Shown: positions 1 to 44,573 of the stretch, piece by piece | Layout: the number at the start of each line of letters is the position of its first letter | How positions within the stretch are numbered: position 1 is the first letter of the stretch | Assembly (NCBI GenBank): GCA_004524535.1 | Contig: SDNY01000015.1 | Span: 1 to 44,573, forward strand | Source: Promethearchaeota archaeon | GTDB taxonomy: Archaea; Asgardarchaeota; Lokiarchaeia; Sigyniarchaeales; SOKP01 | Reading direction: 5' to 3' | Length of the DNA stretch: 44,573 nt | Notes under the pieces: model-generated | The model's input: the letters and a program-made list of their open reading frames with translations, nothing else | What the model was told of the DNA's origin: nothing | Database searches by the model: none | Program-made: the position numbers and the translations under genes

Positions 1-210
1 GCTACGGAAGCAAGAACCTATCTTGAAGAACATTATAAAGAAGATATAAGTGATGAGGAATTAAAATTATTACCCCTAAGGACATTAAAGGAGTTAATGG
101 GCGATAACTTAAATAAGGATAATTGTGATGTAGCCTTTATTTTAAAAGAGGATGTAAAATTTAGATTGTTAAGTATAGATGAGAAACAAGAATTATTAGA
201 AAAATTATAG
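1..210 (+). CDS. psmA: Proteasome alpha subunit, C-terminal fragment (runs off window)
   Basis: Frame 1 reads ATEARTYLEEHYKEDISDEELKLLPLRTLKE...NCDVAFI...FRLLSIDEKQELLEKL*, typical of the alpha-subunit C-terminus; canonical position upstream of SBDS. Confidence 0.85.
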   Translation, partial: ATEARTYLEEHYKEDISDEELKLLPLRTLKELMGDNLNKDNCDVAFILKEDVKFRLLSIDEKQELLEKL

Positions 211-346
211 AAGAAAGTACAAAAGAAATTATAAATATTTAAATCACGGTTATTACCTTATTTTTTTTATCTTTCAATACCGTATTGAAATCAAAAAGAT
301 GGGATTGAGTGGGAATAACCAATTTAAAATTTTGTGAAATTATATA

Positions 347-1138
347 ATGATCGATCGGGCAAGAATAAATCTCGGTAATTACATCATTGGTCGCTTAGAA
401 AAAGGGGGCAGAACTTTCGAGATGTTAATAGATCCGGAGCAAGCATGGGAAGCTAAAAAAATTATTCGTGAAGAAATCAATAAAAGGCTAAAATCGGGTA
501 ATAAAAAATCTCGTTTAACTGTAGATGAAGTATTAAATTCTCCACAAATTAATTTAGAATTAATTTTTGAAAGCTTTATCGTATTTGAAGATTTAAAACG
601 AGGAAAAAAAGCCACAGATGGTGATATGGAAGCGATATTTGACACTACGGACGGAAAAAGAATTAGTGGACACATTTTATTAGACGGAGAAATTCAATGG
701 ACTAAATCCCAAAGAGAAGAAGAAAGAAATAAGAAACTAAAGCAAATAATAACTATTATAAGTAAAAACGCAATAAATCCTCAAAATAAAAAACCACATC
801 CTTATCAAAGGATTGAAAAAGCCATTGAAGAGGCAAAAGTAAATATCGATGTTATGAAAAGCGCTGAAGAACAAGTAGACGATATAATTAAAAAGATTCA
901 GGCAATTATCCCAATTCGGATGGAACAAGTTGAATTAGCAATTAAAATACCTTCTTCTTTTACAGCTAAAGGCTATGGTATTGTTGCTCACCTAGCGCAA
1001 ATTAAAAAAGAAGAATGGCAGTCTGATGGTTCTTGGGTTTCAGTCGTTAGTTTACCGGCCGGTTTTCAAATGGAATTAATTGAGAAGTTGAATCATTTAA
1101 CCCATGGAAGAGTTCAAACTAAACTATTAAAATCTTAA
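347..1138 (+). CDS. sdo1: Ribosome maturation factor SBDS/Sdo1
   Basis: RLEKGGRTFE, INPQNKKPHPYQRIEKAIEEA, IPIR, EEWQSDGSW motifs; superoperon context. Confidence 0.95.
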   Translation: MIDRARINLGNYIIGRLEKGGRTFEMLIDPEQAWEAKKIIREEINKRLKSGNKKSRLTVDEVLNSPQINLELIFESFIVFEDLKRGKKATDGDMEAIFDTTDGKRISGHILLDGEIQWTKSQREEERNKKLKQIITIISKNAINPQNKKPHPYQRIEKAIEEAKVNIDVMKSAEEQVDDIIKKIQAIIPIRMEQVELAIKIPSSFTAKGYGIVAHLAQIKKEEWQSDGSWVSVVSLPAGFQMELIEKLNHLTHGRVQTKLLKS

Positions 1139-1233
1139 AATCCTAAACAGATATTTTTAATTTTCTTCTATTACATTATTTTTTTTAGGTTAGAATAGAG
1201 TGGATTTAATATAGAGAATAAGAGGTGATATAA

Positions 1234-2007
1234 ATGGAAGAGGAAGAACAAATAACCCAAGAAGATGACGAATTTGAGGATGAAGAAACATCTCGTGAAC
1301 TTGTTGTACCTGGTGAAGTTTTAACCGAAGAGGTCCAAGATTTTATACCCGGAAGAGGTACAATTTTCAATAAAGACAAAACAAAAATTATTTCGTTGCA
1401 TATAGGTTTAAAAAACATTAATAAAAATTATATTAATGTTATCCCGCTAAGAGGGATTTATACTCCTCAACCAGGAGATAAAATTATTGCTATCGTAGTC
1501 GATAAAAATCCTGTAAAATACAAATGTGATATAAACGCAAAAGATTTTGCTCAACTTAAGCCAAGAAATACGGTTAAAAGAATGAAGTCGCGAATGGGAA
1601 AACGAAATTATGAACAAGATGATTTGAGCACTGAAAAATTTGATATTGGAGATATTTTAATTGTAAAAGTTCTTTCAGCAGATCGCCTGAACAAGCCCGA
1701 ATTAACTACAATTGGAAAATATCTTGGAAAAAAAAATGGAGGTATTGTGATTTCAATAGATCCTCCCAAAATACCAAGATTAATAGGGAGAAATGGGAGC
1801 ATGATTAAGATGTTAAAGAACCTGACTAAATGCAATATTTTCGTAACTCAAAATGGGCGTGTTTGGATAAAAGGTGATAATATCGCATATGAGCGACTTC
1901 TTATTGAAGCAATATATAAAATTGAGAGGGAAGCACATACAACGGGATTGACTGATAGAATGCAATTATTTATAGAAAATGAAAAAAAAAATAGAGGTAT
2001 TGAATAA
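1234..2007 (+). CDS. rrp4: Exosome RNA-binding subunit Rrp4
   Basis: VVPGE, YTPQPGD (S1 domain), KIPRLIGRNGSM and QNGRVWI (KH domain), EAHTTGLTDR. Confidence 0.95.
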   Translation: MEEEEQITQEDDEFEDEETSRELVVPGEVLTEEVQDFIPGRGTIFNKDKTKIISLHIGLKNINKNYINVIPLRGIYTPQPGDKIIAIVVDKNPVKYKCDINAKDFAQLKPRNTVKRMKSRMGKRNYEQDDLSTEKFDIGDILIVKVLSADRLNKPELTTIGKYLGKKNGGIVISIDPPKIPRLIGRNGSMIKMLKNLTKCNIFVTQNGRVWIKGDNIAYERLLIEAIYKIEREAHTTGLTDRMQLFIENEKKNRGIE

Positions 2008-2009
2008 TT

Positions 2010-2780
2010 ATGGTGTTATTGATTAAAGATGAATATCCCGAGAAGCTATTTCAAGAAAATGGCAAGCGGCTTGATGGAAGGGATAAAAAAGAGTTAAGAC
2101 CTATTAAAATGGAAGTTGATGTATTAAAGAATGCGGATGGTAGCGCATATATCGAATGGGGTAATAATAAAATATTTGCCGCTGTTTTTGGCCCAAGAGA
2201 AGTGCATCCTCATCATTTATCAAAACCTGATAAAGGGATCTTGCGTGTTTTCTACAGAATGGCAACTTATTCTGTTTTTGATAGAAAGAGACCTGCTCCT
2301 GGTCGCCGAGAAAAGGAAATTTCAATGATTATTGCAGATTGTTTGGAACCTGTTTTATTTCTCGAACTCTATCCGGGAACTGCGTTTGAAATATTTATTC
2401 AAGTAATAGACGCTGATGGTGGAACAAGATGCGCAAGTACGACTGTTGCTTCCTTAGCGTTAGCTGATGCGGGTATACCAATGAAAAGTCTGGTAACTGC
2501 CCTTGCTGTTGGAAAAATTGATGGTGAATTAGTTGTTGATCTCTCGGGAATAGAAGATAAAGCAGGAGAAGCAGATCTTCCCATTGCAATTACATGGTTT
2601 AATGATGAGATTTCATTATTACAATTTGATGGAGAAATGGATTTATCAGAATTAGATACAGTATTAAAAGATGCTAAAGAAGCCGCAAAGAAAATATATG
2701 AGATTCAAGTAAATACTTTGAAGAATAAATATATTTCAATTCAGAATAATATTGAAAAAGAAAAAGGAGGGGAAGATTGA
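2010..2780 (+). CDS. rrp41: Exosome catalytic subunit Rrp41
   Basis: RLDGR..ELRP, ADGSAYIEWG, DADGGTRCAS, EDKAGEADLP RNase PH motifs. Confidence 0.97.
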   Translation: MVLLIKDEYPEKLFQENGKRLDGRDKKELRPIKMEVDVLKNADGSAYIEWGNNKIFAAVFGPREVHPHHLSKPDKGILRVFYRMATYSVFDRKRPAPGRREKEISMIIADCLEPVLFLELYPGTAFEIFIQVIDADGGTRCASTTVASLALADAGIPMKSLVTALAVGKIDGELVVDLSGIEDKAGEADLPIAITWFNDEISLLQFDGEMDLSELDTVLKDAKEAAKKIYEIQVNTLKNKYISIQNNIEKEKGGED

Positions 2781-3610
2781 AGATGATGGATGTAAAACGG
2801 GTAATATCTACAATTGAACGCAAATATATAAAGAATAATTTAAAAAAGGAAGAACGACTTGATGGTCGAGGGCTATGGGATTATCGTGAATTCAAAATTA
2901 CCCCCAATTTTGTTGCAGCAGCAGAAGGGTCAGCTGATGTCTCATTAGGTGAAACTAGAATTATAACTGGATTAAAATACGATATAGGGACGCCTTTTCC
3001 TGATTTACCTGATGAAGGTGTTTGTACAATTATGGCAGAGTTAATACCCTTGGCATCTCCTTTATTTGAGAGAGGGCCTCCAGATGAACAATCAATTGAA
3101 TTAGCTCGTGTGGTAGATCGGGGAATTCGACATGCAGATTGTGTTCAGACAAAAAAACTGTGCATAGAAGCAGAAAAAGCAGTTTACATTTTATTTGTTG
3201 ATATGTATGTAATAAATTATGAAGGAAATTTAATCGATTGTGGAGGCGTAAGCGCTTTAACTACGTTAATTTCAGCCCAACTTCCTGAAGGAAAATGGAA
3301 TGGCGAAGATGTTGAATGGACAGGTGGATATTTTACTGGAAAAGATATAGTTAATGAATTACCTTTGGTAATTACTTATGGAAAAATTGATGATATCATT
3401 TTTCTTGATCCAGATTTGCCAGAAGAATTAGTTTGTGATGGTCGGATATCCATATCCTCTACTGAAGAAAAAATAACCAGTATACAAAAAAGTGGAGTAG
3501 CAACGTTCTCTTTTGATGAAATCAAAATGTTATGTAGTAAATCACTGGAAATAGGCAAAAAATTAAGAAAGGATTTAAATCTTTGGCAATACAAAGCTAA
3601 TATTGAATAA
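2777..3610 (+). CDS. rrp42: Exosome subunit Rrp42
   Basis: RLDGRGLWDYR, AEGSADVSLGET, PFPDLPDEG, ELARVVDRGIR; start may be the ATG at 2783 or 2786. Confidence 0.96.
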   Translation: MKMMDVKRVISTIERKYIKNNLKKEERLDGRGLWDYREFKITPNFVAAAEGSADVSLGETRIITGLKYDIGTPFPDLPDEGVCTIMAELIPLASPLFERGPPDEQSIELARVVDRGIRHADCVQTKKLCIEAEKAVYILFVDMYVINYEGNLIDCGGVSALTTLISAQLPEGKWNGEDVEWTGGYFTGKDIVNELPLVITYGKIDDIIFLDPDLPEELVCDGRISISSTEEKITSIQKSGVATFSFDEIKMLCSKSLEIGKKLRKDLNLWQYKANIE

Positions 3611-3722
3611 TTTTTTTTTTATTTTATTTATTTTTTAATATTTCTAATATTTTCCTCAAAATTTTTATTTTATTGTGATTTTAATAGATTATTAACAGTC
3701 TTAATTTAAACTTGATGCATAA

Positions 3723-4010
3723 ATGGGGAAAACTAAAAAAGTTGGGATCAGTGGAAAATTTCAAGCCCGTTATGGTTCGGTGGTCAGGAAGAGATATCGC
3801 CAAATCATGGAAAAAATGAAAGATAAAATTAAATGCCCTCGATGTCAAACAAAAGGTTCTGTCCATAGAATTTCTACGGGTATCTGGCATTGTAAAAAAT
3901 GCGACGCCACATTTACCGGAGGTGCGTATTACATAGAAACTCCTCGAGGAGTAGAGTCATACAGGATTGCAAAGAGAAAACAAAGAGAATTAGAAGTTAT
4001 TGAAGAATAA
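3723..4010 (+). CDS. rpl37ae: 50S ribosomal protein L37Ae (eL43)
   Basis: KKVGISGKFQARYG, CPRC...GIWHCKKC zinc finger, FTGGAY. Confidence 0.97.
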   Translation: MGKTKKVGISGKFQARYGSVVRKRYRQIMEKMKDKIKCPRCQTKGSVHRISTGIWHCKKCDATFTGGAYYIETPRGVESYRIAKRKQRELEVIEE

Positions 4011-4279
4011 TGAATCAACTCAACCAATTTACCATAAAAGCAACTGTTGAACTAAATTTTGCAAATTCTAAAACTCGGGACATTTCTTATAACTCATTTT
4101 TACCCGAATTAGAAAAATTAAATACTAAACGATCTAAAATAAAGATTGAAAAAAAAGAGAATCTCTTAATTTTTCATATAGAAAGCAGTGATATCACTGC
4201 ATTTCGAGCCTCAATAAGCGATATCATAGGTTTTGGTAGAATCGTAGAAAATACATTAACACTCACACTTTGCGAGTAA
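4010..4279 (+). CDS. pcc1: KEOPS complex subunit Pcc1
   Basis: 89 aa, SFLPE...RSKI...IESSDITAFRASI pattern; conserved position before prefoldin beta. Confidence 0.85.
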   Translation: MNQLNQFTIKATVELNFANSKTRDISYNSFLPELEKLNTKRSKIKIEKKENLLIFHIESSDITAFRASISDIIGFGRIVENTLTLTLCE

Positions 4280-4347
4280 CTTTAAAGTAAAGAATATATA
4301 ACTTATCGTGTTAAATTTATTATAAAAAATATAAATATTGAAAAATT

Positions 4348-4710
4348 ATGAGCATAAATCTTGATGACCTTGACGAAGAAGTTAAGAAAAAAGTCATGAA
4401 TTTACAAAATTTATCGACGACAATGGAATTTTTAACAAATCAAAAAATACAGCTCGAGAGTGCTTCTAGAGAGGCAGAAGTAGCTATAGAAGAACTCGAA
4501 AAAATCAATCCTGACGAGGTCGTTTACAAATCAATAGGCGGGATTTTAGTAAAAAGTGAAAAAAATAGGCTTCTTGAAGAAAAAAAGTCGCTAAAGACAA
4601 CCCTGGAAATGAGGCTCAAAACTATAGAGTCTAAAGTCCAGAGGACTAAAGGGCAAATCGAATCGCTTCGTAAATCTATTCAATCAGATTTGCAAAATAA
4701 GGCCGCTTAA
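4348..4710 (+). CDS. pfdB: Prefoldin beta subunit
   Basis: Coiled coils flanking AIEELEK..DEVVYKSIGGILVK hairpin. Confidence 0.95.
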   Translation: MSINLDDLDEEVKKKVMNLQNLSTTMEFLTNQKIQLESASREAEVAIEELEKINPDEVVYKSIGGILVKSEKNRLLEEKKSLKTTLEMRLKTIESKVQRTKGQIESLRKSIQSDLQNKAA

Positions 4711-4714
4711 GTAT

Positions 4715-5716
4715 ATGTTAAATTCCAAATTTGAAGATTTAAAACTTTTTTTGAAAGGTAAAAAAATTTTAATAACAACTCACGATTTAGTAGACATTGA
4801 CGGATTAGCATCCTGCGTGGTTTTAAAATTCTTTCTCAATCGATTTATTGATTCTTCCGATATTCATTTATTTTTACCAGAAATCTCAAAATCTACAAAA
4901 GATTTTATTCAAAAATACACAGAAAAATTTCCTGATATTACAATCCCCTTAGAAATTGAGTTTAAAACTTTAAAAATTGACATATTTTTAATTTTAGATA
5001 CAAATAATCTAGACCAAGTGGCAATTCCAGATATTAATAGTTCGGAAATTCCAATTATCTTTATTGACCATCATTTAAATTTGAAAAAGAATAATAAAAG
5101 GAATATATCTTTGAAAATTATAGACGATCAATATAGTTCAACTGCAGAAATTATATATGAATTATGTGAATATTTTAATTTAGAATTAACGCTACCCTAC
5201 AAATATCTTCTCATTGCTGCAATTTTAACTGATTCTGGGTTTTTTAAGCATGGAAATAATGATACAATATTGCGAATTTCAAAATTATTAAGTAATCAAC
5301 TAGATTATCAAGAAATCCTATCAACATTAAAGAATGATAAAACAATTCCCGAAAAAATAGCAAAAATAAAAGCATTACAAAGAGTTAAGTTAATTCAGGA
5401 AGGGAATTGGTTAATAGGAATAACTAATGTTGGAAGTTTTGAGGCAAGCGTAGCTTCTTCATTAATTAAAATAGGTTTTGATGTAAGTGTTGCATATTCA
5501 GAGAAAAAATCGGGGTATAGAATCAGTACGAGAGCAAAAAAATATGTTTGTTTGAAAACTGGCTTACATTTAGGGAAAATTTTAAAAGAAGTCTCTGAAG
5601 AGTGCGGAGCAAGTGGTGGAGGACACGACGGTGCTGCCGCATTAAATGGTATATTGGATTTAGAAATAATTATAGAGAAAATCCTTGATAGAATAAAACA
5701 AGTTTTAAATAAATAA
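4715..5716 (+). CDS. DHH family phosphoesterase (NrnA-like)
   Basis: THDLVDIDG, ILDT, IDHH, LTDSG, GGGHDGAAA motifs. Confidence 0.92.
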   Translation: MLNSKFEDLKLFLKGKKILITTHDLVDIDGLASCVVLKFFLNRFIDSSDIHLFLPEISKSTKDFIQKYTEKFPDITIPLEIEFKTLKIDIFLILDTNNLDQVAIPDINSSEIPIIFIDHHLNLKKNNKRNISLKIIDDQYSSTAEIIYELCEYFNLELTLPYKYLLIAAILTDSGFFKHGNNDTILRISKLLSNQLDYQEILSTLKNDKTIPEKIAKIKALQRVKLIQEGNWLIGITNVGSFEASVASSLIKIGFDVSVAYSEKKSGYRISTRAKKYVCLKTGLHLGKILKEVSEECGASGGGHDGAAALNGILDLEIIIEKILDRIKQVLNK

Positions 5717-5756
5717 TAATTCTTATAAAACAAGGTTTTTAAGGTTTATAATTAAA

Positions 5757-6596
5757 ATGTGTTTAATAAAATATAATAATTTTTCATTTCGGTACAAAAA
5801 AAACGAGACTTATCAGTTAAATAATATTAATTTAAAGATTGAACAAAATAAATTCATTCTTCTAGCAGGAGCTACTGGTTCAGGTAAAACCACTTTAATT
5901 AGAAGTATGAATGGGCTAATTCCACAATTTTATGCCGGATTTTACAAAGGAAGTGTAGAAGTAAATGGAAAAGATACAGTTGAAACACCTATACCTGATT
6001 TATCTACGGAAGTAGGGATTGTGTTTCAAAATCCTGAGAACCAATTAATTTCAATGAATGTAGAACACGAAATTGCATTTGGAATGGAAAATCTAGGAGT
6101 GCCTCGTGGGGCAATGAAAAAAAAAATTAAAGAAGTTATCCAATTAACTGAAATTGAACATCTATTAGATAGAGCTCCTTTTGAATTAAGTGGTGGAGAA
6201 CAACAACGAGTTGCTATTGCATCAATCTTAGTATTAGACCCCAAGGTTCTTATATTGGATGAGCCCTCTTCATTGCTAGATCCTATGATGGCTAAAAAAA
6301 TAATTAATTTATTAAAAAAAATTCAAACTGAGAAAGGAACTACGATAATAATTAGTGAACATCGCATGGATTTAGTTATACCTGTAGCTGATGAAATTAT
6401 CTTAATTTCGGAAGGTAAAATTCTTGAGCATGATACTAAAGATAATATAATCAATAAAGATACCTTTCAAAATCTAATTATAAATAAACCTGTTATATAT
6501 TCAATATTTAACCAATTGAAAAAAGAAAAACTCTATAATGGAAAGATTCCGACTTCAATTCTCGCCACAATAAAATATCTTAAAAGTCTGAATTAA
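5757..6596 (+). CDS. ecfA1: ECF transporter ATPase (EcfA1/CbiO-like)
   Basis: GATGSGKT, VFQNPENQ, LSGGEQQR, LDEP, EHR. Confidence 0.92.
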   Translation: MCLIKYNNFSFRYKKNETYQLNNINLKIEQNKFILLAGATGSGKTTLIRSMNGLIPQFYAGFYKGSVEVNGKDTVETPIPDLSTEVGIVFQNPENQLISMNVEHEIAFGMENLGVPRGAMKKKIKEVIQLTEIEHLLDRAPFELSGGEQQRVAIASILVLDPKVLILDEPSSLLDPMMAKKIINLLKKIQTEKGTTIIISEHRMDLVIPVADEIILISEGKILEHDTKDNIINKDTFQNLIINKPVIYSIFNQLKKEKLYNGKIPTSILATIKYLKSLN

Positions 6597-6614
6597 ATAT
6601 AAACGATGGTCTAG

Positions 6615-7469
6615 ATGTCTGAAGAATTACCAATAATTTTAATAAAAGATGTGGATTACACTTACCCAAATAGAACTGTGGCTTTAAAACACATTAACCT
6701 GAATATTTACAAAGGAGAATTAGTTGGAATTATGGGAATGAATGGAGCTGGTAAAACTACACTAATTAGGACGTTAAATGGTCTTATTAGGCCATTAAAA
6801 GGCAATGTTTATATCGATGGCGAAAATATTAAGTCTAAAAATATAGGTACAGCATCTAAAAAAGTAGGAATAATTTTTCAAAATCCATACCATCAAGTAT
6901 TCTCTAATACTGTTGAAGAAGAAATAAAATTTTCCTTAAAAAGTCTTAATCTAAGTAAAGAAGAAATCCAAAATAGAACTAATGAGGTTTTGAACAGATT
7001 TAATTTAAAAAAATATAAGGAGAGATCACCTCTAAATCTATCAGGTGGAGAAACAAAAAAATTAGCACTAGCATCAATATTTTGTAGGGATCCGGAGATA
7101 CTAGTGTTTGATGAGCCTACTTTAGGTCAAGACGCTAAAGAAATCGACTTCTTTGTTAATTTAATTAATAAAGAAAAAGATAGAGGCAAAACTATTATAA
7201 TAGTCACCCATAATATAGAATTCGCAATAGAATATATCCCTCGGACAATATTAATGGTCGATGGACGTATTGTTGCAGATGGGATAACATCGGCGGTATT
7301 AACCAACGAATTTTTAGTCAATACATCCTCTTTAATATTGCCACAAATACTACAGCTTAATATAGCGTTAAATGAAATGGGAATTCAATGCCCAGAAGAC
7401 ATAAATTCTAAAAGTGAAATGATCCATTTTCTTACAAATTATTTAAAAAACAAATCCACAAAAGTCTAA
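6615..7469 (+). CDS. ecfA2: ECF transporter ATPase (EcfA2)
   Basis: GMNGAGKT, IFQNPYHQ, LSGGE, FDEPTLGQD. Confidence 0.92.
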   Translation: MSEELPIILIKDVDYTYPNRTVALKHINLNIYKGELVGIMGMNGAGKTTLIRTLNGLIRPLKGNVYIDGENIKSKNIGTASKKVGIIFQNPYHQVFSNTVEEEIKFSLKSLNLSKEEIQNRTNEVLNRFNLKKYKERSPLNLSGGETKKLALASIFCRDPEILVFDEPTLGQDAKEIDFFVNLINKEKDRGKTIIIVTHNIEFAIEYIPRTILMVDGRIVADGITSAVLTNEFLVNTSSLILPQILQLNIALNEMGIQCPEDINSKSEMIHFLTNYLKNKSTKV

Positions 7470-7484
7470 GGTGAAAATAGCAAA

Positions 7485-8252
7485 ATGTCCTTAGAATTTC
7501 TCCAAGCGTTCAAATTTCAAAAAAAAAATACATTAGTCCATAATTTCGATCCGAGAGCAAAATTATTATGTGCTATTGTGTATTCTATTAGTGGTTTGCT
7601 ATTTGTAGACATCGTACCATTGTTTTTAATATTTTTAAGTTTGATTCCTTTAATCTTTCTAGGCAGAATGGTAAAAGAGTGGATTAAAAGCATTCGTGGG
7701 CTCTCATTTATGATCCTTTTAATCATTGTTCTAAATACTTACTTCTTATCATTGTCTTACGCTATAGCAATGATACTTAGAATATGTATTATGATTACAG
7801 CTTTCTCAATATTTTTTTTAACGACCCATCCTAATGATTTAGCACTTTCTTTAATATCTATGAAAGTACCATATCCATACGCTTTTTCTTTCTCTTTAGC
7901 TTTTAGATTTGTCCCTACCATTGCAATAGAAGCGCAAAATATTATAGATGCTCAACAAAGTAGAGGTTATGAAATGCAACAAAAAGGTCTAATAAATCAA
8001 ATAAAAAACCTTTTCCCTTTATTGGTTCCACTAATAATTTGTTCAATAAAGAGAGCTTTTAATGTGGCCGAAGCTCTAGAATCAAGAGCGTTTGGAAGTA
8101 CTAAAGATCGCTCATATTATTACACGATAAAATATTCAATAAAAGATTGGTTATTTACGATTTATTTATTAATACTTCTAATATTTGTAATATTCATTCG
8201 AATTCAATTTGGAGTAATGCCAGAATGGTTGCATTTTGCCTTACCAGTTTAG
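7485..8252 (+). CDS. ecfT: ECF transporter transmembrane T component
   Basis: DPRAKL, RFVP, AQQSRG and ALESRAF conserved Arg motifs. Confidence 0.93.
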   Translation: MSLEFLQAFKFQKKNTLVHNFDPRAKLLCAIVYSISGLLFVDIVPLFLIFLSLIPLIFLGRMVKEWIKSIRGLSFMILLIIVLNTYFLSLSYAIAMILRICIMITAFSIFFLTTHPNDLALSLISMKVPYPYAFSFSLAFRFVPTIAIEAQNIIDAQQSRGYEMQQKGLINQIKNLFPLLVPLIICSIKRAFNVAEALESRAFGSTKDRSYYYTIKYSIKDWLFTIYLLILLIFVIFIRIQFGVMPEWLHFALPV

Positions 8253-8271
8253 ATTTTAAAATTGAGATATT

Positions 8272-8916
8272 ATGATTGTAAAAAATTTCTATATTAGTGA
8301 TTTGGACTTAAAATACTTAGTAGGAATTAATCAAATAAGGATCTTCGATATTACATTAGATTTTATACTTAACTTAACTGAAAAAATTCAAAATGAGCAT
8401 AAAAATTCAATACTACAATTTTTTTCCGATAAGTATATTTTAAACCAGGACCATATTTTTACAGCATGCTATTACACACAAAAGGCTTTTGCTGATAAAA
8501 CTAATATTTCAAAAAGAAAAAATATTGAATTATTATTGTATTTAGCAACTAAAAGGCAAATTAAAAATGCACTTGAAGCATTTGGAATTAATTTAAAGTT
8601 AGATAAGATAATCAGTTATGTCATCATTTCAAACGAGAACAATTTAAATAAAATTAACGAGGGAGTTTTAGAATCATTGGGGGCAAATGAGGTCGAGCTA
8701 ACAATAAATGACCAGAATCTTAAAAAACTTAATCAAATTAAGTCATATTTCGAAATTTCTGATAATCAAATTAATTCTGTGTTAAACTCTTACGGAGTAA
8801 AGGAATTTAATAACGAACTAATAGATAGTAATCTTAATAACTTATTTTTAGCGGTATACGATTTAATTTGTGAAAAAATGGCTTTCTTAAGCTTAGAAAA
8901 AATTAAAACAGATTAG
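8272..8916 (+). CDS. cgi121: KEOPS subunit Cgi121-like protein
   Basis: HIFTACYYTQKAF...NISKRKNIELLLYLATKRQIKNALEAFGI; C-terminal ICEKMAFL. Confidence 0.85.
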   Translation: MIVKNFYISDLDLKYLVGINQIRIFDITLDFILNLTEKIQNEHKNSILQFFSDKYILNQDHIFTACYYTQKAFADKTNISKRKNIELLLYLATKRQIKNALEAFGINLKLDKIISYVIISNENNLNKINEGVLESLGANEVELTINDQNLKKLNQIKSYFEISDNQINSVLNSYGVKEFNNELIDSNLNNLFLAVYDLICEKMAFLSLEKIKTD

Positions 8917-8957
8917 TTTGAAGAGATTTCATTTTTAATTTTAAATCTACATGTTTT

Positions 8958-9575
8958 TCAAATTTTTTTATAGATCATGTATGATGCATTAAGTAATGTC
9001 CATAAGATAATCGCAAAAACAGCCAGCCATTCTGCTATTGGAAGTTGTGTAAATAAGTATAAGGCAAAAAATGCACACACTACAAATCCACTATAAGCTA
9101 ATATTTTCAAAAATTTAGGATCTTTTAACATAAACAAACTGTAAACGAAAATAAATATTAATCCGCCTATAAATGCTGTAAAGGCAAAAATTAAATGTAA
9201 AACAAATATTGTATAACTCTCTTGACTTAGGGGAAAAACACCAACAAGTAACAACGAAAAGCTAGAAATAACTGAGATTGCGAATATTAATTTTATTGCT
9301 TTTTCATCAACAAATTCGCGACTAATTATTTTGCATAAATATATATCAAATATAACAGCAAATATACCAGAAAAGATCAATCCAATATTAAATAACAATC
9401 CCACAGGACCAGAAATAATACCTAAAGAACTTACAGAATTCGTATAAATGCTATAACCTGAGATGATAAGACCAATAATGTCAATAGAAATTCCTATAGA
9501 GATAGAAAGTAATCCAAATACTCCCCCCGGTACTATTTTGAAAAGATTATCGAAAAAATTATTTAATTTTTCCAT
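8958..9575 (-). CDS. Membrane protein, DUF998-like
   Basis: About 6 TM helices; YSIYTNSVSSLG, FNIGLIFSG, VGVFP, LH..FA, EW motifs. Confidence 0.7.
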   Translation of the reverse strand: MEKLNNFFDNLFKIVPGGVFGLLSISIGISIDIIGLIISGYSIYTNSVSSLGIISGPVGLLFNIGLIFSGIFAVIFDIYLCKIISREFVDEKAIKLIFAISVISSFSLLLVGVFPLSQESYTIFVLHLIFAFTAFIGGLIFIFVYSLFMLKDPKFLKILAYSGFVVCAFFALYLFTQLPIAEWLAVFAIILWTLLNASYMIYKKI

Positions 9576-9586
9576 AATTTCTAATT

Positions 9587-10117
9587 CTAATCCAAAGATG
9601 TTTTACATTTAAATTTTAAGATATCGTTAGGTTTTAGAAAAGTAATTCCGCAACTATTTCCTAAAATTTCTATATTTATTATTTTATTTGGATTCTCAAG
9701 GTCGACTTTATTATTAATATTTTCTGCGATAATTCTGATAAATTGAACTCTATCAATTAACTCATGTTTTCGACGTTTTAAAGTTATCCTAAAAGAATCA
9801 TTTTTATTTATATATTCTTTATAATGATTTTTTATAATTTCCTTTATAATATTTACATTAGTTTCACAAATATAATCAATAGGAACAATCTTTAAAATGT
9901 ATTGAAAAAAGTTTGGATCATTTTTCAAAATATTTTTTATTTTTTGAATTATCTCTTTCGCATTTAAACTTGTTAAAGCTGTGATTAATCCAGAAAATTC
10001 TAAATCTAAAATTATAGGATATTTATCTCCACAAATTAATAAAGTAAACCATAACTCTGCCTTAGCATTTGTTTCATTATATCTCGAAGATGACACTAAT
10101 AGATTAAAATTTTTCAC
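9587..10117 (-). CDS. Stand-alone THUMP-domain RNA-binding protein
   Basis: KIVPID, SFRITLKRR, KVDLENPNKIINIEILG. Confidence 0.88.
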   Translation of the reverse strand: MKNFNLLVSSSRYNETNAKAELWFTLLICGDKYPIILDLEFSGLITALTSLNAKEIIQKIKNILKNDPNFFQYILKIVPIDYICETNVNIIKEIIKNHYKEYINKNDSFRITLKRRKHELIDRVQFIRIIAENINNKVDLENPNKIINIEILGNSCGITFLKPNDILKFKCKTSLD

Positions 10118-10141
10118 TTAAATTCAACTCTATCTCTGATT

Positions 10142-10804
10142 TTAATCATTTGATAATTTATTTTTTATTTCCTCTTCAGATAATTTTCCAATTCTTAAAA
10201 ATTTTAATGTTTCAGTTGTACAATCCACGATAGTAGTAGGAACCTTAGATTCAGACTTACCTCCATCAATTATGAAGTCAATAGACATTAAAAACTTTTT
10301 AGCTATTTCTTCACCACTTATAGAAGGGGGCTCTCCTGAGTAATTTGCGGAAGTTCCAATAATTCCTCCAAAGTGACCTTTAGATTTTAAAATTTGTAAA
10401 ATTTTTAAGAGAATTTCATTCTCTGGTACACGTAATCCTATTGTATTTCGATTTGCAGATACTTCTAATGGTATAATATTTGGCTCTTTTCTGTTTAAAA
10501 TCAATGTTAATTGCCCTGGCCAAAATTTTTCAGCTAGTTTTTTAGCAGTTTCATTGAATTCCACGATTTTATGTGCTTCTTCAATATCAGAAACCAATAA
10601 TAAAAATCCTTTATCCCGATCCCGAAATTTTATATTATATAACCTTTCAATTAACTCTAAATTTAAAGGATCTCCACCAAGACCATAAACACTATTTGTT
10701 GGGAATCCTACAAGACCTCCAGATATAATACTATCAGCAGCTTCTTCAAGAAATATCTGAATATCCTCTAATCTCTTACCTGAAAGCTTTACTAAAAATC
10801 CCAT
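10142..10804 (-). CDS. tsaC: L-threonylcarbamoyladenylate synthase (YrdC/TsaC domain only)
   Basis: FPTNSVYGLG, KxR, FWPGQLT, GLRVP, TSANYSG, PTTIVD. Confidence 0.92.
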   Translation of the reverse strand: MGFLVKLSGKRLEDIQIFLEEAADSIISGGLVGFPTNSVYGLGGDPLNLELIERLYNIKFRDRDKGFLLLVSDIEEAHKIVEFNETAKKLAEKFWPGQLTLILNRKEPNIIPLEVSANRNTIGLRVPENEILLKILQILKSKGHFGGIIGTSANYSGEPPSISGEEIAKKFLMSIDFIIDGGKSESKVPTTIVDCTTETLKFLRIGKLSEEEIKNKLSND

Positions 10805-10845
10805 ATAATTAAATTAAGGTAAATTAAAAATAAAAAAATTTTAAA

Positions 10846-11784
10846 TTATTTAGATTGACATTCTAATTGATCTACAATTTTTTCCCAATCACGGTCTATG
10901 CGCTCTTGAATTTCTATTAAAGTTTTTTCGGAAATTCCTGCGAATCGCTTTTGTTTTGAAACATATTCAATGATAGGGAGTCTTTTTGAAGGATCAACTA
11001 ATGATTTACTTTTATTTGAGAGTGTCAAAACTCCATTTTCAATCTCATATAAAATCCAAAATCCCGTCTTTACTGCTAATCTAGCCATTTCAATGCTATC
11101 CTCTGCTAAATATCCCCATCCAGGTGGACATGGAGCAAAGATTTGTATATATTTACATCCTTCAATCGATTTTGCCTTTTTGAACTTTTCATATATATCT
11201 AAAGGCTCACTTATAGAGCAAGTTGCCACATAGGGAATTTCATGGGCTGCCATTATAGCGGGTACATTCTTCTTAAATCTTTCTTTACCAAAGGGAGTTG
11301 TAGTTGTTAATGCACCATGGGGCGTTGAAGATGACCTTTGAATTCCCGTATTCATATAAGCTTCATTATCATAACACACATATATGATATTTGAATTTCT
11401 TTCGGCAGCTCCACTTAATCCTTGAATCCCAATATCTGTAGTGCCTCCATCTCCTGCAAAACAAATAGAAACCATTTCATTCCATCCCTGTCCTGGAAAC
11501 TTATAATCTTTTGCTTTAAAAGCAGCAGCAACTCCTGTAGCTGCTGCAGCTCCTGCTGCAAATGCCATATTAAACTGAGAAAATTTAGGTGCTGTTTTTG
11601 GCCATAACCCTATTACTACGTTTAAGCAACTTGCGGGGGTTATCATAGCAGTTTTTGGTCCTAAAGCTTTCATCGCCCATCGAAGTGCAATTTCAAGTCC
11701 ACATCCTGCGCAACAAGAATTGCCGGGTAAAAACCATTCTTGACGAGCTATCTCATCATCAATTACATTTTTCAAAGCTACCAT
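10846..11784 (-). CDS. porB: 2-oxoacid:ferredoxin oxidoreductase beta subunit (POR/VOR type)
   Basis: CAGCG, GDGG...YDNEAYMNTG TPP motif, PCPPGW; start set at ATG 11784 behind GGAGGTGA. Confidence 0.93.
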   Translation of the reverse strand: MVALKNVIDDEIARQEWFLPGNSCCAGCGLEIALRWAMKALGPKTAMITPASCLNVVIGLWPKTAPKFSQFNMAFAAGAAAATGVAAAFKAKDYKFPGQGWNEMVSICFAGDGGTTDIGIQGLSGAAERNSNIIYVCYDNEAYMNTGIQRSSSTPHGALTTTTPFGKERFKKNVPAIMAAHEIPYVATCSISEPLDIYEKFKKAKSIEGCKYIQIFAPCPPGWGYLAEDSIEMARLAVKTGFWILYEIENGVLTLSNKSKSLVDPSKRLPIIEYVSKQKRFAGISEKTLIEIQERIDRDWEKIVDQLECQSK

Positions 11785-11786
11785 TT

Positions 11787-13046
11787 TTACTTCACCTCCA
11801 ATAAACCATCCCAATATGTTCCATGAATCATATCCTTTGGGAGCTCTCCAGTCTCGTTATATTTAACCAAAAGCTTTAATTGATTCTTTTGCTGTTCAAG
11901 GGATACTTCTCTTCCTCCAATTCCATTCATCATGGGGAACACTTTTGCAGTTCCTTCAATATCATGTAATGCAGTTTTAACTTCACAAGAAACTGGACCT
12001 CCTGTCTGAGAACCAAATGCTATACCTCGATCAACCACTCCGAGGACTTTTACCTTTTTACCGAGCTTTATAATCTCTTCTGTGGGAAAGGGTCTAAAAT
12101 GCCTCAATTTAACCATTCCAACTTTATATCCTTCTTCTCTAACTTGATCTACAGCTTCTTCCATTTGTAGGGCTAAATCTCCATAGGTCAGCATTGCTAC
12201 TTCAGCATTATCCATATTATATTCTTGAATTAACCCATTTCCATAGCTTCTCCCGAAAACTTTTTCAAATTCCTTTGTAGCGTTTTTAATTTTCTCTTTA
12301 GCTTCCAATAGAGCAATATGCAATTTCATCCGAAATTCAGAATAAAAACCGGAAGGCATTATGAGATTTCCATGCATAATAGGTCTTTCAGGATCTACCC
12401 AAATGTGGGGCCAACCTTTCTCATCCGGAAGATCAGGTAAAAAACTATCGACCTTATCTTGATCTTCAATTATAACTGGTTTAGATGTATGAGATAATAT
12501 GAAACCTCCATAAGCAACAAATTTGGGTAAGAGAACATCATAATCTTCACATACTTTATAGGACATCAGGATCTCATCATATATTTCTTGATGAGTGGCA
12601 CAGAAAGAACTCATCCATCCAGTATCTCGACAACTAATAACATCTGAAAAATCTGCCCAGATATTCCAAGGTGGTGCTGTTCCTCTCGAAACAATTGCTG
12701 TTACGATTGGCAACCTAACTCCTGCTGCCCAATGAATCATTTCATACATATAAAAAAGTCCTTGACCACATGTAGCTGTGAAAGTCCGAGTTCCTGCCAT
12801 ACTAGCGCCAATTGTAGCTGCCATTACAGAATGCTCACTTTCCATTTTAATATATTGTGTTCCTGGCATGTATCCTCCATCAACAAATTCAGATAGTTTT
12901 TCTACTACTGTTGTTTGAGGTGTAATCGGGTAAGCAGAAATAACTTGGACTCTTGCAGATTTTGCAGCATTTGCAGCCGCAACATTTCCTTTAATAATCT
13001 GTGTTTCCTTATTCTGTACAAAATCAGTTAATTCAACTTTAGTCAT
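11787..13046 (-). CDS. porA: 2-oxoacid:ferredoxin oxidoreductase alpha subunit
   Basis: AYPITPQT, MESEHS, FRPFP, GIGGR. Confidence 0.95.
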   Translation of the reverse strand: MTKVELTDFVQNKETQIIKGNVAAANAAKSARVQVISAYPITPQTTVVEKLSEFVDGGYMPGTQYIKMESEHSVMAATIGASMAGTRTFTATCGQGLFYMYEMIHWAAGVRLPIVTAIVSRGTAPPWNIWADFSDVISCRDTGWMSSFCATHQEIYDEILMSYKVCEDYDVLLPKFVAYGGFILSHTSKPVIIEDQDKVDSFLPDLPDEKGWPHIWVDPERPIMHGNLIMPSGFYSEFRMKLHIALLEAKEKIKNATKEFEKVFGRSYGNGLIQEYNMDNAEVAMLTYGDLALQMEEAVDQVREEGYKVGMVKLRHFRPFPTEEIIKLGKKVKVLGVVDRGIAFGSQTGGPVSCEVKTALHDIEGTAKVFPMMNGIGGREVSLEQQKNQLKLLVKYNETGELPKDMIHGTYWDGLLEVK

Positions 13047-13390
13047 TTTTTAATATCACTCTCCCTTACCATTTTAATGTTATTTGTAGGACATTCCTTT
13101 GCACATATCCCACAACCTTTACAATATATTAAATCAATTTGAAAAGAACCATCCTCTTGTTTTGAGATTGTTCCTTCAGGACAATACATCCAACAGAATC
13201 CACATTTATTACACCCTTCTTGATCAATTACAGGTCTAAATGTTCTCCAATCACCTGTAGTACCTATTGAACCGTCTATAGGTAGTGATATAGGGATTGG
13301 AGGTAATTCTTCCCAACAAGAATATTCTTGTACCTTTGGGCGTTCTTCTCTTGATTTATTAATATTTTTCCATTTTTTAGTATCCGCCAT
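13043..13390 (-). CDS. porD: 2-oxoacid:ferredoxin oxidoreductase delta subunit
   Basis: TGDWRTFRP; two CxxCxxCxxxCP motifs. Confidence 0.95.
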   Translation of the reverse strand: MADTKKWKNINKSREERPKVQEYSCWEELPPIPISLPIDGSIGTTGDWRTFRPVIDQEGCNKCGFCWMYCPEGTISKQEDGSFQIDLIYCKGCGICAKECPTNNIKMVRESDIKK

Positions 13391-13393
13391 TTT

Positions 13394-13975
13394 TTAACCC
13401 TCCTTAACAGATTCGTAAGCATCACGGGCAACTCTCATATTTTTTTCCAATCTATTTTCCCCAAAATTCTTCTTTAATACTTTTTCCATAACGTCTAAAC
13501 CATAATATCCTGAAACTTTTCCAAATGCTCCTAACATCGGAATATTCAAAATTGGTCCGCTAGAATGCATAAAACTTCTCTTAATGCAGATACCCGTAGC
13601 ATCAACAATAAAGACTTTCACATTATCAGGGAATTTACTTTTATCTAATGGAGCCACACTATCAGCTATAACAATAACTCCCTCTTTTATCGTGGCTAAG
13701 ACTCGTGGAATATCTAAAAGAGAAATATCAAAGATTAACATATAATCTGGATCCTTAACACTATCATAAGTCCTAATTGGTTTGTTTTTAGAAATTTTAG
13801 TAAACGCTAAAATAGGAGCACCCCTTCTTTCCGCTCCTATTATAGGAATTGCTATCGTATCTTTAAATCCTTCTTCATAGGCACACTCTGCTAATAATTG
13901 GCTTCCAGTAACAGATGTCTGTCCACCTCGCCCATGAAAAGTTATTTCCACGATATCCTTTTCAACTTTCTCCAT
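13394..13975 (-). CDS. porG: 2-oxoacid:ferredoxin oxidoreductase gamma subunit
   Basis: HGRGGQ, GAERRGAP, VDATGI, NIPMLGA. Confidence 0.95.
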   Translation of the reverse strand: MEKVEKDIVEITFHGRGGQTSVTGSQLLAECAYEEGFKDTIAIPIIGAERRGAPILAFTKISKNKPIRTYDSVKDPDYMLIFDISLLDIPRVLATIKEGVIVIADSVAPLDKSKFPDNVKVFIVDATGICIKRSFMHSSGPILNIPMLGAFGKVSGYYGLDVMEKVLKKNFGENRLEKNMRVARDAYESVKEG

Positions 13976-14026
13976 GTTTCATCAATTTTTCATTCTTTTT
14001 TGATTTTTGTTTATTTAATCACCATT

Positions 14027-14070
14027 GCAACCAACAAAAACGCAGAGAAGAAGTTTTTATTGTTTGCGTT
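14027..14070 (-). promoter_or_regulatory. Leader hairpin with a mutually exclusive alternative stem (candidate attenuator RNA)
   Basis: Minus strand: GCAAACAAUAAAAAC (14067-14053) pairs with GUUUUUGUUGGUUGC (14041-14027) at 14 of 15 positions; alternative AACGCA/UGCGUU stem overlaps the leader stop codon. Confidence 0.5.
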
Positions 14071-14167
14071 ATAAAATTAAGACTACTAATACTACTAATA
14101 GTAAAATGAATAACGATAATATAGAGTTTGGAATTAATAAATAATTTTTTTTTTTCATATCTCGCAT
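14069..14167 (-). CDS. 32-aa Ile/Leu/Val-rich upstream ORF (candidate leader peptide or micro membrane protein)
   Basis: MRDMKKKNYLLIPNSILSLFILLLVVLVVLIL*; GGGA upstream of the ATG; same strand as and 93 nt ahead of porG; below the ORF-track size cutoff. Confidence 0.5.
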   Translation of the reverse strand: MRDMKKKNYLLIPNSILSLFILLLVVLVVLIL

Positions 14168-14392
14168 AATTTCCCAACTTTATATTATTTCTTTAGAAAA
14201 GTATTAATGCAGTATTATCTATGTTAAAAAGCGGATACTATTAAAAATTTTCGGATAAAGTTATTAATTTAGTACTTTAAAAACTTTATAGATATTAAAT
14301 TAACTTTAAAAAAATAAATTTTTTTGATTATTAAAAAAAAAATAATAACATATTATCCTTTGATTACATAACTAAGACTTTAATTTTTCACA

Positions 14393-14971
14393 ATGCAAGA
14401 AAAGAATAGAAATACAGAGGAAAAACTTACGAATTTTAAATGTCCAGCATGTAAAGACGGCGACATTGTAATTAAGAAGATTATCTACGACCTTCCAGAT
14501 AAGGATAAAATGCTAATTTTAAAATTTAAATGTAATAGATGTGATTTTGAAAATAATGATATTATCCCTTTAACCACTAGAATGGATGCTGGTATTATAA
14601 CTTTAAAAATCACTGAAGAAAACGATCTTAAATCTAAAATATATCGTTCTCCGACAGGAAATTTAGAAATCCCTGAATTGGAGTTAAAAGTAGAACCTGG
14701 GCCGAGTGCTGAATTTTATTATACTAATGTAGAAGGAATATTACTCAGATTTGAGCGAGCTGTTTCAATCTATCTAGATAATCTTGAAGATGCTAATCCA
14801 GAAAAAAGCGAAATAAAAGATACTTTAAAAGATTTACAAAAAGCCATGAAAGGACAACTTGAATTTACTTTAAAAATTGCAGATCCTAGCGGAGGGAGTT
14901 ATATAATCCCCGAAGATAGGTCAAAATATACTTTTAAAAAAATTGAAAATTTTGAAATAAATAAAGAATAA
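14393..14971 (+). CDS. ZPR1-type zinc finger protein
   Basis: CPAC...CNRC, LEIPELELKVEPGP, TNVEGIL, FTLKIADPSGGSYI. Confidence 0.92.
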   Translation: MQEKNRNTEEKLTNFKCPACKDGDIVIKKIIYDLPDKDKMLILKFKCNRCDFENNDIIPLTTRMDAGIITLKITEENDLKSKIYRSPTGNLEIPELELKVEPGPSAEFYYTNVEGILLRFERAVSIYLDNLEDANPEKSEIKDTLKDLQKAMKGQLEFTLKIADPSGGSYIIPEDRSKYTFKKIENFEINKE

Positions 14972-15051
14972 AATAAGACTTTTTCAAAATATTTTTAATC
15001 GAAAATGGTTAATCAATCTATATTGAATAATTGTTAAAAAGTGAAATTTAA

Positions 15052-16228
15052 ATGACAATTAAAAAAGTTGGAATTTTAACGGGCGGCGGAGCCATATTCA
15101 AGATTCTCCTTGATTGCCGTATACTGCCCTGGCTTAAATTCTGTATTATATGGTATCATGCTTAAAGCTTTTGATGCCGGTGTTGAATGCGTTGGAATTC
15201 TTAAAGGATGGAAAGGATTTTTAGAAAATCTGACAATACCACTTAATATTGCTGAACATGATGACCTTCATACCATAGGTGGTACTATTCTCTATACAAG
15301 CAGAACTAATCCTTTTAAAGGCGTTGAATCAAAAGAAGAAAAAGCAAAAGAAATTGCTGCTAAATTTGATGAGTTAGGTATCGATGCTCTAATATGTATA
15401 GGAGGAGATGATACATTAGGAGTGGCAGATTTGATGTATAAGCATGCAAATGCGAAGGTTGTTGGCTGCCCAAAAACGATTGATAATGATCTAGCGGGCA
15501 CCCATTACACTTTTGGATTTTGGAGCGCAGTTCAATTAGCATCGGATGCAATGGATAATTTAACAACCACCGCACGATCACATCAAAGAGTTTTTATTGT
15601 AGAAGTTATGGGACGTGATGCTGGATTTCTTACGATTTATAGTGGAATTTCGAGTGGTGCAGATATCATCTTAATCCCAGAGACCCCATTCAGTTTAGAA
15701 AGAGATGTTATCGAAGTTCTTAAAAAGAGAGTTAAAGCAGGGTATAAATATCACATTATTGCGTGCTCTGAAGGTGCTTATCCGGATAAAGATTCGCTTA
15801 AACGAGACTTTAAGACAATTACCCAAGAGACAATTGATAAATTACCAAAAGATACGTTTGGAAATCCTGTATTGCCTGCCCTAAATATGTCTCAAGTCCT
15901 TGTCGATGAATTGAATCTAAGAGATGATTTAAAAGAGGAATTTCAAGAGAATGGTGTGGATTTTGAAATACGAAGCGTTGTATTAGGACATACAATGAGA
16001 GCAGGACACCCGATTTCATTTGATCGAATTTTAGGATTACGATTTGGTTTAGCAGCTATGAAACTCGTGTTGAAAGAGGATTTCGGTAAAATGGTTTCCC
16101 TCCAAGGGAATCAAATTACTACCTTCCCACTCGATGAAGGTGTTAAAAAGAAATATTTAACTCCTGATAATGATAAAATGGAACTCCGGGATTTATTGGT
16201 AAAAATTCGCTATTTATCAAAGCAATAA
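15052..16228 (+). CDS. pfkA: 6-phosphofructokinase (PfkA family, likely PPi-dependent), split: join(15052..15091,15123..16228), 381 aa
   Basis: ATG 15052 gives MTIKKVGILTGGG; removing 15092-15122 yields ...GGGDCPGLNSVL, continuous with the 15110..16228 frame (GGTILYTSR, IGGDDT, PKTIDND, EVMGR, LGH). GGDD plus PKTIDND is the PPi-type signature. Confidence 0.93.
15092..15122 (+). other. 31-nt bulge-helix-bulge (BHB) intron in pfk mRNA (candidate)
   Basis: 4-bp central helix GCGG(15086-89)/CCGU(15117-20); 3-nt bulges AG^C (15090-92) and AU^A (15121-23); inner stem UCAAG/CUUGA; outer exon-exon stem GGGCG/CUGCCC. Cuts after the 2nd bulge nucleotide restore frame and motif. Confidence 0.85.
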
Positions 16229-16307
16229 TTTGCTTTTTTCTAATCTTATTTATTTTATTTTTTTAAATCTCATTTTCATTCCTCCTTAAATTTCTTATTA
16301 GGAATGA

Positions 16308-16646
16308 TTAATCTGTCCAAGAATGGACTAAATTTTTCATTTTTTTTAATAAATTTCCAAGTTCTATACCTTTTTTAGTTAAAGAATACGATACCTTTAC
16401 AGGACTATCAGTTTCAACAGATCTATTTAATAATTCTAAATTTTCGGCTTCTTTTAATCTGGTGGAGAGACTTTTCGGTCCCAATTTCTGCATGTATTTG
16501 AGGAACTCATTAAATCGGAGCTGTTGAATTTCCATTAAATGCATTATTATATACACACTCCATTTCTTCCCTAAAAAGGTTAAAATCTCACATCCACATC
16601 CAGGGAAGCAGTCATTCATTCCACAATCACAATTAACTTCATTCAT
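16308..16646 (-). CDS. HxlR-family winged-helix regulator with Cys-rich N-terminus
   Basis: LGKKWS, LRFNE, LSTRLKE, PVKVSYSLTKKG. Confidence 0.9.
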   Translation of the reverse strand: MNEVNCDCGMNDCFPGCGCEILTFLGKKWSVYIIMHLMEIQQLRFNEFLKYMQKLGPKSLSTRLKEAENLELLNRSVETDSPVKVSYSLTKKGIELGNLLKKMKNLVHSWTD

Positions 16647-16792
16647 TTAGATCAACTTTCCAATTGTATAGTTACTTCTCTTTTTTGTACTGGTTAATTT
16701 ATATTTTATAGTTGATATATATCTTATAGTTAATATACTTTATTATAAATTAAAATTCTTTTATATCAATCTAAAAAAGAGAAATTGAAGAG

Positions 16793-17557
16793 TTGGTTAT
16801 TATTCTCATCTGGATCATTTTGTTTAGTTTTCTAGGAAGTATTGGAGCAATAATTATAGCTATGTGTTTCATTTCGTTGGGTAAGAATCACCAAGAGAAA
16901 CTTATTCCATGTTTAGTATCGTATGCTACTGGAACGTTGTTAGCCGCAGCCCTATTAGGCATGATTCCTACTGCAATAATAAAATCAGGATATAATTTGA
17001 ATATGGTTTTATCGATTGTCCTCGGGGGTATCTTATTTTTCTTTATTTTAGAGAAATTAGTTATATGGCGCCATTGCCATCAAATAGAATGTGAAGTTAC
17101 GGAATCTGCGGCAGGACCAATTATTATTTTTGGAGACGCTTTTCATAATCTAGTTGATGGCATTGTCATTGCTGCTGCGTTTTTAATTGATTTCACGATT
17201 GGCATTGCCGTAAGTCTTTCTGTAATTGCACATGAACTTCCACAAGAAGTAGGAGATATTGGAATCTTAATTGATAAAAACTATCCAAGAAAAAAAGCAT
17301 TTATATATAATGCTTTATCGGGATCAACAACAATTCCCGCTGCTATTATAGGTTATTTCATATTAGATCAAATTTCTCTCGCAATCCCTTATGTGTTAGC
17401 GATTTCTGCAGCAAGCTTCTTGTATATAGCATTATCTGATTTGACTCCTGAATTACATCGGAAAGTGGGATTTAGGTTTAGCTTTAGGCAAATAATTTTA
17501 ATATTTGCTGGCATCTTGACAATGATATTAATTTTTGCTTTAAAAGAAATGATATAA
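16793..17557 (+). CDS. ZIP family metal (zinc) transporter
   Basis: LEK..WRHCH, GDAFHNLVDG, AHELPQEVGD, YIALSDLTPELH. Confidence 0.93.
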   Translation: MVIILIWIILFSFLGSIGAIIIAMCFISLGKNHQEKLIPCLVSYATGTLLAAALLGMIPTAIIKSGYNLNMVLSIVLGGILFFFILEKLVIWRHCHQIECEVTESAAGPIIIFGDAFHNLVDGIVIAAAFLIDFTIGIAVSLSVIAHELPQEVGDIGILIDKNYPRKKAFIYNALSGSTTIPAAIIGYFILDQISLAIPYVLAISAASFLYIALSDLTPELHRKVGFRFSFRQIILIFAGILTMILIFALKEMI

Positions 17558-17584
17558 TAAACTAGATTATGATTCCCTTAATAC

Positions 17585-17884
17585 TTGAAAATTTTTGTTA
17601 TGAAAAAGATAACTATTTATGATTATAGAAGGGGAAAAGATGAACACCATGCTTTAACCGCAGAAATAAATGAGAAGGGGGATTTAGTATTTAGCGGTTA
17701 TGACTGCGGCGAATATCTTAAAGATTTATATGGAGATTTTGATTATGAATATTGGTTAACTATTAAAGCGGAAGATATCTCCACCATTTTATTAAATTTG
17801 ATTAAAGAACAGTTTAAAACAGATGTTGAGTTTAAGCAATGGTTAGAAAAAAATGACATTCCCTATGATACGATGAGTTTTTGA
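17585..17884 (+). CDS. Hypothetical protein
   Basis: Coding-like 99-aa ORF (YGDFDYEYWLTI); start may be ATG 17600. Confidence 0.65.
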   Translation: MKIFVMKKITIYDYRRGKDEHHALTAEINEKGDLVFSGYDCGEYLKDLYGDFDYEYWLTIKAEDISTILLNLIKEQFKTDVEFKQWLEKNDIPYDTMSF

Positions 17885-17935
17885 ATATTCTCATATTGAC
17901 ATATATACAGTCATTTTTTAAGATTTATATTTCCG

Positions 17936-18979
17936 TCATAATTTTTTACTTGGCTTAGCACTAGGATTAAAGGTTCCCGTGGCAGTCATTATAGTATTTC
18001 TCTTTGCTTTATTCGTTGTACCCACATAAATCAGATGCCATGTTTTGTCAATCCGGATCATGGTCGGTTCAGCTGCTTCTTCATCATCTGGTAGCTCCAA
18101 AGTATTTTCAGGAAAGATTTCACGACTTTCCCGAGTAAGAGTCTTGCCATCACCCGCAAGAAATATTTCAAAGAGTTTCACTATTCTAGCTTTTCCTCCA
18201 GATGCTCGATTACCTCCAGCTGAAATAAGAATATATTCATCATCTCCAATCTTTTCAACCGCATTTGGATTGATCTCATGCCAGATCATTATTAGATTCT
18301 TATCTTTCATGGCAAAACCCTCTCTTGGCGTGAAAATATGGAGCTTGTCCCACTTTTTTGCATCATTTGAACCCCACATAGCAGAGTGATAATTGTCTCC
18401 GCCGCCATGTAGCGAATAACCGATGTATTTATATTCCACCCTATGAAAAGGATTGGGTGCCCAGCGAAAATAACCCGTATGCCCACCATTCCCTCTGGCT
18501 TTAAGGATAACAGAATCATTACGACCTTTTATCCGTTCGAAATTTATTCCATCTGGAGAGGTTGCCAGCAGAGTCGGCTGCAGTCCCAGCCTACTACTGT
18601 GATGATATGTCATATAAACCAGTCCATCGATAATATTTACATGTGGAGTTTCAGTATGATGTTTTCCCTGTATCCTGTCTACGAAAATGGGATTATTCTT
18701 TGGTTTATCAACCAAATAATCGAAATCACCATCCACTCTAGCTTGGTTATATGATTTCCAATTCTCACCTTCTGAAGGTATTCCATTACAGAGATAAAGC
18801 CATATCCCGCCTCGACCTCTGTGATGGTCAGTTGAGAAATAAAGAGCATAGTCAAAGGGAAAATCCTTTAAACCATTCATTGGGACTAAACAAGGGTAAT
18901 AGGGTCCTGAACCTGGCATATTCAGGGGTTTTTCAAATAATACTCCCTTTTTCTTAAACTCAAAAAAGTTTTTAGATAT
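17936..18979 (-). CDS. Putative beta-propeller glycoside hydrolase-like protein (GH32/43/130-like fold)
   Basis: LYFSTDH, ETP, LATSPDGINF, WGSNDAKKW, EPTM..WHLIY blade-like motifs; frame open 20 codons upstream of ATG 18919 to an ATA behind GAGG. Confidence 0.6.
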   Translation of the reverse strand: MSKNFFEFKKKGVLFEKPLNMPGSGPYYPCLVPMNGLKDFPFDYALYFSTDHHRGRGGIWLYLCNGIPSEGENWKSYNQARVDGDFDYLVDKPKNNPIFVDRIQGKHHTETPHVNIIDGLVYMTYHHSSRLGLQPTLLATSPDGINFERIKGRNDSVILKARGNGGHTGYFRWAPNPFHRVEYKYIGYSLHGGGDNYHSAMWGSNDAKKWDKLHIFTPREGFAMKDKNLIMIWHEINPNAVEKIGDDEYILISAGGNRASGGKARIVKLFEIFLAGDGKTLTRESREIFPENTLELPDDEEAAEPTMIRIDKTWHLIYVGTTNKAKRNTIMTATGTFNPSAKPSKKL

Positions 18980-18991
18980 AGTATCGCGCCT

Positions 18992-19291
18992 CTAATCGAG
19001 ATGATTAATAAAATACTTATACTCAAGATTCATGTCCATAAATCTTTTCTTAAATTTTGCTCCATCTACTTTCTCTTTAAACTTTTCGTTCACTTCTAGT
19101 TTCTTAGGTTTAAAAACTTTCGTTACTGATGCTATGAGCACGTTATCATCCATAATGTCAACTTTGAATTCCCATTTGGAACCTATTTCATTTTCTTCAA
19201 ATTTCATAGGAGCAATTCCTTGTACCAGAACATAATCCTTCTTAAAATTGCGATCAAGGCTTATATCAGGATCCTGTATAAATTTCGCCAA
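18992..19291 (-). CDS. Hypothetical protein
   Basis: 99-aa ORF, TTG start behind GAGG; coding-like composition. Confidence 0.65.
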   Translation of the reverse strand: MAKFIQDPDISLDRNFKKDYVLVQGIAPMKFEENEIGSKWEFKVDIMDDNVLIASVTKVFKPKKLEVNEKFKEKVDGAKFKKRFMDMNLEYKYFINHLD

Positions 19292-19374
19292 ATTTTTTCC
19301 TCTTTTTCCTTTTATTAAATTAATTTTTGATATTAATTATATTAGAAATATAATAAAAAAACATTTTTTTTTTT

Positions 19375-20001
19375 TTATATAATTCCTAATCCAATAAGTA
19401 GAAATAAAGGTATTAGGGTAATCATAGCAAGTAACAATAAAACTTTCCTTTTTTTATTAATATCTTCAATATCATATACCCAGTATGCTATTAGAAAAAA
19501 GCTAAAATAACCAAAGATGACTAATGGACAACTCGCACTCCACCACCAATAGTCCCATGTTAAAGCTCCAATAAGATTTAGACAAATTTCAAAAACCAAA
19601 CTTATTACTGCAAAGATTCCCGCCATAAGGATTCGATTATTTAAACCGAAAAATTTTTTCTCTTTATCCTCGGGAAGAAACTTCGATGTCGCAAGTCCAA
19701 TTAGACAAAACATAAATAATAACTCAATATTTAGCCCGATAAGGAACAAATATGCTGTTCCACCAGGTGCCGCCCAGAGAGGGGCATGCTGTGTTGCAAC
19801 AAAGAATATAGAATTGATAACTTCAGCAAATGTGTTTAACATCAAATAAGTTAACCCAGCAGCGATTCCATTCCAATTCTTCTTTTCATATTCACTAGCA
19901 TAGATATAGAAGACAATTAGGAAAATTGCAATAATATACCATTGAAAATTAGAAAAATCTCTAAGAATTGCTAATGCTTGCTTTGTATTTGATGTAACCA
20001 T
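19375..20001 (-). CDS. Hypothetical multi-pass membrane protein
   Basis: About 6 TM helices; QALAILRD..FQWY, APLWAAPGGTAYLFLIGLNIE. Confidence 0.75.
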   Translation of the reverse strand: MVTSNTKQALAILRDFSNFQWYIIAIFLIVFYIYASEYEKKNWNGIAAGLTYLMLNTFAEVINSIFFVATQHAPLWAAPGGTAYLFLIGLNIELLFMFCLIGLATSKFLPEDKEKKFFGLNNRILMAGIFAVISLVFEICLNLIGALTWDYWWWSASCPLVIFGYFSFFLIAYWVYDIEDINKKRKVLLLLAMITLIPLFLLIGLGII

Positions 20002-20526
20002 GGTATATTAAAAATAAAATCTAATAATAAATTTTTTATTTTTTAAAATTAGCTTTATTTTCGAGGATACACACTTTATTGTTAAATTTGATTTTGATTC
20101 TTTCCGGTATTCTATTAGCTGTACAATAATCACTCTCAATTTATTATTTTAAAAATTAAAAATATTATTTAATTTCTTATCTGAAAGATAACATGGATTT
20201 ATTTTTAATAAAAACATTAATCAAGACTTCTTTCTTTAGAAATCTCCAAATTTTATCATTATCATATTATACATTAGAGTAAAAGCTTAAATATTTGGAA
20301 ATTAATAGATTATTTAAAGCCATTAGAATTTCTATAAATTCTTGTGATATTTATAGAAAAAATGTAAATTAAAGTGATACTTAATAAAGATTAGTAAGAA
20401 AAAAAAAAAATTTATAAAAGGAAAACAACCAATATTAAACTAATCTCATTAGATATTAAAATAGGAAAATTGAAATTTATAAAATCACTACAACTATAAC
20501 TGATAGAAAAATATGAGGAAGTTTAT

Positions 20527-20730
20527 ATGCAAATAACAAAAAAAAAGTTAAAAGAAGAAATTCTCAAAGTTCTAGCAGAGGTAGCTGATGATTTAAAAAA
20601 AGCACCCGATATGGAAGGTTTTATGAACAATTATAAAGATGCAATAAAAAAAAATGAAGAACTTGATGAAAAAATAAAACAGACTCAATTAATTAGCGAT
20701 CAGTTTTTGCTTCGTCGTTTTACAATTTAG
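20527..20730 (+). CDS. Small helical protein preceding a papain-like protein
   Basis: GAGG upstream; 67 aa ending FLLRRFTI; 14 nt before the next gene. Confidence 0.65.
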   Translation: MQITKKKLKEEILKVLAEVADDLKKAPDMEGFMNNYKDAIKKNEELDEKIKQTQLISDQFLLRRFTI

Positions 20731-20744
20731 TTTTTTAAGGAAAT

Positions 20745-22304
20745 ATGGACCAAATTGCTAATCCAGATTCGTTTTTTAAAATTTTTAATTTTGAGAATTA
20801 TTCTGAAGTTTTAAAATTTGAATCCTTAACTTATGATGATTTAACAAATAACTCGAACATTAAAAACATTTATACATTTTTAGAAAATCAAAATTGTAAA
20901 GAAATTATTATCGAAGCCCATTACAATGATAAATTCTATCTAGATGATTATTTGCATTTTTATGGTTCCTGTTTTCAATCGTATAAACGATTTTGTAAAA
21001 GATTGCATTTTTTCACAGCATCAGTGAAAAATTTAATTATTGAAATTATTGATAATTACGAGGAGGATAATACAGAAAAACTAAACGAACTCCAGAATAA
21101 TTATTTAGGATTCCTGATAGTAAGACCTTTAAACACAATAATTGGAAGAACTGCTATTACATTTTCATCCGCGAATAATAATATAGATATAGGACATAGA
21201 TCTAATTTTGCCCATATTTTTACACTAAAGACTTATAATGTTAACCTCTTAGGCATTCCACTTGTTGTAAAGAGTCTAGGATTTCAAGAACAAGATCAGA
21301 CTATTTCTGCATGTGCCACTAGTGCTTTATGGACTATTTTAGAGAAAACAAATCCAAGGTTTGGCTATTATACTCCAACACCTTATGAAATCACTCAAAA
21401 AGCAAGTGAATTTATTTCTATTTCTCGAGCAATCCCATCTTCTGGTTTAACGGGGATGCAAGTAATGAATTCAATAAAAAAATTTGGGCTTGAAGCAGAA
21501 TTTATGTCTATCTCTGAGGAGAATACATTAGGTATAAAGATTGATAGAAATGCGGTCCTTTCTTTATGCTATGCTTATTTAAAAGGAGGATTTCCATTAT
21601 TTTTAGCATTAAAAATAAACGATTCAGATTATCATGCTACTGCTATATTAGGTTATCATCTCAAGGATGTTATCCCTCCAAATCAGGATTTTAATACAAT
21701 TGCCAATCGTATTGATTGTTTTTTTGTTCATGATGACATTGTTGGGCCATTCACTCGTTATTATGTAAAAGATGATCTATCTCTTTATTTAAATAAGGAA
21801 GAATCTCATCATAATTATGTAAAAGTAGATCCCCTGTATATAGTTATACCAGTATATCATAAAGTAAGATATCCCTATAGTAAAGTATATTCAATTCTAG
21901 GTAAGCTAATGAGAATGATGAATATGATTGATCGTGATAAAAAATATTCCCTTGAATGGGATTGCTATTTAACAACCGTTAATCAATATAAAAAATCTCT
22001 TATTAGCCCATCTTTTATAATAGATGAAAAATTAAAAAGAGATTTATTATTTAAATCATTTCCTCGATTTTTTTGGAAATGTACTCTTTTTATAAATAAA
22101 ATTGTTGCTCAAATTGAGCTGTTAGTAGATGCAACGGAAGGTCCCAACTCAATGCCCTTTTTTAAAATGTACCCTATAAATGATAATATATATTGGCAAA
22201 AAATTAAAACATTCATAAATGAGGCTGAAAACCATACTTTAATCCAATATTTGAAATCTCCTAGATTAGTTCAATTTCTTCAAGATGAAATTAATAAATT
22301 TTAA
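20745..22304 (+). CDS. Hypothetical protein with papain/C39-like cysteine-peptidase motifs
   Basis: FQEQDQTISACATSALW (Gln...Cys), YHATAILGY (His), FVHDDIVGPF (Asp). Confidence 0.7.
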   Translation: MDQIANPDSFFKIFNFENYSEVLKFESLTYDDLTNNSNIKNIYTFLENQNCKEIIIEAHYNDKFYLDDYLHFYGSCFQSYKRFCKRLHFFTASVKNLIIEIIDNYEEDNTEKLNELQNNYLGFLIVRPLNTIIGRTAITFSSANNNIDIGHRSNFAHIFTLKTYNVNLLGIPLVVKSLGFQEQDQTISACATSALWTILEKTNPRFGYYTPTPYEITQKASEFISISRAIPSSGLTGMQVMNSIKKFGLEAEFMSISEENTLGIKIDRNAVLSLCYAYLKGGFPLFLALKINDSDYHATAILGYHLKDVIPPNQDFNTIANRIDCFFVHDDIVGPFTRYYVKDDLSLYLNKEESHHNYVKVDPLYIVIPVYHKVRYPYSKVYSILGKLMRMMNMIDRDKKYSLEWDCYLTTVNQYKKSLISPSFIIDEKLKRDLLFKSFPRFFWKCTLFINKIVAQIELLVDATEGPNSMPFFKMYPINDNIYWQKIKTFINEAENHTLIQYLKSPRLVQFLQDEINKF

Positions 22305-22401
22305 ATTATAGATATTGAAAGATTTATATTTCAATTTCAAAAATTATAATAATTTTTTAAAAAAACAATAAATATTTTTATTAAAAACCTTAATCACATT
22401 A

Positions 22402-23082
22402 ATGAGTCAATTTTTTACACTATATACATATACACCTTGGGATGGCCTTAAAACAAACGAATTGTCTCAAGTTAGATTATTATCATTGAAAAGTATACTT
22501 AAAAGTTTCCCAGTAATAGAAAAAGAATTTTTCGACGATTTAAAATCAAAAATTAATGATTACGTTCATTATTCAATTACATCATGTATTAGAAGGATTG
22601 TTGGACCAAATAATGAAGATTACGATATTTCAAGTTTTAACTTTATTTGGGCATTGGACGACCAAAATCGGATGTATCAATTTTTATTTCAAAATATTAA
22701 GAAAAAGGACAATTTACAATCAATTTTAGTCGCACTAGCGCCCCCAGAACTGGGAAAATTATTTTCTGAATATAAGGAAGAAATTATTCACCGTATTTTT
22801 TCTCTCTTAAATAAACCTTCAAAAATTAAATTTTTAATGATTCTAATTCATAAGGGAAAATCCTTAGCTCAAGAGCACCAAACACTCCAGTATTATAAAG
22901 AAAATATGGAAAAATTTAAATTTATTAATAAATTAGAAAATATGCCCAATATTCGAGGGCAGTGGTACCCGAGTTATCACCCACGCTGTCCAGTGTGTAA
23001 TACTTATATGACGGAATTAGATGGATACAAAGTGGGTCTTGGGAGGCTTATCTGTCCTAAATGTGGTTTTGAAAAAGAATAA
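22402..23082 (+). CDS. Hypothetical protein with C-terminal zinc ribbon
   Basis: CPVC...CPKCG at the C-terminus. Confidence 0.75.
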   Translation: MSQFFTLYTYTPWDGLKTNELSQVRLLSLKSILKSFPVIEKEFFDDLKSKINDYVHYSITSCIRRIVGPNNEDYDISSFNFIWALDDQNRMYQFLFQNIKKKDNLQSILVALAPPELGKLFSEYKEEIIHRIFSLLNKPSKIKFLMILIHKGKSLAQEHQTLQYYKENMEKFKFINKLENMPNIRGQWYPSYHPRCPVCNTYMTELDGYKVGLGRLICPKCGFEKE

Positions 23083-23110
23083 TAGTATTTTTAAGATTTA
23101 TGAGGATATC

Positions 23111-23560
23111 ATGATAGCCAAGGAAGAGAATGAAAAATTAATAATTGAAAAATTAATGGGTATCGAGGACTTTCACGAACTAGCGGTTCGAGTTGATGAC
23201 ACTGATCTAATGAGCATTGTACATGCGAATAAATATCTAAACTATTTTGACGATGGATTTATAAGTTTTACATCAAAGATGGGAAAAAATTGTGGAGTTC
23301 TCTATAAACAGGGAATCGTATTTCCTGTAAGAAAAATAGAAGTGGAATATATTAATTCTGCTACATTTGGGGATAATATTTTAATTCATACACGCGTGAT
23401 TAATGTTGGAAATACATCTATGACACTTGCGATGGATTGTTACAAAAACACAAAATCAAAAGATACTTTATTGGTTAAGGGAATAATAGTTCGTTTAATT
23501 ATGGACTTAAAGGAGAATAAGTTGATTAGAATTACAGATTTTTTCAGAGATATAATTTAA
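23111..23560 (+). CDS. Acyl-CoA thioesterase (4HBT/YbgC/FadM hotdog family)
   Basis: VRVDDTDLMSIVHANKYLNYFD, EYINSATFGD, VGNTSM; start reset to ATG 23111 behind GAGGA. Confidence 0.88.
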   Translation: MIAKEENEKLIIEKLMGIEDFHELAVRVDDTDLMSIVHANKYLNYFDDGFISFTSKMGKNCGVLYKQGIVFPVRKIEVEYINSATFGDNILIHTRVINVGNTSMTLAMDCYKNTKSKDTLLVKGIIVRLIMDLKENKLIRITDFFRDII

Positions 23561-23625
23561 TATTTCAAGCAGCAAATTTAAAATTTAAAAACCTTTTGAA
23601 CCACGATGTCCTATCTGTAATGAAT

Positions 23626-24834
23626 TTATGAATTCGATTTAATCCTCTTTATTTTCGTCTTAAATATATTACCAAAATAGATCTTTTTAAGGGTTTTGAT
23701 TGATTTCGGGGATGACTTTCTCTTTTTCTTCTCAACCATTAAAGTTAAAATCATACTTATAACACCTATTAGAGTCTTTAACGCAACTCTACCCTTATAT
23801 CTTTTATAGAGCATTCTAAGAATAAGACCCATAATGACGTAAATCGGTATAAAAAAGAACCAAAAAGTTATCAAGTTTAATCGCTGATGTAATGGAATGA
23901 AATATGTTAGATAATGGGCTAAGTAGATTGTTAAAGAATAATAAGAGAAATAGAATAGAAATCGATAACTTTTTTCAAATTTAATCTTTTCTTCAAGATA
24001 TATACCAGTTGAGAATAATACTAGTTGTACTCCACAAGAAGAAATTGCCCAAAAGAAATTCGTGGGGTGAATTAAAACCTTTACATCATAATTTGGATGC
24101 CAGAACCACATTCCAAAGATTATAAGAATTGATCCTATAGCTAATAAAGGTATAAAAAGTTTATTTTTGAGTTCCCTCTTCCTTTCAATTGGATTTTCCG
24201 TATTACTTATTTCTAATAATATATCTCCCACAACAGTTCCATAGAGAAGAAATGGAAAAAATCCTAATATTACATCTTGATCGGGAGAATGATAAAAAAC
24301 ATGATACAAGAATCCAAAAAAATTTGGCTGTCCATCATATACGGTTAAGAATGAGAATAATAAAGAATTTACAATCCATACAGCTCCTGAAACACAGATT
24401 CTCGTAATTTTTGAAGTATTTAATAATGGAACTACAAGTAATAAAGATACACCTATTGTTAACAAAACAAACCATGTCCAAATATATAATGGATTCATTA
24501 AAGCTATGGCGATGCACGTATTGAAGATTAAAGCGATTAAAATTATTAAAAACGCACGGAAGATAAAATTATTCTTTACCATTTGTACTGTATAGTTATC
24601 TAATTTTTCCGCCATAATTATTCCTTTTCTATATGAGATAATACCACTTATTCCTGAAATAAATAAAAATCCTGCTGCCCCTATCCATGAAAAAAGAAAA
24701 ACTATTAAATACCAAAACCAACGGCCATCTGGCTGAATCCACCAGTCCATAAGATGTCCACCAATCATATAGAAAATGGCAAATCCGCGGAATATATCAA
24801 TGGTCTTGAATCTTTTATTCTCCATAGAAATCAT
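23626..24834 (-). CDS. DUF1624/HGSNAT-like membrane acyltransferase
   Basis: RFKTIDIFRGFAIFYMIGGH, FLFISGIS, SLTIYLAH. Confidence 0.8.
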   Translation of the reverse strand: MISMENKRFKTIDIFRGFAIFYMIGGHLMDWWIQPDGRWFWYLIVFLFSWIGAAGFLFISGISGIISYRKGIIMAEKLDNYTVQMVKNNFIFRAFLIILIALIFNTCIAIALMNPLYIWTWFVLLTIGVSLLLVVPLLNTSKITRICVSGAVWIVNSLLFSFLTVYDGQPNFFGFLYHVFYHSPDQDVILGFFPFLLYGTVVGDILLEISNTENPIERKRELKNKLFIPLLAIGSILIIFGMWFWHPNYDVKVLIHPTNFFWAISSCGVQLVLFSTGIYLEEKIKFEKSYRFLFYFSYYSLTIYLAHYLTYFIPLHQRLNLITFWFFFIPIYVIMGLILRMLYKRYKGRVALKTLIGVISMILTLMVEKKKRKSSPKSIKTLKKIYFGNIFKTKIKRIKSNS

Positions 24835-25054
24835 TTAAATTTAGTCATTAAAAAATATAAAAGAAATGATAATTAATAGAAAAAAGATCTATTAATATTA
24901 TGTTTATCTATTCCAAAAAAGAAAAAATCCTCCTCATCTAGGAAATTTTTTAAAAGTAGTAATAAGAATTTTTATAAAATAATATGATATTATAACTTAT
25001 ATAGAGAATATAAATCATAATAATAAACGCAATTACATTAAAGAGATTAACTAA

Positions 25055-26590
25055 ATGTTTGTTGCCGCCTTGGATTTAGGAACCACTGGATGTAGAACAT
25101 ATATTTTTGATTTGGGAGGTGTTATAATCGCAAGCGATTACCAAGAATGGGAAAGTTTTTATCCAACACCTTCATACGTAGAACAAGATGCGAATGTATG
25201 GTGGGAATCAATTAAAAAGACAATTGAAACCGCAATTAAAAAAAGTGGAATTGATAAAACCGAAATCGTAAGTCTTAGTGTTACAAATCAACGTGAAACT
25301 ATCGTTCCAGTGGATAAAGAAGGTAATCCTCTTCATAATGCGTTAGTGTGGCAAGATAGACGCACAACAGATCAAGTAGAATTTATTAAAAATAAAATTG
25401 GAATTGATAAAATATATAAAACAACAGGTTTAACAATCGATCCATACTTTTCAGCTACGAAAATACTTTGGTTTAAGGATAACAAGCCGAAAATTTATCA
25501 AAAAACTCATAAGTTTTTACTAGTCTCTGATTTTATTATTTGCAAATTAACTGGACAGTATATTACTGATTATTCTAATGCTTCACGAACAATGTTATTT
25601 GATATTAATAAATTAAGATATGCTGACAATTTAGCTTCTGAAATGGATTTAGATTTAGACAAAATGCCAGACCCAGTTAAAAGTGGAGTAGACATTGGGG
25701 AAATAGTTACAGACGAAACAGATTTTGATAAAAAAACATTAGTAATTACTGGTGCTGGAGATCAGCAATCCGCTGCTTTAGGCGTAGGTGTAGTTTCTCC
25801 CGGTGAAATTAAATGTACTACTGGTACAGGAAGTTTCATTCTTGCTTATTTAAAGGAACCTAATTTCGATCCAAAAAAGAGGGTTTTATGTAGTTGCCAT
25901 GCTATCCCTGGTGCGTGGGTTCAAGAAGCTAGTATATTTACCTCAGGGGCGAGCCTTCGATGGTTTAGAGATGAAATTGGTCATGCAGAAGTTATAAACG
26001 CTGAAGAAGGACAAGATCCTTATGAGTTAATAGATATTGAAGCCCAAAAATCTCCAATGGGAGCAAATGGGCTCCTATTTATTCCACATTTGGTTGGTGC
26101 TGGGGCCCCGTACTGGAATCCTTATGCTAAGGGAGTTCTATTTGGGTTATCGCTAGGTCATGAAAGGAAGGATATTTATAGAGCAGTATTAGAAGGCGTG
26201 GCATATGAAGTAAAGAAAAATATTGAAGTTTTTAAAGAATTAGGAATTGAGCCTAAGGAATTGTTGCTTACTGGTGGAGGGGCTCGATCGGATATCTGGA
26301 ATCAGATTTACGCTGATGTATTAGGAGTTACTTGTGTAAGAAATATAATTGAGGAAGCAACTTCCTTGGGAGCTGCAATATTAGCGGCTTCAGGAGCAGG
26401 ATTATTTCCAGATATATCAAAAGCAGCAGAAAGTTTATGTAAAGTTGATAAAAAATGGCTTCCTAATGAAAATCGACACGCATATTACAGTAAGATTTAT
26501 AATTTTTCATCTAATTTTTATAACTTATTAAAAAGCCAAAATTTGTATAAAAGTTATGATGATTTAACCAAGATTATAGATTCTGATTAA
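25055..26590 (+). CDS. FGGY-family carbohydrate kinase (xylulokinase/glycerol kinase-like)
   Basis: DLGTTG, NQRET, WQDRR, TDYSNASRT, GAGDQQ, RAVLEG, TGGGA. Confidence 0.93.
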   Translation: MFVAALDLGTTGCRTYIFDLGGVIIASDYQEWESFYPTPSYVEQDANVWWESIKKTIETAIKKSGIDKTEIVSLSVTNQRETIVPVDKEGNPLHNALVWQDRRTTDQVEFIKNKIGIDKIYKTTGLTIDPYFSATKILWFKDNKPKIYQKTHKFLLVSDFIICKLTGQYITDYSNASRTMLFDINKLRYADNLASEMDLDLDKMPDPVKSGVDIGEIVTDETDFDKKTLVITGAGDQQSAALGVGVVSPGEIKCTTGTGSFILAYLKEPNFDPKKRVLCSCHAIPGAWVQEASIFTSGASLRWFRDEIGHAEVINAEEGQDPYELIDIEAQKSPMGANGLLFIPHLVGAGAPYWNPYAKGVLFGLSLGHERKDIYRAVLEGVAYEVKKNIEVFKELGIEPKELLLTGGGARSDIWNQIYADVLGVTCVRNIIEEATSLGAAILAASGAGLFPDISKAAESLCKVDKKWLPNENRHAYYSKIYNFSSNFYNLLKSQNLYKSYDDLTKIIDSD

Positions 26591-26681
26591 TAGCTCCATT
26601 TTTTTTTAAAATTATACAACAATTTTAAATATCTTAAAAGTTAATTTTTCAATAATAAAATAATATTTTAGTTGGAAAAAT

Positions 26682-27284
26682 ATGACTGATATAAAACAAT
26701 ACACACAACCACAAAAATTAATAGGCACAATTATTTATGTAAGTTTTGTAATATCATTTATTATGATCATTGGATCGGCAATTTGGGCTCTACTAGATGT
26801 TATAATGGCACGCGGTAAAACGGAGCTCTTTTTAAGGCTTAGTCTTGGGTTTCAAATTGCTATTATTGGGGGGATTTTGGCGGCACTTTTTTTCCTATTG
26901 ATTTTATTCTATGGTTTATTTAGAAGAGGTGTGACTGTTATATTAAATATAATTTTTAGACCAATAGAGCTAGAAGAAAAATTCAAGAATAGAAAAACTG
27001 TAAAACTTGCAGCCGGAGCTTTAATGGTAAGTTTATTTGCGATAATAGTAGGAATCGTAATATCTATTTTTTATGAAATTTTTCGTGCGATAGCTGGGGG
27101 TACTGAGGTATCTATAGCAGGTATCGCAGAAAATCTAAGCGGCGGGCAGATAGCTTTGATAATTAGTATCTTAGTTCTTATAATTACCATATTAACACTT
27201 GCACTCTTCTATATGTGGTTCAATGGCTATGGTCTTATCATTAGACTGTTATATACGCTTGAAGAAGAAGAAGAAGGAAAGTAA
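26682..27284 (+). CDS. Hypothetical 4-TM membrane protein, paralog 1
   Basis: Four hydrophobic helices; ends WFNGYGLIIRLLYTLEEEEEGK. Confidence 0.8.
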   Translation: MTDIKQYTQPQKLIGTIIYVSFVISFIMIIGSAIWALLDVIMARGKTELFLRLSLGFQIAIIGGILAALFFLLILFYGLFRRGVTVILNIIFRPIELEEKFKNRKTVKLAAGALMVSLFAIIVGIVISIFYEIFRAIAGGTEVSIAGIAENLSGGQIALIISILVLIITILTLALFYMWFNGYGLIIRLLYTLEEEEEGK

Positions 27285-27328
27285 AGGAATTATATTAAAT
27301 AAAAAGGATAATTTAAAGGAAAAAATAT

Positions 27329-27922
27329 ATGAATGAGACAGTTACCTATTCAAAAACCCAGAAAATCATCGCTACTATCCTTTATATATCTATGGTTATA
27401 ATAAGCATTATAACCATAGGAGGATTCGTTTATACAATTGCTGACCTAATTATGGCAGAAGGAAAGTTGGAATTATTCCAAGAACAAAATCTAGGAATTC
27501 AGATTGCAATAATTGGCGCTCTTTTTGCTGGGTTATTTATTTTAATAGTGTTAGGTATTGGTTTAAGTACAAAAGGGAGGTTATTTTTTTTAAGAACAAT
27601 TTTTCGGGAGCGTAAATTACACTCTAAATATAAAAATAACCGTATAGTACAAAGTATTACCATTTCATTGTTGGTAAGTATACTTGCTATTATTATTGGG
27701 ATAGTTGTTGCCTTCTTTTATGAACTCTTTATCGAAGTTTCTTTTACCTTCTTACAGGATTTTTCAGATGGGCAGATCCTATTATTTGTTGCACTTCTTA
27801 TATTGATGGTTTTTGGATTAATTGTTGGATTCTTCTATTTTTGGTTCAATGGCTACGCTCTCATTATTAAACTGATATATACGCTGGAGGAAGAAGAAGA
27901 AGATACATTCAAAACAATATAG
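27329..27922 (+). CDS. Hypothetical 4-TM membrane protein, paralog 2
   Basis: Colinear with the preceding gene; ends WFNGYALIIKLIYTLEEEEEDTFKTI. Confidence 0.8.
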   Translation: MNETVTYSKTQKIIATILYISMVIISIITIGGFVYTIADLIMAEGKLELFQEQNLGIQIAIIGALFAGLFILIVLGIGLSTKGRLFFLRTIFRERKLHSKYKNNRIVQSITISLLVSILAIIIGIVVAFFYELFIEVSFTFLQDFSDGQILLFVALLILMVFGLIVGFFYFWFNGYALIIKLIYTLEEEEEDTFKTI

Positions 27923-28138
27923 ACATTCAAAAATTGAAGATTTATTTAATTTTATCCTTTTTTTTTAATGCTAGAAAAATCTCCAAAAGAAGAAGATAAC
28001 TAGAATTAAAATTTTTTATTCTTTTTTAATTTCAATTATAAGTCAGAAAATTACTACTCTTATTTTCTTTAAATTCAATCGTCTTTATAATTAAAGTCAA
28101 GTACATAAAATAACTTAAATTTCTTTACTAAAAAAATA

Positions 28139-29665
28139 ATGCCATTCAAAGTTGGAATTGTATTTAATTATCTCCAATTACCAGATGTTTCCAAATTCCC
28201 TTTTGTTATCAATAAAAGAAGAGATGGAATATTAGTAAAGAAGGGTTTATTTGTTTATACAAAATCCACTGAAGGCTTCTTGATTGGGATTGTTGAAGAA
28301 ATTATATTGCTAAATGAGTATTTCTCCGATCCTCTTACTATAAGATCATATAATTCTAATTCTAATCCTAATATTTTAAAAGGACTTTTTCCCAGTGAAG
28401 ATTTTGAGTTTGCGATTGCTATTGTTAAATGTTTAGGTATAATTGAATTCGAAAATGAGCAACAGAAAAAGATTAAAAAGATTCAAAGAATGACCTTTCC
28501 AGCCAGTCCAGGAGCAGAAGTATATTTAGTAGAGGAAGATATTCTAAATATTTTCGTTGGATTTGATATGGTTAAGGGATTGAATATAGGGAAAGTTAAA
28601 ACTTCAAATTTCGAAGCTAAAATCAATATGAATCGTCTATTTAATAAACACTTTGCAGTTCTTTCTATTTCTGGAGGTGGAAAAAGTTATTTAATATCAG
28701 TAATAATTGAGGAATTATTAACTCGAAATGAAGAAATGGGTACACCAGCAATAATTTTAATTGATGTACATGGAGAATACACATATCTGAATGAAATAAA
28801 TGAATTAAAGGATAAAGTTAAAGTACAGAATATTTCATACATGCAGGTTGGAGTTCCAAAATTAAACCCTTGGTCATTTAAGAAATATCAAGAACAAATT
28901 TCTAATGTTCAAATTCGCGAACTCTCTAATTATATTCAAAAACTAAAAAATGATAATAAGAAAAAAGGGGGGTTCACTTTACATGATTTAATTGATATTA
29001 TTGATAATGATACACAAGTAGGTAAAAATACAAAACAAGCATTATTAGGATGGTTAACAGAATTAAATCGGTTAAATTTATTCGGCCCTAAAGAGAATCC
29101 TATAATCAATAACATTGTAAAACAAGGAGAATTGTCCATTTTTAATTTAGCAAATGAAACCAATATTAGAAAAAAACAAATTGTTGTTGATTATTTATGT
29201 AATAGATTATTTTATCTAAGGAGACTCAATAAAATACCTCCATTCTTATTAATTATAGAGGAAGCTCATCAATTTTGTCCTGAGGCATCACATTCGAGAG
29301 CTATATCAAAATCAATAATAGAAACCATCGCACGAGAAGGTAGAAAGTTTATGGCATGCTTATGCCTCATTAGTCAGAGACCTAAAAGATTGAGCTCTAC
29401 TGCCCTTTCTCAATTAAATTCAAAAATGATATTAAATATAAAAAATCCTTACGATTTAAAACATCTTATGGACAGTTCAGAAGCAATTTCTAAAGGATAT
29501 GCTCATATGATCTCCAGTTTAGGAGTCGGGGAAATGTTATTAACGGGGAATGCTGTTAATTATCCGATTTTTATTGATATAAGAGAAAGAGAATATAAAT
29601 CGAAAATTGAGGATGTAACATTGTCTCAAGTATGTTTAAATTGGCAGAATAAACAAGCCAATTAG
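28139..29665 (+). CDS. HerA/DUF87-family ATPase
   Basis: HAS-barrel-like N-terminus, KHFAVLSISGGGKS (Walker A), DVHGEY, IIEEAHQF, IAREGRKF, ISQRP. Confidence 0.9.
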   Translation: MPFKVGIVFNYLQLPDVSKFPFVINKRRDGILVKKGLFVYTKSTEGFLIGIVEEIILLNEYFSDPLTIRSYNSNSNPNILKGLFPSEDFEFAIAIVKCLGIIEFENEQQKKIKKIQRMTFPASPGAEVYLVEEDILNIFVGFDMVKGLNIGKVKTSNFEAKINMNRLFNKHFAVLSISGGGKSYLISVIIEELLTRNEEMGTPAIILIDVHGEYTYLNEINELKDKVKVQNISYMQVGVPKLNPWSFKKYQEQISNVQIRELSNYIQKLKNDNKKKGGFTLHDLIDIIDNDTQVGKNTKQALLGWLTELNRLNLFGPKENPIINNIVKQGELSIFNLANETNIRKKQIVVDYLCNRLFYLRRLNKIPPFLLIIEEAHQFCPEASHSRAISKSIIETIAREGRKFMACLCLISQRPKRLSSTALSQLNSKMILNIKNPYDLKHLMDSSEAISKGYAHMISSLGVGEMLLTGNAVNYPIFIDIREREYKSKIEDVTLSQVCLNWQNKQAN

Positions 29666-29938
29666 TTAAAACAGTTCGCGCATCAAGGGCTCGTTTATTT
29701 TATCGTTATTTTTATTGAGAACAATCATTTTTTTCGTCTTTGAAACTCGGAAAACATTAATTATATTCATGGTTTCCAGCTTCATGAAAATTTCTTCCAA
29801 GACTAATGTGTTAATGAATGGGAATTCTTTTTTAAGTAATTCTTCCATTCTTTTATCTAACATCTCTCCTTTATTTTTTAGAAGCAACTCAATAATTATA
29901 TTCAAAATTGGTTTTTGGTTCCAACGATATGATTCGAT
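29666..29938 (-). CDS. Small winged-helix-like hypothetical protein downstream of cdc48
   Basis: ORF 29905-29666 stays open upstream to ATC 29938 behind GGTGA; FMKLETMNIINV helix-wing pattern; start uncertain. Confidence 0.65.
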   Translation of the reverse strand: MESYRWNQKPILNIIIELLLKNKGEMLDKRMEELLKKEFPFINTLVLEEIFMKLETMNIINVFRVSKTKKMIVLNKNNDKINEPLMRELF

Positions 29939-30053
29939 AAAATTTCACCATAGGTGTTTTATTTTTAGATCTATTTAGATAATATAAAAAATTGAGGAAT
30001 AGATTTAAGTAATAAATTTAAAAAGAATAGCTTTTTAATTAAATTTTTTAATT

Positions 30054-32282
30054 TTATACAAATAATCTATCTTCTTTTGAATCATCTAATTGCCGTCTTT
30101 TTAATCGTTCTCCGAAATTTGTGTACCAATCAATTATTTCTTGAGTAATGCTTGGATTAACTAATTTTCTTGCTTCTCTAAAATGATCTTCAGAGATTTT
30201 TCGCGCTCGGATGTTCTCTCTGAGGGCTATCATGGCAGCTTCACGACAAAAAGTTTCTATATCGGCACCAGAAAAACCTTTAACCATTTGATTTAAAGTA
30301 GTAAGTTTTAAATTGCTTGTTAAGGGCATATCCTTAGTAAAGATTTTCAAGATTTCTAACGTTCCTCTCTCATTTGGGGGTGGAACTAATAAAATTCGGT
30401 CAATTCTTCCTGGTCTAATCAGAGCAGGGTCTAAAATATCGGGACGATTTGATGCTGCTATAACTACAATATCTTTATTTACTTCCAATCCGTCTAATTC
30501 AGTTAGAAATTGAGATAAAACTTTTTCAGACACACCCGAATCTGATGTGTGTCGACCTCGAGAAGGAGCAATAGAATCAAATTCATCAAAAAAGATAATG
30601 CATGGTGCTGCCATTTTAGCTTTTCTAAAAACCTCTCTTATTGCTTTTTCACTTTCTCCAACCCATTTTGACAATAATTCTGGCCCTTTGATAGAGATAA
30701 AATTTGCTTTGCTTTCCGTAGCTACCGCTCTTGCTAATAAGGTTTTACCGCATCCGGGAGGGCCATAAAGTAAAATTCCTTTTGGAGGAGTAATACCCAT
30801 CCTGATAAATATTTTTGGATGAGATAAAGGCCAATCTACCGCTTCTACTAATAATTGCTTCAAATCATCTAATCCACCTATTTGTTCCCATGTTACATTT
30901 GGTACCTCTACAAATACTTCTCTTATTCCAGAAGGCATTACTTCCTTTAACGCTTCGTCAAAATCGTTTTTAGTAACTTGAATTTGCTCTAACAATTCGG
31001 GATCAATATATTCTGATTCTAAGTCTATTTTGGGTAAATATCTTCTTAGAGCTGACATAGCCGCTTCTCGGCATACTGCTGAAATATCAGCCCCTACAAA
31101 CCCATGGGTTATTTGAGAGTAATCTTTTATTGAAAATTTTTTATCCAGCGGCATATTTCTAGTGTGTATCTGAAAGATTTCTCGACGACCTTTTTCATTA
31201 GGAACTTTTATTTCAATTTCACGATCGAACCGTCCAGGACGGCGTAAAGCTTCATCTAAGCTGTTAGGTCTATTCGTAGCACCTATAACAATAGTTTTTC
31301 CTCTACTATGTAATCCATCCATTAAAGCTAATAATTGTGCTACAACTCTTCGCTCAACTTCTCCAGTAACAGTCTCCCTTTTAGGAGCAATAGCGTCAAT
31401 TTCGTCAATAAAAATTATTGAAGGACTTTTTTCTTCCGCTTCGATAAAGAGTTTCCGCAGTTTTTTTTCAGATTCTCCGTAAAATTTACTCATAATCTCT
31501 GGTCCATTTATAGATATAAAATGAGCTTCACTTTCATTAGCAACTGCTCTAGCTAATAAAGTTTTTCCACAACCCGGTGGCCCTCTTAATAATACCCCTT
31601 TTGGAGGATCTATACCTAAGCGCTTAAATAAAGAAGGATGACGTAAGGGCAATTCAACCATTTCTCGCACTCTTTGTATCTCTCTATCTAAACCACCAAC
31701 ATCTTCATACGTAATATAATTAGTACCCCTTTCTTCGTCTTCTGTTACATGTTCGCTGATATGTAAAGACGACTCAGGTTTTATAACACATATTCCCTTT
31801 GGTCTCAAGCTAATAACTTTAAAAGTTATTTCCCTACTTATCCCTATTGAAATGAGAATAATATCATCAATCGTAACTGGATAATTATTTAATTTTCTTT
31901 TTACAAAAGATTCAAACCTTGGATTTGTTCTAATTTTAACACTGGCAGGTGCGATTACGATATTTTGTGCAACTTTAGCATCTACTTTCCTAATTTCAAT
32001 AGAATCATCAATACTAGTACCTGTATTTTTCCTTAATCTAGAATCGACTCGAACAATTCCCAAACCATTATCTTGAGGATAACTGGGCCACGCAATACCG
32101 GCACTTTCTTTTTTACCATTTAACGCGATAACATCCCCTGTCTGAATCTCTAGTTTTTCCATTGTTTCAGGGTCTATTCGAATAATATTCCTTCCAATAT
32201 CACGTTTCTTGGCCTTTTGCACTCTGAGTGTAAATTTTGGGTGCGAAACATCGGTATCATCGGCTTTATCTCCTTCAGTCAT
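30054..32282 (-). CDS. cdc48: CDC48/VCP AAA+ ATPase
   Basis: N-domain plus two AAA modules (GPPGCGKT twice, FIDEID, FFDEFD, RPGRFDR/RPGRIDR). Confidence 0.97.
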   Translation of the reverse strand: MTEGDKADDTDVSHPKFTLRVQKAKKRDIGRNIIRIDPETMEKLEIQTGDVIALNGKKESAGIAWPSYPQDNGLGIVRVDSRLRKNTGTSIDDSIEIRKVDAKVAQNIVIAPASVKIRTNPRFESFVKRKLNNYPVTIDDIILISIGISREITFKVISLRPKGICVIKPESSLHISEHVTEDEERGTNYITYEDVGGLDREIQRVREMVELPLRHPSLFKRLGIDPPKGVLLRGPPGCGKTLLARAVANESEAHFISINGPEIMSKFYGESEKKLRKLFIEAEEKSPSIIFIDEIDAIAPKRETVTGEVERRVVAQLLALMDGLHSRGKTIVIGATNRPNSLDEALRRPGRFDREIEIKVPNEKGRREIFQIHTRNMPLDKKFSIKDYSQITHGFVGADISAVCREAAMSALRRYLPKIDLESEYIDPELLEQIQVTKNDFDEALKEVMPSGIREVFVEVPNVTWEQIGGLDDLKQLLVEAVDWPLSHPKIFIRMGITPPKGILLYGPPGCGKTLLARAVATESKANFISIKGPELLSKWVGESEKAIREVFRKAKMAAPCIIFFDEFDSIAPSRGRHTSDSGVSEKVLSQFLTELDGLEVNKDIVVIAASNRPDILDPALIRPGRIDRILLVPPPNERGTLEILKIFTKDMPLTSNLKLTTLNQMVKGFSGADIETFCREAAMIALRENIRARKISEDHFREARKLVNPSITQEIIDWYTNFGERLKRRQLDDSKEDRLFV

Positions 32283-32375
32283 AAATATTCAATTATTATT
32301 AGAATTTATATGGTATATATATTAAATAATTAAATTCTGTAAAAATTTTTGCTTTTTAAAATATAAATGAAATTC

Positions 32376-33416
32376 TTATTTTTTAAAATATCTATCAAGC
32401 GAAACTTGAGTTTTAGAAGAATCTTTTTTCCTTAAACGTTCCAAAGCGTTTTTAATTCTAGATTCTGAAAAATTATGTTGCTCAATCATCAGCTCTTCGA
32501 TTTTTTCGTAATCTATTTTATTCCAGATTAATTTGGGATATTCTTTTTTAATATCGGGATTTAAAAAAATATCTTTTATTTGATTAACCACATCTAAATC
32601 TATTTCAATTCCTTTAACCTTATTTTTTATAATATTTTCTATTGATTTATGTTCTTTTATTAACTCCAATGCTTTATGCTGTCCAATTCCTTTAATACCT
32701 GGGAAAAAATCTGTCCCTATTAAAACTCCCATACCAATTAGTTGTTCCCGAGTTATCCCCAGATTATTTAAGAATTTTGATAATGAAACATATTCGATAT
32801 CTAGAGTGACTGTAGTATCCTTAACCTTTTTGCTTCGACTCACGGCAAAATTTCTTATTAATCTTTCTCCTCCAAACAATAAAGTATCATAATCTTGAGA
32901 AGCACAAGCCCAAGCATCCCCTCTTTCTACCATATATGCAGATTGAGATTCCCCTTCTGAGCTAGCCTCAACGAGTGGGATGCCCATAAATGTAATTAAT
33001 TTTTTACTCTCTTCAATCATATCAGAATCGAGCTTGGATGTCATTTGAGCAAATTTTTTCGCCTCTTTAAAATCCTCTTTTTCCTGTGCCTCAACCATTT
33101 TGACTTTAGCTTCTTCTTTTACCTTCCTTCTTTCTTTAATTGTCTTTAACTTTAATTCAGATGGTTTTCCATCAAAAATGTAAATAGGTTTGATATTATG
33201 TTCTATGAAATTTATTGTTCTATAAAATAATCCTGAAAGATGCGAGGTAATGTTACCCTCGTAATCTTTCAATGGCGTTCCATCTCTCTGACGAATAATT
33301 GCTAAGAATTGATAAATAGTATTGAACGCATCAATTGCAATTTTTTTTGAGAATAAGTTCTCGAAGGTAATTGATCTCTTTACTTCTCCCACTAATTCAT
33401 TAATTTTTATTCCCAT
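32376..33416 (-). CDS. fen: Flap endonuclease 1
   Basis: AIDAFNTIYQFL, TSHLSGLFYRT, EGESQ, SQDYD, GTDF, C-terminal PIP box QVSLDRYF. Confidence 0.97.
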   Translation of the reverse strand: MGIKINELVGEVKRSITFENLFSKKIAIDAFNTIYQFLAIIRQRDGTPLKDYEGNITSHLSGLFYRTINFIEHNIKPIYIFDGKPSELKLKTIKERRKVKEEAKVKMVEAQEKEDFKEAKKFAQMTSKLDSDMIEESKKLITFMGIPLVEASSEGESQSAYMVERGDAWACASQDYDTLLFGGERLIRNFAVSRSKKVKDTTVTLDIEYVSLSKFLNNLGITREQLIGMGVLIGTDFFPGIKGIGQHKALELIKEHKSIENIIKNKVKGIEIDLDVVNQIKDIFLNPDIKKEYPKLIWNKIDYEKIEELMIEQHNFSESRIKNALERLRKKDSSKTQVSLDRYFKK

Positions 33417-33494
33417 TATAATTTCTCATTGCACTTTGTCTTTATCTAATAATAATTGGATATTCTCATATATAATTTCCACTATAACCTTATT

Positions 33495-34046
33495 TTATTT
33501 TTTTGGTCGTCGCTTTAGTTTTAATCCGCATTTTTCACAGTTTTTATTTAAATTTTCAGCTTTTATTTCTTTACAATAAGGACAATAAACTTCCCAGATA
33601 ATTTTTGATTTAATTCCTTTTTTAAATAGAGGAGCGAATGGAATGTCTAATTCTGAACATAAATTTTCCATTGAATAATCGTTAGTATAAATCATTATAT
33701 TAATTGATACCGTCTCTTTCAACTCTAATGTTAACGCGATTAATTCTTTATCTGTGTTTGATAAAGCGTTATAATCTCCCGTTAATTCTGATTTTTTATC
33801 TACCTCCTCAATATATTTATTTGAAGGTGTTTTTAAAATCAACTTCTTGCTATCAATGGCTGCTTGAATTTTATTTAAGATATTTCTATTTTTATTAATA
33901 TATTTGTCTATTTTAATTTCTTCAATGACATTTGGCGTAGTGTAAATTTCACTTTTCAATAAATTGAAATCTATCCCCGTGAGAAAAATATTTGTATCAA
34001 AAATTAAAATTTCATTATTCTTCTTATTATCCTTCTGAAGAGTCAA
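33495..34046 (-). CDS. nob1: Endoribonuclease Nob1
   Basis: PIN motifs FDTN, LSNTDKELIAL, TNDYSMEN; CPYC...CEKCG zinc ribbon. Confidence 0.92.
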   Translation of the reverse strand: MTLQKDNKKNNEILIFDTNIFLTGIDFNLLKSEIYTTPNVIEEIKIDKYINKNRNILNKIQAAIDSKKLILKTPSNKYIEEVDKKSELTGDYNALSNTDKELIALTLELKETVSINIMIYTNDYSMENLCSELDIPFAPLFKKGIKSKIIWEVYCPYCKEIKAENLNKNCEKCGLKLKRRPKK

Positions 34047-34048
34047 GT

Positions 34049-34960
34049 TTATTCCTCAGGACTATCGTTTATCGGTAGAAAACGACCCGTACCGATAATT
34101 TTTTTTCTTAATCTCTTAAAATAATTCTCGTATAGATTTTTAGATAAACGGATAAGATGTGTCTCAGAATTTGCTTTCCGAATTCTTATTAATGTGTTCG
34201 GCTGAATATCTTTTATTACTTGTTGACCATCTACCACAATCTTAGCATTCAATCGAGGTCTTAAAAGCTCAATCTCTATTTCTGATTCAATAGGAAGAAC
34301 CATAGGTCTTAATCCAGAACGAGCAAAACTATTTAGGGGAGTTAATTGCATAATTTCTGTGTTTGGTGTAATTATTGACCCCCCAGCACTTAGGTTATAA
34401 GCTGTGGACCCAGTTGAGGTCGAGATAATTACTCCGTCTAAATAGCTTCGATTGAGGAAAACTCCATTAACTCTTACTGACACTTGTAAAACTTTTGAAT
34501 GTTTGGAGGAAACGATTAGTATCTCGTTTAACGCATTTTTGAGTTTAATTTCTTCATTATCTTTAACTATATAAGGAGTAATTTTAGAACATTTTTCGAT
34601 AATATACTCTCCATTTAATAACGGATTTAAATCTTTAAATACAATTCTTTCATTAGATTCGTCTAAAAATCCTATAGAACCAATGTTTACGCCAAATATT
34701 GGAGGGGGATCATTTTGAGGTAAACGATTTGCTACTCTGAGAAGGGTTCCATCACCACCAATCGAAATTAAAAACTTTATCTCGCTGGCATTCATTTCAT
34801 TTAAATCTTTACCACTATGGGGAAGAATTTTTGGTGCTATTCTAGTTTCTGGGTAAACAACTTCACCCTTCTTGATTAGAAATTCAAAAATCCTTTTAGC
34901 TAACTTAATTGCTCTTTCCGAATCCATTCGGCAAGCTATTGCGATCCCTTTTTTCTCCAT
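34049..34960 (-). CDS. nadK: NAD kinase
   Basis: GGDGT, GSIGFL, ALNE, DGVIISTSTGSTAYNLSAGG. Confidence 0.95.
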   Translation of the reverse strand: MEKKGIAIACRMDSERAIKLAKRIFEFLIKKGEVVYPETRIAPKILPHSGKDLNEMNASEIKFLISIGGDGTLLRVANRLPQNDPPPIFGVNIGSIGFLDESNERIVFKDLNPLLNGEYIIEKCSKITPYIVKDNEEIKLKNALNEILIVSSKHSKVLQVSVRVNGVFLNRSYLDGVIISTSTGSTAYNLSAGGSIITPNTEIMQLTPLNSFARSGLRPMVLPIESEIEIELLRPRLNAKIVVDGQQVIKDIQPNTLIRIRKANSETHLIRLSKNLYENYFKRLRKKIIGTGRFLPINDSPEE

Positions 34961-35059
34961 AAAAACACAAAATCTCTTAATTGGAATTAATAAATTTTTA
35001 AAGCTGATTTTAAAAATACAATTAATTAAGAAAGATTGAATTAACTTATGTGAAAATAT

Positions 35060-35500
35060 TTATGTAGTAAATACCCTATTGATAAGCGTTTTTCCAGCTA
35101 ATTGCCAATAATCTACTTGTGAGGACGACATTTTACTAGGATCGGCTTGTAGTTCTTTTAATTTTTTTATTAAATCTTCATCTTTAGGCCAATCTATATC
35201 CACGGAGTCATAACTTTCTAAATCCATGACATTAATGAGTTTGTCCTCAATATAGTTAATCTGGGCATTGCCCTTTATAATTTCTGGAACCTCCACCATT
35301 TGACCACTCGGAAAAGTTAAAGATCTCTTGTTATTATCAAACATTCCAATACAAGACACCCGGACTTTTGCATGTCCATGTTTGCCACTTTTCGAACGTT
35401 CAGTACTTTTTATAACGCAAGGTTCATCATCAACCATGATAAAATTTCCAGTCTTAAGCTTCTGAATTTCAGTTCGACGTATGCTAATTTTAAACACCAA
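35060..35500 (-). CDS. eif5a: Translation factor aIF5A/eIF5A
   Basis: SKSGKHGHAK hypusine motif, VMDLESY. Confidence 0.96.
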   Translation of the reverse strand: MVFKISIRRTEIQKLKTGNFIMVDDEPCVIKSTERSKSGKHGHAKVRVSCIGMFDNNKRSLTFPSGQMVEVPEIIKGNAQINYIEDKLINVMDLESYDSVDIDWPKDEDLIKKLKELQADPSKMSSSQVDYWQLAGKTLINRVFTT

Positions 35501-35636
35501 TCTTAGTTAATTTTTGAATATTTTTATTTTTAACATTTCATTCTTTTTAATTTATTAATATTTTTATTAAAAAAAAAATATTAGGTTTTGAATATTAAAT
35601 AAAATAGGTAAAAAAAAAGTAGAGATTACTTGATTT

Positions 35637-37013
35637 ATGGTTTTAGAAAATCTCGGTCGTAATTTAGATAACGCTATTAGAAAATTACGTCGACTTCCCA
35701 GAGTAGATAAGGATGCCATCAATGCTCTAATTCAAGATTTGCAACGAGCACTTCTAAGTGCGGATGTAAAAGTCGAATTAGTGTTTGAGATGACAGAGAA
35801 TATTAAAAAAGAGGCAATGAATACTAAACTTCAGAAGGCAAAAAGAAAGGATTTCGTTATTTCGTTAATCCACGATGAATTAGTGCGTGTTTTAGGAGGG
35901 AAACAAGCTCCTATAAGGATAAAACCGGGGAAAAAAAATGTAATTCTACTTGTAGGAATCCAAGGTTCAGGTAAAACCACAACGATTGGAAAATTGGCAA
36001 AATTTTACAATAGCAAGGGTTATAAAGTCGCTACAATCACGACGGACACTTATCGCCCCGGAGCTTACGAACAACTGGTTCAATTAACTAAACAAATTCC
36101 TGTAAAATGTTATGGTAATCCGAACGAAAAAAATGCTTTAAAAATCGCTGTTAAAGAAACTAAAAAAGCGTTAGCAGATGGACATGACATAATTTTAGCC
36201 GATACAGCAGGTAGACATAAAGAGGAAAAAGAATTAATGACAGAAATGCAGAAGATTGAAAATGTCTTAAAGCCAAACGAAACTATCCTTGTGATTGACG
36301 GAACACTTGGCCAACAGGCTTACCCTCAAGCTGAAGAGTTTGGCAAAGCAACAAATCTCGGAAGCATTATAGTTACAAAATTAGACGGTACAGCAAAAGG
36401 GGGTGGTGCCTTATCTGCTTGTGCTGCTACCAATGTTCCTATTCGTTTTATTGGTGTTGGCGAGAAAATAGATGCCTTTGAAGAATTTGAAGCGACTAGT
36501 TTTGTAGGTACCCTTTTAGGTATTCCAAATCTCGAAGCTCTTATACAAAGAGTTCAAGAAGCAGAAGTTGTCCCAGATCCAGAAACGGTTAAAAGAATGA
36601 TGCATGGAAAATTTACACTCGAAGATTTATATCATCAGATCAAAAATATAAAAAAGGTCGGCAAAATGCGGGAAATTCTTGCGATGATGGGGGGAGGGAA
36701 CATTCCCGACGCCTTAAAAGATGATGCAGAAAGAAATATTGAAAAGTGGCGTGTTGTATTAGATTCTATGACGCAGGAGGAGAAGAACGAGCCAAAAATT
36801 ATTAAAAAGACAAGGAAAAGACGAATAGCAATCGGTTCGGGTACAGAATATGCCGTAATTAATAAAATGTTAGACCAATATAACCAAATGAAGAAAATGA
36901 TGAAACGATTTTTACAGGCTCGCAAAAAGGGAAAAGGAATGCCGGGAATGCCAGGAATGGGAAAAGGTGCTGCAGCATTTATGGATAAATTAAGTAAAAA
37001 TTTTAAATTTTAG
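35637..37013 (+). CDS. srp54: Signal recognition particle protein Srp54
   Basis: GIQGSGKTT, DTAGRH, TKLDGTAKGGG, M domain. Confidence 0.97.
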   Translation: MVLENLGRNLDNAIRKLRRLPRVDKDAINALIQDLQRALLSADVKVELVFEMTENIKKEAMNTKLQKAKRKDFVISLIHDELVRVLGGKQAPIRIKPGKKNVILLVGIQGSGKTTTIGKLAKFYNSKGYKVATITTDTYRPGAYEQLVQLTKQIPVKCYGNPNEKNALKIAVKETKKALADGHDIILADTAGRHKEEKELMTEMQKIENVLKPNETILVIDGTLGQQAYPQAEEFGKATNLGSIIVTKLDGTAKGGGALSACAATNVPIRFIGVGEKIDAFEEFEATSFVGTLLGIPNLEALIQRVQEAEVVPDPETVKRMMHGKFTLEDLYHQIKNIKKVGKMREILAMMGGGNIPDALKDDAERNIEKWRVVLDSMTQEEKNEPKIIKKTRKRRIAIGSGTEYAVINKMLDQYNQMKKMMKRFLQARKKGKGMPGMPGMGKGAAAFMDKLSKNFKF

Positions 37014-37037
37014 ATATTCTTACTTTTCTTGATTAGA

Positions 37038-37688
37038 TTGGTAAATTTCTTATTATTAGTTAAAAAACTCACCAACTATAATAAAAAGGATATTGATATA
37101 GGAAAAACACCTCTTGAAATTTACAAAATTTGCTCTTGTCTTCGGGAAACTTTCTGTCTATCCTATGCGATTAGAAAAGAGAATAACTTATTTTTATATT
37201 TTCAAAATGAAGGGGTATTAATTAAATTTGAAGGGAATAGATTAAAATATTTAGGTCCGGACGAGCGTTCGCAAGCTTTATTATTAAGAAAAGCCATAGA
37301 CAAAATAAACTTAGTTAATTCTTCAGATATTGAAAAATGGAGAAAATCAACCCCCGGTATTTATATAAGGAATTTTTCCAATAACGAATCGTTTATTAAA
37401 TATTTTAAATCTTTTCCATCTTTCAATCCTATTTTTCTAATTAATGATAATGATGTAGAAAAAGTAAATTCATATCTTACAGTTAATGAATTTGAAACTT
37501 TAAATACTATATCTGACTTTTTCTACATTATTCCCGCATATAATATAATAATTGAAGATTCCAACTTTTTTCAACTGTTTAAAGAGTTGAAAGATATAAA
37601 ATTTTTAACGCTTTCAAAAATTAATAGTATAGAAGATAAATTTTTGTATGTTAATTTTCGATTAGATTTATTGAAAAAACAAGATTAA
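37038..37688 (+). CDS. TrmY-like (tRNA m1-pseudouridine54 methyltransferase family), divergent
   Basis: ETFCLSYAIRK, IKFEGNRLKYLGPDERS, KSTPGIYI match the TrmY N-half; position after srp54; start TTG 37029 or 37038. Confidence 0.7.
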   Translation: MVNFLLLVKKLTNYNKKDIDIGKTPLEIYKICSCLRETFCLSYAIRKENNLFLYFQNEGVLIKFEGNRLKYLGPDERSQALLLRKAIDKINLVNSSDIEKWRKSTPGIYIRNFSNNESFIKYFKSFPSFNPIFLINDNDVEKVNSYLTVNEFETLNTISDFFYIIPAYNIIIEDSNFFQLFKELKDIKFLTLSKINSIEDKFLYVNFRLDLLKKQD

Positions 37689-37689
37689 T

Positions 37690-39081
37690 ATGATTTTACA
37701 GAATGCTAAGATTTATTCTGATGGCATAATACGTAAAGGCGCACTTCTTATCAACAAGGGAATTATTCAATCAATTTGTTTTGATCCTTCTGTAGAAGAT
37801 TATAATTTTATCACTAAAAATAATGATGATGGAAAAGAAATTAATTGCGAAAATAAATTAATTATCCCGGGAATTATCGATATTCATTCTCATTTACGTG
37901 ATATGGATCAATCCCAAAAAGAAACATTTTTAACAGGAACGAAAGCAGCTGCGTTTTCTGGAATAACAACTGTTTTTAATATGCCTAATACAAAACCTCC
38001 CGCAATCTCCGCCAAACAAGTTAAGAAATGGATGGATAAGGCTCAAAAAAATATTCATGTAGATGTCGGATTTATTGCAGGAGTCCCTAAAGGAATCAAT
38101 TTTGAAGAAATTATTAAAATTATAGATTTAGGTGTAATTGGGTTTAAGATATACCCACTTAGTTCTTTGAATGAAGTTGATTGGACTGACTGGTTAAATA
38201 TTCAAAAACTTCTTCATATCTCATCAAAATTCCAAATTCCTATTTTTATTCACCCCGATTGGGTGATAACTGAGGATAAAAAAGAGGAAATTCTTCAAAA
38301 AAACACATTAGAAAATTACAATGCACTAGAATTACATAATATGCTTTATCCATGTCAAATGGAAGCAAAATATGTGAATTTTATTCTTGAAAATTATTAT
38401 AAAATTATTGCTGATAATGATTTAGATTCTAAAAATTATCCAATCATTCATTTCTGTCATATAAGTTGTAGAGACAGTTATTCTCTAATAAAAAAAGCAA
38501 TAAATAAATATAATAACTTAAAAATAACATTTGAAATTACACCTCACCACATACTTTTGTCAAATAAGATTAAACTAAGTAATGATAATTATGGTAAAGT
38601 TTTGCCTCCTTTAAGAGATGAGAATCATTCACAGTTTTTATTAAATGAATTAAAAGATGGAAAAATACAATTAATTGGAACTGATCACGCCCCACATACA
38701 CTAAAAGAAAAATCAGAAGATTTTTCTGATGCACCTTCAGGATTTCCGGGATTTGAAACCTATCCACTTTTATTACTTAATAAAGTATGCCATTTTGAAT
38801 TATCATTAGAAAATTTTGTAAAGGCAGCGTCAGAACAGCCAGCAAAACAATTTAAATTAAAAAATAAAGGATTTATAAAAGTAGGCTATGTTGCTGATTT
38901 ATTGATTATTGATAAAATTCCACAATTTAAAATTAATTGTCAAAATTTTAAAACTAAGGCAAAATTTTCACCATTCGAAAACTTTGAAACAAACATCCAA
39001 ATTTGGAAAGTATTTTTAAGAGGAGTAGAAATTAATATTGAAAATTCCAAACCAATGGGATCGATAATAAAATTCCTATAA
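37690..39081 (+). CDS. pyrC: Dihydroorotase family amidohydrolase
   Basis: PGIIDIHSHLRD, MPNTKP, GFKIY, HFCHIS, EITPHH, PPLR, GTDHAPH, KAKFSPFE. Confidence 0.9.
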   Translation: MILQNAKIYSDGIIRKGALLINKGIIQSICFDPSVEDYNFITKNNDDGKEINCENKLIIPGIIDIHSHLRDMDQSQKETFLTGTKAAAFSGITTVFNMPNTKPPAISAKQVKKWMDKAQKNIHVDVGFIAGVPKGINFEEIIKIIDLGVIGFKIYPLSSLNEVDWTDWLNIQKLLHISSKFQIPIFIHPDWVITEDKKEEILQKNTLENYNALELHNMLYPCQMEAKYVNFILENYYKIIADNDLDSKNYPIIHFCHISCRDSYSLIKKAINKYNNLKITFEITPHHILLSNKIKLSNDNYGKVLPPLRDENHSQFLLNELKDGKIQLIGTDHAPHTLKEKSEDFSDAPSGFPGFETYPLLLLNKVCHFELSLENFVKAASEQPAKQFKLKNKGFIKVGYVADLLIIDKIPQFKINCQNFKTKAKFSPFENFETNIQIWKVFLRGVEINIENSKPMGSIIKFL

Positions 39082-39139
39082 AATATAAAATATCAAGCAA
39101 CTTAATTATACATGTTAAGAAATTTTTTAGGAGAAGATT

Positions 39140-39769
39140 ATGTCAAACGAGGAGAAATTTAGTGTAGAAGAGGGAAAGATGCTTATCAATTTTGCGAGGG
39201 AAAATATAGAAAATTACCTAAAAAATAATAAAAGAATAGGTGTTCCCGACGAAATTAAACAAAAGTTCGCAAACAAATATGGAGCATTTGTAACTTTAAA
39301 TAAGTTCAATGTAGAAGGCAATCCTTTAAGAGGATGCATTGGTTATATTGAACCTACTTATCCTTTATATGAGGTGATTCATAGAGTTTCAATTAGTTCA
39401 GCTACAGAAGATCCTCGTTTCCGTTCAGTTAGATTAGAAGATATGGACAATATTGTAATCGAAATATCTTTATTAACTCCGCCTAAACAAATTGAAGTAA
39501 ACAATCCTAAAGAGTATCTCGAAAAAATCGTTATTGGAAGGGATGGACTTATAGCAGAGAAGGGAATGCGACGCGGTTTATTACTTCCCCAGGTTCCAGT
39601 CGATCACGATCGGAACTGGGATGTTGAAACCTTTCTCAACCATACTTGTCAAAAAGCATGGCTTCCCCAAGATGCTTGGAAAGATTTAGATACTAAAATT
39701 TATTCATTTCAAGCTATCTTGTTTGAAGAAAAAACGCCAAGAGGCGAAGTTGAGAGAAAATATATATAA
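39140..39769 (+). CDS. AMMECR1-domain protein
   Basis: GAFVTL, LRGCIG, EDPRF, EISLLTPP, GLLLPQV. Confidence 0.95.
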   Translation: MSNEEKFSVEEGKMLINFARENIENYLKNNKRIGVPDEIKQKFANKYGAFVTLNKFNVEGNPLRGCIGYIEPTYPLYEVIHRVSISSATEDPRFRSVRLEDMDNIVIEISLLTPPKQIEVNNPKEYLEKIVIGRDGLIAEKGMRRGLLLPQVPVDHDRNWDVETFLNHTCQKAWLPQDAWKDLDTKIYSFQAILFEEKTPRGEVERKYI

Positions 39770-39807
39770 CAAAATAAAAAAAATTAAAATTCAAGAAGTG
39801 AAAAAAT

Positions 39808-41280
39808 TTGAAAGCTGAATTAATTGAGTATGACGCTACTAGTTTAGGAGAAATGGTCCGAGAACGAAAAGTTAAATCATCCGAATTAGTAGAGATGACT
39901 ATCGAGCGAATTGAGCGAGTTAATCCTAAACTCAATTCTGTAATTTATAAAATGTATGATGAGGCACGTAAAAATGCAGAAAAATGGGATAAGGAAATTA
40001 GTACAGGTAAAAAAATTGATGCTCTTTTTAGTGGGATACCATTCCTTTTAAAAGATATTTGTGCAGAATATGAAGGAACACCTTACTGTTCAGGCGCTAA
40101 ACTCCTCAAAGGAAATATTTCAAAATGGGATACAGAGCTAGTGAAACGTCATAAAGCTGCTGGATTAATTGTAGTTGGTAAAACTAATACTCCTGAATTT
40201 GGTATTCTTCCCACTACAGAACCCGTCTTATTTGGACCGACAAGAAACCCTTGGGATCTAAATATAACATCAGGAGGGTCGAGTGGTGGTTCAGCCGCAG
40301 CTGTAGCCGCTGGAATCGTCCCAATGACCCATGGAAACGATGGAGGGGGCTCAATTCGTATCCCCGCCTCTTGTTGTGGAGTCTTTGGTCTGAAGCCTAC
40401 TCGCGCTCGGAACCCTCTCGGTCCACGTTATGGTGATATTGGCAGCGGAATAGTCTCAGAACACGCACTTACTCGCACAGTAAGAGATTCAGCAGCATTA
40501 TTGGATGCAACATCAGGACCAGACATAGGAGATCCTTACTTTGCGCCGCCAAAAAAACGCCCTTATTTAGAAGAAATTCGTCATGAAGTGGGGCGTTTAA
40601 AAATTGGATATTTAACTTCCGTTCCTAAGGGATGGAGTTCCAATACTAAAGTTCATCCAGATTGCGAGAAAGCAGTAAAAGATGTCGCTCAACTATGTGA
40701 AAGTTTAGGACATAATGTTGTAGATGTAAATCCAGAGGAATTAAGTTATACAAATCTTTTCACGGCTTTTAGTGTTATGTATATTTCCATTACTGGTTCG
40801 AGTTTAACATATATAGAAAAAGAATTAGGGACCAAGATTACAGAAGACCAAATGGAACCTTTGACTTGGTTATTTTATCAAAATGCGGTAAGACGAACTG
40901 CTTCTGATTATTTACTAGCATTAGAAGAATGCCAGCTCTTTTCACGGAAAATAGCACAATGGTTTCATAAAGGTGGATATGATTTATTACTCACTCCGAC
41001 AATGTCCATTCCTCCAGTAAAGATTGGATCCTTTACGGCAGAGAATATAGGTAAATCTTTCCAGTTAATGAGTCAAATGAGTGCTTTTACTAGTATCTTT
41101 AATATAACAGGTCAACCAGCCATGTCCGTTCCATTATATTGGAATGCTGATAATTTACCAATAGGCCTTCAATTCGCAGGTCGTTTTGGTGATGAAGCCA
41201 CTCTTTTCCGTTTAGCAGCTCAATTAGAGCAAGAAAGACCTTGGATTGATCGAAAACCTTCGATCTACTGTAGCCATTAA
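39808..41280 (+). CDS. Amidase signature family enzyme
   Basis: [36 protein letters not shown]. Confidence 0.95.
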
Positions 41281-41389
41281 TTTTAACTCCAATTGAGACT
41301 GATTTTGGATTTTCAAAATCTATAACATTAGGCACCAGTTTCTATAAAAACACTATTTTCTCTTTTTATTTTTATTAGGATAAATTTGG

Positions 41390-42106
41390 TTATTTACTTA
41401 ATGCTTCTAAAGCTATTTTTGTTGATATCTCTGCTTCTTCTGTTGTAACCATTCCTATAGTAACAGCACTAATATTATGTTTTGAGATGTATTCGTATGC
41501 TTTTTTTGGATCCAATTTTCCCGCAGCTAGAGTTTTCATACCAACAAACGAGCAATTTTTAGTATTGTTGACAATCTCTTCTAAATTCCTTTTATTGCCC
41601 ATTAACATTCCTCTTTTATTAAATGGAATTAAAAAAACTCTCACATCTGGTAGATTCTCAAGAGCATATTCTAAAGTAGAAACAGGATTATGAGCAGCAA
41701 TGCCTGGAATAACTCCTCGAGATTTAATCTCATCAACCATTTTAACGAGTTTATCATCCTTTTTATCTGAAACAATACCATGAGCAAAAATTATTTTTGC
41801 CTCAATATCAATTAAATCTTCAATTAATGGATCGGGGCCTGGAAAAGTAGACCCAGTTACTACGAAATCGTTGTGTGTTTCTTTCATTATTTTAGTTGCT
41901 TCACTTATCTTACCTACAGGCACTATTTCTATTCCCCGCCCTCCTGCTTTATAACATGCTTCTAAAATTTCAAGCATAGCATCCACATTGTTTATGAATT
42001 TCTTACGGTAAATGCGCGCATTTTTTCCAAACTGACCCGCTCCCAGAAAAGGAGAAGTTCCTGTAGAAACGAGAGGAATATCAACTCCTTCAATTTTACA
42101 AAAAAT
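41390..42106 (-). CDS. Conserved archaeal TIM-barrel protein (aldo/keto reductase-like)
   Basis: GIAAHNP, LIPFNKRG, GMKTLAAGK, VTIGM; frame open 40 codons upstream of 41986 including GTSPFLGAGQFG; probable ATT start behind AGGTG. Confidence 0.7.
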   Translation of the reverse strand: MFCKIEGVDIPLVSTGTSPFLGAGQFGKNARIYRKKFINNVDAMLEILEACYKAGGRGIEIVPVGKISEATKIMKETHNDFVVTGSTFPGPDPLIEDLIDIEAKIIFAHGIVSDKKDDKLVKMVDEIKSRGVIPGIAAHNPVSTLEYALENLPDVRVFLIPFNKRGMLMGNKRNLEEIVNNTKNCSFVGMKTLAAGKLDPKKAYEYISKHNISAVTIGMVTTEEAEISTKIALEALSK

Positions 42107-42320
42107 TCAGTATACACCTTATATAAATTTAATACAATCTAAATTGATTCCTATTAATATAACATTCTAATTTTGTGTATATATAATTAATAGTCTTAAA
42201 AATAAAATATTAATATTTAGAAATATTCTAAAAACTTACTGATAATTAAACTCGTTCTTTCTAATTATATTAGAAATCTAATTTAACTTTTTATTATTAT
42301 AAATAACGAAGTAAACTAAT

Positions 42321-44330
42321 ATGTCACAGATAAATGGTGTTATTGTCCCTTCAATCATATTTTTTGATGAAAACTCTCAAATAGATTTTGAATTAAATTC
42401 AGTTTTATTTAAGCATATTTTCTTAAATGGGGCTAATGCAATTTTAATTTTTAATACTATAGATGAATATTTTAAAGATAATATCGATCAACAAATAAAA
42501 CTCATTAAAAAAGCATATAAATCTACAGAAAATAAAATTCCACTAATGTTAGGGATTAATGGAGAAGAATTGGATGATATAATTGAACAAGTCGAAGTTT
42601 TAGGTAAAAAATTCAATGAGCTTAATTTTATTTTTACACCACAATTCTCGGAAAAAAGGAACTCTAGTGAATTAAAATCGTATTTTGAAAATATTTTAAG
42701 TTCTTTAACACTTGAGAATCCTATTTTTTTATATAATAATCCCCTTCAGTTTGCTCGCAACGAAATTGAACCCGAGATTTTGAGAAATTTAGTAGAATTT
42801 CCAAATCTTAAAGGTATAATTGATGCATCTGATAAAATTAATTTTTATAAAGCTAATATTAATCTTTTAAATGAGAATTTTTCAGTTTTTTGCAGTAATC
42901 CTGCTAAATTTTCTACTTTTCTTCAATTAATTCCTAAAGATAAACGAAAATATTCTGGGATTGTACCTAGTGTTGGTAATTTAGTAAATTTAGGTGCAAA
43001 ATTATTTAAAGCGGCACTCGAGGATAATATTTTAGAAATAATTCAAATACAAGAGTTAATCAATGATATTAGAGATAAAATTTATTTTAAATCTGAAAAA
43101 GGACAAAGATTTTTTGGATTAAAATACGCTTTTCTTTATTTATATAGGGATTTATTATCCATTAATTTAGACGATTATCATTTTGACCTTGATAATACAA
43201 GTAAAGATGTAATTGAAGCAACGGTCAATTATTTGATAAACCAAAAGCATATATATCAATTATATTCCGTAAATAAAGAAGAAATTTATCGATTAGACGA
43301 AGTAATTAAACTTTTTTCAGATATTCCGATTTTAAATGAACAGGGTAAAATTAAGAAGATTAAGGGTCCACTTCATGGTACATTTAATACAAATTATAGA
43401 GTAAATTTCGAAGATTCACAATTTCTTTTCAGATTTCGAACTTCAGAATCATTCCCGTATGAGAATATAGTAAAAGAAAAACTATTATTTCCCTTTTTAG
43501 GAGATCTTAATCCTAACTCTTTTAAAAAAATTGATCAAATTATAAAATCACAAAAAGGAAGTTATATTTTTAATAAACAAAAACCACCTAAAGTTCCTAT
43601 AGGAAATTTGATTTATTATGATGAGACTAAACAAAAAATCCCATATATCTTCACAATAATTGATTATATACATGGAAAACCAATGAATCAAATAATAAAG
43701 CAATATTTAGAAAAAAATCAAAGCATTACAACTACAAAATTTTTAAATTTATTTAGTAATTTAGGAGAAAATTTGGCTAAATTACACGATATTAAATTCG
43801 ATTCGTTCTATGAAAAAATTACAGATATAGGATCTAAAAGAAAAAAAACTTGGTTTGAGATAATTAATGCGGAATTAGAATATGAGATTCAAGAGGCGAA
43901 AAAGAGTAAATTGGAAAATATTAAAGAAATTGAAGATTATTTTATGGATAATATGGCGCTAATTGAAGAGGAGATCGAAGCTGTGGTAGTACATAACGAT
44001 TATCAAGCCCAAAACATAATCGTAAAAGATGAATCAGGAATTATTCGAATAAATGGACTAATTGATTTCGACGATTGGCGGATAGGGGTTCGTACTCTGG
44101 ATTTTGTAAAGTTTAATCTTCAAACTTTGAAACAACTGGGAGAAATAAAATTAAAGGAAGCATTTTTCGATAGCTATGCTCGATATTGGAACCATACAAT
44201 AGATAAAAAATTTGAAAAAAAAATTGAAATCTATACCCTTTTATGGCTTCTAAAGGTTTATAATAGCTCTGAGGATACCAAATATAAACCTTACTTATTT
44301 GAAATAAAAAAAATTTTAGACATCAATTAG
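42321..44330 (+). CDS. Fusion of a degenerate DapA-like aldolase domain and an APH/choline-kinase-like phosphotransferase
   Basis: N-half INGVIVP..FDENSQID, LYNNP, PNLKGIIDAS; C-half DYIHG, LAKLH, VHNDYQAQNI, GLIDFD. Confidence 0.8.
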   Translation: MSQINGVIVPSIIFFDENSQIDFELNSVLFKHIFLNGANAILIFNTIDEYFKDNIDQQIKLIKKAYKSTENKIPLMLGINGEELDDIIEQVEVLGKKFNELNFIFTPQFSEKRNSSELKSYFENILSSLTLENPIFLYNNPLQFARNEIEPEILRNLVEFPNLKGIIDASDKINFYKANINLLNENFSVFCSNPAKFSTFLQLIPKDKRKYSGIVPSVGNLVNLGAKLFKAALEDNILEIIQIQELINDIRDKIYFKSEKGQRFFGLKYAFLYLYRDLLSINLDDYHFDLDNTSKDVIEATVNYLINQKHIYQLYSVNKEEIYRLDEVIKLFSDIPILNEQGKIKKIKGPLHGTFNTNYRVNFEDSQFLFRFRTSESFPYENIVKEKLLFPFLGDLNPNSFKKIDQIIKSQKGSYIFNKQKPPKVPIGNLIYYDETKQKIPYIFTIIDYIHGKPMNQIIKQYLEKNQSITTTKFLNLFSNLGENLAKLHDIKFDSFYEKITDIGSKRKKTWFEIINAELEYEIQEAKKSKLENIKEIEDYFMDNMALIEEEIEAVVVHNDYQAQNIIVKDESGIIRINGLIDFDDWRIGVRTLDFVKFNLQTLKQLGEIKLKEAFFDSYARYWNHTIDKKFEKKIEIYTLLWLLKVYNSSEDTKYKPYLFEIKKILDIN

Positions 44331-44573
44331 ATTTTTAAGATCACTAATTAACTTGTTAATCTCTTCTTTATCCATATCAAAACTTACCTTTCCTCCTCCT
44401 GGATGTTTAAAAGTAAGTTCATATTTATAATTCTTCTTAGATACCATCCATTTTTTCCCTTTCTCCATTACGTCTGAAGGAGCAAGCCAATCATCAGGGT
44501 TAAATTCTGCAATTTGGATTAATACACCAAATGCGTCTCTGGGATGGATAAAAAGCTCTTTCCAAGCGTCACC
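44316..44573 (-). CDS. VOC/glyoxalase family protein (methylmalonyl-CoA epimerase-like), C-terminal fragment
   Basis: Reads GDAWKELFIHPRDAFGVLIQIAEF...HPGGGK...LKNLIDV*; runs off window; overlaps the end of the convergent gene by 15 nt. Confidence 0.75.
   Translation of the reverse strand, partial: GDAWKELFIHPRDAFGVLIQIAEFNPDDWLAPSDVMEKGKKWMVSKKNYKYELTFKHPGGGKVSFDMDKEEINKLISDLKNLIDV

What the first reader, a model, noticed from the sequence alone, without database searches (positions are those of the whole stretch)
14069..14167. Branched-chain amino acid leader peptide candidate ahead of the 2-oxoacid oxidoreductase operon
Seen: an unannotated minus-strand ORF, MRDMKKKNYLLIPNSILSLFILLLVVLVVLIL*, ends in 12 consecutive Ile/Leu/Val codons with no Ala, Gly or Phe in the run, 93 nt upstream of porG. 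Established: bacterial ilv/leu attenuator leaders have such runs, and the POR/VOR family includes 2-ketoisovalerate oxidoreductases acting on branched-chain keto acids. Inference: ribosome-mediated sensing of Ile/Leu/Val may control this operon, which is poorly documented in archaea and would suggest the enzyme is a VOR. Alternative: KKK plus a hydrophobic helix also fits a micro membrane protein.
Basis: partly seen in the sequence, partly recalled or inferred. Interest (0 to 1): 0.7.

Follow-up and report, generated by a model that had tools for sequence, protein, structure and literature searches.

The report
Conserved Ile/Leu/Val-rich leader ORF, Asgard archaeon
A tiny gene rich in isoleucine, leucine and valine codons, embedded in conserved RNA hairpins, sits in front of two metabolic operons in a family of Asgard (Loki-type) archaea. 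It looks like the amino-acid-sensing "leader peptides" of bacteria, a kind of switch not established in archaea.

Summary
The 32-codon minus-strand ORF (14069-14167) ends in 12 Ile/Leu/Val codons, 93 nt before the gamma subunit gene of a four-subunit POR/VOR-type 2-oxoacid:ferredoxin oxidoreductase.

It is not a chance ORF. I collected 27 copies (27-36 codons) from 22 genomes of one Lokiarchaeal family. The frame stays open in all of them, and every length difference I measured is a multiple of three.
- **Peptide:** the sequence drifts (pN/pS about 0.6-1), but the tail stays Ile/Leu/Val: 79% against 53% in the genome's own membrane-like segments. Phe, Ala and Gly are nearly excluded.
- **RNA:** the ORF lies inside conserved, covarying RNA. 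Hairpin A encloses the start codon, and hairpin B begins 1-6 nt after the stop.
- **Second operon:** five genomes, including this one, carry a second copy in front of a B12 acyl-CoA mutase operon. Its active-site residues are Phe/Gln, isobutyryl-CoA-mutase-like by recall.
- **Second family:** an unrelated Val/Leu-tailed sORF family of the same design exists. One copy precedes leucyl-tRNA synthetase.

Best reading (about 0.5): a translated regulatory leader coupling operon expression to Ile/Leu/Val supply.

Not shown: co-transcription and the signal. No antiterminator pairing was found. HMM scores do not support the VOR inference. A small membrane protein remains the main rival.

The parts
14233..14250 (-). 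Upstream conserved box 1 (AAATTTTTAATAG..), shared by the por-linked and mutase-linked copies in this genome. Candidate promoter or operator element.
   Evidence: Pairwise alignment of the two own-genome copies; coordinates. The function is inferred only.
14201..14219 (-). Upstream conserved box 2 (GATAATACTG..), ending about 11 nt before hairpin A and centred about 25-30 nt upstream of it. Candidate TATA/BRE of the leader transcript.
   Evidence: The position fits a transcript that begins at hairpin A. No TSS data are available.
14176..14189 (-). Hairpin A, 5' arm (AATAATATAAAGTT), 8 nt upstream of the sORF start.
   Evidence: It is the reverse complement of sORF codons 14-18. Helix A is 85.4% paired across 27 copies against 36-59% in slid controls, and 6 pairs change on both sides. 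This helix was not part of the model that made the alignment.
14069..14167 (-). Leader sORF of 32 codons plus TAA: MRDMKKKNYLLIPNSILSLFILLLVVLVVLIL*
   Evidence: It is open in 27 of 27 copies. The distance from start codon to block ii is 36, 39 or 42 nt in 27/27 copies. The distance from block ii to the stop is 54-69 nt in six length classes, all multiples of 3, in 22/22 non-mutase copies.
14115..14128 (-). Hairpin A, 3' arm (AACTCTATATTATC; codons Asn-Ser-Ile-Leu-Ser).
14072..14107 (-). Run of 12 Ile/Leu/Val codons ending at the stop codon.
   Evidence: Over the 27 copies, the last six residues are 150/162 Ile/Leu/Val and the Val codon GTA is used 107/134 times against 34% genome-wide.
14090..14103 (-). 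Small middle hairpin M (TACTA..TAGTA) inside the Ile/Leu/Val run.
   Evidence: Per-sequence folds give a mean z of -1.5. In relatives the stems have different sequences and often use the CAA/CGA (Gln/Arg) codon. Evidence is weak for the window copy itself (z -1.2).
14027..14067 (-). Hairpin B (GCAAACAATAAAAAC - loop - GTTTTTGTTGGTTGC), starting 1 nt after the stop, with a U5 tract in its 3' arm.
   Evidence: It folds in 19/19 tested copies, dG -11.5 to -18.6, z -2.4 to -6.2. Helix B is 88.7% paired with 7 pairs changed on both sides. G.U outnumbers A.C 47 to 9, which points to sense-strand RNA. The stop-to-B spacing is 1 nt in 18/27 copies and 6 nt or less in all.
13976..14026 (-). A-rich spacer between hairpin B and porG (block v, ..AAAAATCAAAAAAG..). 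Either 5'-UTR or an internal promoter.
   Evidence: Conserved in relatives. A TATA-like box lies about 27-36 nt before the start codon in relatives. Undecided.
13394..13975 (-). 2-oxoacid:ferredoxin oxidoreductase gamma subunit (porG/porC-type).
   Evidence: PF01558, TIGR02175. Orthologues were found in 40/40 relatives.
13043..13390 (-). Delta subunit (2x[4Fe-4S]).
   Evidence: TIGR02179.
11787..13046 (-). Alpha subunit.
   Evidence: PF01855/PF17147. PorA_Arch 401.6 bits, POR alpha 363.4, VOR alpha 356.0, all below the equivalog cut-offs.
10846..11814 (-). Beta subunit (TPP-binding).
   Evidence: VOR beta model 385.4 bits against PorB 376.0, both below 405.

Best explanation
The sORF is a translated leader ORF inside a structured 5' leader RNA of about 165 nt. 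Together they form a cis-regulatory module placed in front of two operons.

**Layout**
- Hairpin A encloses the sORF's start region.
- A small hairpin M lies inside the Ile/Leu/Val codons.
- Hairpin B starts 1-6 nt after the stop codon.

**Proposed working (inferred)**
1. A ribosome that reads the Ile/Leu/Val codons quickly reaches the stop codon and covers the 5' arm of hairpin B.
2. A ribosome that lags or stalls in the 12-19-codon Ile/Leu/Val stretch, because charged tRNA is scarce, leaves B free to fold.
3. B carries a U-tract in most copies. B is proposed to promote transcription termination, or otherwise to shut off the downstream message.
4. The operons would then be ON when branched-chain amino acids are plentiful and OFF when they are scarce. 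That logic suits enzymes that burn 2-oxoacids and branched acyl-CoAs.

**Shown:** the ORF, its frame conservation, its codon composition, hairpins A and B, the tight stop-to-hairpin spacing, and the two downstream operons.

**Inferred:** translation itself, co-transcription with the operon, what B does, the direction of regulation, and the identity of the signal.
For: 1. **ORF kept open.** It is open in 27/27 copies, although a mononucleotide shuffle keeps such a frame open in only 2-11% of trials per sequence (21 copies tested). All length differences are multiples of 3.
2. **Class conserved, sequence not.** Peptide identity is not conserved (pN/pS mostly 0.6-1 in 19 pairs). Codon position 2 changes least (3096/2231/2749 differences at positions 1/2/3).
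3. **Tail composition.** The tail is 78.9% Ile/Leu/Val (27 copies) against 53% in 1963 hydrophobic segments of this genome. Phe is 3.3% against 12.4%, and Ala+Gly 1.2% against 12.5%.
4. **Polar codons tolerated.** Gln/Arg/Asp codons occur in mid-stretch, often where they pair in hairpin M. RNA structure appears to override hydrophobic continuity.
5. **Hairpins covary.** 51 cells changed on both sides against 14.1+-3.5 in shuffles (0/500). 86.7% of cells are paired against 40-56% in slid controls. For B, G.U outnumbers A.C 47 to 9.
6. **Stop-to-B spacing.** 1 nt in 18/27 copies and 6 nt or less in all.
7. **Two operons.** The whole module, including about 75 nt upstream, is duplicated before a mutase-MeaB operon in 5 genomes of 2 genera. 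That mutase has Phe and Gln where MCM has Tyr89 and Arg207.
8. **Second family, same design.** An unrelated sORF family of 20-27 codons has a Val/Leu tail too short for a membrane helix and a stop 1-3 nt before covarying RNA. Its Leu-rich copy in G006 lies upstream of leucine-tRNA ligase.
9. **Oligo-T signals.** T5+ runs are depleted in genes and enriched after stop codons in this genome. The U-tract in B could therefore act as an archaeal termination signal.
10. **No known family.** No protein or RNA family matches.
Against: - No transcript data. Co-transcription of the sORF with the operon, and translation of the sORF, are unproven.
- No conserved alternative (antiterminator) pairing: ORF tail with B 5' arm gives mean z -0.24, block ii with B 5' arm gives mean z -0.43.
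- B is not a bacterial-type terminator. Its U-run lies inside the 3' arm, and the run is only 2-3 nt in two mutase-linked copies.
- A TATA-like box fits between B and porG, so the operon may have its own promoter (and reading).
- The sORF followed by a hairpin and T-run also looks like an ordinary gene end. 47.5% of genes here have T5+ within 60 nt of the stop.
- The strong GTA bias and the 3-nt repeats mean that slippage and RNA pairing, not amino-acid sensing, could explain part of the Val run and the 3n indels.
- The OFOR's substrate is unresolved, and a paralogue is more VOR-like.
- Six of the first 23 family genomes searched lack the module; 14 of 30 lack it in the second sample. Two genera carry only a start-less remnant, so the module is dispensable.
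- The copies are related by descent, so counts overstate independence (8 genera).
Confidence: 0.5

Rival explanations
1. The sORF encodes a real small single-pass membrane protein (positively charged N-terminus, hydrophobic C-terminal helix). It has its own promoter, and hairpin B with its U-tract is its terminator. The operons downstream have their own promoters, and the linkage is inherited synteny or loose co-regulation.
For: - The Lys/Arg/Asn-rich N-terminus is followed by 14-23 hydrophobic residues.
- A hairpin with T4-T8 right after the stop resembles gene ends in this genome.
- A TATA-like box lies between B and porG.
- No antiterminator pairing was found.
- Ile/Leu/Val interchange counts as nonsynonymous, so pN/pS near 1 does not exclude a conserved helix.
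Against: - The composition is unlike this genome's hydrophobic segments. 24 of 27 tails are at or above the 99th percentile of Ile/Leu/Val content, and Phe, Ala, Gly and Met are almost absent.
- Arg, Asp, Glu/His or Gln lies inside the stretch in most copies. One copy has only 14 hydrophobic residues after the Asn.
- Both downstream operons encode soluble enzymes with no membrane partner.
- The whole module was duplicated in the same orientation before a second operon.
- The sister type-2 family has tails of 10-14 residues that cannot span a membrane.
Confidence: 0.2
2. The sORF is translated and the leader is regulatory, but the signal is not branched-chain amino acid supply. Translation simply unzips hairpins A and M (or reports general translational capacity). 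The Ile/Leu/Val bias would be a by-product of U-rich codons needed for RNA pairing in an AT-rich genome.
For: - The conserved codons Asn-Ser/Phe-Ile-Leu are the 3' arm of hairpin A.
- GTA Val codons and the Gln/Arg codons take part in hairpin M.
- GTA is used 107/134 times against 34% in the genome. That points to nucleotide-level constraint.
- In the type-2 family, ACT-ACT-AC (Thr) pairs with GTA-GTA-GT (Val).
Against: - U at codon position 2 is kept over 12-19 consecutive codons, most of them outside any predicted helix.
- Phe (TTT), the commonest U-rich codon class in this genome's hydrophobic segments, is avoided.
- The downstream genes (2-oxoacid oxidoreductase, ICM-like mutase, LeuRS in one type-2 copy) all touch branched-chain amino acid metabolism.
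Confidence: 0.15
3. The module is a type-I-toxin-like or otherwise selfish small hydrophobic peptide gene with a highly structured mRNA, located by chance next to metabolic operons.
For: - It is a short hydrophobic peptide with long-range mRNA structure enclosing the start region.
- There are two copies per genome in some genomes.
- The type-2 family is followed by a small acidic ORF of unknown function.
Against: - Synteny is stable across 8 genera, always in the sense orientation before the same two operons.
- There are at most two copies per genome.
- No PADLOC or Pfam match.
- No antisense partner was looked for or seen.
Confidence: 0.05
4. It is a purely non-coding structured RNA (5'-UTR element or small RNA), and the open frame is incidental.
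For: Covarying hairpins A and B; nucleotide-level conservation of the blocks.
Against: - The frame is open in 27/27 copies, with a conserved start codon column (ATG 23, TTG 3, GTG 1).
- All measured length differences are multiples of 3.
- There is a 3-nt periodicity of U at codon position 2.
Confidence: 0.05

Closest known systems
Ribosome-mediated attenuators of bacterial branched-chain amino acid operons (ilvGMEDA, ilvBN and leu leaders of Enterobacteria; ilvBNC of Corynebacterium, PMC11857589; the Leu-rich attenuator peptide of Staphylococcus aureus, PMC5794164). For both papers I saw only the search listing and abstract start. The enterobacterial leaders are recalled.
   Same: - A short ORF of about 30 codons upstream of and in the same sense as an operon.
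- A dense stretch of Ile/Leu/Val codons interrupted by a few polar codons.
- The peptide sequence is free to drift while the codon class is kept.
- An RNA hairpin lies between the leader and the first gene.
   Different: - The host is an archaeon (Asgard).
- The regulatory codons run right up to the stop codon, which abuts the hairpin.
- No mutually exclusive antiterminator pairing was found.
- The U-tract lies inside the hairpin arm instead of after it.
- The target operons look catabolic or central (OFOR, acyl-CoA mutase) rather than biosynthetic, so the proposed logic is inverted.
- No Rfam leader family matches.
pyrBI-type attenuation in E. coli, where a ribosome translating a leader ORF close behind RNA polymerase physically prevents the terminator hairpin from forming (recalled). 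The general principle that coupled ribosomes prevent terminator hairpins comes from PMC5021804 (abstract start only).
   Same: A two-state design without an antiterminator: the hairpin forms or is blocked according to where the leading ribosome is. This is the mechanism I propose for hairpin B.
   Different: - In pyrBI the signal is UTP-dependent polymerase pausing, and the leader ORF runs through the terminator.
- Here the ORF stops 1-6 nt before the hairpin, and the proposed signal is charged Ile/Leu/Val tRNA.
- Nothing is shown experimentally.
Small single-pass membrane proteins encoded at the head of operons (KdpF, AcrZ and the like; recalled). Prokaryotic small membrane protein surveys such as PMC10903887 (abstract start only).
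   Same: About 30 residues, a charged N-terminus, a hydrophobic C-terminal stretch, and location at the start of an operon.
   Different: - There is no membrane complex downstream.
- The composition is far from this genome's hydrophobic segments.
- Charged residues lie inside the stretch.
- RNA-structure constraints dominate the coding sequence.
Isobutyryl-CoA mutase / methylmalonyl-CoA mutase family with a MeaB-type G-protein (PDB 4r3u, 2xij, 1req, 4xc6). This concerns the second operon that carries the module.
   Same: Split large subunit (544 aa), B12-binding small subunit and MeaB GTPase.
   Different: - It has Phe and Gln at the positions of MCM Tyr89 and Arg207.
- The solved MCMs shown have Tyr/Arg, and the hydroxyisobutyryl-CoA mutase has Ile/Gln.
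- That Phe/Gln marks isobutyryl-CoA mutase is recalled. The two papers that state it were not held.

Membership tests
Classical ribosome-mediated transcription attenuator (trp/his/leu/ilv/thr/pheST leader type) | Short leader ORF upstream of, and on the same strand as, the controlled operon | tested here: met
   The ORF has 27-36 codons. It ends 79-95 nt before porG in the 18 copies measured, and 45-150 nt before the mutase gene.
Classical ribosome-mediated transcription attenuator (trp/his/leu/ilv/thr/pheST leader type) | Clustered codons for the sensed amino acid(s), kept while the rest of the peptide drifts | tested here: met
   The last 19 residues are 78.9% Ile/Leu/Val and the last six are 150/162. 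The genome's hydrophobic segments reach 53%. pN/pS is about 0.6-1.
Classical ribosome-mediated transcription attenuator (trp/his/leu/ilv/thr/pheST leader type) | Terminator (hairpin plus U-run) between the leader ORF and the first gene | tested here: inconclusive
   Hairpin B is conserved and covarying. Its U-run lies inside the 3' arm. The run is 5 or more in 19/27 copies, 4 in 6, and 2-3 in 2. Oligo-T looks like a termination signal in this genome. Termination itself was not measured.
Classical ribosome-mediated transcription attenuator (trp/his/leu/ilv/thr/pheST leader type) | Mutually exclusive antiterminator pairing that competes with the terminator | tested here: not met
   Duplex energies of the ORF tail or block ii with the B 5' arm are no better than dinucleotide shuffles (mean z -0.24 and -0.43 over 27 copies).
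Classical ribosome-mediated transcription attenuator (trp/his/leu/ilv/thr/pheST leader type) | Leader and operon on one transcript, with condition-dependent premature termination | not testable with these tools
   Only one metatranscriptome run held any of the stretch, as contigs covering parts of porG and porD only.
Rfam amino-acid leader families and other curated RNA families | Match to a covariance model at the gathering score | tested here: not met
   No hit in the window at gathering thresholds. In E-value mode on 13950-14400 the only hit is BsrC at 22.5 bits, below its 38-bit cut-off.
Small single-pass membrane protein | Uninterrupted hydrophobic helix of about 18-20 residues or more, with a composition typical of membrane segments | tested here: inconclusive
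   The window copy would qualify (18 residues). Most copies carry Gln, Arg, Asp, Glu or His inside the stretch, and one has 14 residues. The composition is atypical: 24/27 are at or above the 99th percentile of Ile/Leu/Val content.
Small single-pass membrane protein | Known family, or a membrane partner encoded alongside | tested here: not met
   No real Pfam, NCBIfam or PADLOC match; Pfam gave only single-member hits at E 0.05-0.09. A profile search of 1.84 billion proteins returned 7 hits, all the same sORF. The downstream genes encode soluble enzymes.
2-ketoisovalerate:ferredoxin oxidoreductase (VOR) as opposed to POR | Scores above the NCBIfam equivalog cut-off for VOR subunits, and above the POR models | tested here: inconclusive
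   Alpha: POR 363.4 against VOR 356.0. Beta: VOR 385.4 against PorB 376.0. Delta: VOR 106.5 against PorD 103.4. All are below the cut-offs. The paralogue on C112 leans to VOR by 34-36 bits, and the one on C184 leans to POR by 40 bits.
Isobutyryl-CoA mutase (second operon with the module) | Replacement of the two carboxylate-binding residues of methylmalonyl-CoA mutase (Tyr89, Arg207) by Phe and Gln; B12 subunit and G-protein chaperone | tested here: met
   The alignment to solved MCMs shows Phe and Gln at these positions. B12-binding and MeaB genes follow. That Phe/Gln defines ICM is recalled, not read. Activity was not tested.

The most novel reading that the evidence does not exclude
A family of Asgard (Lokiarchaeal) archaea uses ribosome-mediated leader-peptide attenuation, so far a bacterial hallmark. 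An Ile/Leu/Val-rich leader whose stop codon abuts an RNA hairpin would switch on a small regulon for valine/branched-chain 2-oxoacid breakdown (a POR/VOR-type oxidoreductase giving isobutyryl-CoA, then isobutyryl-CoA mutase) when these amino acids are plentiful. A second, unrelated leader family, one copy of it before leucyl-tRNA synthetase, would show that the principle is used more widely in these organisms.
Probability: 0.35. Interest if true: 0.9.

Novelty: new variant of a known kind. Interest (0 to 1): 0.75.

Why it matters
Leader-peptide attenuation depends on ribosomes following RNA polymerase closely. It is textbook biology for bacteria.

My searches listed only bacterial examples (the listing showed no paper on an Asgard leader ORF). 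I know of no established archaeal case; that statement rests on recall.

A conserved, covarying module upstream of two operons in the closest prokaryotic relatives of eukaryotes would matter in three ways:
1. It would give a concrete, testable case of translation-coupled gene control in Archaea.
2. It would offer a handle on how amino-acid-fermenting Lokiarchaeia decide when to burn amino acids.
3. It would add two new RNA/sORF families to annotate in Asgard genomes.

It also links an oxidoreductase of unresolved substrate to an isobutyryl-CoA-mutase-like enzyme, which suggests a valine-to-butyrate route worth testing.

Tried and rejected
- **Transcript evidence.** One RNA run held 5% of the words. 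Laid as contigs, it covered only parts of porG and porD and nothing of the leader. This says nothing about TSS, co-transcription or habitat.
- **RNAalifold on the first MAFFT alignment.** It gave no structure. The hairpins came out only with per-sequence folds and a model-based alignment.
- **Classical 1:2/2:3/3:4 switch.** Tested and not supported.
- **'GTTGG' as a lineage-specific Shine-Dalgarno.** The motif lies before both the sORF and porG starts. The genome's enriched motif is the canonical GGAGGTGA, and GTTGG is barely enriched (14 against 6.3 expected). The 16S gene on C76 lacks its 3' end. Left unexplained.
- **Promoter position from k-mer histograms.** Uninformative in this AT-rich genome.
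- **DNA pattern for a collection scan.** The best patterns recovered only 8-12 of 21 known copies, so I used the covariance model instead.
- **tRNA inventory with aragorn.** Default settings found only 9 tRNAs in the whole genome, so nothing can be said about tRNA-Val(UAC).
- **The search for homologous proteins.** It does not take queries under 40 aa. I used the exhaustive profile search instead.
- **The genome search over 'family'.** With n = 60 and n = 120 it gave machine errors. It worked with 'relatives' n = 40 and 'family' n = 30.
- **Papers on the ICM active-site signature.** The two that state it were not held, and two searches for it found nothing usable.
- **Own LeuRS gene (C185).** No Ile/Leu/Val-rich sORF lies upstream.
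- **Overlapping 52-codon TTG ORF (14019-14177, other frame).** It is kept only in the closest relatives and is not considered real.
Full report
**1. Observation**

The minus-strand ORF at 14069-14167 reads MRDMKKKNYLLIPNSILSLFILLLVVLVVLIL*. Its last 12 codons are all Ile/Leu/Val. Its stop lies 93 nt before the ATG (13975) of the gamma subunit gene of a gamma-delta-alpha-beta 2-oxoacid:ferredoxin oxidoreductase of the POR/VOR family (Pfam, NCBIfam).

The genome (G000) is 3.66 Mb, 30.4% G+C and 99% complete. The window is contig C40. Close relatives are records titled Promethearchaeota archaeon MAGs, and earlier notes of this scan call the genome Lokiarchaeal.

An i.i.d. model expects 0.33 Ile/Leu/Val runs of 12 or more in all six frames of the genome, and 1.2e-4 in this spacer. 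Fifteen are observed genome-wide.

**2. Conservation**

porG orthologues were found in 40 of 40 relatives. In the 700 nt upstream of them, 17 of the other 29 loci fetched carry a 30-38-codon ORF ending 79-95 nt before porG. Its C-terminus reads like ..QVVVLIL*..RVVVIL* or ..IILIL*.

I built a covariance model from 19 copies.
- It found the module in 18 of 40 genomes. That is 17 of 23 other genomes of the same family, and 0 of 16 genomes in three other families of the order.
- In a second sample it found the module in 17 of 31 family genomes, or 8 of 13 genera.
- Only part of the first-look candidates were scored, so weak copies may have been missed.

In all I collected 27 copies from 22 genomes:
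- 21 lie before porG.
- 1 (G045) has a downstream gene I could not identify.
- 5 lie before an acyl-CoA mutase gene (G000, G008, G013, G040, G047).

A profile search of 1.84 billion protein representatives returned 7 hits. All are the same sORF, and none is a named family. Pfam, NCBIfam, PADLOC and Rfam give nothing beyond chance-level hits.

**3. Is it coding?**

- The frame is open in 27/27 copies. Shuffled versions stay open in 2-11% of trials per sequence (21 copies tested).
- The start-codon column is conserved: ATG 23, TTG 3, GTG 1.
- The distance from the start codon to the conserved Asn-Ser/Phe-Ile-Leu block is 36, 39 or 42 nt in 27/27 copies.
- The distance from that block to the stop is 54, 57, 60, 63, 66 or 69 nt in the 22 non-mutase copies. 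All are multiples of three. The five mutase copies stop at another column, but their frames are intact.
- Caveat: part of the region consists of trinucleotide-like repeats, where slippage alone favours 3n changes.
- Pairwise pN/pS is mostly 0.6-1 in 19 pairs, so the peptide sequence itself is barely constrained. Yet codon position 2 changes least (3096/2231/2749 differences at positions 1/2/3). That is what selection for the NUN codon class predicts.

**4. Ile/Leu/Val-specific, or just hydrophobic?**

| Residues | Last 19 residues of the 27 copies | 1963 hydrophobic 19-mers from long ORFs of this genome |
|---|---|---|
| Ile+Leu+Val | 78.9% | 53.2% |
| Phe | 3.3% | 12.4% |
| Met | 0.6% | 2.7% |
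| Ala+Gly | 1.2% | 12.5% |
| Val | 22.0% | 8.7% |

- 24 of 27 tails reach the 99th percentile of the genome's segments.
- The last six residues are 150/162 Ile/Leu/Val.
- Val is encoded by GTA in 107 of 134 cases, against 34% genome-wide.
- Most copies carry one polar codon (Gln, Arg, Asp, Glu/His) in mid-stretch.
- The window and its nearest relative are unusual in having none, which is why their run reaches 12. The longest run in the other copies is 4-12.
- The genome's segments come from a crude hydropathy filter, and the copies are related by descent. Both points weaken the statistics.

**5. RNA structure**

*Hairpin B.* It starts 1 nt after the stop in 18/27 copies and within 6 nt in all.
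- It folds in 19/19 tested copies (dG -11.5 to -18.6 kcal/mol, z -2.4 to -6.2).
- Its outer stem is swapped outright in some lineages, for example to ACTAC/GTAGT.

*Hairpin A.* The block just upstream of the start codon (14176-14189) is the reverse complement of sORF codons 14-18 (14115-14128). The resulting hairpin encloses the start region.

*Pair counts on the 27-row alignment.*

| Measure | Observed | Control |
|---|---|---|
| Cells paired | 86.7% | 40-56% (slid partners) |
| Pairs changed on both sides | 14 | 8.3 +- 1.7 in shuffles (2/500 reach it) |
| Cells changed on both sides | 51 | 14.1 +- 3.5 (0/500) |
| Covariation score | 0.238 | 0.124 (0/500) |

- Helix A was not part of the model that made the alignment. 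It is 85.4% paired, with 6 pairs changed on both sides.
- Two of these are independent U-A to C-G changes, in the por-linked and mutase-linked copies of one genus.
- Helix B was fitted by the model, so its counts lean towards the structure.
- G.U outnumbers A.C 47 to 9 in B, so B is RNA of the sense strand. In A the counts are 16 and 20.

*Hairpin M.* A third, small hairpin often forms inside the Ile/Leu/Val codons from GTAGTA and an upstream TAC-type segment. It frequently uses the Gln or Arg codon (mean z -1.5). This would explain both the polar residue and part of the GTA bias.

*Alternative pairing.* I found no conserved pairing that would compete with B.

**6. Second copy and its operon**

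On contig C113 of the same genome the whole module recurs, including about 75 nt upstream of hairpin A (nhmmer E 1.9e-13; alignment). Its sORF is MLNEKRNRGKNHLSFILSLLVLLLVVLVLL*.

About 150 nt downstream lie a 544-aa acyl-CoA mutase large subunit, a B12-binding subunit and MeaB.
- Aligned to solved structures, the mutase has Phe where human and M. tuberculosis MCM have Tyr (Tyr89 of the P. shermanii enzyme). It has Gln where MCMs have Arg207.
- 2-hydroxyisobutyryl-CoA mutase has Ile and Gln at these positions.
- I recall Phe/Gln as the isobutyryl-CoA mutase signature, but I could not read the papers that state it.
- Isobutyryl-CoA is the product of 2-oxoisovalerate oxidation, so the two operons could be consecutive steps of valine breakdown.
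- Against this, NCBIfam does not single out the C40 enzyme as a VOR. A paralogue on C112 is more VOR-like and one on C184 more POR-like.
- Ketol-acid reductoisomerase was not found in this 99%-complete genome. The canonical biosynthetic route may therefore be missing.

**7. A second family of the same design**

I ran a sequence-independent scan of the genome for short frames that end in at least 7/8 Ile/Leu/Val and are followed by a hairpin. It gave 353 candidates. Both module copies ranked high, and so did a new locus at G000:C106:5287-5364 (+): MISKTTTSNNKLVQLLGLVVVVLLL*.

- Relatives exist in 8/8 genomes of the genus searched and in another genus.
- They have 20-27 codons with hydrophobic tails of 10-14 residues, too short for a membrane helix.
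- The stop lies 1-3 nt before a conserved RNA. RNAalifold predicts covarying helices there (28 pairs, 7 with changes on both sides; CG 5 / UA 4 at one pair).
- Most copies precede a small acidic ORF of unknown family.
- In G006 a Leu-rich version (MISNNNTKSSLGLLSLILVLLLLL*) lies about 160 nt upstream of leucine-tRNA ligase (TIGR00396, 650.9 bits against a cut-off of 548.4). This is a single case on a short contig.
- The LeuRS gene of the window's own genome has no such ORF upstream.

**8. Mechanism**

The anatomy fits a translated leader whose ribosome position decides whether hairpin B forms.
- A ribosome at the stop codon would cover the 5' arm of B.
- A ribosome held up earlier in the Ile/Leu/Val codons would leave B free.
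- T5+ runs are depleted in genes (3.4 per kb) and enriched after stops (10 per kb) in this genome. The U-tract in B (5 or more in 19/27 copies) could therefore be a termination signal.
- That would make expression high when Ile/Leu/Val are plentiful, which is sensible for catabolic enzymes.
- The whole of this step is inference.

The same features allow the plainer reading of a mini-gene with its own terminator, followed by an independent por promoter in the A-rich spacer.

I put the regulatory-leader reading with Ile/Leu/Val as the signal at about 0.5, a regulatory leader with another signal at 0.15, and a membrane micro-protein at 0.2. The remainder goes to a toxin-like peptide (0.05), a non-coding RNA (0.05) and unlisted possibilities.

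**9. What is known**

Searches for archaeal leader-peptide attenuation returned only bacterial work in the listings I saw. One search listed no paper on an Asgard leader ORF, and none linking Lokiarchaeia to this pathway. These are searches of open-access text only. Subscription papers and supplements were not seen.

The module fails one defining test of the classical attenuator (no antiterminator), and its terminator is atypical. I therefore file it as a new variant that may work like an attenuator, not as a member of that family.

Noticed in passing
G000:C106:5287-5364 (+) = L075:1539-1616; relatives L076-L081, L083, L086: A second, sequence-unrelated sORF family (20-27 codons, MISNTTTSN..., Val/Leu tail). 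Its stop lies 1-3 nt before a conserved, covarying RNA structure of about 110 nt. In most genomes a small acidic ORF with a strong Shine-Dalgarno and no known family follows.
   Followed up: partly
L086:~189-263 (sORF) and L086:418-1806 (gene), genome G006: A Leu-rich copy of the second sORF family lies about 160 nt upstream of a leucine-tRNA ligase gene (TIGR00396, 650.9 bits). It is a single case on an 1806-nt contig.
   Followed up: partly
L087 (G000:C185:12809-16795): The genome's LeuRS is of the bacterial type: the family model rings only in the 10 bacterial control genomes, not the 4 archaeal ones. It appears as two adjacent frames (552 and 287 aa). A 375-aa ORF with a LAGLIDADG-like motif (recalled) lies just upstream.
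   Followed up: no
L011 and L014, about 60-200 nt upstream of porG (genera g11 and g2): A degenerate remnant of the module. The open frame ..LNSILLFHIVVI* has no ATG/GTG/TTG start, the loop of hairpin A is deleted, and a weakened hairpin-B-like palindrome remains. The covariance model does not detect these copies.
   Followed up: partly
P0002 (103 aa): A database protein in which the same sORF sequence (..QVVVIL) runs on past the usual stop position into the hairpin-B region. It is either a lost stop codon or a miscalled gene.
   Followed up: no
G000:C112:14441-23500 (L061, L064): A paralogous POR/VOR-type oxidoreductase that scores more VOR-like (alpha 387.8 against 351.6 bits). Its gamma-like gene lies about 4.5 kb from delta-alpha-beta, on the far side of a 1297-aa PAS-rich histidine kinase gene.
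   Followed up: partly
G000:C56:4939-6540 (L073): A second acyl-CoA mutase paralogue (43% identity) with an unusual active-site stretch (..WTMRLFSGHG..) and a changed second site. No mutase in this genome has the MCM Tyr/Arg pair.
   Followed up: partly
whole genome G000: Ketol-acid reductoisomerase (TIGR00465) was not found (best 21.8 bits) in a 99%-complete genome. Two dihydroxy-acid-dehydratase-family genes are present, one above the cut-off.
   Followed up: no
window 13976-14026 and 14168-14180; relatives: The motif AAGTTGG(A/G)AA lies 7-10 nt before the start codons of both the sORF and porG in most relatives. The window has lost it before porG. It also resembles the 3' arm of hairpin B. 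It is not the genome's usual Shine-Dalgarno and remains unexplained.
   Followed up: partly
window 14393-14971 (+) and 15110-16228 (+): The divergent neighbour is a ZPR1-type zinc-finger protein, followed by a phosphofructokinase-family gene. Antisense fragments of the ZPR1 gene recur upstream of the module in several same-genus loci (L002, L003, L018).
   Followed up: no

Follow-up and report, generated by a model that had tools for sequence, protein, structure and literature searches.

The sole phosphofructokinase gene (pfk) of a Loki-type Asgard archaeon carries a bulge-helix-bulge (BHB) intron within its coding sequence; this is by far the best explanation of the data, and the intron is very probably spliced out constitutively, being selectively near-neutral or selfish and not regulatory. 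The insert is real in the DNA, and the borders that the reading frame demands coincide with those given by the BHB cut rule; cleavage and ligation of the transcript are themselves inferred. A BHB-type intron in the mRNA of an Asgard pfk had been proposed from a sequence-only reading of the window, i.e. the whole stretch of 44,573 nt analysed here. The proposal is now supported by the presence and absence of the insert among relatives, covariation of the helices, constraint on synonymous sites, purifying selection on the protein, the single copy of the gene, and the genes for EndA and RtcB encoded by the host.

The interrupted pfk gene

Sequence inspection places a short first exon of pfk upstream of a 31-nt insert, which splits the Asp codon of the GGGDCPGLN motif between its G and its AC, so that the second exon begins AC TGC CCT GGC TTA AAT (Table 1). 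In the list of open reading frames the unspliced gene appears as a frame of 37 aa (15052-15165), ending in a TAA stop, and a second one of 372 aa (15110-16228); the predicted spliced product has 13 + 1 + 367 = 381 aa. The positions given for the insert in the sequence-only reading were exact to the base, and its unspliced 37-aa frame and spliced 381-aa product both agree with the list and with the reading frames.

Exon 2 alone matches the Pfam profile PF00365 (E 4.8e-83, 279 bits) from profile position 11 to 276. In an orthologue that lacks the intron, the match to the same profile runs over 1-276, and thus exon 1 supplies positions 1-10. The score lies above the curated cut-off over the whole domain, which places the protein in the PfkA family. 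PF00365 occurs only once in the genome, a metagenome-assembled assembly of 198 contigs that is 99% complete. The protein contains the motifs GGDD and PKTIDND, which we take to be the signature of pyrophosphate-dependent enzymes.

Table 1. Coordinates of pfk and of the elements of its predicted BHB fold in the window.
Feature	Position	Strand	Description
pfk exon 1	15052..15091	+	ATG, 13 codons, first base G of the split Asp codon
pfk intron 1, 31-nt BHB mini-intron	15092..15122	+	same-site insert in relatives; independent DNA run
pfk exon 2	15123..16228	+	AC of the Asp codon, 367 codons, TAA; PF00365 match
outer exon-exon helix, 5' strand	15081..15085	+	pairs with 15124-15129, one unpaired base; 98.3% of cells paired, 23 distinct sequences
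central 4-bp helix, 5' strand (exon 1)	15086..15089	+	pairs with 15117-15120; 100% of cells paired
5' bulge A, G, C	15090..15092	+	predicted cut after second base, 15091/15092
inner intron-intron hairpin	15093..15116	+	15093-94 with 15115-16; 15098-15102 with 15109-15113
central helix, 3' strand (intron 3' end)	15117..15120	+	covariation alignment
3' bulge A, U, A	15121..15123	+	predicted cut after second base, 15122/15123
outer helix, 3' strand (exon 2)	15124..15129	+	fold and covariation alignment
empty site of pfk intron 2	15407..15408	+	gene of the window uninterrupted here

The BHB fold at the junction

The RNA around the junction can adopt the form known as hBHBh', in which two 3-nt bulges enclose a 4-bp helix and are flanked by an outer and an inner helix. 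Every pairing that the sequence-only reading had claimed for the outer, central and inner helices is present, as are both bulges. According to PMC2738675, BHB motifs are cut after residue 2 and before residue 3 of each bulge; the EndA cuts predicted by this rule coincide with the junctions that rebuild the GAC codon and the open frame, as had been claimed. The motif is slightly relaxed, either by the one bulged U in the outer helix or by an alternative register: the unconstrained minimum-free-energy structure is nearly the same, but with a central helix of 3 bp and a 3' bulge of 4 nt, and the RNAalifold structure likewise shows these two features.

The pairing rule at the fixed junctions was satisfied by 49 of 200,000 shuffles of the segment, none of them at the observed -15.3 kcal/mol. 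When placements within 10 nt on either side and lengths of 25-37 were scanned, the one at 15091 with a length of 31 was the only one with a complete central helix (4/4) and two inner pairs, and it is the frame-restoring junction. The plain folding energy of the region is ordinary (z = -0.62; 45 of 200 shuffles fold as well), and the non-random feature of the junction is its geometry, not its stability. Rfam and ARAGORN gave no match in the window.

Distribution of pfk introns among relatives

Among 128 related pfk loci whose upstream sequence is readable, 27 have intron 1 at exactly this site, and the remaining readable loci show its precise absence, with an uninterrupted GGN GGN GAY TGY. A set of 80 species-representative loci, which overlaps partly with the former, gives 16 of 79 readable loci, and within the archaeal family the intron is present in 11 of 35 genomes. 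At least 18 state changes are required on the pfk tree (126 rows), very close relatives differ in the presence of the intron, and it is absent from the four single-contig genomes of the order that were examined. Two length classes, of 31 and 32 nt, share the site; their sequences differ and the helices are kept.

Some pfk loci carry another insert, intron 2, a stop-containing BHB insert of 30 nt present in 18 of 126 loci after the G of another GAC Asp codon, in the motif IGGDDT. It has the same kind of geometry as intron 1, and all four combinations of presence and absence of the two introns are found. In intron 2 the central helix contains G-U pairs and one G-A mismatch and is thus weak; 53 of 500 shuffles reached the pairing percentage of this intron. 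When nhmmer profiles of both introns were run against the whole genome, only the pfk site was found (E 4.8e-09; next best E 0.87), and thus the pfk intron is no multi-copy repeat. A comparison of related pfk genes, proposed in the sequence-only reading as a check, was favourable as to the exact site, the precise absence and the covarying pairs. The intron is very often gained or lost, most likely by recombination that moves the 5' exon and the intron together.

Selection on the RNA fold and on the protein

The covariation alignment of intron 1 comprises 25 sequences, 23 of them distinct. Paired bases fill 98.4% of the cells, a share that falls to 32-55% on sliding the partners by 1-3 columns, and neither the observed pairing nor the covariation score was reached in any of 500 shuffles. 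Three pairs change on both sides; in the inner hairpin, pairs 21:45 and 22:44 (alignment A1) show double-sided changes in five and six distinct sequences, respectively, and one pair of the central helix shows a compensatory CG-to-UA change. Among homologous copies of intron 1, structure is therefore conserved over sequence.

The constraint extends to the exon flanks. All 26 intron-bearing alleles have GGA ahead of the insert and GAC as the Asp codon, as against 43 of 85 and 19 of 85 intron-less ones, respectively. In the four BHB codons, third-position identity is 0.88 in intron-bearing and 0.31 in intron-less alleles, the corresponding values for exon 2 being 0.49 and 0.44. Synonymous sites in the exon flanks are thus fixed in such a way that the BHB pairing stays.

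The interrupted gene itself is under purifying selection. In 11 pairs that include an intron-bearing allele, dN/dS is 0.03-0.10 (one more such pair is saturated at synonymous sites), and three scorable intron-less pairs fall in the same range; in one pair with both alleles interrupted (L004 and L005), dS is 0.21 and dN/dS 0.10. No other stop occurs in any of the 126 pfk coding sequences, and the 26 interrupted genes of the tree are free of further stops or frameshifts up to about 30% protein divergence. The picture of a random insert in a decaying pfk, which the sequence-only reading had named as grounds for giving up its proposal, is not what these values and the conserved BHB describe. In seven of the 26 intron-1 alleles of relatives the start position is occupied by ATA, with no canonical start in frame, and some interrupted alleles might hence go untranslated, their low dN/dS notwithstanding; the allele of the window starts with ATG.

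The insert in independent data and the splicing machinery

A 448-nt contig from a DNA run of another study covers 14953-15341 without a gap, a single mismatch occurring in the 389 bases, and the insert recurs in dozens of independent assemblies. The concern, raised in the sequence-only reading, that the insert might be an assembly artefact is thereby answered, as the independent run carries it. The contigs of three metatranscriptome runs with small shares cover only parts of exon 2, at 15141-15409, 15425-15680 and 15471-15822, and do not extend to the insert.

The genome encodes both a splicing endonuclease and an RtcB-type ligase. There are two open genes of the EndA family, of 201 aa each (PF01974, 107.9 and 70.7 bits), and one open RtcB gene (PF01139, 561 bits). 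The EndA genes lie around C100:31106 and C84:30615, and the RtcB gene around C101:22508. According to PMC5829648, the Asgard EndA is of the broad-specificity (alpha-beta)2 type. In spite of the genome's 99% completeness, ARAGORN called only 22 tRNAs, and 13 of these calls include an intron, which fits heavily interrupted tRNA genes.

Other mini-introns in the genome

A genome-wide scan found at least seven other protein genes with BHB-type inserts of 26-32 nt, namely those for uL11, CdhA, CdhD, a DeoC/LacD-family aldolase, a B12-binding protein, an SCP2 protein and POR-gamma, the last with two mini-introns. The inserts are located at C188:175-204 for uL11, C100:12004-12033 for cdhA, C8:3057-3086 for cdhD, C16:3517-3548 for the aldolase, C113:6524-6555 for the B12-binding protein, C86:9543-9568 for the SCP2 protein and C189:15035-15064 for POR-gamma. 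In cdhD the Pfam match resumes beyond the insert where it left off (7-135, then 138-227), as it does in the SCP2 protein (3-72, then 74-98); the domain matches of uL11 and the B12-binding protein begin mid-profile directly after it. In-frame stops occur in the inserts of uL11, cdhA, cdhD and POR-gamma, as in pfk intron 2. Across relatives, uL11 has at least four insert sites: a strict BHB search confirmed site A in five loci and did not match the other three, B, C and D, of which site B, parsed by hand, is a relaxed motif.

As a whole, the genome-wide search for other BHB-split genes, which the sequence-only reading had suggested, gave no general excess above the controls. The first scan (strict BHB, both exons open for at least 40 codons, intron length 14-120) gave 441 hits versus 482-519 in four slid-partner controls, simple pair scores being no better than in the controls; an excess was seen only at inner helices of at least 8 bp (13 versus 5, 5, 5 and 6). 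The second scan, with lengths of 18-60 and constrained-fold energies, gave 4856 hits versus 4761-4851, and 33 versus 14-29 at E <= -14. After an added filter, the class of 24-34 nt, a length class picked after seeing the data, held 10 loci at E <= -11 versus 3, 2, 4 and 3 in the controls, and the other length classes showed no excess.

Of 13 new candidates, the B12-binding, SCP2 and POR-gamma genes survived the filter. For AlaRS, amidase, aconitase, amino-oxidase, BcrAD and AMP-binding_C, the candidates started partway through a domain; the AlaRS one is an artefact, since its exon-2 frame is simply open far upstream, and the other five were eliminated by the filter, as were those in a cadherin-domain (C183) and an AlcCBM31 (C136) gene. 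Two further hits, C55 (CCG/Fer4_8) and C187, are candidates only.

The pfk intron is one of a population of mini-introns of about 26-32 nt in the protein genes of the archaeal family. Taken together, the data make it probable that it is one visible member of an intron-rich state in this Loki-type Asgard family. As a joint reading, at that same strength, many protein genes would carry tRNA-type mini-introns of 24-32 nt, among them essential genes like those for ribosomal protein uL11 and acetyl-CoA synthase subunits; several introns per gene would be possible, as in the pfk of relatives, POR-gamma and uL11; gain and loss would proceed at the pace of strain divergence, with joint recombination of an intron and its flanking exon as the probable route; and the preferred sites would be highly conserved, often Gly-rich motifs, whose codons would provide the G-rich strand of the BHB helices.

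Proposed mechanism and alternative explanations

In the proposed mechanism, the G-rich last codons of exon 1 would pair both with the 3' end of the intron, as the central helix, and with the first codons of exon 2, as the outer helix, while the interior of the intron would form a hairpin. The two 3-nt bulges would thereby be presented to the two-subunit EndA, which would cut after the second base of each, and RtcB would join the exons to give the GAC codon, the GGGDCPGLN motif and the 381-aa enzyme. The intron would be released, probably as a circle.

Four other accounts were weighed. One accepts the intron and regards it as a regulated switch resembling HAC1/XBP1, whereby the making of Pfk would hinge on EndA/RtcB being conditionally active. 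As 31 is not a multiple of 3, unspliced mRNA yields only the 37-aa peptide; pfk is single-copy, and the aldolase, another glycolytic-type gene, also has a mini-intron. However, so dispensable an intron, present in a minority of the readable loci and of the family genomes, changing state repeatedly and differing between close relatives, is unlike a conserved regulatory device. The same kind of insert sits in the unrelated housekeeping genes for uL11, CdhA and CdhD, and no sensor or conditional element is evident. This suggestion of the sequence-only reading has no support and is judged unlikely. A disabling insertion that is never removed, pfk being a pseudogene or becoming one, might be read from the RNA contigs, which do not extend to the junction, and from the ATA, ATT or absent canonical starts of several interrupted alleles in relatives. 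Against it stand the low dN/dS, also where both alleles are interrupted, the intact frames of the 26 interrupted genes of the tree, the covariation and fixed synonymous sites that keep the BHB, and the fact that no second pfk exists in the nearly complete genome; it is very unlikely.

The ribosome might instead handle the insert, by translational bypass, known from T4 gene 60 and from the 'byps' of yeast mitochondria, or by reading through it with a frameshift. The codon preceding the insert is invariably GGA, the take-off codon of T4 gene 60, and a hairpin follows. Yet GGA is followed by GCC with no stop directly after it, and no matching landing codon, GGA or another Gly codon, precedes exon 2, so the matched codons and adjacent stop of the gene 60 type are both missing. 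Moreover, bypass could not give the Asp, since the G and the AC of its codon lie on opposite sides of the insert; with both 31-nt and 32-nt inserts at the same site, different frameshifts would be demanded; stops lie in frame in intron 2 and in four of the inserts in other genes; and the conserved pairing includes exon 2, which a take-off hairpin does not need. We regard ribosomal bypass as extremely unlikely. An assembly or sequencing artefact, conceivable in a genome of 198 contigs, has already been refuted by the contig of the other study and by the dozens of independent assemblies, and is given practically no weight. The intron is judged to be spliced constitutively and to be near-neutral or selfish: its very patchy distribution, together with inserts of this sort in housekeeping genes unrelated to pfk, speaks for an element that is tolerated and possibly mobile, and against a regulatory device.

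Relation to known systems

The closest known system is the BHB intron in the pre-mRNA of cbf5, which encodes a pseudouridine synthase, described in Desulfurococcales and Sulfolobales (Watanabe 2002; Yoshinari 2006; Yokobori 2009, PMC2738675). As far as these sources describe it, both introns lie within a coding sequence, in a relaxed BHB whose cut sites between bulge residues 2 and 3 are the borders required by the frame, and both hosts share a hetero-oligomeric, broad-specificity EndA and lineage-specific loss. The pfk case differs in its phylum (Asgard/Promethearchaeota), in being a central-metabolism kinase and in having two intron sites in one gene. It is also far patchier, the changes on the pfk tree comparing with roughly two losses for cbf5 in the same sources, and, unlike cbf5, pfk is one of several interrupted protein genes in its genome. 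The cDNAs of cbf5 have been sequenced, whereas the splicing of pfk is a prediction from DNA.

In Haloferax volcanii, the mRNA of HVO_1309 contains a BHB intron, as was shown with a knock-down and with cleavage in vitro (Schwarz et al. 2020, PMC7714728); that paper, in the text accessible, names cbf5 as the only other archaeal mRNA case. The HVO_1309 and pfk mRNAs are alike as substrates of the tRNA splicing endonuclease (predicted for pfk). Unlike that of pfk, the HVO_1309 intron is described as lying in the 5' UTR, an untranslated leader, where no reading frame is interrupted. Non-canonical BHB introns are reported in Asgard and TACK tRNA genes (PMC5829648; bioRxiv 10.64898/2026.10.13.758758), and the word mRNA is absent from the accessible text of the preprint. 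As described there, these introns resemble that of pfk in the predicted enzyme and motif, their small size, repeated gains and many positions. In pfk, on the other hand, the host RNA is a messenger and the exon strands of the helices are made of codons, so that the same bases are bound both by the protein they encode and by the RNA pairing.

The splicing of HAC1/XBP1 is similar in outline, in that an endonuclease cuts a structured mRNA twice, a ligase joins the exons and the frame changes. There, Ire1 cuts in the 7-nt loops of twin stem-loops, and joining is by tRNA ligase or RtcB. In pfk, the sites fall within 3-nt bulges of a single uninterrupted stack of helices and are thus not of the Ire1 type; HAC1/XBP1 splicing is stress-regulated, and the pfk intron shows no sign of regulation. 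A literature search, which covered few subscription journals and no supplements, found no paper on BHB introns in protein-coding genes of Asgard archaea.

Significance

The pfk intron is of a kind already known from cbf5 in Crenarchaeota; the gene and the Asgard host are new in the literature searched. Published archaeal mRNA introns spliced by proteins are very few, comprising the cbf5 intron of some Crenarchaeota and a single one in a Haloferax 5' UTR. If the present interpretation is true, mRNA splicing by EndA and RtcB would be part of ordinary gene expression in the lineage closest to eukaryotes, and it would become possible to test directly the frequent gain and loss of mini-introns that lack a homing endonuclease. 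Asgard metagenome-assembled genomes would also yield biased gene predictions and metabolic reconstructions, because interrupted genes would be called truncated or missing. Should the intron-rich state of the family be true, standard gene calling would mis-annotate a measurable share of core genes, and the closest prokaryotic relatives of eukaryotes would routinely splice mRNAs with a protein-only machinery, one that eukaryotes still use for tRNA and XBP1.

Reading frames and fold of the pfk insert

Without splicing, the phosphofructokinase gene (pfk) of the window is divided between two open reading frames, 15052-15165 (37 aa) and 15110-16228 (372 aa). The PF00365 profile (phosphofructokinase, Pfam) is matched by exon 2, translated from 15125, with an E-value of 4.8e-83 but only from profile position 11 onwards; in an uninterrupted orthologue the match begins at position 1, with the residues equivalent to exon 1 occupying positions 1-10. 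Exact removal of the insert, here called intron 1, restores the Asp codon as GAC and yields a protein of 381 aa, and the reading frames and the PF00365 match bear out every coordinate of the sequence-only reading, which had described a bulge-helix-bulge (BHB) intron. The outer helix, central helix and inner hairpin of its proposed fold are likewise present in the minimum-free-energy (MFE) structure of 15076-15134, and only the register at the 3' bulge differs, the MFE structure having a central helix of 3 bp and four unpaired bases, the proposal one of 4 bp with three unpaired bases and one bulged U. The folding energy of this segment is ordinary (z = -0.62); what stands out as non-random is geometry, not energy. 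The pairing rule at the fixed junction is satisfied by 49 of 200,000 shuffles, none of which reaches -15.3 kcal/mol, and in a scan of +-10 nt with lengths of 25-37 the sole placement combining a 4/4 central helix with two inner pairs is the one that restores the frame. The splicing endonuclease EndA cuts between residues 2 and 3 of each bulge, as the rule is given for the cbf5 intron in PMC2738675.

Integrity of the gene

The insert is present in DNA data independent of the assembly: in a run of another study, a 448-nt contig spans 14953-15341 ungapped and with a single mismatch, which rules out an assembly artefact. The same run also contains relatives lacking the intron, recognizable by joints at which, in net terms, 31 nt are missing. 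The genome, 99% complete, contains one PF00365 gene. Interrupted alleles compared with their nearest relatives give dN/dS of 0.03-0.10, and uninterrupted pairs behave alike; for the window's own locus (L004) and L005, both interrupted, dS is 0.21 and dN/dS 0.10. Further stops are found in none of the 126 coding sequences of the pfk tree. Low dN/dS, single copy and the absence of other stops together make a pseudogene very unlikely.

Distribution among relatives

Matches to pfk were found in 55 of 60 genomes searched, and 130 loci were examined, comprising 30 from this genome search, 20 more from the same genomes and the best 80 of 362 metagenome contigs. Two (L047 and L078) have no upstream sequence, leaving 128 readable loci, of which, with the metagenome share being the best 80 of 362, 27 carry intron 1 at the identical, predicted site; all others show an unbroken GGN GGN GAY TGY. 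On a FastTree phylogeny of 126 rows, from which L036, itself a carrier of the insert, and also L102 were left out as truncated matches, the insert is 31 nt long in 17 loci and 32 nt in nine. It occurs in 11 of 35 genomes of the window's taxonomic family and in none of the 15 loci that belong to other families of this order, four single-contig genomes included. In a second, partly overlapping set of 80 species-representative Promethearchaeota/Promethearchaeia MAG records, 16 of 79 readable loci have it.

The pfk alleles also occur in short and long forms, distinguished by an in-frame stretch of 10 residues, rich in Glu and Lys, that follows the NPFK motif (15328-15350 in the window and the aligned region of relatives); with no stops and variable sequence, this is an ordinary protein indel and not an intron. 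Upstream of pfk lies a gene (14393-14971, + strand) for a zinc-finger/jelly-roll protein of the ZPR1 type (PF22794, E 1.1e-18), of a family common to archaea and eukaryotes.

Conservation of structure and exon codons

An alignment of 25 intron 1 sequences (23 distinct rows, 11 BHB pairs) shows conserved pairing, with three pairs that change on both sides. Cells are paired in 98.4% of cases, compared with 32-55% when the 3' partners are slid by 1-3 columns, and none of 500 shuffles reaches either the pairing or the covariation score. At pair 15:48 of the central helix, C-G gives way to U-A, and the inner pairs 21:45 and 22:44 show both-sided changes in five and six distinct sequences, respectively; RNAalifold recovers the same helices in an alternative 3' register.

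The flanking codons are also constrained. The Gly codon preceding the junction is GGA in 26/26 interrupted alleles versus 43/85 uninterrupted ones, the Asp codon is GAC in 26/26 versus 19/85, and the Gly codon one further upstream ends in C or T in all 26 interrupted alleles; the synonymous codons at BHB positions are all in use among uninterrupted alleles. Third-position identity over the four BHB codons reaches 0.88 in diverged 31-nt alleles versus 0.31 in uninterrupted ones, the corresponding values for exon 2 being 0.49 and 0.44. Selection is visible in those exon codons that form one side of the BHB helices.

Gain, loss and start codons

At least 18 changes of state are required on the tree for intron 1 and at least 10 for a second intron (intron 2), and intron presence can differ between loci only 0.01-0.03 substitutions per site apart. 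Just 5' of the BHB, five codons are likewise more similar among 31-nt alleles (0.73) than among uninterrupted ones (0.43). Seven of 26 intron-bearing alleles, in separate clades (L016, L020, L022, L051, L087, L110 and L113), have ATA at the start position and no canonical start in frame, against 0 of 100 alleles without the intron; purifying selection nevertheless acts on the ATA-bearing genes. Other odd start positions are ATT (L092, L263) and ACG (L006). From the likeness of the upstream codons and the common ATA we infer that the 5' exon and intron 1 may travel together by recombination. The ATA alleles could mean that translation initiates at AUA or, alternatively, that 5' exon and intron move as one recombination tract.

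A probable second intron in pfk

In 18 of 126 loci (L009, L017, L022, L023, L051, L053, L061, L075, L080, L082, L084, L086, L087, L092, L098, L110, L112 and L113) the IGGDDT motif has its Asp codon divided as G|AC by intron 2, an insert of 30 nt that contains one or two in-frame stops; the window's own pfk is uninterrupted at this site (15407/15408). Neither intron is present in 95 loci, intron 1 only in 13, intron 2 only in five and both in 13. In the fold, the outer helix has 5 bp and the inner helix 10 bp; the symmetric 7 x 7 interior matches in size a central helix of 4 bp with one 3-nt bulge per side, and the positions given by the BHB rule coincide with the junctions that the frame demands. 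Pairing is 94.8% versus 35-47% for slid partners, a percentage reached by 53 of 500 shuffles; the central helix is weak, and two pairs covary.

Mini-inserts in other genes

Scans of the genome for further BHB-split genes give no overall excess over controls with slid partners. After a filter that drops artefacts whose exon-2 frame is open far upstream, the 24-34-nt class with E <= -11 kcal/mol, chosen post hoc, holds 10 loci versus 3, 2, 4 and 3 in the controls, and other length classes show no excess. Separate-exon Pfam matches support seven of the 10 loci, pfk not counted.

Coordinates of pfk features in the window and of inserts elsewhere in the same genome (C-numbers denote its contigs)
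Feature	Location	Strand	Remarks
pfk exon 1	15052-15091	+	ATG at 15052, 13 codons, G
pfk intron 1	15092-15122	+	31 nt between G and AC TGC CCT GGC TTA AAT
cdhD insert	C8:3057-3086	-	30-nt BHB, in-frame stops; Pfam positions 7-135, then 138-227
cdhA insert	C100:12004-12033	-	30-nt BHB, in-frame stops; Prismane domain in exon 2
SCP2-domain protein insert	C86:9543-9568	+	Pfam positions contiguous: 3-72, then 74-98
uL11 insert	C188:175-204 (L139/L155)	+	30-nt strict BHB, in-frame stop
B12-binding domain protein insert	C113:6524-6555	-	Exon 2 from profile position 12
DeoC/LacD-family aldolase insert	C16:3517-3548	+	Exon 1 match runs to position 220 of 229
POR-gamma insert 1	C189:15035-15064	-	30-nt BHB; exon 2 matches from position 42
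POR-gamma insert 2	C189, ~100 nt upstream of insert 1	-	24-27-nt stop-containing hairpin in GGQG motif
CCG/Fer4_8 iron-sulfur protein, candidate insert	C55:4956-4984	+	BHB scan

The products of cdhD and cdhA are two subunits of CO dehydrogenase/acetyl-CoA synthase; the cdhA junction motif is presumably that known for this protein. In uL11 the insert lies inside the conserved Gly-Pro-Ala/Gly-Pro motif, and the exon-2 match enters the N-terminal domain at position 21. The same site is used in four relatives and three further sites in others; across 30 relatives at least four different sites in this domain are occupied, and the strict BHB rule holds in five loci at site A. POR-gamma seems to carry two mini-inserts, separated by an exon of ~38 codons. 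The BHB inserts of the aldolase, the B12-binding and SCP2 proteins and the CCG/Fer4_8 candidate are 26-32 nt long. The junction in the B12-binding protein rebuilds GAC, the Asp of a DxHxxG-type motif, and an Asp codon is split right after G in four mini-introns (pfk 1, pfk 2, C113 and C16), with AG preceding in three of the four, a pattern that may reflect target preference or chance.

Splicing machinery, rival explanations and novelty

The window's genome encodes two EndA-family proteins of 201 aa each and one RtcB, the RNA ligase; Asgard archaea are described as having an (alpha-beta)2 EndA with a loop that confers a broad substrate range (PMC5829648). In the whole genome, with an estimated completeness of 99%, ARAGORN calls only 22 tRNA genes; an intron is called in 13, some of these introns being implausibly long. 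A large number of tRNA genes probably have interruptions at non-canonical sites and so escape detection, and the low count agrees with the heavy interruption of Asgard tRNA genes reported in bioRxiv 10.64898/2026.10.13.758758.

Translational bypass of the pfk insert fails on two points: a landing codon is absent, and the codon for Asp is put together across the insert. Read-through combined with a frameshift fails because inserts of both 31 and 32 nt are found at one site and because the sister introns contain stops. The regulatory switch suggested in the sequence-only reading is supported by nothing found here, and the dispensability of intron 1 among close relatives argues against such a role.

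A full-text literature search found no paper on BHB introns in protein-coding genes of Asgard archaea, and cbf5 is named as the only other mRNA case in a 2020 Haloferax paper (PMC7714728). The proposed mechanism of the pfk intron is one already known elsewhere; new, as far as the literature search reached, are the gene and lineage concerned and the multiplicity of these introns.
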